Below, piece by piece: positions 1 to 64,000 of a DNA stretch of 64,000 bases (within the stretch, counting starts at the first letter, position 1; the number at the start of each line of letters is the position of its first letter). This stretch comes from Perna viridis. Lineage: Eukaryota. Both the position numbers and the translations under genes were made by a program. The notes below the pieces were generated by a model, which was not told where the DNA came from, searched no databases, and was given only the letters and a program-made list of their open reading frames with translations. The stretch spans positions 28,024,001-28,088,000 of the forward strand of contig CM074518.1 in the NCBI GenBank assembly GCA_037379345.1, read 5' to 3'.

Positions 1-1
1 A

Positions 2-806
2 AACAGTTATGCGACACTAACACCATTGCAGCCTCTGCCTCCTATTTCTACAGTGTCGGATAAATTTAACCAAATTCAGAGTACATGTGGAAATGGATTA
101 ACTTTGATGAACAATGGACTTGGTGCCGTAAATGTTATGGATATTAATACTATGAACACATACCGTTATGATACAAAAATGATGAGTATGAACCTTAGTC
201 CAGCCAGTATCCAGGGGCAGACAATGAACATGATGACAACAAATGGATACAACCAGGCTATGTCCCCTTATGGTTACAGTGTTAATGTCAGCGTAGGAGT
301 TAGTCAAAATGGACTACCGTCACCAAAATCAGAACATAGATCGCCAGTTTTATCACCTAACACATTAGCATCATATGACTCTTATCGCAATCTCGCTACA
401 CAACCAGCTCGTCTGCATTCCCCTAATCCAATGATGTCATCTGTGAATGGACTTCATGTTAGTTCTACCGTTACACCTGACGCATCCCCTCACAGTCATG
501 GAAGTAGTCCGCAACGTGAACGATCTCTTGGCCCTATGGACACTCAAAGCAATAACAAACAAGAACTTGAAGAAATTAATACTAAGGAATTAGCACAGAG
601 AATAAGCAGTGAATTAAAGCGATACAGCATACCACAAGCTGTATTTGCACAAAGAGTGCTGTGTCGAAGTCAAGGAACTTTAAGTGATCTACTGCGGAAC
701 CCTAAGCCATGGAGCAAACTGAAATCAGGAAGAGAAACATTCCGGAGGATGTGGAAATGGTTGCAGGAACCAGAATTCCAACGCATGTCGGCTCTAAGAC
801 TGGCAG
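2..806 (+). CDS. ONECUT: ONECUT/HNF6-class transcription factor, coding exon (5'-truncated by the window): TP box + CUT domain
   Basis: The frame from base 2 reads NSYATLTPLQPLPPISTVSDKF (ONECUT TP box), then the CUT domain EEINTKELAQRISSELKRYSIPQAVFAQRVLCRSQGTLSDLLRNPKPWSKLKSGRETFRRMWKWLQEPEFQRMSALRLA. Phase-1 donor CAG|GTAAC at 806/807. The ORF-track start at 26 is an internal TTG. Confidence 0.97.
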
Positions 807-3800
807 GTAACATTTGATCTTTTCACCCGTCCAGTGGAAAATTTTATTCTTGTTAAAATAGTAGTAATCTTTATGTTGTCCCTCCTAAAACGAAATTGTT
901 GTATATATTTTGCATTTTTTTTTATTTTCAGTTATTTGCTAATTTGTTTGCTTTGTTTTTGTTTTGATTTTCAGCCACGTGTAGATATTGTAGTGACACC
1001 ATAGTATATTGACTAAAAAGTATTGAACAGTCGAAAGTAGCTTTCATTGACAAAACCATTTCAGATATCAGAGCTGATAAATTGCATTGGCTTGTGTATA
1101 ATGCTATTGAATATTGACAAGTGAAGTTATTCTGCAATCAACAAAATTAAGATAAAAATATTTGATTTTGGTGTAAATCTTAAGTCTTTCAATTCATTAA
1201 AAATGAGACCAATATCTCCCCATTTCTTTTTTTTTTCATTAAATGAGCAGCTCAACCCCCATGGCACACTTGGCATATTTAATTTAATTGATATGTCATA
1301 TTCTCATTAAGGGAGATGTATTATTCATAACTCAATAGTAAATTTCCTTTGTCATACAGTAGCAGTGGCATACACATGTAATATCAGCTTTCCATTGTTC
1401 ACAGTCTATCTTGTTTGTGTTGACAAATGTGTTAATACTGCTATATTGACTTAATTAAGCTTGTGAGGTGGTCACCTGTCTGTTCTAACAAAAGATTAGG
1501 ACATATACAACATCTGTTTTTAATGTGGCTTGTGGCACCCTTTGTTAACTCTTCAAAGACCAAAATTTACCTGGAAATTTACCTGTAGTATTCTGTTCAC
1601 AGCTACATTTGTACTAGTTCTAACATAAAAATTTTAAAAGCCTCTTTAAATATTTAGAGATTTTAACAAGTTATTTTAATATGCAAAGCTGTAATTTATT
1701 TTTTGGTTTGAAATCTTCTTTTAAAGCCTTTATTGTGAGTCTTGAAAGGTTAAAGAAAATGTGACTGTGTACACAAATGCATTTAGTCCTTTTTGTCACA
1801 AAAGAGATATACATGAATTATTATACCTGTCCAAACATCATATTTGAACATTATGTTGAACTTTTCAGATAATGCCTTTCAAAATTCCTTTTAAAGGGAA
1901 ACTTAAAATCAGGAAAAACTAGAGTAATTAGGAGCTTTCACTGCAATTTACTTTAAATAACTTTCGGCATGTATTGTCATGATTAGATACTGCTTCTTTT
2001 CTTACATTTGAAAGGAAAGAAGTCAATGAGCACTTAGCAAACCATGTATGATTTCATATAAAATTTTCTATTTACCTTGCTTAAAATTTAGTCGAAAAAG
2101 TTAGGAGACAGGCATTTTTCCCTCGCTGACAATTTTACTGATAGGTACATGTACAGTAGTATTCATTGAAATCATGAAATTTCAGCTTTGTAATTTTATA
2201 CTATGGAAGTTTCTGATGCTTTGCTGACTGCTAAGCTTCAGTTGTTTCTTGATAGATACTAGTTACATGTAACTTCTCATTGAATCTTGTATTATCCTTT
2301 GAAGTAACTGATACAAAACTGAACATGTGTGGACAGTATGCATACTTTGAAACAGATTGATGAATAAAAATATATCTGTAAATACATTCAAAAACGTAGC
2401 CAGTAGTACATTTTTTTCAAAGCATGTAGACCTTTTTGTCATTTTAAAATTCAGTCCAATTCTAGATATAATAATGTAATTGCTAAAGGTCTTGGGCAAG
2501 CTAACCAAAAAAAAAGGAACACAACAGTTTTCAATCCAGAAGGTATCTATGGATTGCATGATTAATCTAAAATTTTGCATGGCTGCTTTCCTGTTAGAAT
2601 TGCTGTTTCCATGTAAATTTAGACAATCATCTTTGTACAATGTTCATTGTGTATAATATTTGACAATGTAACATTTTTTGTACAAATATAAATGTACATG
2701 AATGAAAAAGTACATACATGAGGCATGATAGTGAAGCAGTATTGTCTCCCTTGATGCCCTTAATGAAAAACTGTATAACAATGTCTGCATATTTGAGAGA
2801 AGATGTACATTGTGTCTATATATGCTTATTAAATGTAAATGTACATGAAAAATGCATGTTTAAAGGCAAAGCTGTATTATTTTCAATATGAAAATTGAAA
2901 TAGCTGCATGATCAGATTTCATATGTGGATACAAATGTATTTATATTAAATTTTAGATAATATTGTACAACATAGCAAATGTTTTATTACATGCATGACA
3001 AACGCATTTCACTCAAGTTTAGATTTTCATAAAAATTTATATAAAGAAAGCTACTTTTATCAATTTATCAAAAGATGATATATATGGACACAATCCTCAT
3101 ATTAATAATTGTAATTCCTTCTTGTTCTAACAGTGAATTGAGTCCATAGTTTTGACTTTAATCCCTCTCGTTATTTTGACGATGCCATATGGTGCTAACC
3201 AGTTGGCATTGTTTGTCCAGATATGTTTGTCACTCGGTGGCGAAGGAATTGTAATCTGACGTGGATTTGACTAGCCAATCTAATACCAACATTGTTCATG
3301 GCTTGGACGGAGATTTTTTCCGAAATATCATGTTCCATCTTTCAGCTTATCAAAGTTTTGTCATTCTATTTGTTTACTTTCTTTGTTGATAAATTGCAAT
3401 TTGTACACAAAATGTGACGATAGTCCACAGTTTTTGTTGCTTGAGTCATGTTGACAGTTATTATAAAACTTAAGCATATTAAAAATGAAATGAATTCCAT
3501 ATCAAAGAGGAACACAGTAAACAGATCACTCGGACTGCAGAGAAAAGCTCGATATGTAGGGGTATATCTAAGTTATAAACAAGAATTTTAATTTAAATGC
3601 CTTTAAATGGGCCTTCTTAAGATTTCTGTGTATATAAACACAAGCAATAGGTGGTAAATTACATTCATGTCAAAATTTAAAATTCCTAATCACAAAAATT
3701 ACTTGTCATCTTAAACAAAATATTTTCTTTCTAATGTGTCTGACTTTGAAACATGTTAGTACAGATTCAGAGAATATGATCAGTGTGTTGTGAACTTTTC

Positions 3801-4946
3801 TTAAAAGTTGATAACCATTTTTAAAATGTTCTATTCAGGAAGAAAATTAAATTTTAAAGATCTTGATAACTGATATGTAAACATGAAAATAATTCATTTG
3901 GGTACAAAGTCCATGAATTCAAGAAAAAGGAAAAGTAGAAATCAGAACATCAATGTTCTTAGATTCCACTTTCAGGTCTTGTAAAAATGTTCATGCACTT
4001 ACAATGTAGAATTATACCTGTATTCTGCATCAGTGTCATTTTAAGATGTACCGGTAAATGCATATTGTATAATTTTTACATGAGTGCATTTATAAATACA
4101 GGTACGAAATGAAATGTTCTTTTATCAGTTCATGTACATGTATGAATTTAATATGTCCTTTGGCTTTGTAATACATTTTGTTGTCTATTTAAATTTAAAA
4201 AAGAATGTACATGTAAGGGTTTAACTTAACCACTTAAATATACTAAAATGTCAGACTGTATTAGGAAACTATAATTATACATGTACAACATCAACAAATT
4301 TAGTGTAACAAGGCGTCGTCAACATCTGTTCCAATTTACATCTCCATCTGTTGTGTGAAAGTAATACATGTATGTGTTATATATGACTAAATACCTGTAT
4401 AATGATACTTGTATGATGTACATGTATGACATTCATATATTAGCACTGCCATGGTGGATTAACAATTGTTGCTAAGGAACTACAAGTATAAATTTAATTA
4501 AATTTTTAAATTCATAGATTATGCTCTACAGAATGTGCAGAAGTACATAAAATAACATGTTCATGTGTATGTACATTTGTACATGTATATTTTTATAATG
4601 TGATGACTGCATCCAAATTATTTCCATGTGATCAATGCCACACATTGACATCGTGGTGCTGAGCTATTGAAGTGCTTGCATTTTCTGTTTATTTTTCAGT
4701 TGAGATCCATTAATTGTCATTAAAATCAAGATATTTTTTAAGATATAATATTTTCTTTTAACTTAAGACCTTAGATTTTATGATTTCCCAAGACTTGACT
4801 TTATATGTGACAATTTTGCCCATAACTTATATGTCAGAAAATTTTCACAACACATTTTCTTTGCAGGGACTAGGCTAATTTTTCTTTTCTTTCATTCTTA
4901 TTTTCTGTCTTTTACTTTGATTTTTAATAGCTTTCTGTCTTTTCAG

Positions 4947-5003
4947 TTTTAGTTAGCTACAAGATCCTGAATCACCATCGACGGAAGTCGTTGATTGGTC
5001 AAG
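4947..5003 (+). CDS. ONECUT: Putative 57-nt cassette exon A in the ONECUT CUT-HD linker (VLVSYKILNHHRRKSLIGQ)
   Basis: A long pyrimidine tract (~4879-4944) follows a ctaat branch-like site and ends in CAG. The 57 nt are open in phase 1 and end at donor AAG|GTATTT. Confidence 0.55.
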
Positions 5004-5869
5004 GTATTTTACAAATTTACATTTCTAGGAATGGGAAGTAGTGTACCTTCAATACTACTAATCAACGACAAGTACTCCCGCCTGTGGCTTGCTCACTACT
5101 AATACTACAGTAAAACAAAAATATATATTCATTTTGTACCTTCTTCAATTGAAAACTGTTGTGTGATATTTGATAAAACAATGACTACAAAAGTGACATG
5201 TATTTTAGCTTAGCACAATGGCTGTTTTTTCCTTGTTCATTATTTTATTTTTGAAAGAAAAAAGCTGCATTCTGCATGGTTGAAAAAGTGCATGAAACTT
5301 AGGCATGTTGATTTTAGTTGATTAGAAAATAAGTAGGCTCTTTACTCCAGCACGACAGTTTATTGAACCATGCTACTTCATCTTTGCTTGTTACAATTAA
5401 TGCTATAATATAAATGTACTCACAGTAAATGGTAGATCTTTACAAAGAAGAAATATTATCTCAAACACCAAAGTAGGCATCTCATATATTTTCTAGGCCA
5501 TCTTGCTTCTGCAGTTATTCATATAAATATATATGACCAGGACCATAGCCAGATGATTAGGCTCTGCTGTGATATTTTCAATCAGAGTTTGTTTTTTCAG
5601 ACACGCCACTTAGAACACAAATTAGAATTGCCTGGCTAAGGCCCTGTCAACTTGGACTAGATAATCAAACTTTTATTACATTTTGTTTTCAGAAAAATAC
5701 CTTTTAAAAAAATATGAGCAGAATCTCTAAAATGTGAACATGTTTATTGATTGTACTGTAGATAAAATTGATGCTTGTCTTATTGCTAACCAAATGTAAA
5801 GAGGACATACTTGTCTAGAGATTGATGTAAGTCAAAGCTTTGTGCACATCTTTCTGCAATTTTCCTTGT

Positions 5870-5945
5870 TCATTGACCCATGGACATTTTTTCCACTTGG
5901 TAGGGTTGTTGTCTCTTTGACATTTTCTCCATATCCATCATTTTT
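5870..5945 (-). repeat. Short interspersed repeat fragment; related copy at ~23538-23590 (+)
   Basis: Shared core GATATGG.GAA.ATGT.AAAGAGACAACAAC.CTACC in opposite orientations. Confidence 0.55.
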
Positions 5946-8900
5946 ATATTCTATATGACCATTCACTCTCTTAAAGTTTTCAGTGTTGCTTAGATGGCCA
6001 GTGAAGATGTTCATTGCCTGTAGTCATTGTTTTAGGCAGGTGCTAAAAGCAGCATGTCCAGTTACTAATTCAGTTAGCGGTCTGCCATGTAAGCAGATAT
6101 TAGTTTTTTTCTCAAGGGCAAAAAGTCTAGAGGAACATGTTAATTTTAGAAATAGGTAAACACTACTTGAACTAAGTGGATCTTTCCAATTTAAGACGAC
6201 TCATGTAAGATAAGGTAAAGCACTTTATTCTTTAATCCGATCAATTCATTCAAAACAATTGTTGGTGATGCGACAAGCTATTTGTGATTTTGAAGCATAA
6301 TATCTCAATGACAGTTTAGGGAAGTGACAGTTTTGTTTTAGACTAAAGGAAGATTACTTTAAAAAATGTAGCATTTTTCATATGATAGCAAAAGTCCCTA
6401 TTGACACTCCTGAGATTTCTTTCATTTGTCAGAGAAAGTCATTTTATTTTCCATCACTCCCTAATGCTGCTCTTTTGCAAAAGACAGAATTCCTCATCGC
6501 TCGTATACAAAATCTTAGATCTTCAGTGGGGTTTCCATTAAAACCTATTGTTTAACAGGATGTGCTGTATGTTGCCACATTCTACATGCATTTTAAATGT
6601 TCAGTGCAAGGGGGTAAGATAGAATTTGAAAATCTTTGAAGTGTTATCACCTTGCAGAAAAATGAATTGTAAATTCTACCTGTAGTGATTTTATTTTATC
6701 TTTCATAAAATATGAATTATATGGGTTTTGCTGATGAAAAATTGAAAGATAAAGGTTACTTTCTCATTGAATTGAAGACTAAAAAATCGAGCAACAGGAA
6801 AATTCTGAAATTTATAAATTGCGTACAGGGTGAGAAAAACAAAGAATTACGAATTGTTTTGTGAACATAATTTTCAATAAATGTATTTACATAAGAATAT
6901 AGAGCAGGGATATTGAATCATAAAATTATTAACATTTTTAGGTTGATGAAATTTCCGCATCTGCATTTTCACTATAGATGTGGTCACCAAGCTCCCCTTA
7001 GTCCTCATGGAAACTGAAAATTTGCAGTCTCATAATATGAAAGGGTACATATATGAGCTATATCTACTTGTACATGTATGAGAAACGCTTTATTTGCCCT
7101 AACTGCAGGGGTTGGTGGAAATGAAAGTCATTTATACCGGGTTTGGTAAAAAATTCTTAGACAGGAGCTGCTTGCCAATGTACCTCAGAAAGTTTTTTGA
7201 CACTATTTATCTTATAATAGTAAATTCCTCAATTGACGCTTATCATATGTCCCCTTCAGTCCACTGTCAAGATATTTTCCCAGCAAGATACAACTTGACA
7301 TGTTTTTCAAGAGTTTTTAATATGAGAAAACCATAATCCAGACTGAATACATTCTTTGCTAGGCATTCCATGGAAGTGAAAGTTAAGAGACGATAACCCA
7401 TACATAGTGTCGTATCTCGTTCTTGTCAGATCAAAGTTATCTCTGTTCTGACAAGTCCTGGCTCTTCAATATGACTATTTTGTAAACTTAGGTGATTAGG
7501 TGTTTTTGGCCCACTAGTCGTCTACAGTGAGGATTCTCATACTCGATGGGGGTGGTCGGCAGTCTACACTACTAAATTATTAAACAGAAAGTATTTGATT
7601 GACAACAAGCTTATCTTGTACAAATTTTCATCATATTAATCCAAATAAATGGCTGGTTTTGATATACCCCCTTGTAAGGAACCTTGAGACTTATATGCTT
7701 TTACTAGGATTTGACTCCATAGTAAGATTTGTGAAACAGCAAATTTTAGGTGTCAGTATGACAGTGGCCAAGTCTGTTCTTGTTGATTTTTCACATTCTA
7801 TTGAATCCTAAGCAGTAGGTATAGGCTTTAGTAGAGGCTTCAAAATTCTGCATAGATGTCAACATGATAAATGTTTGAAATCTGGGTCCAACTCCACAAA
7901 ACATGAAAAGTTACTGAAGTTGATGAGAATATTCTTAACTGTTTGTGTTGTCATTCAATCCAAACACTTTTGAGTTACCAAGGAAGTTCTCAAATTTAGG
8001 TATTGGTTAATATTTGAGGTGTCTGGATCTGCATTTTGAACCTTGAAAATTTGTACCTTTGTAGTAATGTTAGAAAAAAACTTGAGTCTGCTTTTGCCCA
8101 GGAAACTAACTTGCTATGTACCAAATTTTGTATCATCCTAGTTTATTAATGGCTGTTTTTATTTCCATAGAACAGCTTGATCCATTTCATTACCTCCTGT
8201 CTATTTCTGTAACTCTTCTTCAGTAATTGGAAGTGGTTCGTCTCCAGTCTTGTTAAGTCTGCAAATTGTGACCTCTGGTTAAACGAAACATAGTTCAGCC
8301 ATTTTCTATGAATAAAACGATCCCTATCAATAGAACAAACTATAGTCCTTCAATTTCAATAGAAAATAATGATGCTTTTTGCTTCCAAAATGGAATTTTG
8401 CTGTACTCTGTAAAAAGATGAAGTTTAAACATAAATAGCTATGTTCGGTTGGTTTCAATTAAACATAGAATCCTACCCATTAAGTATTTGGCGTAAATAT
8501 TGGATTTCGTAAATGTCCCTTTGTAATGGTATTCACATCAAGACTACTCTTGTATGATGAAAGCTAAAACAATACACACAAGAAGATACTTGAAACCAGA
8601 AACGGTATTATTTCTTTGTTGGAAGTTAAACAAATTGTCGTTGAAAACAGTTGTATTCCTAGCATTCCAAATTTAGTGGCTTAAGCAGGACTGTGTACAT
8701 ATGTTGGAAGTCATCTAAGACATATGTATACAAAATAATGTATTTTATACCCTAAAAAATAAATTATATTCTCTCTTAAATCTCCCAAAATCTTGAGTCC
8801 TTTATCCAAACTCAAAGAAGACTTGCTCGTGATTTGATTCAGTGGATTATTTTTACCCATATATTCCTTTTTTTTTTTCATTTTCTAAATGTGAAATCTA

Positions 8901-10980
8901 GTGACCTAGAAAACTGAACATATTTGGCTGTTCAATTAGGTTTTAACAGATTTAGAGTCTAGTTAATTGTACTTATTTGACCAATTCAATAAGGTTTGTT
9001 GTAAAATCTCTTTGACTTTTCTTTTCTTTTGATGTACTTAGGAGTATTTAAAAAAAAAACAGTATTGAGAGTGAGCAAGAGGCCATGAAATTGAATAGTT
9101 AGTTTACCAACGATTCTAAATTTGCTGATTCTTTTCTTTCTTTGTGAGATAGTGAATAGACCAGATTTTCCCTTTTAATTCAGAAAATAACAGCTTGTGT
9201 TACTATCTATGAATTTCCTACCATGATTAAAAGTCAGCTTTCTACAGTCGGGTTATTGTCTGCTGTTCATACAAGATTTTTTTTTTGTGTGTTTAGTAAC
9301 ACACAATATTCTATGATTCATCCCTTCACCTTTTACAGAAAAAAAGAAAGGCATGAAGATTTAATGATACACAAATGAAGCCTGCTCTCCCCATGTGAAA
9401 AAATACTATTAACCATGGTCATTATATTGATTTTTGCCGAATGCACCAATCAAGACTTAAACTGGAAATTGTTCCGTGGAAGGAAATACTCTGGCAGAGA
9501 TAGACACGCTTGATAAAGCACTAACACAAGTATCATTTTGTATGAATATAATTTTTCCATTTATTTGGATCTGTCATTTAGATCCACAGTTGCCATGGCG
9601 AGAAAGCAGCTTTAGTTGTTAACCTGTAGAAAATGTTTCTCTCCAATCCAACATTCTGCACACCTGGATTCCGGTACGATGTCTGAATTACACACCAACA
9701 CATTATCTCATTTACCTTTCATGACTAATAACAGAACACGGGTGTTTTACTTCGTTGATGATGAAAAAAATAATCCTTGTAGGGCCTTCATCCATTATTC
9801 ATCCCTTTCTGAATAAAACTATTTATACCTCGCATAGCTGTATGAAGATTTCAAAACAATGGCAAATCGTGGGCTTTGGAATCTTGAGTACAGAATGATT
9901 TAATTTCCAACTCGCAATCTAGTTAGGAACTGTCAGCATTAAAAATGAAAACTATTTTTTACAATTGAATGGCATCGAGAACAAAGACGAAAGGATTGTA
10001 ATTGTCATTAACCCAAACAGGATGTTGTTTGACATGACAATAACTTCTAAAGATGATCTGGTGCATGAAAATTTTAAGGATGAAATCCTGAATATTCCAA
10101 GCCTCAATGATTATGAATTTGTATAGACTAATACATAAAATTAATGGAAGAAAATAAAATGATTAACTCAGATCTACCATTAATTCTGTGACACATATCT
10201 TATGTTTTATATCATATACATATATTTGATATATTTTATATGTAGATATGCACTGCACATATGGACAAAATTTATCTTGTTTCCAGGTGCAATGTGATGT
10301 CCTATTTGTATACATGTATATTTTGTTCATGCATATTTATGATTTTCTTTTTCATTTTCAACTCTGCTTGTTTTTTTTGCTTTTCCAGTATGTTTTTGTA
10401 GAACATTTTGATTGGTTCTTTCTTTCAGGAAATTGGACAACCTTGATAGGAACTTTACTAACAAACTGGTAGTTTCTTTTCAAATTCATTTAAAAGGCAT
10501 TGTGCTTTTCTGTTCAAGTCCAAGTGTTAAAGGATGACCCCTGTTGGCTAAGTCTTATAAGAGCTGTCCATAGGAATTAAAAGTACATTTTAATGTAGGT
10601 TATTATATTTCAAAATAAAATTATATAAGATGGCTTTGTTAAAGTAAAATTAGTTATTATTGGCTGTTTTCTGAATATAACAATGCCAGATTTACTTGTA
10701 GTACCTGTCAAGGTTGTGTCACTAAATGACAGTTTTAAATATTTTGTATTCTTCAGTTCATCTGTATTTTTATCTCTGTTGAGAGTACCAATGTAGCATG
10801 CATCTGAGAAACATAACGAAGCCTTTTATTTCAGATTCAGAAGTGCTCAGTTTGTGTACTGGTTACTGTACTTCTGGCTCACCTATGCTTAACGAAGTAC
10901 ACCAGTAGTAACTGTGACATTATTTGTCAAAAATTTATTTGTCGATAGCTTTATATAAATATTCCCTTTTCTCTCTGTAG

Positions 10981-11037
10981 GCAAAACGTTCGGTGAAGTG
11001 TCGATAAAAAAGGAAGAAGGTGGTTTTGGCACAATAG
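10981..11037 (+). CDS. ONECUT: Putative 57-nt cassette exon B in the ONECUT CUT-HD linker (GKTFGEVSIKKEEGGFGTI)
   Basis: Acceptor ttcccttttctctctgtAG, then a purine-rich 57 nt open in phase 1, donor TAG|GTAGGC. TGCATG lies at 11077. Confidence 0.65.
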
Positions 11038-14000
11038 GTAGGCATATACAATGTTGTCAGAATATCTGTTGTTTCCTGCATGTCTTACTTTGTTCTGAAA
11101 AATAGGGGGTTGGGGAAAATGCAACATTTTCAGTGTAAGTTAATTGAAAATTGTCTCCCTTTCTTCCCTTAAATTCATTTATTTCTTTTTACATGATGTA
11201 TTACGACCCTTCTATTTTCATTTTAAAATGCAATGACATGCACAAATAAGTGAATTTTGCTGTGGAATTAAGTTTTCAATGGCTTACGGCCTACTGTCAC
11301 TAACGACAAAAGGTTTTATAAACCTTGTTCACAATGGGCTGATTTAGATCAGGGGTAACATCTGCCATTCTGCAACTCAAACAAATATAACCATAACCAG
11401 TCCCTTTGCATGCTTTTGTCGTCAGAGTTGACAATCATCTCTCCTGGTATATGTGAATGTGTAAGGGAAATTTTATACTTTAATATCCTATGAACCATAT
11501 GTGTATATAATTTTACACCAGATGCATGCTAAATGACAACATTCTTGTATTTTATGTTCAAAGTTTGACGTAGATCTGTTCCTCAGTATTTAGGTTTTTT
11601 TTATACATTAGATGATTAATTTGAGAAATCTTTCAAATATTATTGTTTTTATTCTTAGTAGATTTCCTAACACCTGCTGTATTATAAAAATGTTTTCATA
11701 CTTTTAGAGACATGTGTATGATAGAATCTTTCTCATTTAAAATTTATGAAATTAAATTAAAAATTGATGTTCTGACATAGTTTAAGAGTCTTCCCTAAAT
11801 AAATGATTCTTTGCTATTAATGACATATTGGAAGTTCTATTTTAATGGTGAAAATGTTATTTTATGAAATTTGGACTTCAAAATTAAATTACATGTACTA
11901 TGTATTTAGTTTGTATCAAGGGAATTAGAAGTATTTACTTTGTGACATTAATGACATAATATCTGCCTTCGGGTGTCCATTACACCACATGGTCAGTTAA
12001 TTGTTTACAAAGGAGGAAACGACCATATAAATTATTCAAATGCAATTTATTCCTTTATATCGCCCTGGCATAGTAGGCACACTACTGAATAGGTAATGAA
12101 CTCCGTTCTTTTGTCTGCCTTGAAGAGAGGTGAAATTTCATTTAAGACAAACCACTCGATAATGATGGGAACAAATCCTGTGTTCCGATTGTATTTTCGC
12201 ACCGCTAGATGTGTATAAAAAATTTCGCAAACATTGAATATCAAATTCATTCTCCACTGTGAATACAAAAGAGAAATATTGCATGTTTCTGGTCCTATCT
12301 AAATAACATTTCTCTTATTGAAACTCCTGTGTTTACATTTGTTGAACAATTACAAATGAGAAAATTTGTTTGGCTTGGGAGTTTAAAAATTTAATATTGT
12401 CCAGGTAGAGAGAAGTATAAGGAAAGTTTTATCAACAAGGAAAATCCGTATTTAGAAATTTGGGACAAATTTCAATGCAGAGCGATTTATTCAAGAATTT
12501 GTTTGCTCATGACCTAGCGTGACCTTGTTTTGCATGCGAGTAGGGTTCGTGTTGTCATACACACTTCTAACTATCTTGAGTTGCACTTCTTGTGCGACTT
12601 GAGCATCCTTAACTGATAAGGGAATTGTATACATATTTGGTTCATTTAGTTTGTTTAGGTTATTAACTATTGCAATATTGTCACAATTTAATAGGACTTA
12701 AAATGCATGTTTTGATTAATTTGGGCAATAGGGAATTAAGTTGTAACTAGGCTGTCACTTCTGTTTTTAAAATTAAGACCTCCATGTTTAGAAAAAGAGC
12801 TAAGAGTGTGGTCGAAATTTTACTTCAATTTCAATTGCTTTTCTCTTTGTCTGATGGTATGATATAAAATGGATTTCAGTTAATCCTCAAAATTAGTACA
12901 TACTTGGAATTTGTATAAAATACTAGTAAAGCATCTTCAACCTTGTTCTCTGTTTAGATCCAAATTCTGCTCAGTCCTTGAGATCAAACTGTATGTAACA
13001 TGGACAGCAAATATTTCACTTTTAAAATGAGCATGCTTGCTATATTTAGAGTAATTATGTAGCTGTCTTTGTAAGAATCATGCAAAATCTGAAAAATGTG
13101 ATACACCCCAAACAAGGCTACATATCTTTATTTTTGTAATTAAGTTGTTTTATGGGTCTATACTATGAAATGTGTAATTATTCATTCAAATCTGCCTGTT
13201 CTTAGGAGATAATCAACATTGAAAATTCAATAGATTCTATTGCATTTAAGTGTCATTTACAGAGTTATCCTCCTTTATTTTGAAATATACAGTGCATTCT
13301 ATACAATTTTTATCTCCTAAGAACACAGGTTATATGAGAAATTGAATGTTTATTTCTGTTTACTACAATTCAAACAAAATATCAAAAATCAAAATATGTA
13401 GGCTTTTAACCCATGAATCACATTTTGCATGATTCTTAGCTGGAGTGCTACATTGATCAAATTACCCATTTAATAAGCTACAAAAAGGATTGTTTACACT
13501 GAAATGAAGGCAGATTTTGTATGTATTTCATATGGGCAGAGATGCAATCATACTTCAAGTTACAAGTACATGTTAGAAACATGTTTACTGATAAATGGTT
13601 ATATTTCTGATATTTTTTTCAAGGAAACCTTTTCCTTTTAAACAAAAGATATAATCATATATCATCTCCAAACTTGATGGTTTTTTTTTCCCAAATGTTG
13701 GGTTGACTGGTTACCAAACTCAACAACAAGACTGGAGGAAAAAGTAAACCAGTTTTAAGTAATTCCATGTTTGTAAACATCAGAGAACATGTGTCAAAGC
13801 GTATTAAGCTTTAATGATTTATTGATTCCCTCGTAATTCTTTAATAGTTGAAGGTTATTGTGAACTCCTACCAAAAAAACGATAAATCCATAAATTGCCA
13901 ATGTTAAAATAAACATAGGTTATTGCGGAATAAATGGTATTTTCATATTGAAATATTTGCATGGAACCCTGAGAAAGGAGTTCAGCTGTAGTATTCACAC

Positions 14001-15798
14001 GTTCTAATGTTATTTGAGTGTGCTCTGCTAACAAGCCTGGCACCAAGACATAATGAATATTTGCTTTCCTCTGCGGTGAAGCACTCGTAATCTCACTGTG
14101 GATGGAATTTTAAGATAAAATGATTTGACCTTTTAATTTAGTACTTTATGGTCCTATATTTAATCTGTTTCTGTTCATTTGGCCAGTTCTATCATTTGAA
14201 CTAAATATTTTTATAGAATATGTAATATCAACTAGTATGAGGAACCTTTGTTTAAAATTGTCCAGACTTCTGAATATGTGAATTCTATCAAGTAATAGGA
14301 ACTGAGGTTATGTAAACAATTCTAGAAGCTTCTTAAATTTTGATGTATTTAACAATTTAACAAAAGGCTAGATTTCCCCACTTCTAAGTGAACATCAAAT
14401 TTTTTTTCTCAACATGTTCATGAATTGTCATGATACCCTAACTCCTCAGATATTAGGTTTAATCATTCTTGAGTACTTAAGCTTTAGCTGTCCTTTAGAA
14501 CGACAATTTATCTTGTAAAGATCTGTCAATATCTAATTCACATGTATGAAATATTACTACCCTAGCTATAATATTCCTGCCATTCACATTTGTGTGTGTA
14601 GTTAGCACATCTTCTGATAAGCTGTGAGGAAGGCTACACATGACAAAGAATGTTCAAAGGTCACTTTCAATATTTTATCTCATTCTTTCTCATGTAGAAT
14701 TAAATGATACATATATATTAGGTATATACATGTTTATATTTGTGTGATAATTATGCATGGTTTTTAAGTATAAAATTTCACAAAATTGTTTTTAAAGAAA
14801 AAGTTCTCATTAATGAAAATAAGGAAACTTGAGTCTGCTCTAAGATATCTGTTGGAAATGTAAATAACATGGAAATGATGGCAGTCCATTGTTAACCGTC
14901 ATGCCTCGCCAATTCATCATATTAGCGTAGAAAGTTGAGAATCGTCATGTCTCTTGGGGAAATCAAGTTGTCTACTCCACTTTCGTTGTCAGTCTCTGCG
15001 GACACGTCTTTCCATATTAGTTTTCTTTGTTAAATACCATGGCAACAAGACCCGAAGCTAAGGTACAACCTCGGCTTGAATTATTAAATTGCAAACGATG
15101 TCCTACATGAAGAAATTTTTCTTTACCATGCCATGCAGAAGTTACATTGTTAGAGAGTGTCTTTGTTCGGGGAAATACAAGTGTCTACGTGGTATTTTTA
15201 TCAATATATTTAATTACGTTTAAACCATTTGTTTATACAATCTTCATGTAGTAAAGTGTATGCTACTGAATATTTTGCCTGGCCTTACTTGTCAAGATTT
15301 TTATCAACTTCGAAAAATTAATTTTCAAACATCATATTTATAAGGAGATAAAAGAATGGATTGCATAATATTTCTAACATAAACTTTAACATGAATTCCT
15401 CCATAAAAGAACATATTTTTGGAACTATATGTCTAAATCATGCAGTAATGTCTATCATTCTCCTTGTGTGTTCTTTGAAAAAAAAGTTAATATGCTCACT
15501 ACCAGTATTTAAAACTTGTAGAACTTCAACGTTTGGAGGAATGGATGAGAGGTCATTGAAGCAGAGATCACTTAAAGGGGGTTATAGAGAACTTAATCCG
15601 TTTATTTTTTAAATTGCCCTAAATTTATCATTTTAGGAGAAATGTTGACAAAAAATTCAAAGATGTAATCATTCCACCTATATATTATCAAATTGAGAGA
15701 GTCTTACTTCTTATGACACGGACTGAATACGAGCTTTATCTAGTATCCAGTATCGTCAGATTGTTTCATATTGTAAGTTGTGTTTTTATTTTTTTCAG

Positions 15799-16073
15799 CA
15801 TGCAAAAGAAAAGAACAGGAAATGTCTCCTCAAGAGAACAGAGCTCCAAAAAAACCTCGTTTAGTGTTCACAGACATTCAGAGGAGAACATTACATGCAA
15901 TTTTTAAGGAAACAAAAAGACCTTCTAAAGAAATGCAAGCTACTATTGCCCAACAACTCGGGTTAGAAGTCACGACAGTGGCAAACTTTTTCATGAATGC
16001 ACGCCGGCGATCTATAGACAAATGGCGTGATGACAATGGAAATGACAATCGGGAAGGGGTGATCAAGAGCTGA
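15799..16073 (+). CDS. ONECUT: ONECUT terminal coding exon: linker + atypical homeodomain
   Basis: The acceptor ttttttcAG|CA joins the upstream G to give ..RLAACKRKEQE.., then PKKPRLVFTDIQRRTLHAIFKETKRPSKEMQATIAQQLGLEVTTVANFFMNARRRSIDKW with the ONECUT F48/M50 signature. TGA at 16071-16073. Confidence 0.97.
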
Positions 16074-19000
16074 GTTGTCCTATTTTCTGACCTTAGCAAT
16101 ATTTCTACTTTGAGTATACCTGACTAGTTAAATGTTGTGTGGAGATTGGTTATATATGTGTATGATTTCCATGAAGCAATGTAGAAGTAGAAAAAAAGAA
16201 GTTCGTCCATTTTTTTTATGTGCAAATATATTTGTATCTTCTTGCTAATGCAGAACAGTGACAGCATTACCAAGGAAGAAGACCCATTGTACTATGAAAG
16301 CATAATTAGGCTAATGTGCATTGTCTCAACTTGCTGAGAAGAGAGTTCGACACTAGTCTTGCTAACTGAAGACATTATCAGTGATGCATGTCGATAATAT
16401 GTTAACAGACTTGCGCTGCAGTGGTATAGGACGTGGTTTAATATAAACTGGTTTTGTCTAATGTAGACAAATAGCTGAAGTAGATTTTTTGCTAGTAGAA
16501 TGGTGGTGTTTCCATATATTACGACCTTATTGTCTCATTTTTCCTTGTTAGCGAAAAACCATTATTGTGCGATGGTGCAAACATTGTTTAGTTTCATTCC
16601 TAGTGTTAATGTTTTATCAACATTCCATTTGATTTCTATGTATCTGTTTGAGGACAGAATGAGACCAGGATTTGATTTGAGAACATTCCAAATTCTAGAT
16701 TTAAAGAAAATGGCTCACACAATCTGGTTAAAAATTAGTTTATTTTCAAAATATGGTATTCGAATTTGAGCAATTGATTACAAAATTTGTTAAATTTTTG
16801 GAGTGTTGATTCAAATTTTAGGTTGTATTTTAGACAGTATGTACTATCAAATCTACAATGTATATTTTTGTCAGTAATCTCTATAAATTTGATTTTTTTT
16901 TTAAATTGTTAAGATAGCTTGAATAGTAGTAATGTATCAACAGAATCTCAAAATCATATAAGAGATTTTAAGAGTATGTAACAACTAAGTCTAATATTAC
17001 ATTTTGGTATCTGGTTTCAAAATAATGTCTTTACATTAGTCAAAGGAATTAGTTTTACTGAATGGAGTTGATCATTTTGACATCTTTGGATCTGACTTCT
17101 CTTTTTTAAGCTTTTGGCAGAAAAACAATCATATTTTTCATCCTCATTTGTGTTTGCCATGACATATCAGGTAGCTAGGTAGTAAGTTTCATTGTGTTCA
17201 TATAAACAATTTGGTTGTTCTGATCTAGTCGTAGCTTGTCTCGTAGGATTTCAGAAAAAAAAAACTTTGCCACAGGTTTCTGTGTTGTGTGTGTTTGGTC
17301 ATACAATCACTGTGTTTTATTGTGCAATATTTATTGATTTTTGTAATGGATTTTAGGTGATTATTTTGTTAATTATTATTTATTACATTTGTTGATTAAT
17401 TTATTTGTTTAATGATGGACATTCATTTGATGATTTTTTTGGGTGATTGTCATTATTGATCCAGATGCAAAACATTCCACTGACTCAGAATCTGTTCAAA
17501 GTATCCATGTCATTAAGATGCTTTAATATGGCTTCTGTAGTTAGAAAGATTTAGATCTGACATGCTTAAGAGAACAAAATGGCAAAACCCAAAAGCTTTA
17601 GCTTACTAGACTTAGTGGCAGCATATTTTGTTGTAAAATAATTTCCTGTCTTGGTTTGACGAATACACCAACAACAGACAATGAAACTTGTTCAGTGCAT
17701 TAAAAACTAGGGCACTTTGTGTCTAAAATAAATGGGTTGTAATGCGGTTTTGCCCTAGCATTGACCTAACAATCATATGCTTTGCATGCTTGTTAAAATC
17801 TTGAATGAAATCCAAATTTTTTTTAGGTTTTTCTATTTACTTTCTGCAGAGAATGAAATTCCCAATCACTTACTGTAATCTACAAACATGATCTATTAAT
17901 ATCTTTTTGCTCATTTTACACTTAATTCCTTTTATCCCCATTTACTTGGCTTTTTAAGAAATCCATTGATATACATTTTTTTCCAATATTTTGTTATCTT
18001 TTTATATAGATTTTGCCCTTTTTACAAGACTGCCAACTTTTCTTTATTTCTTTTTTTCTGTGTTATGGATAACCAACAATTATATTGTACTGCTTTAGAT
18101 CATTTTTTACTACAATTTAAATTTGAAACATCAGCAAGTTAGCTGTAAATTAAATTAAATTTCAGAATTACCCAGTTTTATTCATTATGATATTAAGAAT
18201 CTCAATCCAAATTACACAAGTTTTATGCTTTCAGTAGAAAGGCAAAGACAGCCATTTTGTGTCATGTGACAAAATATGTACCTTTTTATTTCATACATGT
18301 ACTGATAGTATGGACAGGTAAATGTAGTTATGGTTGTATCTGGTGGTCTGGAAAGCTTCATAATTTAACTGTTGGTTGTCTATTTGTTGATGTTGGTGTA
18401 AGAATTTGTGTTTATTTATTAATTTATTAAATGTTGTGTTTTGAAAAAACATAACGTGTAAATTTTCTGTGTATCATATAAGAATTTGTACATGTCTGAA
18501 CAAATTGTCCTCTGTTGCATGAGGCATGCAATAAAAGACGTATTTAAAAGTTTTTAGAGAGGTGTATAGACAAATTTTCATCATCCTTGTACATACATAT
18601 GGGTCATTTCATAGTCAGTCTATGGGTTCTTGACATGTACATGTAAATACAATGCCTTTTTATGACCGATCAGGAATTTTTGTCCCCCTATGAAGTACCT
18701 CACTCTGAGAACAGATAAAACATATTTGCATGGTCATTTTCTGTTTTTTAGATATTTTTATAGATAGATGTTTTTGGAACAAGGTGTTGTAATTAAGGTA
18801 TTATTGGTTTTTATGCATTTTACAAGTAACTTTTTTTCTATTTTATGGAAAACACAAGATCTGAAATGATTTCTCACTAGAATCTCAATAAGTAGGTTAT
18901 GGCTTAACTAGTTAATTCGTACACAATAACTTACCAATCTTATTTCCCTGGGGGAATTCTTCAGTAGAGAATTCTATATTCAGATAGTGCTTCATATTTC

Positions 19001-20680
19001 TTTTTATGTGTGTAATGTTGTAAATAAGAATAATTGAAACATTGAATTCAGTCTGGCCAATTTGAAGTCACCAGTAACTTCCCTGTATTATTTTGAATAG
19101 AAATTCTATACTTGTTTAGCTATGGTTAAAGTGAAGGCCCCTCCCTTTAAAGTTCTTTTCAATGAATTGTAAAAAAAAAAAATCAGGAAATCGTATGAAT
19201 TATTTGGAAGGAAAAATTAATGATCTTGAAAATTAAGTTAACTTGATTGAATTTTCAACATTAAGAATAAAAGAATGATTTCATACATCATTTAAAATAG
19301 AATGAGTTACATTCATTGCATAGTCTTATGATTTGAGCCAAGGTTGATGGCTTGTCAATGGTATTGTTAAGTAATTTTAGATAGAAACATGTTGCTGCCA
19401 AACAAATACCTTATAACATTTTCTTTAGAAGTTATGTGCTGTAACAGTTTGTTGAAGGATTATTTGCAAGTTAATTTCCATGGTAACGATGTCATGTGAT
19501 GGGAAATTGAACAGCTGTTTCCCCTTATGTAGGCTTTAATGTTTTATCACCAAATAAAACGAAAATTTGCTGTAAACATTCATATTTGCAGAATTTAACT
19601 TTGGATTCTGCTTTTGCTTCTATTGTTAGGAATTCTGTTTTGACATTTTGAAGGATGGATATCATGTATAATTTTATTCTTTTTCATCAAAAGAAAAATT
19701 CATCTAACTAGAGCCAGTTGATAAGAATTATATTGATTCATTTAAGAAGTCAAAGTTTTGTCATTATTTCATCTTTTTATGCCTTCAAGTAGAACTTCTA
19801 GTGGCACTTTAACCATATCAAGCTTGTACTGTAGATAGGCTTGGGACATTCCGTTCACGCAGTTTTTGCAAAAATAATGGCAGAAAAGAGCATTTGTGAA
19901 GAAATCATCCAGTATCACAAAGATTATAATTGCCACTATTGTTGCAAAAACTAATTTGTTCAGGGACCATACTGTGTATTTTCCTTATAAAGTATTGCCA
20001 TAGAAACCTAGTCACATGATAAAAACAGTCCCATTCATCAGTTGTCATGTGACCTTCCTGTCGCATGGTATAGCCATGTGAACAAGTCATGTGGTTTTGT
20101 CATTTATGATCAACTTATTTATTGTGCAATATACATACTTGTGTGTTGTGGTGCATATACAGTGTTAAAAATTGTACAAGTTATGTGTTTTCATTCATTG
20201 TCATTTTATGCATTACATTTTTACAGTTATTTATTTTTTAAATTACATTTTCATGGACTTTGTTTCTTCAACCTCATAGATTTCATTTTTCCATTGGTGT
20301 CGATTCTTCTGAAAATGAAATTGAACAAGAATCATGACTTTTGGTTGAATTTTAAGTCTTTGAACAGGAAAAGGGAATTTTAGTACATTTTTATTCTTTC
20401 CCTTTCCAATATTTTAGCTCTGAACAAAAGGGGCTTTTGTATTACATGTTTTTGTATTCTTGCATTTAAAGGACTGCATCTGTTATGATGTACAGAGGGA
20501 TCAACAAAATACAACAGTAGATAGTTGGTTTTTATGTGTCTATTTTTAGATGTGTGAAGCTGTTGTTTCACACTCTTAATTTTTTAGTATGTGTGAATCC
20601 GAAAGTTCACACTTATGCAAATCTTGGAAACATAACTTGTACTGATTATGAACAATAAATAGTCACCAAGCTATTGAAAA
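16074..20680 (+). other. Probable long ONECUT 3'UTR with alternative poly(A) signals
   Basis: U/GU-rich, CpG-poor sequence after the stop. AATAAA at 18530-18535 and 20654-20659; composition changes after ~21 kb. Confidence 0.45.
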
Positions 20681-22904
20681 CCTGCCTTTCTTTAATTGTC
20701 AGCCTATGGCTTGTTAATACCCGTAGGATAGAGAACCCAGTCTCTTGTGGAAACAGTGGAACACTTTTATCTAAGATGATGGTAATGAAAGACTAACTTT
20801 AAAACTGATTAAAGACATTTTTTGCTCACTTTAAACGTATGTAGTGATCCAATCTTGACATGCACACACACACACACTCACACATACCTAACACCAAACA
20901 AACGAAAAAAAAAATCATACAGGTATTTCAAATTTCAGTATGCTGTACCCGTTTTAAGTAGTAGTCACACATAACCAGCTCTAGAACCTATCCCAAATAC
21001 ATCATATGTATCCTACTAAAATGGTAAAGGATTGGGTAATCATGACATGCCTTAACTATTAAAAACAACACCTAGATTTCTTAAGTTTTACTTGTACATA
21101 TTTTCTTCTTGTGTACCTTGGGACTCCTGCATGGGTCTTGAAATATTGTGAATTTGGAGTGGAGCATTTGATTGTCGGATTCTGTAGGGTACTATGTCCA
21201 TACCCTTTCTACCTACAGCTTTTTATGTTTGATATATTGAACTTTATTACAATCTTAAAACAGATACATGTGATAGTGACTCAATTCACAAAACATAATA
21301 GCCAGTTTATACATGCCAATCAGGCCGAGTGAATACAGAAATTAAACTGACAGTCGATGAGTGGCGTGGAATCAGAAACCTCATTGTCGCAAACAAAGAG
21401 AGGGTGCAGGCTCTTGACTACTTCATGCACTTCCACTTTCTAACTGAAGTAAAACTTTCTTTTTAATTAATAAACTTCTTTCTGTTCAGGTTGAAAGAAT
21501 ACGTATGACGATGGAAAGTTAACCGAACCTAGCACTCTCGTATAGTGCGTTTGAATATTACGAAGTCAAAGTGACCTAATTTCTGTTCGAGGTCAAAGAA
21601 TCTAGATCAAATGACTTCGGTTCTGCTTCATCGGAATATTTCTTAACAAAAAGACACCTAGATGAATCTACATTTTCATATTTTATATTTTTTATTTAAC
21701 TTTGTCGAGATGACGCCACAAATATAGTCTAAAGAACATTAAACAAAAACGTGGTCTCTATTTAGTTTTAACATATGACAACTTCAAACATCTCTACTGC
21801 CATCGAATGACAATAAAAAGAATCTTTTGAGTTGGTGCTGGATGTTTCAGTTTCCATTAGTTTTTATTCATGTTTAGCTAAAATCGATATCTTTATTTCA
21901 GAAATCTGCAACTTTAAAGGCAGCATGTTTTAAGGAAAACTCTTACGTTTGATAAATCAGGCGGGTCGCACTCTGCAATTATTTGAATACTTCACAACCC
22001 CCAGGCGTTAAATTAGATTTTAGTTGTTTTCATGGAAGAGTGGTTAACATGAAAGTTTCGTCAAATTCCGACTTGTGCTACAGTGTGCGATTTTACGGTT
22101 GTAACGTTTTTGTGAAGGTGGTAGAAATATTGACATTAATCATGAAAGGAAGATATAAAAAACAAATGTAGCTATAAGATGGGGTGCTTAGCATGATCAT
22201 TCTGATTTAAAGCATCAAGAACAACCGGAAACCATCCAAGATTGAACGTACAAAAAAAAAACACAAGTTTTGGTATCGGGATTCACAGCCAAAAGTTCAA
22301 AATTATGTGATGGGTAATAACAAAATTACTGGTCTGATAAAATCAAGGGAACAGTCTAAACGTATTTATAGCAAAATTATATATATAACAAATGGCATTG
22401 TCAAGGTAAAACTGGAAAGTTGGAAACCGCCTCAATGATCCTGATTTGGAGCAGGCATTTTTATAGCGCCCTCACCCTCCCGCCTCCATTGCAGTTATTT
22501 GTTTCTTGAATTTGTTAAACAGGAGGCATAAAAATGCCACCGGTCACTATTGGTAAAATTTGTTTCGATGACACGTCAAGTTCAAGATGAAAATAAATAC
22601 ATAAATTAAAAAATATATATACCTATTTTTTTACACTATGAATCGTCATCTATAATCTGTAGGTCAAAATCAGAATATTTCTCAATTAGTTCTGGATATC
22701 GGAAATCATTTTTTTGTGGGGGGGGGGCAACGTATGAGACTTATTTTTAGAACACTGGCCCAAAAGCCTCCCTCCTAGGCAACGAAAGCGCATTATGAAG
22801 TCAGAAAAGTGTCTACTAGCCCAGTCATGTGATAATGACAGAGAAATAAAAACACCATAACGAGGGGAAGCTGTGGTCTATTAATACACATGAAAGAAAA
22901 TAAA

Positions 22905-23285
22905 AAATCGTCTCGTTTGTCATGCTTTTGTACTGATATGACTACTGTCGTCAAATTCGAGGTCAGGGTCTAAAAATGATGCGGATGTAGCTGTGTCAAT
23001 GGTCTCTTTAATTTCTGGTTGTAATGGATAAATAGATCGAAGCCATTTTCTAAAGTTAGGCTTATTAAAGGAGAAAGCATCGGCAATATATCGATATGTG
23101 AAAAGATTTTGAAGAAACTCCGATTGATATAAAATAAAAAATCTATAGGCTTTATGAGTGATCAACAAATACTGCCCATCGGAATGTCGATATTTTGTTG
23201 AAAAAGTATCCCTCCAAAAGTGACTTCATTTTGTCAAGAAGAAACTTTAGCATACTTATCACATTTTGTTCGGTAAATATAAAAA
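22905..23285 (-). mobile_element. Decayed Penelope-like retroelement reverse-transcriptase fragment
   Basis: Frameshifted translation: NVISMLKFLLD.., FTYRYIADAFSFN (degenerate RYIDD), IYP..EIKET.DTATSASFLD.DLEFD..HISTK, and DKRDDF at 22905-22922. These motifs are typical of the PLE RT C-terminal region. Confidence 0.8.
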
Positions 23286-23400
23286 TAGGAGATGTGGTAT
23301 GATTGCCATTGAGACAGTCATCCGCCAAATACAAAACAACAAATAATTAAACTTCTACCATTTATCCTACGGCCTTCTATGACGGGCAAAAGCAGCCTTT
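23281..23400 (+). repeat. Interspersed repeat fragment (AGATGTGGTATGATTGCCA.TGAGACA) abutting the PLE RT
   Basis: Resembles, from memory, an abundant mussel interspersed repeat. It lies directly next to the RT fragment. Confidence 0.45.
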
Positions 23401-26400
23401 GTATTTTTGTTCTGTAGTGGTAAAATATGTAGACTCGAAGCCTCAAACAACAAATTCGTCAGAATCTTGCAGTTAAATGCTTTGTGGATGATTTCTTTTA
23501 TACGGGTTTTCAATTTATCGTGGTAAGATATAACGAGAATTGATATGGTGAATATGTAAAAGAGACAACAACTCTACCGGGGTAAAAAATGTCAGCTACT
23601 TTATTTTGAAAAGTCGAAAGTTTTAAGTGAATTAACTTCAGAGAATTTTCCAAAAGATCTTTAGTTTTTGACGAATACCTCTACGCGATTAAACATATTC
23701 ACTGTATATTGTTGTTGATCTCCTTTTCTACGAACTAAACCAGCCCTACAGAAAAGTCTTTAGTAACAATAATCCCACCATGTACTTTTGTTTGGAAGGA
23801 TTTTATGTAGTTTCAGAATCCAATATAAACTCATTTTTGGTTTTGGCGATAAATCATTAAGATTCACAACTTTTCAAAACTTTTTGTTATATTCAAATAA
23901 GAATAAAAATATGATTGTTTATGGATGTAAGTCGGCAGTATGGGAATCGGCAAAATGATTTCGGCAATATTATGTTGACTTGCAATCTCCAGGGCTCGGT
24001 AATCTGACACTAATTCGTTGATGGTTCTTAGCAGAAGGCAAAGCAAAACTATCAATACAAGAAACATGTCTTGTACTTTTCTGGTGGTGAATTAAAATGT
24101 AAGGCAATCGTTTGTGTTCAGCCGTATCAATCCTTACTTAGACAAAATCTTGATACTAAGAGTTCTGAGAATATTCCCAGAAACATTATCTGAGAGAAAC
24201 CAAAATTATACCTCTTAATCATAACCATATGCTATTTCATTTTCTCGTATTATATCATAATTTGGACCATATTGTGTTACAGGTAAAATTATTTGTTGTA
24301 TTATACACCTGTCAAAGGTAATTGCGGTATTGTCACAATTCACGGTTATGAATGATCAATTATTTAATTTCTCAGTAATTGTCGTTTTCATAAATTTGAG
24401 GTGTGATAATTTATGATCTTTTGATCTACAGGTAATGAAGTCGTGTGGCCTTACGGTTTTGACAGGTGAGAAGAAAATTTGGGGAGAAAACAATCACAAA
24501 GGTAAAAGTGACAGGTGTTACTCAAGCCCTTTGAAGTCTTTGAACCCCTTTTAATATGAATTCTTAATCTCAATTAACAATTAAAACATTTTCAAATAGA
24601 AGCTTTCACTTCGGGCTGCTGACAAAATTTTCCATCTGACGATAAACAAACATAGCAATATGTTATTAAGCTTTTAGGTTAAATATTTACTCTCTTTAGA
24701 GGCTGGGTCCATACTCCGTTATTTCTCTTTTGTCAATACTCCCGTTATTTGGCACGAGACATATTGAACAAATAACGGGATTGTTTAAATCAATGGGCGT
24801 GGCTTAATTTTCAAACCTTACGTAAAAAGTAGTCCTAGTCCCATTATGGTGTGCTCTTTCAAACTTCTAACTACTGCTATTGTTACCGTGAGATTTCGCC
24901 ACGTGGAGGCAATTACAGACGCGTGCCACGGGAGGGACTTAATTCTCACATTATTGTATACAAAAGAATAGATTCCTTGTTTGTTCAACAAAAATACCTA
25001 TATTTTTGTTTACCCAAATGTTAAAGTAATTGTTGTAAATGGGCCCTTTGAGAGTTCTGCTTTAATTACAGATAAAGTATAGGTCACTGACTGAGCCATA
25101 TTGATTTATAAAGTAATAGACGAATACATGTAATTTTAAACCGAAATACACCTGCTAATTTCCACCACAATCGTGCAATTTTCAACAATATTTTGTTAAC
25201 ATATCCCTTAATGAATTTTAATTGCTATTCCCAACACGATAGTTCTTCAACTAATGGTTCTATTTTCATCAATGTGTTATATGGAATCTTTTGTCTAATT
25301 TATTTCAGCATCCGAACCCAGGATTCGAACGTTCATAACGCGTACATACAGCTGCAATTGTCCTTTCAAAGACTAAACATTATACAACTTTCTATTTCTT
25401 TTTACTTCGTTGAAGATTCAAATTGTAAAAATTTGACCATTTTTTTTTCATTTGAAGTTAATACTAAGATACACTTTTAAGCCTAATAAGTTGACGTCGA
25501 ATGCTTTGAAAACGCAGGCATGATTGTCAGAAAATCTTTAAAAGTGGTAGTTTTGATAGGAAAATTGGAAATCTTTATGCGGTTAGGAAACCGATTATAT
25601 TATTTGGTTGTATGTCAGAGAAACCATATAATCCATAAATGCCCTCTATTTCACATCAAACGGTATAGATTTTGGCAAATGTGAAGTACTGCTATCAATA
25701 AATTCCTTTTTAAAAACCACTAATTTTCGATTTCCCATAGATATTTCATTTGCCACAAATTACAAAGATTTTAGTGGAACGAAAATCGAATGTACGAAAC
25801 ACTACTAATACGATTACATTGATCAGAAAAACTAGATATAAACCGACTAAATTTGTCCGGAATTTCATTTTCTGTGAATTTCTTCAGCTGCTTAAAGCTC
25901 CCTTGTATTTAACGCATCTTTTCCATACTTTTGGATTTAACCATTTCTAGTAACAACTTCTTAATACCGCTTTTCAGATCGAAATGGATATAATAAGCTT
26001 TTCGGGAAAAAACGAAGTGATCATTTATTGAAACAGACGAGTAATTCTTCGAGGATTGTATCTTAGTCCTCTATAATAAGCTAGGATGATAACTGCTACT
26101 ACTACGAAGGTTAGTGATTTGTAGTAATGCCATAAAAATGACGGTGGTATGTTCCATGTCATAATATGAAAAAAGGAGCCTGCCTGTTTCCATGGTTAAA
26201 AACGTGTTTATGTCTAAAAAGATTTCCTTTTTCAATTTAAGGAAAGTTGATATTTAGATTTAATTTGTATTATACTTCAAGAAATTGTAACCATTAAAGT
26301 ACAAAATGCGCGATAAAAGAAATATAAAACGGGGAAAGAAAATTCTTAAGTTAAAACTGGATAGAAAATTCTAAGTACTAGAAGGCGGAGCTTCTTTTTT

Positions 26401-26567
26401 TATGACGCACAGGTATGAATATCGTTAATTAGCCAGGTTTCAAGAAGGTTTATTAATTATTTCTGGGAGAGAAAAAACTACAAGTTACTACAACACAATA
26501 TAACTTTGTTTAAAAAGTTTCTGTATTAAACAAAGCAAAAAAGTCAAGTTTTTGTTATGATCTAATG

Positions 26568-26604
26568 GAGAGAGAGAGAGAGAGAAAACAAAAAAAAAAA
26601 ACAA

Positions 26605-26635
<31 letters not shown>

Positions 26636-26640
26636 TAACA
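26568..26640. repeat. (GA)n microsatellite followed by an A-rich low-complexity tract
   Basis: Directly visible in the sequence. Confidence 0.9.
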
Positions 26641-29600
26641 ACTAAATGCCCCACTTCATGTACTTATTTCTTTCATTTTAAGCACGTAGTTTGCAAAGTA
26701 GTTAATAAATATTTTAGCGTACATTCATAACATCAAAATATGCTATTTTCTGTAAAGCTTGCATGTTTATTTATTTTTTTATCATAGTTCTCCATATCTC
26801 TAAGTGACTGAAATTGAATCAACTTCTGATATGAAACATTGGATTCTTTGGTTGTTCCATGATTTAGCTGTTTCCCCATCTGGTGGTCCATTCCGATGTT
26901 GGGTTGCATAAATTTGGACCGACCCTTCTCCGGATACGGTTCCTGGGGGTTCAGGGTTTTAGATAATGACAAGTTAATTCCCACAATGACGACTTTATTG
27001 AAAAATAATGTCAAATGTTAAAAATTATTATTTATTTTGTGTAATAATTTTAATTCAGTGCGTTTTCTGATTCCAGAGTCCGAGCTTTCGATTGGAATTT
27101 TATCATCAATTCTCAAGTTATGTACATCATTTATATTCTGATATATCTGAATATGAATTTATTCTGACAAGAAATTCATTTGCAAAGACTTATATTCATT
27201 TGCTTAATTAGTTTTCATTTTTAGTTCTATATTTTTTTCTCACAACTCGAAGGTACAAATATAAGGCAAAAAATAGGAGACGGAATAAATACATACACAA
27301 AATCATACCAACAATTCAATTCAGAAGTTTCTAATTTTAATCGCTTGTAAATATCTATTATAACGCTTTTCATAAAAACAGCATTACTTTGCATCGAGTT
27401 TATTTCACTTAAGTATTATTTTTGTTTGTAAGAATAGAATACAATACAAAAATGTACAAAAATTAGACTTCAGAATAGAAGGCCGAAGTATATTTTAATT
27501 TAAAAATTGAATAAAATGTAGTGATTCATACAAGTCTCCTGAAATTTGAATAGTTCTGTTCACAGTTGTAATGTGCATTGTAAATGCATAGTATGTCTCT
27601 TGGAACAGTGTAACCCTCTGAGAGAATTTAGTTCGGTCTTGTCTCGTCTTTGAATTTAAAAAAAAGACGAACAAAGGGGTCCGTTACTCTTGACTCTACA
27701 AAAAAAAATGTATTGTATGCACGGAGGCCAAAATGTCCCAGTCCTTTGTTGCCTCTCTCTCTCTCCGTCTCTCTCTCCCGGAAGTGAGTTAATAATGACC
27801 TGCTAATCTCAAACTGTAAAAGAGCTGTTATGGAAGTGTAATCCTTTCAAATAAAAAACACACAAAAAAAAGGACAACGAAATCTTACGAAATTTACGGG
27901 ATCTAATGATATGCTCTTAATACTATCCGACCATACACTTCGGATTATAATGTCAATTTATGGAAGCTATATCTTATAAAATTCAATCACGGTTTCCGCA
28001 TCATTTGATATAGTATGTTGTAATTTTGTATGTTTTCTAATAAAGAAAGACGATAATTTGGGTCTTGTCTAAGTCTTCATTTACAACAGACCTTAATGAA
28101 TTTGCATTCAGAAATCAAAGCAAATAGCCATTCATGTACGTGGCTAAATCTTTGCTTATTCCACGTTAGCAACAATTGTCGACGTTAACTGCCAATTACA
28201 GAATTCAAAGGTTTCATCAAGTTGCGTACAACGTTATTATGTCTTTAAATTAAGATAAATTAAACAGCGAAACAACAAAAATCGGGCAATGAAACAGCTT
28301 GAAGGGCGATATTATATTCCATAATTAAGGTAAAGGAAATTAGTGTTCTCGTAGAAAATTATAGGTTTTTACATTAAAATTTACCGTCAACAAACGCGTA
28401 TAGCACTGATTTCTAATAAATACTTCATAATTTTAACGGCAATTCTTGCGTGGCAAATATTTAAGAGGATTTTTATTAAAAATTGAATATTCTTTTTTTT
28501 TCAGATTATTGATAAAGGTTGCAGATATCAGTGCAGAAAACTGAGAGAAAAAAATGAATTTGGTGGAACATCCACGAGGGGAATTATATTTAAAAGAAAA
28601 AATGATTGCATTAATTTTTAGCAGAAACTCTGGCGTATAGACGATGGAAAATAAAGACCTTTGGCTGAAAGGGCATGCAAATGTACCATGTACCGAGTTC
28701 AACACTCTCAAAGGACCAGCGCCGGATGCGGTCAGTGCGAAAAAAAAAGCTTCAAAAGCAGACAACAGTGGATATGAATTTGCACCTGGTGTTGTTAAAA
28801 AATTAAAGCCCAAAAACCACACAAAGAGATGAAAAGGCAAAGAAAAAATTAAACTGTTTACGAGTATTCTCCTCTGCGTGCAAACGAGGCGTGGATTTAA
28901 TTATTCCGCAGTTTCTATTTATGTACTGATGATAATTTTTAAAAAGCTTGACCGCTGTACATTCTGGGACATGAATAACTAACACCCCCATTCTTGCATA
29001 TAGATATCTGATATTGTAGAAAGTTATAAGCCATGTGCGTGTGTCAACTCATCATTTAGATTCACTGGGATTCCATGCATGTCGGAAAACACGTGTCGGT
29101 GGCACCGAGAGACCAACCATCGCTTCCATCATTTACGTCGCTAATGACAACGAGAGACTTGTACAATGTTGTAGGTTGTATGATTGCTGATAACGGATAG
29201 AGTTGGAAATAAACCAGTTATGGAATTAGTTATCGTTGCTCATTTATGGTTAATGTCAAGGAACTGTTGTATGGATCAAAAGCGAGGGTGTTACATTACA
29301 GTGGGATAAACTTGACACACATTGATAATTATATGTATTAAATTGCTTTTAAAATATTTAAATTCGTCCTTTCGTCTGTTTGTAATTGTTGAAATCATAA
29401 ACTGTCCGATTTTCAAATGAGCGGTATAGTTTTGTTTCATTTTCATGCCCCCTGAAAACACCTCTGATCTTTATAATGATCTTCAACTTGATTAAATCAT
29501 ACTTCGATCTGTCTGTACAATAAGTTATGATTATTTACATGATTTCTCTTCTTTAAAATATATATCCGTTTGCGCCACTTGTACGTCTTTTTGTGCCACA

Positions 29601-32600
29601 ACCTACATGTGTCACTGTACCATTTGCCCACTCACTTTTACAAAAAACGTGGACTCATTTGTGCCAATGATAATTGTATTCGATTGCACCAATATGGTAA
29701 AATTTCGATCATATTTCGAAGAAATATTAGTACGACTCCCCCTACTCCTAAGGACGAAAACATAAACAGAATACCCCCTCCCCACTTAAAAAAAATCTGA
29801 AATTCAATTAATACATTAACGGAATATCATCATAGCTCTATATACATTATCTCCTTACTCAAAGTCAAATATGAATAGGAAAGGACTCATGAATACCATC
29901 ATGTTTTCTCATTCGCACAATATAATTATGGCCCTAGAAAGCAATAATAAACAAGAGCAGGTGCTCATTCGGATATTAAATATTTAAATCATTTATATAA
30001 GTGTCCATTAGATGGAAACAATGATGGACAGATTGTATCGAGAATTGGCAGTGGCTATTTGTCCACCCTTGAGTCAATATTACGTCACAGTGTCGCACGC
30101 GTACCCATTGTGTGACTGAAAAGCTATTAGAGAAGGGATTATTTTGGACAAAGGTTTGATGCTGTGTTGTTTCATTATAAACTGAGTTTGACAGGCTCTG
30201 AAAATGCAGGGTTGTTCTTCGGCAACTGTTGATGATACAATGGGAATTAGGGGGCACAGATGTATTGGTAAAATTGAGTAAATCTACTTAATATAACAAT
30301 TGAATTCAATCTATTAATATTTTCTTTGCTAATCGGAATTAATTTAAATTATTTTTAATTCAATTGAATTTTATTCATTATTTTCATCTCTCTACAAAAG
30401 ATGCTCCTAGAGAGCGTGTCTCAATTCCAAAAGCAAAAGCAAAAAATGTTGCCGTTTATATCAATAATAAAATTTGATTTTGAAAATGGAGTAATTTTAA
30501 AGTGGATGGAAATTACACAATTTAAGTTTATTTTAAAAAGTATGTTTTTTTTTTAATTTTGTAAACGTCTCAATTTACCGCTTCGCTCAATATATTTTAC
30601 GGCTTCTCTTTGTGTATTTTATGCTAAACCAAAACATGCTTCTAGCCAACTAAATAAATAATATTCCAATTAACTCGTAAATGTTAATGACACTATAACT
30701 GTCATCTCTCGTTTTCTCTCAGGAACAAATCCCAAGAGAGACTCCCCACATTATTTTTCTTTCCCATGCGAGACCCAGGTGTGTTCTATCAGTCAATATA
30801 TAAAAATCGGATTTCAATTTTGATTAAGTGATTTCGATCAATATGGACATATTTGTATAAAATCCCCAGTATCAAAATGATTGGATAAATAGCGGGTTAT
30901 TACAGGCAATATGACACGACTTGGTTTGACTTTCAACCCCTATCCTACATTAACTATGATAAATTTACATGCCAAACACGGTTAAATTAATTCTACTAAT
31001 TGTTTGTACGGGGAATTCATAACGAGCATAAGGTTTCACAATGACACCAACTTAAGCATTAAGATTATGCACGAAAATGCGACTAAGCCCAGAATAAAAT
31101 TGAATTTGACCAATTCTGATGCCTTTAAGACGAATGATTGTCTCATTGTAAACAAGTAACAGCTCATTGTAAACAAATTTCTTTGGGTTAGTAATTCTTT
31201 GAGCGATGACATTTATACGAAATGTTAAAAGTCGAAAAATAATGCTCCCACGGACTGCATACTATCTTGGTCCATAATTTGAGCTCACATGAACTTGTAC
31301 AAATCACGGTTCGTGCTACCGAATGGATAATTATGGTTCGAATAAAGTTAGAGGTTATATGCATTATGCGATACCAGGATTTACATGTGATACGGATATG
31401 TACATGAACATGTATTCAAGACAAATATCCTAGTAAAAATGGATAGTACCTAACAAGACATTTATCAGGGGATTCTTCCATAACAAAATAAATAAATGTA
31501 GTACCAGTCTGGAAAACAAGGCAGCCTTCATTACAAATATGTAGTAAAAAGTAAATATACAAATACTTTACATGACTTCACATAAAGTAATACTAGTATT
31601 GCACCACTACCTTGTTCATCGTATTCATATTATTGTTAGTATCGACAGGCAGTTTTTAAAGAAATTTTCAATTACCAAGTTTTGTTCTGACGGTCTCGTA
31701 GCAACTGTGTTTGTGCTTTACAAATTAATACAATTCGTTTTGAACAGACACGATCTACTTCGAAGACCAAAGAATACATTTTTAGTCTCGTTTACTGACG
31801 AAGCATGACAAAGACTTAACAAGTGCAGCATTCAGATAACAACTAGTTCTGGATGATTCATCCAATATAAGTACGTGTTTGTTCAAACGGAATCATGACC
31901 AAAGAGAGGTAACTCGTGTATGTAAATGTGCCCATTTGTTAGAATTTTCATTTCGGATATTGACTCTCACATATTGCGAATAATTTGTTTGCTTCATACA
32001 TTTACAAACCCCTCATGGGTTAAGGCATTCCAACATAACCCTGGCTACTGTGCTAAACAAATGTTCTTTTTATTCAAATAAATCTCTATTTCCTACATAA
32101 GCTCACTAATTTCAATGATTCAGCAATACCAGTATTTCTATGCAGGTATTCAATTCCAGACCATTGTTCCAAGGATGATTCTATTTTGACGATAATTATT
32201 CTCAATGCATGGAGTTATAGACAGTAAAAAAAGGAGCTAGGTTGGGGTCTTCACTTACCGAATCCAACCACCTGTATAATCATGACTGTTTTTGTATTGT
32301 ACAAGTCAGAAATGCAAGCAGCTCAACATCGCCATAAATGAGTTCGTTTGTCAAAAATTTTATTTCATCATCTTAACTAAGGTTGTCATTTTTAATTTAT
32401 TTGTTTGTTTTTTTTTTTTAAATAAAATATACTAAAACCTGCTTCCATAAGCAAATTGGTAGAGTACACCACACACAGCTTAGCAGATTTGAAATTAAAA
32501 GGCTCCTGTACTATATATTTTTACATCCTGTACAGCAGAGCTTATATACATAGTAAATCAAGCAGCAAGAGTCTGCAGAGATTGTGATTTCTGTACAACT

Positions 32601-35600
32601 CTTGTAATACGCAGATATTTGGAATTTTTCATATCTATTAACCATTCAGAGGGGGGGAATGGATAAAATAAATGGAAAAAAATTGATTCTCCCAAATACA
32701 AAATGATGTGATATGACATAGCTGATTTTTTTTCAAAAAGATAAAAATTGGGATTTATGAAAAAATTCTATTCACATAAAAATCATCCACATGAGAGGGT
32801 GTCAATTGGGGAGAACACCCCCCAAACCATGAACTGTTCCTATGGTTACACTCAACAGGTACGATTTTTCGCAACTCTTGCTGCAATAATACTGTATCGT
32901 ATAATAACACAAGATCTGGTCTTCTTTTCATTTATACAAATGCATCATTTGAACATGATATGCAGCACATTCTTGACAAATTGACGAAAAACAATAACAA
33001 CATATACAAATGATTCATGAGAAATTATGGCAGTAAATACAACAGCAGTTTTGATTGGTCAATCAAAATTGAAAAAAAAAACCTTACAGGTGGGATGCAG
33101 AAAATGAATACAAATAGAGATGGATTTCTCAAACTTAATTAGCTTCAAAGTTGCAGAATCATCAAGCACTTTGTTCAAATAGATCATATTTTGGCATTTT
33201 CACTGCATCATACAAGGTCAAATTTTTCATTTATTTTATTTTTGCCAAACAACATGTATGTTATGTCTAAACATTCAAAAATAATTTGTGGTCCCCCACT
33301 ATTACAGAACATATTATGTAAGAAGTTAGTTGTTTGAAATCTCAGCACAACATTAAAAATATCATCACAATGTATTGCTCAGTGGACCCATTTATCTTTT
33401 GTGTCAAAAAGATCCACATAAGTACAACCTTGTGAACTGGAAGTGTTATCCCCATGGTTTCATTGTATTAATTTAGCACTATTAAGGAGATATTCATGAG
33501 CACATGCTTCTGTATAACACTTCCATGGTTTAATTTTTGTGTATAGAAATAGCCCAAAGATGTAATACTGAACATTTGTACCAGTGTCATTAGCCATATG
33601 CCAGCAATCTGGAACTAGCAAAATGGATTAATGGGGTAAATATTTAGTGAAATATTTTTTTTGTTTCTACATACATACAAAAGTAAATTTTTGGTTAGGC
33701 TGGTAATTTGAGACAGTTTTTTGGCAATGAGTGTAAATTTAATATGTACAAACCATGTATAAGGTTAGAACATTTTACATTCCATGTCCTCGTATGTAAG
33801 TCAACTGGAATAGTGTGGCATGTTTAACCTTAGTTGCAAAAATACATACAGGCAATAATTTAAAATAAAAGAATTTCCAAAACAAGATTAAAATATTTCG
33901 CAGCTTCATCTATATCAAATTGCATTAATAACAGCTTATATTCTAACCAGTGTAAAATCAGTTTTGAGAAACCCATGAAAGGATATAAATATAGATTCTA
34001 ATATGACATGTTTCAAGGCTCTTTAGACCACAGCCATGGTAAAAAAAAAAAGTGATAAACACATGACCAACATTTCGTGCAACACATAGGCTGCATCTAT
34101 TTAAAAATATGAAGACACTGGTTCTATTAGAATCAAAATTAATCATTGAAAAGTGTGAGACAGGAGTAAAATATATCTTATAAACAAATCAAATGCATTT
34201 TGATACAAATTTATAAAAAAAAGTTTGACAAATAACAGCAGAAAAATTATGAATTCATTTTGGCAAATTGAACCATACCTATTAAATTCAGAATGTAGGG
34301 AATCTTCGTCAGGTCGCCAGGTATGTCAAATAAAATATTTATAATTCATTAACTATTAAGTGTAGTATGCAGTTTTAAATTTTTGTGAAGTTAGAAAAAA
34401 AAAACCATCTGCTTCTTTATTAACAAAATTAAAACAGTAGGAATTTAATATAATGTGATTTCAACCTGGTCGTATATTAATTCTTATTTAACTGTATACC
34501 TAGAAAATAACTTAGCCATATTTTATCCTGTTTTTGCAGAGTTACCTCCTGTCAGAGCAGGTGTAATTTCGAAGTCTCTCTAATTGATGTTCAGATTCGG
34601 GTGCAGAAAAAACAGGTAACTCGAATGAAAATGGAATCCCCAGCACACTACCACAACAGTGTTTCTAAAATTTACAGGACGTTTCATTTTGTTGTTAGGT
34701 TACATAAGGATGATTTTCATTTGTATCCCGGGTAAAGAAAATTTATGGCAGGGTCAGTAGAACGAGAAATTCCCTTTTGACTTTCGAGATTTCCAAAATA
34801 TCGTCGATATCGGATGGAAAACCTTATATGAGCAGAATAGACACCTGCTCCAAACGGAGATAAATGTTGACAAAATGTTGGTCCACAAGTCGGGAATTAA
34901 AGAAGGATCTTATTCTTCAAAACTTGTAATGCCTTTAAAACAAGGCACAACATATAAGACATAGTATGTTTACTGTTTCCACACTCACTTTACAAGACCA
35001 ACAGAGAAGCAACAACTCATAAAAAATCATTGGAATGTTTGTATTCAGTATTTTACATCAATCTTATGTAAGCGCCTAATTAACTTGTATTCATTTTATT
35101 CTGCTTCAAACAAAAGCTTGAGAGGCTTTGGTGAAAAGGAATATAATACAAACATATCACTGATTTCATGAGTTATGTCCCTTACCCTAGGTCTACCTCC
35201 TTAAATCTGCCAATTTGTACTTTTGTTGTGCCCTCAACAAATTTCAGTAACAAGTACATCAACTATAGAACTGAATAGGTGGAGAAAAATTAAACAGACT
35301 TGTCTTTCGTTTGTTTTTCTTGTAAAACCTAAATGTACATATACAGGTACTCACAAATTAATTATGTTCAACTGTAACATAGTACTCATATATTTTGGTT
35401 GCTCAATCATACTAAACAATAGACTACAAATATCTAGCACTAATTTGAGAGACACTACTTTTTTCAGGCCACTGAAAAGTATTTCTGAGATTCCAAAGCT
35501 AACTTAAAACACTACCTGATGAAAAAAGGCTCAGGGGTTCAAATTTAATTTCAAGAATGGTAGATCCTTGACTTTTCAAAGTTTGAAATCAATAGTTCAA

Positions 35601-35890
35601 TTACAGAAAATAAAAAAAAATCCCAATTAGTGTCCAATGAAAGGGTTGACAGAAGGGAAATAAAATTTATAAGGTCATAGGTCAGAAATTTAGTGTCCTA
35701 GACCTTTGGAACTCCATTAATTTGAAGCCTGAACTTCTTTTCCCAATCAAAAATGTTTTGAAAAATGTAATTATGACTTAATCATTGACATCACACTTTT
35801 CTATCGAAGAATATATGTTCTTATAACCAGAAACAAATTTTCTTGGCCTGATAATAATGTCATGGATTAATTAAGAACATGATAGTGTAA

Positions 35891-36028
35891 ATCTGGCATC
35901 GATTTCACAAAAAGTTTCAAGTGTAAAGTTGATCGTAAGTAATGATGTCACAACCTAAAATAGCATTGTGACGTCAGACTTTATGATCAATTTCACATTT
36001 ACGACTTTTTGTGAAATCGATGCCCGAT
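35891..36028. mobile_element. Palindromic MITE in the presumed BICRA 3'UTR
   Basis: Perfect 21-bp terminal inverted repeat GGCATCGATTTCACAAAAAGT (35895-35915 / 36004-36024), plus internal arms ttgatc/gatcaa and tgatgtcacaa/ttgtgacgtca. Confidence 0.8.
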
Positions 36029-36682
36029 CATGTAATATAAATGTGGAAATTTCCCCAGGGTGAAATCATTAGCACCACATCTTACATCAGAAGTCTGTTA
36101 CATGTAGAATAAATTTGTATCCTATAGTACATGTAACAAGTATAAAAATAACTAATACTAAAGAAGATATTTTCAAACTATGTTTTAACAGCTAAAGACA
36201 CACTGTAAAATAAAAAAGTTAACAAATACTCCATTTAATCCTACTATAAAATGTTTGGAATGTTTCTTTTAATTTTGGAAATTTTCAACTTTATATATGC
36301 TGAATCTCAAGAAGAGATGAGAACACCAAGCATAGTTTATCTCAAACCAGAGAATTGGGTCCTATTAAAATTATGTATTTCACCAAAAAAACTGATTCAA
36401 ATCAAATAATTACTGCTCTTTAAGATGTAACAAATTTTCAGAAATTTGAAACTTTTTTTTAACAACTGAAGGAGAATTATCTGAGCATTATTTGAAAACA
36501 ATGATTTTTTTTTAATACAAATGTGGATGGAATTGGAAATCATGATCCGAAATCTACTTTATATGAGAAAATGACTAATATAAAAACAAACAAATGTACA
36601 AAAAATACAAAAAATTAACTTATATCATGCAATAAATTAATTGTGTACACATACACAACCTATCATAAAAATTTAATAACAA

Positions 36683-50197: not shown

Positions 50198-51608
50198 AAC
50201 TTAAAGAAAAACATCAATTATCCTTCAGTAATGACCGCTTTAAATTATTTCTCTACTCAAGATGTTCAACATGTTAAAATCTTAATTTTACCAGAGAGTG
50301 GAGAAAAAGTTTATCTTAATTAAAGAATAAGCTGAAGGAGAACCAGTTCCTCCTTTGTATTCCGTAGAAAACTTGAAAATGCAAAATGGCGGGACTTTAA
50401 TCAACAGCTATGAATAAGAAACTTATACATTGTATGAAAGAGTAATCAAGGGAGCCAGGATTCAAGCGGAAATCAAAAGAATATAATCCGGGGAAAAGAC
50501 CCGTCAAAATAATTTTAAGACTTCTCCATCTGAATTTTTTCATACCATATCAAACTGTAATTACTTGATATGATTTATATACAGCTAAATAACATAAAAA
50601 GGGCTCATATATGGTTAACATACGGACATTTTTAACAAGTGAAGAAATCGTGTGTTGCGAGTCATGCATATGTGCTTATTAAATTTAAGATGAATAGACT
50701 ACATTTAAGTCGTGAAAATTCATCGAACACCACTTTATTATGATTTTTTTAAAAATCATACAAAAACAGATTTGAAGATTGAAAAAGCCTGAATTTCATT
50801 TACAGGAAGTTTGTTTCTCAGTAGTTATTGAAAAAAAATGTGGGTTCTGTTTAAAATAAAACAGTCCAACAGAAAAGGGGACTTCTAACTAAAAGTTTCT
50901 GAAGAAGGATGTACATTTTCTATCATCATCGTAGAATATAATTTCACTTTTTCGAAATATCTACAAATTAGAATAGCCAAAAAATAAAGATATATTCTTT
51001 TATGACAAAAAATGAATCAAAAATGGATTCCAGCTCATAAATCAATATTATCTTTTAACTGCGCATATTCTATGCAAGCACAACCTGTGACATTTACAAC
51101 CTGTGACTGCAACTTGAATAGCTTTGTATTAATGTTTAATACATTATGTTGTTTTTATATCAAGTTCAGGAACAAGGACGATTATGTGTAGATCTACAGA
51201 AAAGAAATGAACGATGAATTCACGTAAAGAAATCAAAGGAGTGATCACACCACATCTAAAATTCAGTACACCTAACCGCTCTCTTGTCCTGTCACAATGA
51301 CGTCTGGTTAAGTTAATATATAATTTTCGTGATCAAGTTCAAATAATGAATACACACAGATCAACAAGATTTCCTTGTCAAAAATTATCACCAAAATATT
51401 TACTACGTGACCTCATTAATAACAAAGCAAAAGCGCAAACAGTAGACCATGGCGTGTAGAACCAGAAAATATACGCGTTTCCCGCACTCCCTCTCTACAT
51501 TTTGCACAAATTACAAGTGAAATTTGGCCTACGTACACATGAGATCCCCCGGCCCCGACTAATTCCCAGCAATTTTTATCAGCAAAATAATATTCAGAGA
51601 ACACTCAC

Positions 51609-51660
51609 CGTCATGTAACATGCCTGTTACCTTCGGGGCTTACAATTGGTCGATCAGGGC
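51609..51660 (-). other. BICRA: Putative BICRA first (non-coding) exon; 5' end uncertain
   Basis: Strong donor ACG|GTGAGT at 51609/51608, at the edge of the CpG-rich promoter. Confidence 0.45.
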
Positions 51661-52140
51661 TCAATATAACCTTTGAACTTATGAGATCATCTTTCGTTTA
51701 TTGAGAAAAACTTTAAAATGCGTTATATTACCGATTAAAAATTACAGTTTGAGCATTGTATGCAGTTCAAAGCTACATTCTAAACATTATTTCATTGTTT
51801 TGTGTCGAAATGAAGCGTAAATGGGTGATAATTTTGGGGCGGTATTTCGTGGCTTAATTCAATGACGTCAATGCATGACCTTTGACACCAAAAGAAATGT
51901 ATTGGTTGGCGTTAGTGATCCATTTATAGGAAAATTGTAGCTTAACCGCGCCCATCTAATACTTACAAATGTTAAATTACAAGCCATTGACAAAAGTACT
52001 TAACAAAATGTTCTTTATGTTCAATATATATCTGTTCTAGATTAGTTTAGAGGCAAAATTAAAAGAGATGTCTGTAGTACACAAAATTCTGTGACGTAGT
52101 ACACCCGGAAGTGAAATTAAGCAGGTGCCCGAAATGCGTT
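51640..52140. promoter_or_regulatory. Putative bidirectional promoter between BICRA (-) and TYSND1 (+)
   Basis: CpG-rich segment between divergent genes. GC box GGGGCGG 51836-51842, full CRE TGACGTCA 51863-51870, ATTGG (CCAAT) 51901, TGACGT 52092, ETS/GABP site CCGGAAGTG 52105-52113. Confidence 0.6.
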
Positions 52141-52294
52141 TGCAAGTGATAATTAGCAAATTTTTTACTTTCATTTATGCAAATATATATATATATATAT
52201 TCAAGGACGTAGAAAAATAACATCTATAAGGTCTCACATTTAACACATTTTTGTTTATTCTGATGTGTTTGAATTAACTTCCTTGACTTTTTAT

Positions 52295-52531
52295 GAGCAA
52301 CTCGGCGGGTGTTTCTAGAAAAGCAGAGGACGCTTACCCTACCGGTGCACCTGGTCCATGCTCCCAGTTTTTTAAGTGGAGTCCGAGTTGCTCATTTACT
52401 TTTGTTACTTTGTATGTATGATTTTAGTTACTTTATGTTCTTTGTTGTGTATGTCTGTTCCATATCTGGTCTTTGTCCCTGTATTACATTCTTTTGATTA
52501 CCGTTATAACCTTGGTTCTCTTGATTACTCT
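52295..52531 (+). repeat. Dispersed ~240-bp repeat (SINE-like or retroelement-terminal); most complete copy
   Basis: Core gcttaccctaccggtgcacctggtccatgctcccagttt..gtggagtccgagttgctca. Reverse-complement copies at 50025-50197, ~50439-50490 and ~62994-63087. Confidence 0.8.
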
Positions 52532-53112
52532 TGTCATCTGACCTTTAATAGGGGAGGGTAAATCCTGGAAATTATGTGCACCTGAATTCTGACACAACTG
52601 ACATTTTAAGCAATCTATGCTGAACTTCAGTGTTTCACCATAGTATGTCACAATGATTCATTTTATCAATTGAAATTATTTTATATATTCAGGCAGGACG
52701 GCCTTCCAGGGTTGTAGTATTAATGATATTTAAATAGCCAGTTAATTGACTTGGCTAAAGTAATAATTCTTTAGTCGAATCGGTTTGTCACTGGCTTGTT
52801 AGCGAGCGATCTAGAATTCGTTCCTCTGTGGCAGAGTATGATTTTCTGAGTCAAATCATGCTCTCATATTACAATATGATCAAAATCGAGGACTATGTTA
52901 GCAATCATTCCTGGGGTAACATCCTTGTTATTGGACATATTTTCTGCCAATGCATAGTTAGATTAAACATTTTCAATCCAAATAACGGTTGTTGTGAGCC
53001 CTTTCCTTGTATGCTTTTTCTTTCTGTGTGTGTAAGTTGTTTATAATTCATTAATGTATGCTTTCAGATTTAGTACTTTAGATTCCATTTGAGCTTCGAA
53101 AAAAGTTTTGAT

Positions 53113-56100
53113 ATGAATAACTTAATGTATGAAAGAGGATGTGTTGTATCTATAACTTTAAACGAAGAGGAACGCTCTTTAAGTGGAATTTTACTTGACA
53201 CAAAGAATGGACTTATACTCACTCATGGATCACTTGTGTCTTCTCTTTTGTCAGACTGTCAAATACAGCATTTGTCAACACAAGGAAAGTTATTACACTG
53301 CTTTAGAACATGGCAGTCTGAAGTCATACTGCAAAACTCAAACACGAATTTTTCAAGCAATGGCTTAACATCTAATTTTAATAATGCTGAAATAAGAAAA
53401 ACCTTGCATTATAAAACAGAATTAGAGAAAAATACATTTTCGAAGTTTTCTGCAACTGTTGTTGCAATTTTCATTGTTAAAAAACTCCAACAAATTTTAT
53501 CAAAGGTTATTTCACTAGATGAAAAATGGGAATTTATTGATGATACTTCTTATGAAGGAATTTCAGATGATCAGAAAAGAATGCAAAAACTCTTGCCAAG
53601 TTTCATTTTATTACAAATTGATGACTGGGAAGGCTACAACAGTACACTAAAGATTTTAAACTACAGCCAATACAATAAAGGAGACAGATTAGATGTTGTG
53701 GCTACACCATTTGCAAGTTTGAATCCTGATATTTTCATGAACCATAAGAGTTCTGGAATCATTAGTAATAAGTCAGGTGGGATCCTGATAATGACAGATG
53801 CTAGATGTGTTCCTGGTACGGATGGTGGTGCAGTATTGTGTAGAAAAACTTACTCAAGGTATATTAATACTTCTTGTACCACACTTTATCTATGGAATCA
53901 GAAATATTAGTGGAAAGCATATCTTTTAAGATTTGCCAAAAAACATTAGGGAAGTTCTTCACAGATAGCATCCTGGTAAAAGGGTAATGTGATGCTATAT
54001 GACCCTAGGGAGACAGAAAAAATGATAATATGTACACAAGAAATGTTAACTGTTTATAAAATTATTCGATACAATAAAAAAAAAGAAATTCAGCTTTAAA
54101 AAATATCAAATAGAGAGGCTGTAACCCTGCTTGTGATAGGCTTCATTACTGATGATTTCTTGTGCACCAAAAAGAAGTAATAGAAAGCTTACAAGTGCAG
54201 GATGAATCAGTCTATTTTTTGTCTTGAAAAGTTTTTACATTTCAGATACTTAATTGGCATAGTAATCACATCCTTATGTTGGAAGAGCAATGAATGGGTT
54301 GGTTTGTCATTAGTTTGTGCAATTCCTGATGTTCTGAAAACTGTAGAAAGGATTTGTAAGATAGATAAAATGTATGAGGATAAAATTATTGCAAGTAAGT
54401 TGACAGTGTATGGCCTGGTTTCCATAGATCTTGATCTAGTCGCCATTCAATAATTTTCGGTGGATATTTCTTATCTTATTTACCTTATTAGCTTGGAAAA
54501 ATACCTATTCAATAGAGAATACCCATTACATTAAATCTTTACACTTATTATCACTATCCCAATTGTTCTAAAAAGTTATATCTTTTCTATGTGGGTGTTT
54601 TTTTTTCTGTGTGTTCTTTTCAGTTCCTTTATTTATGCATCTTATTCTTCTTTAGTTATTATCTGGTAATATTTCCTGCGTTGTTTTGTTCAAAGATATC
54701 CCACTGTTTATACTTTCTTTATAAGATAAACCATACATGTAGATAGTTATGTATTTTGTGTATTTTGGTTAGGATGGAAAAAAATCCATTTATTATTCCT
54801 TGTATTTATTTGACTAGATATTTATTAGATAGACATTCCATGTTTTGCTTAAACACTTACTTGTTCCTTGGTACCATATTTGAAAAAGACAATAATATTT
54901 GTTCCTTGGTACCATATTTGAAAAAGACACAATATTTGTTCCTTGGTACTGTACTTGAAAAAGACACAATATTTGTTCCTTGGTACCATATTTGAAAAGA
55001 CACAATATTTGTTCCTTGGTACCGTATTTGAAAAAGACACAATATTTGTTCCTTTGTACTGTATTTGAAAAAGACATAATATTTGTTCCTTGGTACCCTG
55101 TTTGAAAAAGACACAATATTTGTTCTTTGGTACCCTTTTTGAAAAAGACACAATATTTGTTCCTTGGTACCGTATTTGAAAAAAACACAATATTTGTTCC
55201 TTCATATTTATTTGACTATATATTTATTAGATAGACATTCCATGTTTTGCTTAAATACCTACTTGTTCCTTGGTACCATATTTGAAAAAAGACATAATAT
55301 TTGTTCCTTGGTACCATATTTGAAAAAGACACAATATTTGTTCCTTGGTACCATACTTGAAAAAGACACAATATTTCTTCCTTGGTACTGTATTTGAAAA
55401 AGACACAATATTTGTTCCTTCTTACCGTACTTGAAAAAGACACAATATTTGTTCCTTCGTACTGTATTTGAAAAAGGCATAATGTTTGTTCCTTGGTACC
55501 CTGTTTGAAAAAGACACAATATTTGTTCTTTGGTACCCTTTTTGAAAAAGACACAATATTTGTTCCTTGGTACTGTATTTGAAAAAGACACAATATTTGT
55601 TCCTTCGTACTGTACTTGAAAAAGACAATATTTTTTCCTTTGTACTGTATTTGAAAAAGACACAATATTTGTTCCTTGGTACTGTACATTGTTCATGAGA
55701 AACTGTTAGTGATCACTTTAAGTTGCCTTTTAGTTCTCATATGTTAGAAGAAAGCTCATAACATTTATGTGGGTACACAACACCTAAGGGAAATAAATCT
55801 GTAAAAATCAGGAAAAGATTTTAATTTGTGACATTCTGATATCAACTTCAAAATGTCTTGGTGATCAAAAGCTACTATATGTTCAATCAAATTATTCCCA
55901 TGAAACATGTTCTAAAATTTCTTGAAATTTATATATTTACTTCTTTTATCAAGGTAAAACACTAAATAAACTTTCAAGAAATTTAAAAGAGCCAAATAAA
56001 TTTTAGAGAAGGTGTTAAAACATTTTTTTTCTGTTTCAGTTTTTAGGGAAAAATAGTACTTACTGATCAAAACTTTCTCTTTCAAATGAAATGCGTAAAC

Positions 56101-59100
56101 AAAAATTGTCATAAACTGACAATTTTTATTTTTAAGTTCATAGAAATAGATTGTCAGAGACTATTGATGCAGTTCCCATGGTAATTGTTGGAAGTAATTG
56201 GGGATCTGGTATTGTGATTGGTCATAAAAATAACAGATATCTTCTAACATGCAGTCATGTGTTAAAAGGATCAGACTATAATACTGGTAAGATTTATGCT
56301 AAGGATGTACATGTATGTTGGAATCATATTGTATCACAAATTATTGATGGGGATTATTTGGCACAATGTTACATTCAGCTGTAAATGTCATCAGTGAATT
56401 TGTGTATGCTTAACTCAGTAGAATTCTCAATGAACAAAATAAAAGAAAATTGCATTGCAGATAAAGATTGAAAAGTGATGAGATATTTTAGATACACAAT
56501 TAAAACATTTAGTTATTGGTTTCTGTTAACAGTACATATTCACATGCATGCAAGAAATTTTTGTGCTCCTCTTATGGAGTATAACTAGACATATCAAAAC
56601 TGAAGAATTTCACTGGTATTCTCTCGACATCAGTGCAGGAGCAAATATTAATTTATTAACAGAAAGTCATCAAGACAGCTTAACCACATACATTAATAAA
56701 AAAAACTTTGATGGATTTTGACACATCATTTTTTTGGTTAATGATCACTAAATGAAGCACCATGCATTTTATTTTTCGTCCTTTTTCTTATTTATATCAG
56801 GGTATAATACTTTAATCACTAAGAAATAAAAAAAAATAAAAAGATCAGTGTAGTATATGCTTTAGCACAGAAATTTATTTTAATTACTTTTCTTCAAATT
56901 TATAGTAAAGGTTAAGTACACTGGCAACAGAATGGAAAAGGGGAAAGTTGTTTACAAAACACCAGCTGGTGGACAGTTTGATATTGCACTGTTGTCAATT
57001 TCTTCAAGTTCCATTCCATATGTGCCATTGGGAACAGTGCCAGTTGTTGAAGGTACCATACATAATTAGATTCCATGCCTATTATTATCATACCACCTGC
57101 ATATGTGGGGGTATATAGGTTTCACCCTGTCTGTCTGTCTATTTGTCTAAACTATTTTCAGCAGCTTGCAGCATTGTTATGAAACTTTGTGGGATATAAT
57201 ATATTCACATGAAGATTTGCATACTGTCAGGAATTTATGTTTGGACAAAAATTATAAAAAATTATGGCTTTTGAACAAAAGCATTTTTCAGCAAAATTTT
57301 GTCTCGTGTGTTGTCCACAACTCCTCTTTAACGACTTGCAGGATTGTTATGAAACGTAATGGGTTGCTAGATTACCATGTAGAGATGTGCATATTGTCAG
57401 GATTTTATGTGTGGACAAAAATTGTTGAAATGATAGCTGTTGGAACTTAGGTGTTTTTCAGCCAAACTTGGTCAGATGTGATGTCCACAACTCCACCTTA
57501 ACAACTTGCAGTATTATAAATAAACTCAATTGAGTGTTAGGTTACCATATAGAGATGTGCATATTGTCCATAACTCCACCTTAATGACTTACAGGATTGT
57601 AGTCAAAATCAATGAAGTGTTAGGCTACCGAGATGTGCATATTGTCAGGGATTAGTCTTTTTCTGTTATTGTCTTGTCTAAAAAAATAATACTGATTGCT
57701 GTTTGGAGTATGGTGTTTTACAAATTAAAGCAAATTGTGTAGTCTATTCACCATAAAAATTGTGTCCAATATAAATAGTATGTCCAGAATTGTCCCCAAA
57801 TGTACAGAGTTCAACAGGCTGTGGGAGGTATTAGTCCCATTAGGGGCAAGGTCTAGTTAATTATTAGCCTATCCATGCATGTCTCCTCCATTTATTTCCA
57901 AAGTAGCCACAAGTGTATTTTGGTTAGTTTTAAGTTGCAATTTTTTTCATACGTTTTTTTTTATTTGTTTATAAGCATCTTTTGGACCATTACCTTAATA
58001 TTTGAGTTAGTGTGCACTTAGATTTGTAGTGATAAAATATTTTAGAACAAAATCACGACTATTTTATATAAACCAGAAAAATTGATGTTTGTTACTATTT
58101 CGCACACTCTCAATCACTCTTCATATTTGGTTTCTATCAGATACTCAAAACAGATTATCTTATAATTTTTTGTTTGTTTGAATACACATTTTAAAAAGAA
58201 ATTAATTTTGTCTTAGACAACTGAAAAACAAGCATAATTTACTGTCATTTAACTTATTTAATTATAAAGGCCTGAAATTTACTGAGAAATATGGAAGGAA
58301 AAAATGAAAGGTTAATGAATCTGAAAAAATGCAGAAAAGTTGCTGTTAAGTGGTCTTTCAATTTAAGCAGCATGAAGGGAATAACTCTTTTGAATATTTT
58401 TTTCAGAAGACAAAGTTTATGTGATAGGACATGCATTGTTTGGAGAAGAGAAAGATTTAGAACCCACTATAACATCTGGTATTGTTAGTAAAGTTGTCAG
58501 GGTCAATGGTATACCTGTCATGATTCAGGTACATAAAAATGGCATAGAGTTATGTCCCTTTATTGCACTGCACAGAATTTTTTTATGTAGTTGTAGGGGA
58601 AAAAAATAAATGCATTTTAAAAAAATTTTATAAATGAAGATATACATTTTATATTTTTTTGATAAAACTTGTCACACAAGAACAAAAACTCGGTAAAGGA
58701 ACTTAAATGATATTTTTAATTAATTCTTAACTTTAAATTTCTCCAATTTTAAATGAAAAAAATGCTGTAATGATACACAGACGGTACATTGTATATATGT
58801 AAATTTTTAAAACCCTTCAAATTACATCATCTGTTTTTGTATAGATTTACTATATTATAAATGTATATTTTGTTAGATTTACCTGTCATTATTATTTAAT
58901 CCAGGGTAAGAAATATTGAAAAGACAACATAAAAATAGATACAGTGAGTACCTGTACAAAAATTCTTGTGTAGTTTTTATTAGGAAATTTTCATCCACTG
59001 CCAAGATTGTCTTAATTTATCATGAATAGTATAGTAATTATTTTATAACTATACCAGACAACTTGTGCAGTTCATGCAGGAGCCAGTGGAGGAGCATTGG

Positions 59101-62069
59101 TGAACCAGTTTGGTGAACTTGTTGGAATACCAGTTAGCAATGCCAAGTGTGTATACCTTTGGTCCATAATTTTGGCTAAGAAGAAGATCCTTAATCTATA
59201 ATACATAATTAAAACTTATCAATATGATAATAATTATTTTGTTGAAATTCCTCAGGGAGTGTACTAACATAACTTGTCTTTTTCTGAACTTTGATGAAGG
59301 AAAATGTTTTTTTTCTCTTTCACCCCCATCTGCATGGTTGGTTTGGTTCCTCATTCACCATTTTAATCCATGCAAGAAAGATGTAAATGATATTGTATTG
59401 AAACACTGTGAACATTTGTGACATTTTTATAAGAAAATGTAAGAGTGAAAACTGGTCTGTTCAACTGTTCATGAAGTTACTTATTTTTCTTCTCTCTTTC
59501 TACTTGCATCTTTTTTATGTCAGATTTATCAGATGATTTATTCACGGACTATCCCAAAATAGCAAAAATTACTACACAACATAAATTAATTCGCTTATAG
59601 TATTTAGCTGATATTATACCTCCTCTTTCTTTAAAATGTAGTACTATAAAAGATCTAACAACCTTCTCTTTTAGGCTAGATCAGGGTTAACCTGAATATC
59701 TTAAAATTTGACCAATCACATAATCATCTCACTGTGGACTGTTTATCGATTTGATTGTGAAATATCCCAGAAAGAATTTGATGCATATTCCTGTGGATCC
59801 CTGACAGAACATTTAATGAAATGATCGATCTTTTATGTGTGAATATGTGAGGGAATCAACACGGACAATTTAATTATTATAAGATTCATGGTTCAATTTT
59901 ATTCGTCATGGTAACCAACATAAACATTTATTTATTTTATTGATAGAGATATGTCATCAAAAGCCTTGTACCCACACATAAACATGAGTGTTCCCTTAGC
60001 AACTGTAGCTGGATTTTTACATGAATTCATGGAAAGTAAAGGTATTGTAATTATAGTGAACTTTTGACAAATGCAAATTCAAACAAATTTGTAACAAACA
60101 TGAACGTTTTATGTAATAGTGGATATTTTTCACATTTTATGTTCAAATAAATGATTCGGTTTGAATAAGTTAAGGACTGGTTTAGAATCCCAAAACATAC
60201 ATATGTTTAGAAATAGTAATCTTAATTTTATTTACGAAATCAATAAATCTTAAGCAAGGTATTTGCATGGAAGTAAACATAATTGTCAAGATAATTTTAG
60301 TCAAGATGTTAAGAATGCAATTGTTATGTTCCTGAAAACATTGGTTTGTTTAGTGCTTCTATATACAGTATTCTACATATATGCATGCTTCCTTCCTTCA
60401 CAAAACATGTTACTACAGCCATACTTTGCTAACAACAGATGTGTTAAATGTACAGATTTAGCAGAACAGATTTTTATTTGGAAATGCAAATATGCTGTAG
60501 CCTTAATGTCTAGTGAAGTGCGAGATGGCAATATTTTGTGTTGAATTGCAAGATTTTAATGAAAATTTTAATATTTTATGTTATTGGTGTTGGTATTTAG
60601 CTGGATCCTGGCATAAAATATCTCAATTCATCTAGATTCATCGGAATTTTTTTTCAAGAAAATTAATGGTAGCTTGCACTGCATAATACATTTAGGAACA
60701 GGATCCAGCTATATGAATTTCAGCCTTCAAATCTTGTTTTTGACAGCTGTAGATTTATTCTAAAATATGATGTTTTTACACTTTTGTTGCTAATGATATA
60801 TAGATGTTATAAAACATTTTTTCCTAATTTTGACTTGTGCTTGTGTGTTAAATACGTATTAAGATGCATTCAGTAATGTTTCAGCTCTAAATTTAATTTT
60901 TTATCAAAACTATCAATGAAAACATTTCATTAAGGAATGTCCTAGATATTGACTTTAGCTGAACCTTAAGTACCAATCCGTATAAAATTCACACTTCCAA
61001 TGGTAGAGGCAATGCAAGGTTCAGAAAAAAATAAAAAACCACACAAAACAAATATTGAATTTTCAGTCTACATACACTGTACTTTAACAGATTTGTATTT
61101 TTGAGAAAACCATAACTTCATTACTCACTAAAACAAATAAAAAAATGATAACTCTTGCAAAGTACTCATATAAAATCTACACAATTTTTATCTCATAAGT
61201 GCAACAACTGACTAAAAAACCTAGACTGGTTATGTGGTCTTTAACTGTTCCTGAATTAGAAATAAAAGTGGATTTTCAGAGGTTTTGAAATGCATTAATT
61301 GCCTTCAGTCTTATCTTGATAAAGACTGCCACTTTTGATAGCTTTAGATATGGTTTATCAATTGTTGTTAAAGAAGACAGATCTTTAATAGTTGATAGAT
61401 TCTTTGTTTTTTTTTGTAGATGCCAGTGTTTTAAAAAACATGTCGGTAAAAAATAAACATATTAGGGGACTATGGGTGTTAGAACAGACAAAGGGAGGTA
61501 AGTCTATTCTTTTTATTTTGGTGTACAGAGAATTATAAATGTTAGAATAAAAAAAATTATGTAGGTCCAATTTTATTGACTTCGCTTATAATGTTGTAAT
61601 TTACAGAGTCAATCTAGATGTTTGTTGTTCAACATAAATTGTAAGAGCAACTTCTGAACCTTCAACTATTATATACTTAGATGAAAACTGTGGGCTGATG
61701 ATGTGCTGTAATACATTCCCATCTTATTAGTGTAAAATTCATTCACTAGCTTATGGAATGTTTTGGTAGGAAAAATAAAAAAAAAGAAAATTGTACCAGA
61801 AAAAATCTTTTAATATATTTAAATGAATAATTAAACTTTGTCTATAATTTCTTTAATGAATTGGCCACATTTTTACTTTTTTTAATGTAATTTTCTACTC
61901 CAATTACTAGTGTTGTATAATATCTTTGAATTTAATACTTGTCCAATTTAAATTAGTGTCAAGCTTGCTTCAGTATTTACAATTTTTGGAACTCAACTGA
62001 TATTTTGTTTTGTTTTTAATTTCCTGAGTTTGATGAGAGCAACTTTCCATTTCAGCCAGCAAGTTGTAA
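53113..62069 (+). CDS. TYSND1: Peroxisomal leader peptide-processing protease (TYSND1), ~529 aa, 9 coding exons
   Basis: Exons: 53113-53858, 54246-54394, 56137-56286, 56906-57052, 58407-58528, 59058-59146, 59947-60041, 61420-61497, 62056-62069. Total 1590 nt with consistent phases. N-terminal GCVVS..SGILL..GLILTHGS; inactive first domain DARCVPGTDGG; CWKSNEWVGLSL; active triad LTCSHV / FDIALL / TCAVHAGASGG; YPHINMSVP; C-terminal PTS1 SKL*. Confidence 0.93.
54795..55690. repeat. 37-bp minisatellite with a higher-order (leader + array) duplication in TYSND1 intron 2
   Basis: Unit tttgttccttggtaccatatttgaaaaagacacaata, about 9 + 12 copies. Each block is preceded by the same ~65-bp leader (~54795-54860 and ~55197-55262). 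It generates the spurious repetitive ORFs in the track. Confidence 0.95.
57085..57857 (-). mobile_element. Second HINE/pearl-like element with ~170-bp internal repeats in a TYSND1 intron
   Basis: atacc..gggggtat hairpin and (ctgt)n at the left end. tgtccacaactcc..ttaa..acttgcag units at ~57312, ~57482 and ~57566; ggaggtat near the right end. Confidence 0.65.
60598..60711. mobile_element. Small MITE-like element in a TYSND1 intron
   Basis: Perfect 13-bp inverted termini TAGCTGGATCCTG / CAGGATCCAGCTA, with TA at both ends. Confidence 0.6.
62056..62069 (+). CDS. TYSND1: TYSND1 terminal coding segment encoding (A)SKL*
   Basis: Acceptor ctttccatttcAG|CC AGC AAG TTG TAA joins the phase-1 donor GGAG|GTAAGT at 61497. 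Confidence 0.85.
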
Positions 62070-62229
62070 TCCTGGGATTATTCTGCACCAGAACTTGTGA
62101 TAATTATTGATTTTGTTGTTGTTGTTATTTTTTTTTATTTTTAAATAAATCAAATGCATTGTAAGGTGATTTTTTAGTTCATTACCGGTGACCTTTGCCT
62201 TAATTATCAGCCTTGGAATTAAAATATTC

Positions 62230-62620
62230 ATGCAATGACTCAGTTTTTTTACAATTTTTTCGTCATGCTTGCAGATATTCATTTGATAATTGGTACAACA
62301 CTTTACCATGGCAAGTTACTCATTAAATTCAAATTTTGTTCCAGTCAGATTTTTTTGCTGAGTTATGGCCCTTAGACTTAGAAATTTCATGCAGACTTTC
62401 CACACTTTTTTTCGTCATGCATGCAGATATTCATTTGATATATTTTTTGCCCATGGCAAGTTACTGATTAAGTCCAAACATTGTTATGAGCTGTTGATTT
62501 TTTGCTGAGTCATGGGTCTTAGACTTTGAAAATTAACTTAAAAGTTTTCTGCATTTTTTGTCAACAAATTTTGCATGAAGTTGGCATTCTGTCTTCCCAA
62601 ACAGAAATTTCTTTTGGTAT
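62230..62620. repeat. Degenerate ~153-bp tandem repeat (HINE-like core) downstream of the TYSND1 stop
   Basis: ttttttcgtcatgc.tgcagatattcatttgata..ccatggcaagttact and tttttgctgagt.atgg..cttagactt each occur twice. Confidence 0.65.
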
Positions 62621-62993
62621 TGCCATGCAACACTGTTGCAGAATGCTTTTTATCCTAGATCTGTACCTACAGTTTTTGATCGTAAACCAAGGGTATATTC
62701 TTTTTCTGTTTGCATAATTAATCCCTCAAACTTTGCAATTGTTGATGATTTTCTTGTGTTGGGATTTTATCTTTGGAAAAGATTATTTTATACTTTTAAA
62801 CTGGGTTCAAGAGATAACCAGGGATTTTGAAAATTGATACGACTACAAGAAGATGACATCCATCAATCTGTGTCCATACTTGCTTATAAACAATGAACCA
62901 TGGTAAAAAAATTAAACAAATAAACCACTATCAAAAGACACTACACGCCATTACTTGAATCAAAATAACATGTACAAAGTAACAAAAACAATT

Positions 62994-63087
62994 GAGCAAC
63001 TCCGATTTCACCAAAAAACTGGGAGAATGGACCAAGTGCACTGGTAGGGTAAGCACCCTCTACTTTTGTAGAAACACCTGCTGAGTT
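62994..63087 (-). repeat. Partial inverted copy of the 52295-52531 repeat
   Basis: gagcaactccgatttcacc..actgggagaatggaccaagtgcactggtagggtaagc..tagaaacacctgctgagttg. Confidence 0.75.
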
Positions 63088-64000
63088 GTTCATAAACTGT
63101 CAAGTTTGGGTTAGATGGAAGAGGAAAGGAAAATTATGGCTCTGTGAATAAAGAGTTTTTATTAGTTTTTAATATAAATTTAACAATAAACATTTCTCTA
63201 TTTTGAAATATCTCTATGGCTATAAATTATTAATATTGGGGCAAGTAATGTGATTTTTAGTACCTTCATATAAGATGGACTAGTCTACAAATATCAAAAA
63301 TCTAATAAATTAGTCAAAATCAATTTTTATACTATTAATAGTTACTTTTGTGATCATAGAAATAAATAAAGTCGAAGCCTTTGCCTTAGATTATTGGCAA
63401 CATAATCACTGAATCAAAACAAAAAACATACCTGTTAACCCTCCAACATTAGGGGGAGACTTTCACAAGATAAAAAAAAAAAGAATTTCCCACATGAAAA
63501 TGTAAGATTTGTGGGAGGATTTTGATTAAAATTACTTCATTTTCTGTTAAATGTACTAAATAATTGAACTTGACATTAAAAGTTTGCCTTTACGCTAAAA
63601 TCTGACACATGAGACAGAATCTCTCACATGAACTGTTACATTGGAAAAAGACACTTTTGTTATGTCTTTAACATGTCATAATACTTATCCAATAAATTAA
63701 AGCAAAATTTATTCATGCATGTAAAAAAAAATCAGTTCTGAATAAATTTAACAATATAATAACCTGATTTTCTACAGATTGCATCAGCATTATTTTTGTA
63801 CACAGTACAAACTATAAACTATATAATATCATTACACACTATGTGTGTCAATATGCAATAATAAAAAAAAATCTCAATCACAATTCCTGCTGCATAATTT
63901 TATGATAGCATTTTCATAAACTTGTTGCAAATCTAATCAATAGGCAATCCTTTATCAGTTAAAATTAACAGCTGACCTGAAGTAAATGATACATCAATAT

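Follow-up and report, generated by a model that had tools for sequence, protein, structure and literature searches.

The question raised by this locus is how a short optional exon between a mussel ONECUT protein's two DNA-binding domains is controlled, and what part is played by an RNA hairpin that can form at its 5' splice site. The window, by which we mean the whole 64-kb stretch of Perna viridis DNA that was analyzed, contains an ONECUT gene whose CUT and homeodomain coding exons are split by a 15-kb intron. The translation of positions 2-805 corresponds to the end of an ONECUT protein with its CUT domain (Pfam PF02376, E 1e-34, residues 190-265 of that translation), positions 15801-16070 encode the homeodomain, and the top named relative is the ONECUT protein of Mytilus californianus (88% over 268 amino acids). 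The open reading frame of exon 1 begins at about position -349, upstream of the window. Two 57-nt phase-1 exon candidates, exon A and exon B, are found within the CUT-homeodomain intron at 4947-5003 and 10981-11037, respectively. A first-pass annotation of the same DNA had described exon A as a cassette exon whose donor is buried in an exon-intron hairpin, and had read this hairpin either as a splice switch, perhaps opened by a STAR protein, or as a guide for ADAR editing. The features discussed below are collected in Table 1.

Table 1. Exons, splice signals, hairpin elements, and motifs of the ONECUT locus, in window coordinates; pairings and probabilities are those of the predicted fold.
Feature	Position	Strand	Description
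Exon 1 (large ONECUT coding exon, 3' part)	1..806	+	stops just past the CUT domain; phase-1 donor at 806/807
Exon A 3' splice region	4875..4946	+	branch-point-like CTAAT at 4875, long pyrimidine tract, likeliest acceptor CAG 4944-4946; acceptor use inferred
Cassette exon A	4947..5003	+	57 nt with a start at 4947, 51 nt with one at 4953; donor from reads, start ~4945-4955 inferred from binned depth
P1 outer stem, 5' arm	4987..4999	+	exon positions -17 to -5; pair probability 0.97-0.99
Donor (-3 to +9) in P2 and P3	5001..5012	+	P2 is 5001-5007/5043-5049, 7 bp, probability 0.78; P3 is 5009-5012/5038-5041, 4 bp, 0.74
Apical stem-loop and 3' arms of P3 and P2	5016..5049	+	predicted fold; apical stem 5020-5024/5029-5033
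Unpaired 7-nt side of the 1x7 internal loop	5050..5056	+	immediately 5' of the buried ACUAAU; possible toehold
P1 outer stem, 3' arm	5057..5069	+	13 bp, one G-U; contains ACUAAU motif 1 (5057-5062, ~2% unpaired)
ACUAAU motif 2	5098..5103	+	mostly accessible, 0.63-0.96 unpaired
RBFOX-type cluster	5273..5307	+	TGCATG at 5273 and 5289, extra GCATG at 5303
Cassette exon B	10981..11037	+	57 nt, major linker exon; seen in joints; conserved in mussels, scallops, and oysters
Homeodomain exon, to the stop codon	15799..16073	+	Pfam PF00046, E 9e-13; joint from exon B

Splicing and reading frame of exon A

Four sequencing runs were aligned to positions 1-16600 of the window, and splice joints were taken from two raw RNA runs, both from one study and read to ~19% and ~24%. 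In the two samples, the exon A donor is joined to exon B (5003 to 10981) by five and six reads, exon 1 is joined to exon B by nine and 27 reads (36 in total), and exon B is joined to the homeodomain exon by 16 and 13 reads. Of the 47 junction reads into exon B, 11 come from exon A, or 23% (95% interval 12-38%, pooled, one study). With 11 A-B reads against 36 exon 1-B reads, exon A is a minor exon that is spliced in along with exon B; the same 11 reads rule out an obligatory mutual exclusion of the two exons of equal length. Placed between the single CUT exon and the homeodomain exon and alternatively included in the mRNA, exon A has the arrangement of an ONECUT linker cassette exon. Exon A is genuinely alternative, with the confirmation limited to its donor. 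The cassette exon of the first-pass annotation is borne out by reads at its downstream end. Joints from exon 1 to the exon A acceptor, from exon A straight to the homeodomain exon, and from exon 1 to the homeodomain exon with both A and B skipped are not among the 15 joints listed out of 33, a list crowded by an intronic repeat.

The choice of acceptor determines the protein product. Alternative AG dinucleotides would start exon A at 4931, 4953, or 4957. Starts at 4947 and 4953 keep the reading frame and add 19 or 17 residues, respectively, to the linker that joins CUT domain and homeodomain, and starts at 4931 and 4957 lose the frame and reach stop codons 8 and 4 codons beyond the end of the CUT domain. 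Use of either of the latter two acceptors would yield a CUT-only protein or a decayed transcript, making exon A a poison exon, a product that we consider unlikely. Both acceptors are present in the sequence, the missing exon 1-A joint would be compatible with their use, the exon A peptide is unconserved (see below), and CUT-only isoforms are annotated in scallops and oysters. Against this product, CAG 4944-4946 keeps the frame and lies behind a clean pyrimidine tract, and a steady-state inclusion of ~23% would be high for a decayed form. In addition, the two-bin depth ratio at exon A in run X24 is 2.5, nearer to the expectation for starts at 4947 or 4953 than to the 3.3-3.9 expected for 4931, a weak indication that comes from ~8 reads. 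The depth around exon A in the same run leaves little room for intron reads, again with ~8 reads.

The peptides of the two linker exons differ in their distribution. Exon B scores at least 40 in 28 of 463 ONECUT-like proteins, which come from mussels, scallops, and oysters, and one of which is from Perna viridis itself. The 463 proteins were assembled from three protein searches (the best 120 of 806, 1242, and 1282 matches) and two cluster look-ups, and the mytilid sample consists of 36 of the 46 members of four mytilid clusters. For the exon A peptide, no orthologue was found in the 463 proteins (maximum score 32 of 92), the best score against 224 full linkers is 20 of 92, and none of the 16 full linkers of the mytilid clusters contains it, 13 having exon B and three having neither exon. 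This absence is weak evidence, because annotations often miss rare isoforms and because 36 of the 46 cluster members were covered; judged by these comparisons, exon A may be lineage-restricted or too rare for annotation. Clams, snails, a chiton, and an octopus have linker exons of their own that are unrelated in sequence, and many molluscs have several. A different frame of exon A scores 36 against linkers of Mya; that frame is unreachable from the phase-1 donor of exon 1, and the match was set aside as chance. Orthologues of the hairpin were sought with a loose two-arm pattern, which matched at least 118 metagenome loci, none of them homologous (best E 0.42).

Several observations concern the coding exons more generally. 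The end of exon B (11030-11037) is two residues shorter than in Mytilus and the other mytilid clusters (19 versus 21), and this short form is also that of the Logan protein P0319. CUT-only ONECUT isoforms of scallops and oysters are represented by P0139-P0141, P0145, P0146, P0150, P0203, and P0206, and an alternative C terminus after exon B is alike in three scallop species, which suggests a conserved homeodomain-less form. The 3' UTR, which starts at 16074, is long: a 6235-nt contig of run X6 covers exon 1, exon B, and the homeodomain exon, and position 16600 is reached after only 2164 of its letters. A T/A difference at position 151 is present in 26 of 43 reads of run X24 only, and a G-to-A difference at 16142 is present in all covering reads and contigs; both are most likely alleles.

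The hairpin and the accessibility of the donor

The pairings described in the first-pass annotation, including the 13-bp outer stem with one G-U pair, are all present at their coordinates, as are the ACTAAT motifs at 5057 and 5098. In the predicted fold, the 3' end of exon A pairs with the downstream intron to form P1, and the donor is held in the inner stems P2 and P3. The comparison with shuffled sequences that had been proposed as a check came out in favor of a stable structure: RNAfold gives -27.9 kcal/mol with a z-score of -4.38, and none of 200 shuffles folds as well. The 83-nt hairpin alone has a z-score of -5.70, and in four wider contexts of up to 1 kb the pair probability of the outer stem is 0.97-0.99 and that of the donor stem is 0.77-0.78. 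A stable predicted stem-loop thus spans the exon-intron junction, as in inhibitory 5' splice-site stem-loops.

Because these z-scores rest on windows picked around the hairpin, broader controls were added. On the plus strand of the 64-kb window, helices of 12 bp or more that have no more than one G-U pair and span up to 150 nt number 16. With settings tuned to P1 (at least 13 bp, at most one G-U, at least five G-C, span at most 100), six helices are found in 264 kb, versus a mean of 0.53 in 15 shuffles. Among 6392 windows of 83 nt, 17 fold equally well or better. The exon A donor has the best z-score, with a tailored window, among the 190 AG/GTA sites scored of 472. In a ranking of 781 AG/GTR sites in 264 kb, for which the best of eight windows per site and a fitted z-score were used and 685 sites had a qualifying window, the exon A donor is ninth (about the top 1%), and the other two proven donors of the gene rank 301 and 427; as most of the sites are not real donors, this ranking gauges the local sequence background. 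A top-1% rank among the handful of donors examined is modest evidence. Neither the donor of exon B nor that of exon 1 has a hairpin comparable to that of exon A (z -0.5 to -1.7 and +0.7), and a hairpin internal to exon A, with z -1.8 to -2.2, is not significant on its own.

Two other origins of the hairpin were rejected. A transposon or repeat origin is opposed by the finding that the 301-nt region and the arm pattern are both found at a single place in the 723-Mb genome (very common words skipped). For a known RNA family or microRNA precursor, the only Rfam match in 4500-5600 is mir-2002 at 4547-4596, which lies outside the hairpin and scores 25.7 versus a gathering score of 49.

An exceptional burial of the donor by the hairpin is not supported. 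Freeing the 9-nt U1-binding donor costs 4.44 kcal/mol, which is the median of 249 donor-like sites (300 drawn), 52% of which cost as much or more. The U1-binding nucleotides are no harder to open than usual, and for this reason the structure is not classed with proven inhibitory donor stem-loops. The larger region from -17 to +6 costs 14.3 kcal/mol to open, in the top 3% of the 249 sites; exon B, which is mostly included, has an equal cost of 14.2 kcal/mol for the same region in the same calculation. The inner part of the hairpin can re-pair with the outer stem still closed. The stem is predicted to hide the 3' end of exon A together with one of the two ACUAAU motifs, and the inner stem, which covers the weak donor, is predicted to be only moderately stable. 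Of the three proven donors of the gene, that of exon A forms the weakest predicted duplex with U1 (-5.7 versus -8.0 and -9.1 kcal/mol), and weak U1 pairing could by itself account for the low inclusion of exon A. Opening the donor costs 6.4 kcal/mol at 20 °C versus 4.3 kcal/mol at 37 °C, a trend common to any RNA.

Regulatory motifs and candidate mechanisms

The intron downstream of exon A contains two kinds of short motif. Two ACUAAY motifs within +6 to +110 are found at two of 780 donor-like sites, and at least two TGCATG motifs within +6 to +320 are found at five of 780, exon A being one of the sites in both cases; the rarity is somewhat overstated by these counts, as the counting windows were chosen after the motifs had been seen. 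The TGCATG/GCATG cluster at 5273-5307, which the first-pass annotation missed, is presumably an RBFOX-type signal. Together, the motif pairs make exon A look regulated, as opposed to splicing noise. Three TGCATG motifs and one ACTAAC motif also lie 3' of exon B (11077-11528), and exon B may therefore respond to the same protein families.

The ACUAAU pair has some of the properties of a STAR-protein site. A review describes QKI as recognizing NACUAAY together with a UAAY half-site no more than 20 nt away and, when bound in the downstream intron, as promoting exon inclusion (PMC9786888). In the intron downstream of exon A, NACUAAY cores of the QKI/STAR type are found at 5057 and 5098. No UAAY half-site is found within 20 nt of either core: the nearest TAAY sequences are the cores themselves, 41 nt apart, and the next are at 4925 and 5398. 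A profile search of the genome returned a STAR_dimer match.

We tentatively favor a reading in which exon A is a minor optional CUT-homeodomain linker exon of mussel ONECUT and the 83-nt exon-intron hairpin would damp its inclusion. By default, the weak donor and the hairpin would keep inclusion low. It would rise in some cell types when the ACUAAU pair is bound by a STAR protein (QKI/HOW type), which would have to compete with the stem for ACUAAU motif 1, and the UGCAUG cluster by an RBFOX-type protein. Inclusion would give an A plus B linker ~38 residues above the unspliced-linker minimum, and the longer linker might tune DNA-binding preference, by analogy with the isoforms of HNF-6, the DNA binding of which is reportedly the subject of a 1998 paper. 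Damping by the hairpin is consistent with the use of the donor and the A-B joint in two samples, the top-1% fold, the robustness of the stem to 1 kb, the single-copy sequence, the top-3% cost of opening -17 to +6, the two rare motif pairs, the STAR_dimer match, and the precedents of SMN2 TSL2, Mag exon 12, and MALT1 exon 7. It is opposed by the median donor cost, the possible sufficiency of weak U1 pairing, the equal -17 to +6 cost at exon B, the absent QKI half-site, the lack of a match to exon A in 463 proteins, the small number of reads (11, from one study), and an acceptor that is not among the joints listed.

The same results bear on a possible, if somewhat doubtful, reading in which the hairpin is incidental, exon A being minor through weak U1 pairing and regulated via ACUAAU and UGCAUG alone. 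The median donor opening cost and the weakest predicted U1 pairing of the three proven donors speak for this reading, and structures of this kind are not confined to exon A: of the six helices of this class in 264 kb, five lie elsewhere, and eight donor-like sites fold better. With no orthologue found in the 463 proteins, the exon may also be young. Against an incidental hairpin, a single minor donor of proven use combines a top-1% fold with two rare motif pairs, and one ACUAAU is part of the stem arm itself. In a further reading, considered unlikely, a lineage-restricted exon would be governed by a two-state RNA element that is either the 13-bp stem or a fold within the exon, the latter with both ACUAAU motifs occupied by a STAR dimer. 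Were it true, the CUT-homeodomain spacing would be set by cell type, through the levels of STAR and RBFOX proteins, and perhaps by water temperature. The mollusc transcription factor gene would then contain a splicing switch operated by protein, the exon, its motifs, and the structure having originated together.

A strict on/off gate, in which a STAR protein on ACUAAU motif 1 unzips the hairpin and frees the donor for U1, is very improbable on the folding results. When motif 1 is held single-stranded, the outer stem falls from 0.99 to 0.01, the donor stem falls from 0.78 to 0.32, and the cost of opening -17 to +6 falls from 14.3 to 11.8 kcal/mol; a STAR gene is present in the genome, and the 7-nt loop adjoining the motif could serve as a toehold. 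Against the gate, the opening cost of the donor is nearly unchanged, from 4.43 to 4.34 kcal/mol (4.3-4.5), and its mean unpairing rises just from 0.19 to 0.28, as the exon forms new pairs with itself and with the donor. Opening motif 1 itself costs 7.5 kcal/mol. As holding the motif open melts the outer stem, stem and STAR protein would compete for it, and a freed donor is not predicted. The earlier proposal of gating by structure and a STAR protein thus survives in its alternative exon, its stable hairpin, its rare ACUAAU pair, and the STAR_dimer match, and loses the release of the donor, the cost of which stays at 4.3-4.5 kcal/mol as the outer stem melts.

The other function proposed at the outset, in which the intron arm would serve ADAR as an editing-complementary sequence, appears quite unlikely. 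The edits would change Gln to Arg at A5001 or Ile to Val at A4994, or would be silent at A5002, which is at donor position -2, where the GluA2 R/G site is said to lie. All three adenosines pair with U, with no A-C mismatch, no continuous helix exceeds 13 bp, a 1x7 loop follows the longest one, and A4994 has a 5' G, a neighbor that is disfavored for ADAR editing. Both adenosines of the AAG codon (4985-4987), which had been counted among the potentially edited codons, fall outside the stem, and recoding of an unconserved linker peptide would have little obvious value. No difference in 4947-5070 is among the read differences listed, which leave out 173 rows; at ~8 reads of depth there, this speaks neither for nor against editing. 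The geometry is nonetheless that of known substrates: in Q/R editing of Tmem63b, too, an exon pairs with the intron that follows it, at the 5' end of that intron (PMC7939439), and R/G editing of GluA2, in exon 13, also requires a stem-loop with an editing-complementary sequence (PMC6393238), in the accessible parts of both papers. A_deamin matches are present in the genome (ADAR, ADAT, and ADAD not distinguished). Similar to GluA2 and Tmem63b, exon A is predicted to pair its end with the proximal intron and has an adenosine at donor position -2 within the stem; unlike those substrates, as far as the accessible descriptions go, it has no A-C mismatch and a large asymmetric loop, and a change at -2 would be silent.

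Comparison with known systems and neighboring features

Structured 5' splice sites have been described in vertebrate genes, and the comparisons made here draw on the accessible parts of the papers cited. In SMN2 exon 7, the stem-loop TSL2 blocks U1, as established by mutation, compensation, and probing (PMC1802598). Similar to TSL2, the exon A structure is an exon-intron stem-loop at the weak 5' splice site of an optional exon and is proposed to lower inclusion; the main differences are that the strong stem of exon A flanks the donor instead of covering it and that the structure is a predicted one (PMC1802598). Mag exon 12, which is controlled by hnRNP A1 and QKI, also has a hairpin that surrounds the 5' splice site of a cassette exon and coincides in part with a protein motif (PMC3683929), and its regulation by a STAR-family protein via the downstream intron resembles that proposed for exon A (PMC9786888). 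The Mag hairpin is short, with fragments of 15-29 nt that fold, and is conserved in seven vertebrates, whereas that of exon A comprises 83 nt and hides an ACUAAU (PMC3683929). In MALT1 exon 7, splice-site stem-loops are stabilized or opened by proteins (hnRNP U and hnRNP L), a likeness that extends to the proposed role of proteins at exon A; in contrast, folding of exon A predicts no release of the donor with the motif occupied (PMC9348792).

ONECUT linkers that vary by splicing between the pair of DNA-binding domains are already known, and the linker exons of molluscs are many and unrelated. HNF-6 isoforms differ in the linker between CUT domain and homeodomain (PMC8391549), and a spacer exon of skate onecut1 encodes 48 residues and is developmentally regulated, with activity kept (bioRxiv 10.1101/2025.07.30.667746). 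With a start at 4947 or 4953, exon A would share with both a frame-preserving optional sequence between CUT domain and homeodomain in the same phase-1 intron (PMC8391549; bioRxiv 10.1101/2025.07.30.667746). It differs in being unrelated to every linker compared (best 20 of 92), and RNA structure is not reported in the accessible parts of those two sources. The portion of PMC10515288 that was available contains nothing on linkers, and control of ONECUT linker exons is not addressed in the accessible parts of the literature consulted. A literature search that covered mostly titles and the starts of abstracts, with subscription journals outside it, found no paper on mussel or bivalve onecut splicing. 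A minor donor of proven use is combined here with a strong predicted hairpin and with STAR/RBFOX-type motifs within 310 nt, which makes the locus a compact test case. As this class of mechanism is well known in vertebrate genes, damping by the hairpin would, even if confirmed, extend a known rule to a mollusc and overturn nothing.

Other features were noted in and around the window. Positions 13055-13451, within the ONECUT intron, are a high-copy repeat with hundreds of reads on both strands and unrelated flanks; it has a perfect 16-bp inverted repeat at 13197-13325 and looks like a small non-autonomous transposon. At ~5900-5940, many partly fitting reads on both strands mark a fragment of another repeat family. 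A 22-bp inverted repeat at 35895-36024 forms the strongest short-range helix of the window. Outside the window, ~84.6 kb upstream of it in the L129-L130 region, there is a near-perfect ~40-bp hairpin (z about -11), and a weaker related copy lies ~7.8 kb upstream; the two probably belong to a repeat family. On the minus strand, a neighboring gene at 36683-46119 has long Gln/Ser-rich exons (open frames of 680 and 443 amino acids), the scanned pieces of which have no Pfam match. An exon-like piece of 40 amino acids on the plus strand, at 58407-58528, likewise has no Pfam match, and we take its translation to resemble part of a trypsin-like protease such as TYSND1.

What the first reader, a model, noticed from the sequence alone, without database searches (positions are those of the whole stretch)
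4947..11037. Hidden modular ONECUT linker: two 57-nt frame-preserving cassette exons between CUT and homeodomain
Seen: the 15-kb phase-1 intron separating CUT from the homeodomain holds two segments of exactly 57 nt (4947-5003 and 10981-11037). Each has a strong pyrimidine tract/AG and a GT donor, starts and ends in phase 1, and has no stop. Skipping both, A only, B only or A+B all stay in frame. A encodes VLVSYKILNHHRRKSLIGQ (basic, RRxS PKA-type site); B encodes GKTFGEVSIKKEEGGFGTI (IKKE, a psi-K-x-E SUMO consensus). Known: mammalian HNF-6beta carries a spliced insertion in this same linker that alters DNA binding. Inference: an independently evolved splicing switch (cassette or mutually exclusive) that changes linker length and installs either a phospho- or a SUMO-control site. 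Both exons are too short for the ORF track.
Basis: partly seen in the sequence, partly recalled or inferred. Interest (0 to 1): 0.85.

Follow-up and report, generated by a model that had tools for sequence, protein, structure and literature searches.

The report
One real ONECUT spacer exon, one chance

Summary
The sequence facts are all correct. The CUT exon ends at 806 and the homeodomain (HD) exon starts at 15799, both in phase 1. A (4947-5003) and B (10981-11037) are each 57 nt, AG/GT-flanked and open in phase 1.

B is a genuine coding exon.
- Four stranded RNA-seq runs of this organism give 52 junction reads for 11037>15799.
- mRNA contigs of a congener splice CUT|B|HD at exactly the predicted borders.
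- The M. californianus copy matches 56 of 57 bases and differs otherwise only by an in-frame 6-nt insertion.
- Orthologous peptides sit at this position in mussels, oysters, a pearl oyster, scallops and probably an ark clam. G-K-x-F-x-E-x-x-I-K-x-E is invariant in the 14 aligned sequences.
- Mytilus and Crassostrea RefSeq models exist with and without the exon.
- In this species inclusion predominates. Skipping was neither shown nor excluded.

A is not supported.
- Its splice-site scores are ordinary. Control DNA gives 1-6 equally good open candidates per 15 kb strand.
- It lies in a conserved non-coding block.
- Its homologues in two other mytilids are 61 and 72 nt long, with stops in all three frames.
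- No protein model or assembled transcript seen here contains it.

Spacer exons in this intron are already known from rat and skate and are annotated in many lophotrochozoans. This is a new member of a known kind.

The parts
1..806 (+). 3' part of the large coding exon of the ONECUT gene (N-terminal region and CUT domain). The window starts inside this exon. It ends ...SALRLA plus one base (phase 1), with the GT donor at 807.
   Evidence: Open frame from base 2 to 805. 100% match to P0001, and 74-91% identity to bivalve ONECUT proteins carrying Pfam CUT PF02376. The congener mRNA contig L002 aligns to window 2-810 at 95%.
807..10980 (+). Intron between the CUT exon and exon B (10,174 nt, phase 1). 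It holds several blocks alignable with M. californianus at 72-79% identity.
   Evidence: The congener mRNA jumps from about window 806 to 10981. blastn blocks against L004 and L005.
4947..5003 (+). Segment A: an AG..GT-flanked stretch of 57 nt, open in phase 1 in this genome. Judged not to be a coding exon.
   Evidence: Ordinary site scores. Chance expectation is 1-6 such candidates per 15 kb strand. Homologues are 61 nt (M. californianus) and 72 nt (third mytilid), with stops in all three frames. Absent from all protein models and transcript contigs seen.
4902..5167 (.). Conserved non-coding block that contains A. It is single copy in this genome. Its flanks are more conserved than the interior of A.
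   Evidence: Aligns at 79% to L004:7626-7881 and at 75% to L005:14598-14863. Only one match in the own genome.
10981..11037 (+). Exon B: a real 57-nt, phase 1-1 spacer exon. It adds 19 residues (GKTFGEVSIKKEEGGFGTI) to the CUT-HD linker.
   Evidence: Joint 11037>15799 (GT..AG) in 10, 16, 13 and 13 reads of four RNA runs, all on the strand expected for a + strand RNA. The congener mRNA aligns to 10979-11037 at 98%. 56 of 57 bases are identical in M. californianus, which also has an in-frame 6-nt insertion. Orthologous peptides across Pteriomorphia.
11038..15798 (+). Intron between exon B and the HD exon (4,761 nt, phase 1).
   Evidence: Reads skip 4761 bases with GT..AG ends.
15799..16076 (+). 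Coding part of the last exon: rest of the linker (ACKRKEQE...), homeodomain, and stop codon at 16074-16076. The 3' UTR continues beyond it.
   Evidence: Translation. RNA depth of 5-50 on one strand only. The congener mRNA aligns from 15797 on to window 19071.

Best explanation
The window holds the 3' half of the single-CUT ONECUT homeobox gene of a mytilid mussel. The gene has three coding exons here, not two: the CUT exon (to 806), a 57-nt spacer exon B (10981-11037) and the HD exon (from 15799).

Shown: B is spliced in. It is the main form in the four RNA-seq runs examined. It roughly doubles the linker between the domains, from 18 to 37 residues between SALRL and KKPRLVF.

Inferred: the linker is a flexible tether. 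It is predicted to be disordered here and is unseen in the ONECUT2-DNA crystal. A longer tether should change how the CUT domain and homeodomain cooperate on DNA, as reported for the rat and skate spacer isoforms. The invariant core G-K-x-F-x-E-x-x-I-K-x-E suggests a sequence-specific role as well. A lysine modification such as SUMOylation at I-K-x-E is one candidate.

Inferred from relatives only: B is probably skipped in some cells. Mytilus and Crassostrea RefSeq models lack it in isoform X2. I put this at about 65% for this species.

Segment A is not an exon. It is a chance open AG..GT stretch inside a conserved intronic non-coding element.
For: B:
- 52 junction reads 11037>15799 in four runs from two studies, all on one strand.
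- The junction counts (10, 16, 13, 13) are close to the depth at the 5' end of the HD exon, about 10, 22, 16 and 27 from bin 15700-15899.
- Congener mRNA contigs L002 and L003 splice CUT|B|HD at the predicted borders. Their protein P0253 carries exactly the B peptide.
- The exon is far better conserved than its flanks, and the only length change is an in-frame indel.
- Orthologues occur in Mytilus (5 species), two further mytilid groups, Crassostrea/Magallana, Ostrea, Pinctada and four scallop genera, with a likely one in Tegillarca.
- X1/X2 isoform pairs with and without B exist in M. californianus, M. galloprovincialis, M. edulis and C. virginica.
- B's splice-site scores are unique among controls.

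Linker:
- No secondary structure and pLDDT below 50 over residues 378-420 of P0253; B is residues 386-404.
- The ONECUT2 linker is disordered in the crystal, and covalent linkage of the domains gives 7 nM against 1380 nM (PMC11490551).

A:
- Ordinary site scores and a chance expectation of 1-6 candidates per 15 kb strand.
- Homologues of 61 and 72 nt with stops in all frames.
- No isoform or contig contains it.
Against: - Skipping of B was not observed in this species. The loose-end table was filled by a repeat, so reads joining CUT directly to HD could not be counted.
- The CUT>B junction (806>10981) lay outside the stretch laid. For this species it rests on the congener mRNA.
- A was never tested with RNA reads. 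Its AG, pyrimidine tract and GT are conserved in all three mytilids, so rare or non-coding use cannot be excluded.
- The X2 models of relatives are RefSeq predictions that I did not verify with reads.
- The splice-site matrix was written from memory and serves only for ranking.
- SUMOylation is a motif inference only.
Confidence: 0.85

Rival explanations
1. One reading: both A and B are regulated coding cassettes (independent or mutually exclusive), giving +0, +57 and +114 nt isoforms with a phospho-site or a SUMO-site.
For: In this genome A is open in phase 1, frame-preserving and flanked by AG and GT. Its acceptor-like tract and its GT are conserved in three mytilids.
Against: The homologues of A in M. 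californianus and a third mytilid are 61 and 72 nt long with stops in every frame, so the coding capacity is not conserved. The interior of A is the least conserved part of the block. No isoform model or assembled transcript has it. B>HD junction reads account for most of the depth at the HD acceptor. Control DNA yields 1-6 equally good candidates per 15 kb strand.
Confidence: 0.05
2. B is a constitutive exon in this species. It is simply a third coding exon that the reader's two-exon model missed, and there is no splicing switch.
For: B>HD junction counts match the depth at the HD exon start in three of the four runs. The only assembled mRNAs of the congener include B. Scallop models all include B.
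Against: RefSeq has B-less X2 isoforms in three Mytilus species and in C. virginica. In run X24 the junction count (13) is about half the depth estimate (27). Four runs of unknown tissue cannot exclude cell-type-specific skipping.
Confidence: 0.3
3. A is used as a non-coding or 'poison' exon, or as a splicing decoy. That would explain why its splice-like signals are conserved while its frame is not.
For: AG, pyrimidine tract and GTATT are invariant in three mytilids while the interior carries non-3n indels. Inclusion would bring a premature stop in the two other species.
Against: The invariant stretches of this block extend about 160 nt beyond the donor-like site, so the splice-like signals are not singled out. 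The intron has many similar conserved blocks. No transcript evidence was seen.
Confidence: 0.07

Closest known systems
Mytilus ONECUT isoforms X1 and X2 (e.g. M. californianus XP_052065468.1 / XP_052065469.1), and the matching X1/X2 pair of Crassostrea virginica
   Same: Orthologous gene, same phase-1 intron position (RLA | A-CKRKEQ), and an orthologous spacer exon. The peptide is identical over 18 residues in Mytilus. X1 has the exon and X2 lacks it.
   Different: The window's exon is 6 nt (2 residues, S-L) shorter than in Mytilus (63 nt), and it is the shortest version seen. Oyster, pearl-oyster and scallop versions are 26-28 residues. Skipping is not yet shown in this species.
Rat liver HNF-6beta spacer. 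I recall from memory a 26-residue spliced insertion between CUT and HD that alters DNA binding. The skate preprint cites the rat liver isoform.
   Same: An alternatively spliced short exon in the intron between the CUT exon and the HD exon that lengthens the linker.
   Different: Vertebrate Onecut1 versus the single lophotrochozoan ONECUT. I did not compare the sequences, so homology is untested and, for such short exons, probably undecidable.
Little skate Onecut1 spacer exon (144 nt, 48 residues; bioRxiv 10.1101/2025.07.30.667746)
   Same: [quoted passage not shown] It is predicted to be disordered. Both isoforms are expressed, and their ratio changes with developmental stage.
   Different: The skate exon is longer and is conserved within batoids. 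It has been shown functionally to activate a reporter. Nothing functional is known for the bivalve exon.
Linker cassettes annotated in other lophotrochozoan ONECUT genes (chiton, gastropods, cephalopods, heterodont bivalves, nemerteans, brachiopod)
   Same: In-frame insertions at exactly the same intron position, often several per gene. Biomphalaria has two that occur singly and together.
   Different: Their peptides showed no significant similarity to the window's intron. Only the pteriomorph bivalve versions are recognisably orthologous to B.

Membership tests
ONECUT class homeobox gene | One CUT domain followed by a divergent homeodomain | tested here: met
   The exon 1 translation matches ONECUT proteins with Pfam PF02376. 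The HD exon translation matches proteins with PF00046/PF05920. The congener protein P0253 has both domains.
ONECUT class homeobox gene | Conserved phase-1 intron between ...SALRLA and A-CKRKEQ | tested here: met
   Donor at 807, acceptor before 15799, split codon g|ca. The same break point is seen in the isoforms of many species.
Coding exon (segment B) | Junction reads or mRNA joining it to both neighbouring exons | tested here: met
   B>HD: 52 reads in 4 runs of this organism. CUT>B and B>HD: congener mRNA contigs L002 and L003.
Coding exon (segment B) | Frame and peptide conserved in related genomes, better than the flanks | tested here: met
   56 of 57 bases identical, with an in-frame 6-nt indel, against M. 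californianus. Peptide alignment of 14 pteriomorph sequences.
Cassette (alternatively skipped) exon (segment B) | Transcripts that skip the exon coexist with transcripts that include it | tested here: inconclusive
   Isoform models with and without the exon exist in three Mytilus species and in C. virginica. In this organism, skipping reads could not be read because the loose ends at 15799 were not listed.
Coding cassette exon (segment A) | Frame and open reading conserved in related genomes | tested here: not met
   Homologues of 61 nt and 72 nt with stops in all three frames.
Coding cassette exon (segment A) | Junction reads or mRNA containing it | not tested
No assembled transcript or protein model contains A.
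SUMO consensus site (psi-K-x-E) | Hydrophobic-K-x-E motif present and conserved | tested here: met
   IKKE or IKEE in all 14 aligned pteriomorph sequences; I, K and E are invariant.
SUMO consensus site (psi-K-x-E) | The lysine is actually SUMOylated | not testable with these tools
   Needs a biochemical assay.
HNF-6beta-type spacer isoform | Homology of the inserted peptide to the vertebrate spacer | not tested
   No vertebrate spacer-containing isoform was among the proteins retrieved.

The most novel reading that the evidence does not exclude
The phase-1 intron between CUT and homeodomain is a hot spot for spacer exons across bilaterians. In pteriomorph bivalves the spacer has carried an invariant G-K-x-F-x-E-x-x-I-K-x-E core since mussels, oysters, scallops and probably ark clams diverged. 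That core acts as a spliced-in SUMO (or other lysine-directed) control site, so one ONECUT gene gives a regulatable and a non-regulatable transcription factor.
Probability: 0.2. Interest if true: 0.5.

Novelty: new member of a known kind. Interest (0 to 1): 0.3.

Why it matters
For annotation, the ONECUT gene of this mussel has a 57-nt third coding exon that ORF-based tracks miss, and the main protein is 19 residues longer than a two-exon model gives. [quoted passage not shown] It also shows that in pteriomorph bivalves this exon is old and has an invariant lysine-containing core. That gives a concrete, testable handle (isoforms with and without the exon, lysine mutant) on how linker length and modification tune a two-domain transcription factor. 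My three literature searches found no paper on mollusc ONECUT spacer exons, although RefSeq models of relatives already contain them.

Tried and rejected
- tblastn of the linker cassettes of chiton, gastropods, cephalopods, a nemertean and a brachiopod, and of oyster CUT-only tails, against the intron gave only chance-level hits.
- tblastn of the alternative terminal exons that follow B in oyster and scallop HD-less isoforms gave no hit at E <= 1 in the window's intron.
- Rfam scan of the intron gave only two sub-threshold hits (mir-2002-like at 4547-4596, E 0.2; azaaromatic riboswitch, E 0.3). I take both as chance.
There is no support for a selected structure.
- Own-genome search shows that the A block and the B region are each single copy, so neither belongs to a repeat family.
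- The third protein search, with the HD exon, was meant to find transcript fragments showing what lies upstream of the HD exon. It returned mostly genomic ORFs reading in from the intron, with nothing on A or on skipping.
- Runs X1-X20 (Logan contigs) were not used. The only proteins of this species from Logan read through the donor into the intron, so those runs look like DNA.
- I never built or searched a joined CUT+B+HD sequence from the window. The exons were searched apart by reference. The natural congener protein P0253 was used for the alignment and the fold.
Full report
**1. The observation**

The window opens inside a long coding exon. Its frame runs from base 2 to 805 and ends ...EPEFQRMSALRLA plus one base, followed by GTAACA. 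At 15799, after a T-rich tract and CAG, the frame resumes as A-CKRKEQE... It continues through a homeodomain to a stop at 16074-16076.

The intron 807-15798 is 14,992 nt long and phase 1. Segments A (4947-5003) and B (10981-11037) are each 57 nt. Each is preceded by AG and followed by GT. The description is accurate.

**2. Is it more than chance?**

I ranked all AG and GT sites of the intron with a simple consensus matrix. I wrote the matrix from memory, so it is good for ranking only.

| Segment | Acceptor rank | Donor rank |
|---|---|---|
| B | 1 of 757 | 5 of 879 |
| A | 28 of 757 | 83 of 879 |

At A's own scores the intron holds five frame-preserving, open AG..GT candidates. The reverse strand of the intron holds six. 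Four other 15-kb control strands of the window hold 2, 1, 2 and 4.

At B's scores no control strand and none of 30 dinucleotide shuffles gave an in-frame open candidate. So A is what genomic DNA offers by chance, and B is exceptional.

**3. B is a real exon**

- *Protein models in relatives.* Searching exon 1 by reference found bivalve ONECUT proteins. The best named hits were oysters at 74-76% and an unnamed mytilid group at 91%. A second search found full-length models whose linker, at exactly the intron position, carries B or its orthologue. Mytilus californianus X1 differs from B only by two extra residues. Pinctada, scallops and oysters have 26-28-residue versions.
- *Isoform pairs.* Cluster look-ups showed X1 with the exon and X2 without it in M. 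californianus, M. galloprovincialis, M. edulis and Crassostrea virginica.
- *Congener mRNA.* The 495-residue protein P0253 comes from transcript contigs of a close relative. Those contigs are 95% identical to the window in exon 1 and 82% in the 3' UTR. P0253 has precisely the B peptide. Its contigs L002 and L003 align to window 2-810, 10979-11037 and 15797 onward, so they are spliced CUT|B|HD at the predicted borders.
- *Genomic conservation.* In the M. californianus locus (L004) the exon matches 56 of 57 bases and has an in-frame 6-nt insertion. The flanks are clearly less conserved.
- *RNA reads of this organism.* Four raw stranded RNA-seq runs from two studies were laid on 10900-16899. All show the joint 11037>15799 with GT..AG ends, in 10, 16, 13 and 13 reads from 7-14 start points. 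All reads lie on the strand expected for a + strand RNA.

**4. How often is B included?**

The junction counts are close to the depth at the first 100 bases of the HD exon. I computed that depth from the bin 15700-15899 as roughly 10, 22, 16 and 27. Inclusion is therefore the main form in these samples.

Reads joining CUT directly to HD would appear as loose ends at 15799. That table was filled by a repeat at 13053-13451, and the relevant rows were not shown. Skipping in this species is therefore neither shown nor excluded. By analogy with Mytilus and Crassostrea models I consider it likely (about 65%).

**5. A is not supported**

A lies in a roughly 270-nt block (4902-5167). The block aligns with M. 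californianus at 79% and with a third mytilid (genomic contig L005) at 75%.

In the three-way alignment the AG, its pyrimidine tract and the GT are invariant. So are long stretches further downstream. The interior of A is the least conserved part and carries indels that are not multiples of three.

The homologues are 61 nt and 72 nt long and have stops in all three frames, including phase 1. None of the Mytilus, oyster or scallop isoform models, and none of the assembled transcripts, contains an A-like peptide.

The block is single copy in this genome and matches no Rfam family.

The most economical reading is a conserved intronic non-coding element in a developmental gene, in which an AG..GT stretch happens to be open in this species. 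I could not lay RNA reads on A. Only one read-laying run of 6,000 letters was available, and A and B are 6,091 nt apart end to end. A rare or non-coding use of A remains possible (about 10% in all).

**6. What B does**

Between SALRL and KKPRLVF the canonical linker has 18-19 residues in most ONECUT proteins retrieved. B raises it to 37.

In an AlphaFold2 model of P0253, built on a 22-sequence alignment, residues 378-420 (B is 386-404) have pLDDT below 50 and no secondary structure. The homeodomain is confident.

In the ONECUT2-DNA crystal the linker is invisible. The covalent link between the domains is what gives nanomolar binding: 7 nM against 1380 nM for the separate domains (PMC11490551).

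A spacer exon at the same place is known in two vertebrates. One is in rat liver, cited in the skate preprint; from memory it is 26 residues and alters DNA binding. The other is in the little skate. There it is 144 nt, is enriched in the embryo, and both isoforms activate a reporter (bioRxiv 10.1101/2025.07.30.667746).

The inferred mechanism is therefore a flexible tether whose length, set by splicing, changes how the two domains cooperate on DNA. Beyond length, the bivalve exon has an invariant core G-K-x-F-x-E-x-x-I-K-x-E, and further on F-G and a final I, in all 14 aligned pteriomorph sequences. That is a motif-level inference only.

**7. Comparison and novelty**

In-frame cassettes at this intron are annotated in a chiton, gastropods, cephalopods, heterodont bivalves, nemerteans and a brachiopod, often several per gene. 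Only the pteriomorph ones are recognisably orthologous to B.

Three literature searches found no paper on mollusc ONECUT spacer exons. The exon is nevertheless already in RefSeq models of relatives, and the principle is published for vertebrates. I class this as a new member of a known kind, of modest interest.

**8. Limits**

- The splice-site matrix is from memory.
- The X2 models of relatives are predictions that I did not verify.
- The CUT>B junction of this species rests on the congener mRNA.
- Skipping of B and any use of A remain to be read from RNA data.
The exons were searched apart by reference.

Noticed in passing
window 13053-13451: A roughly 400-nt element inside the second intron collects about 150-220x RNA depth on both strands in all four runs. 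It shows many variant letters and hundreds of loose ends at both borders. It looks like a dispersed, transcribed repeat family whose reads come from many copies.
   Followed up: no
window 3102-3767, 6717-6971, 7292-7673, 8173-8599, 9386-10067, 11407-11562, 13768-14096, 14930-15237: Besides the A block, roughly a third of the ONECUT intron aligns with M. californianus at 72-79% identity. Several of the blocks before 8400 (as far as the locus fetched reaches) also align with the third mytilid. They are candidate conserved non-coding elements of a developmental gene.
   Followed up: partly
proteins P0257, P0261, P0273-P0275, P0005, P0008, P0256 (oysters, scallops): Oyster and scallop models include homeodomain-less isoforms. 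In one kind, the spacer exon is followed by an alternative terminal exon. In another, an oyster CUT-only form diverges after ...SALRL. No counterpart of these tails was found in the window's intron.
   Followed up: partly
window 16077-19071: The 3' UTR of the gene is long. The congener mRNA contig L002 aligns in pieces out to window 19071 at 75-82% identity.
   Followed up: partly
window 16142, 16210, 16335: 16142 reads A instead of G in nearly all RNA reads of all four runs (81 of 82). Run X21 alone shows a 1-nt deletion at 16210 and a GAG insertion at 16335, along with several single-letter variants. These are ordinary differences between individuals in the 3' UTR.
   Followed up: no
window 11100-11499: Low RNA depth (0.65-2.65) just downstream of exon B in runs X22 and X23 only. 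It could be unspliced precursor or an unrecognised minor exon.
   Followed up: no
It is conserved in M. californianus, partly broken in the third mytilid, and shows no covariation.
   Followed up: partly
protein P0292 (Tegillarca granosa): This ark-clam model starts with a B-like peptide (G-K-T-I-G-E-V-T-V-K-K-E-D) followed by about 45 further linker residues before A-CKRKEQ. This suggests the spacer exon predates the split of Arcida and that this lineage has extra cassettes.
   Followed up: no
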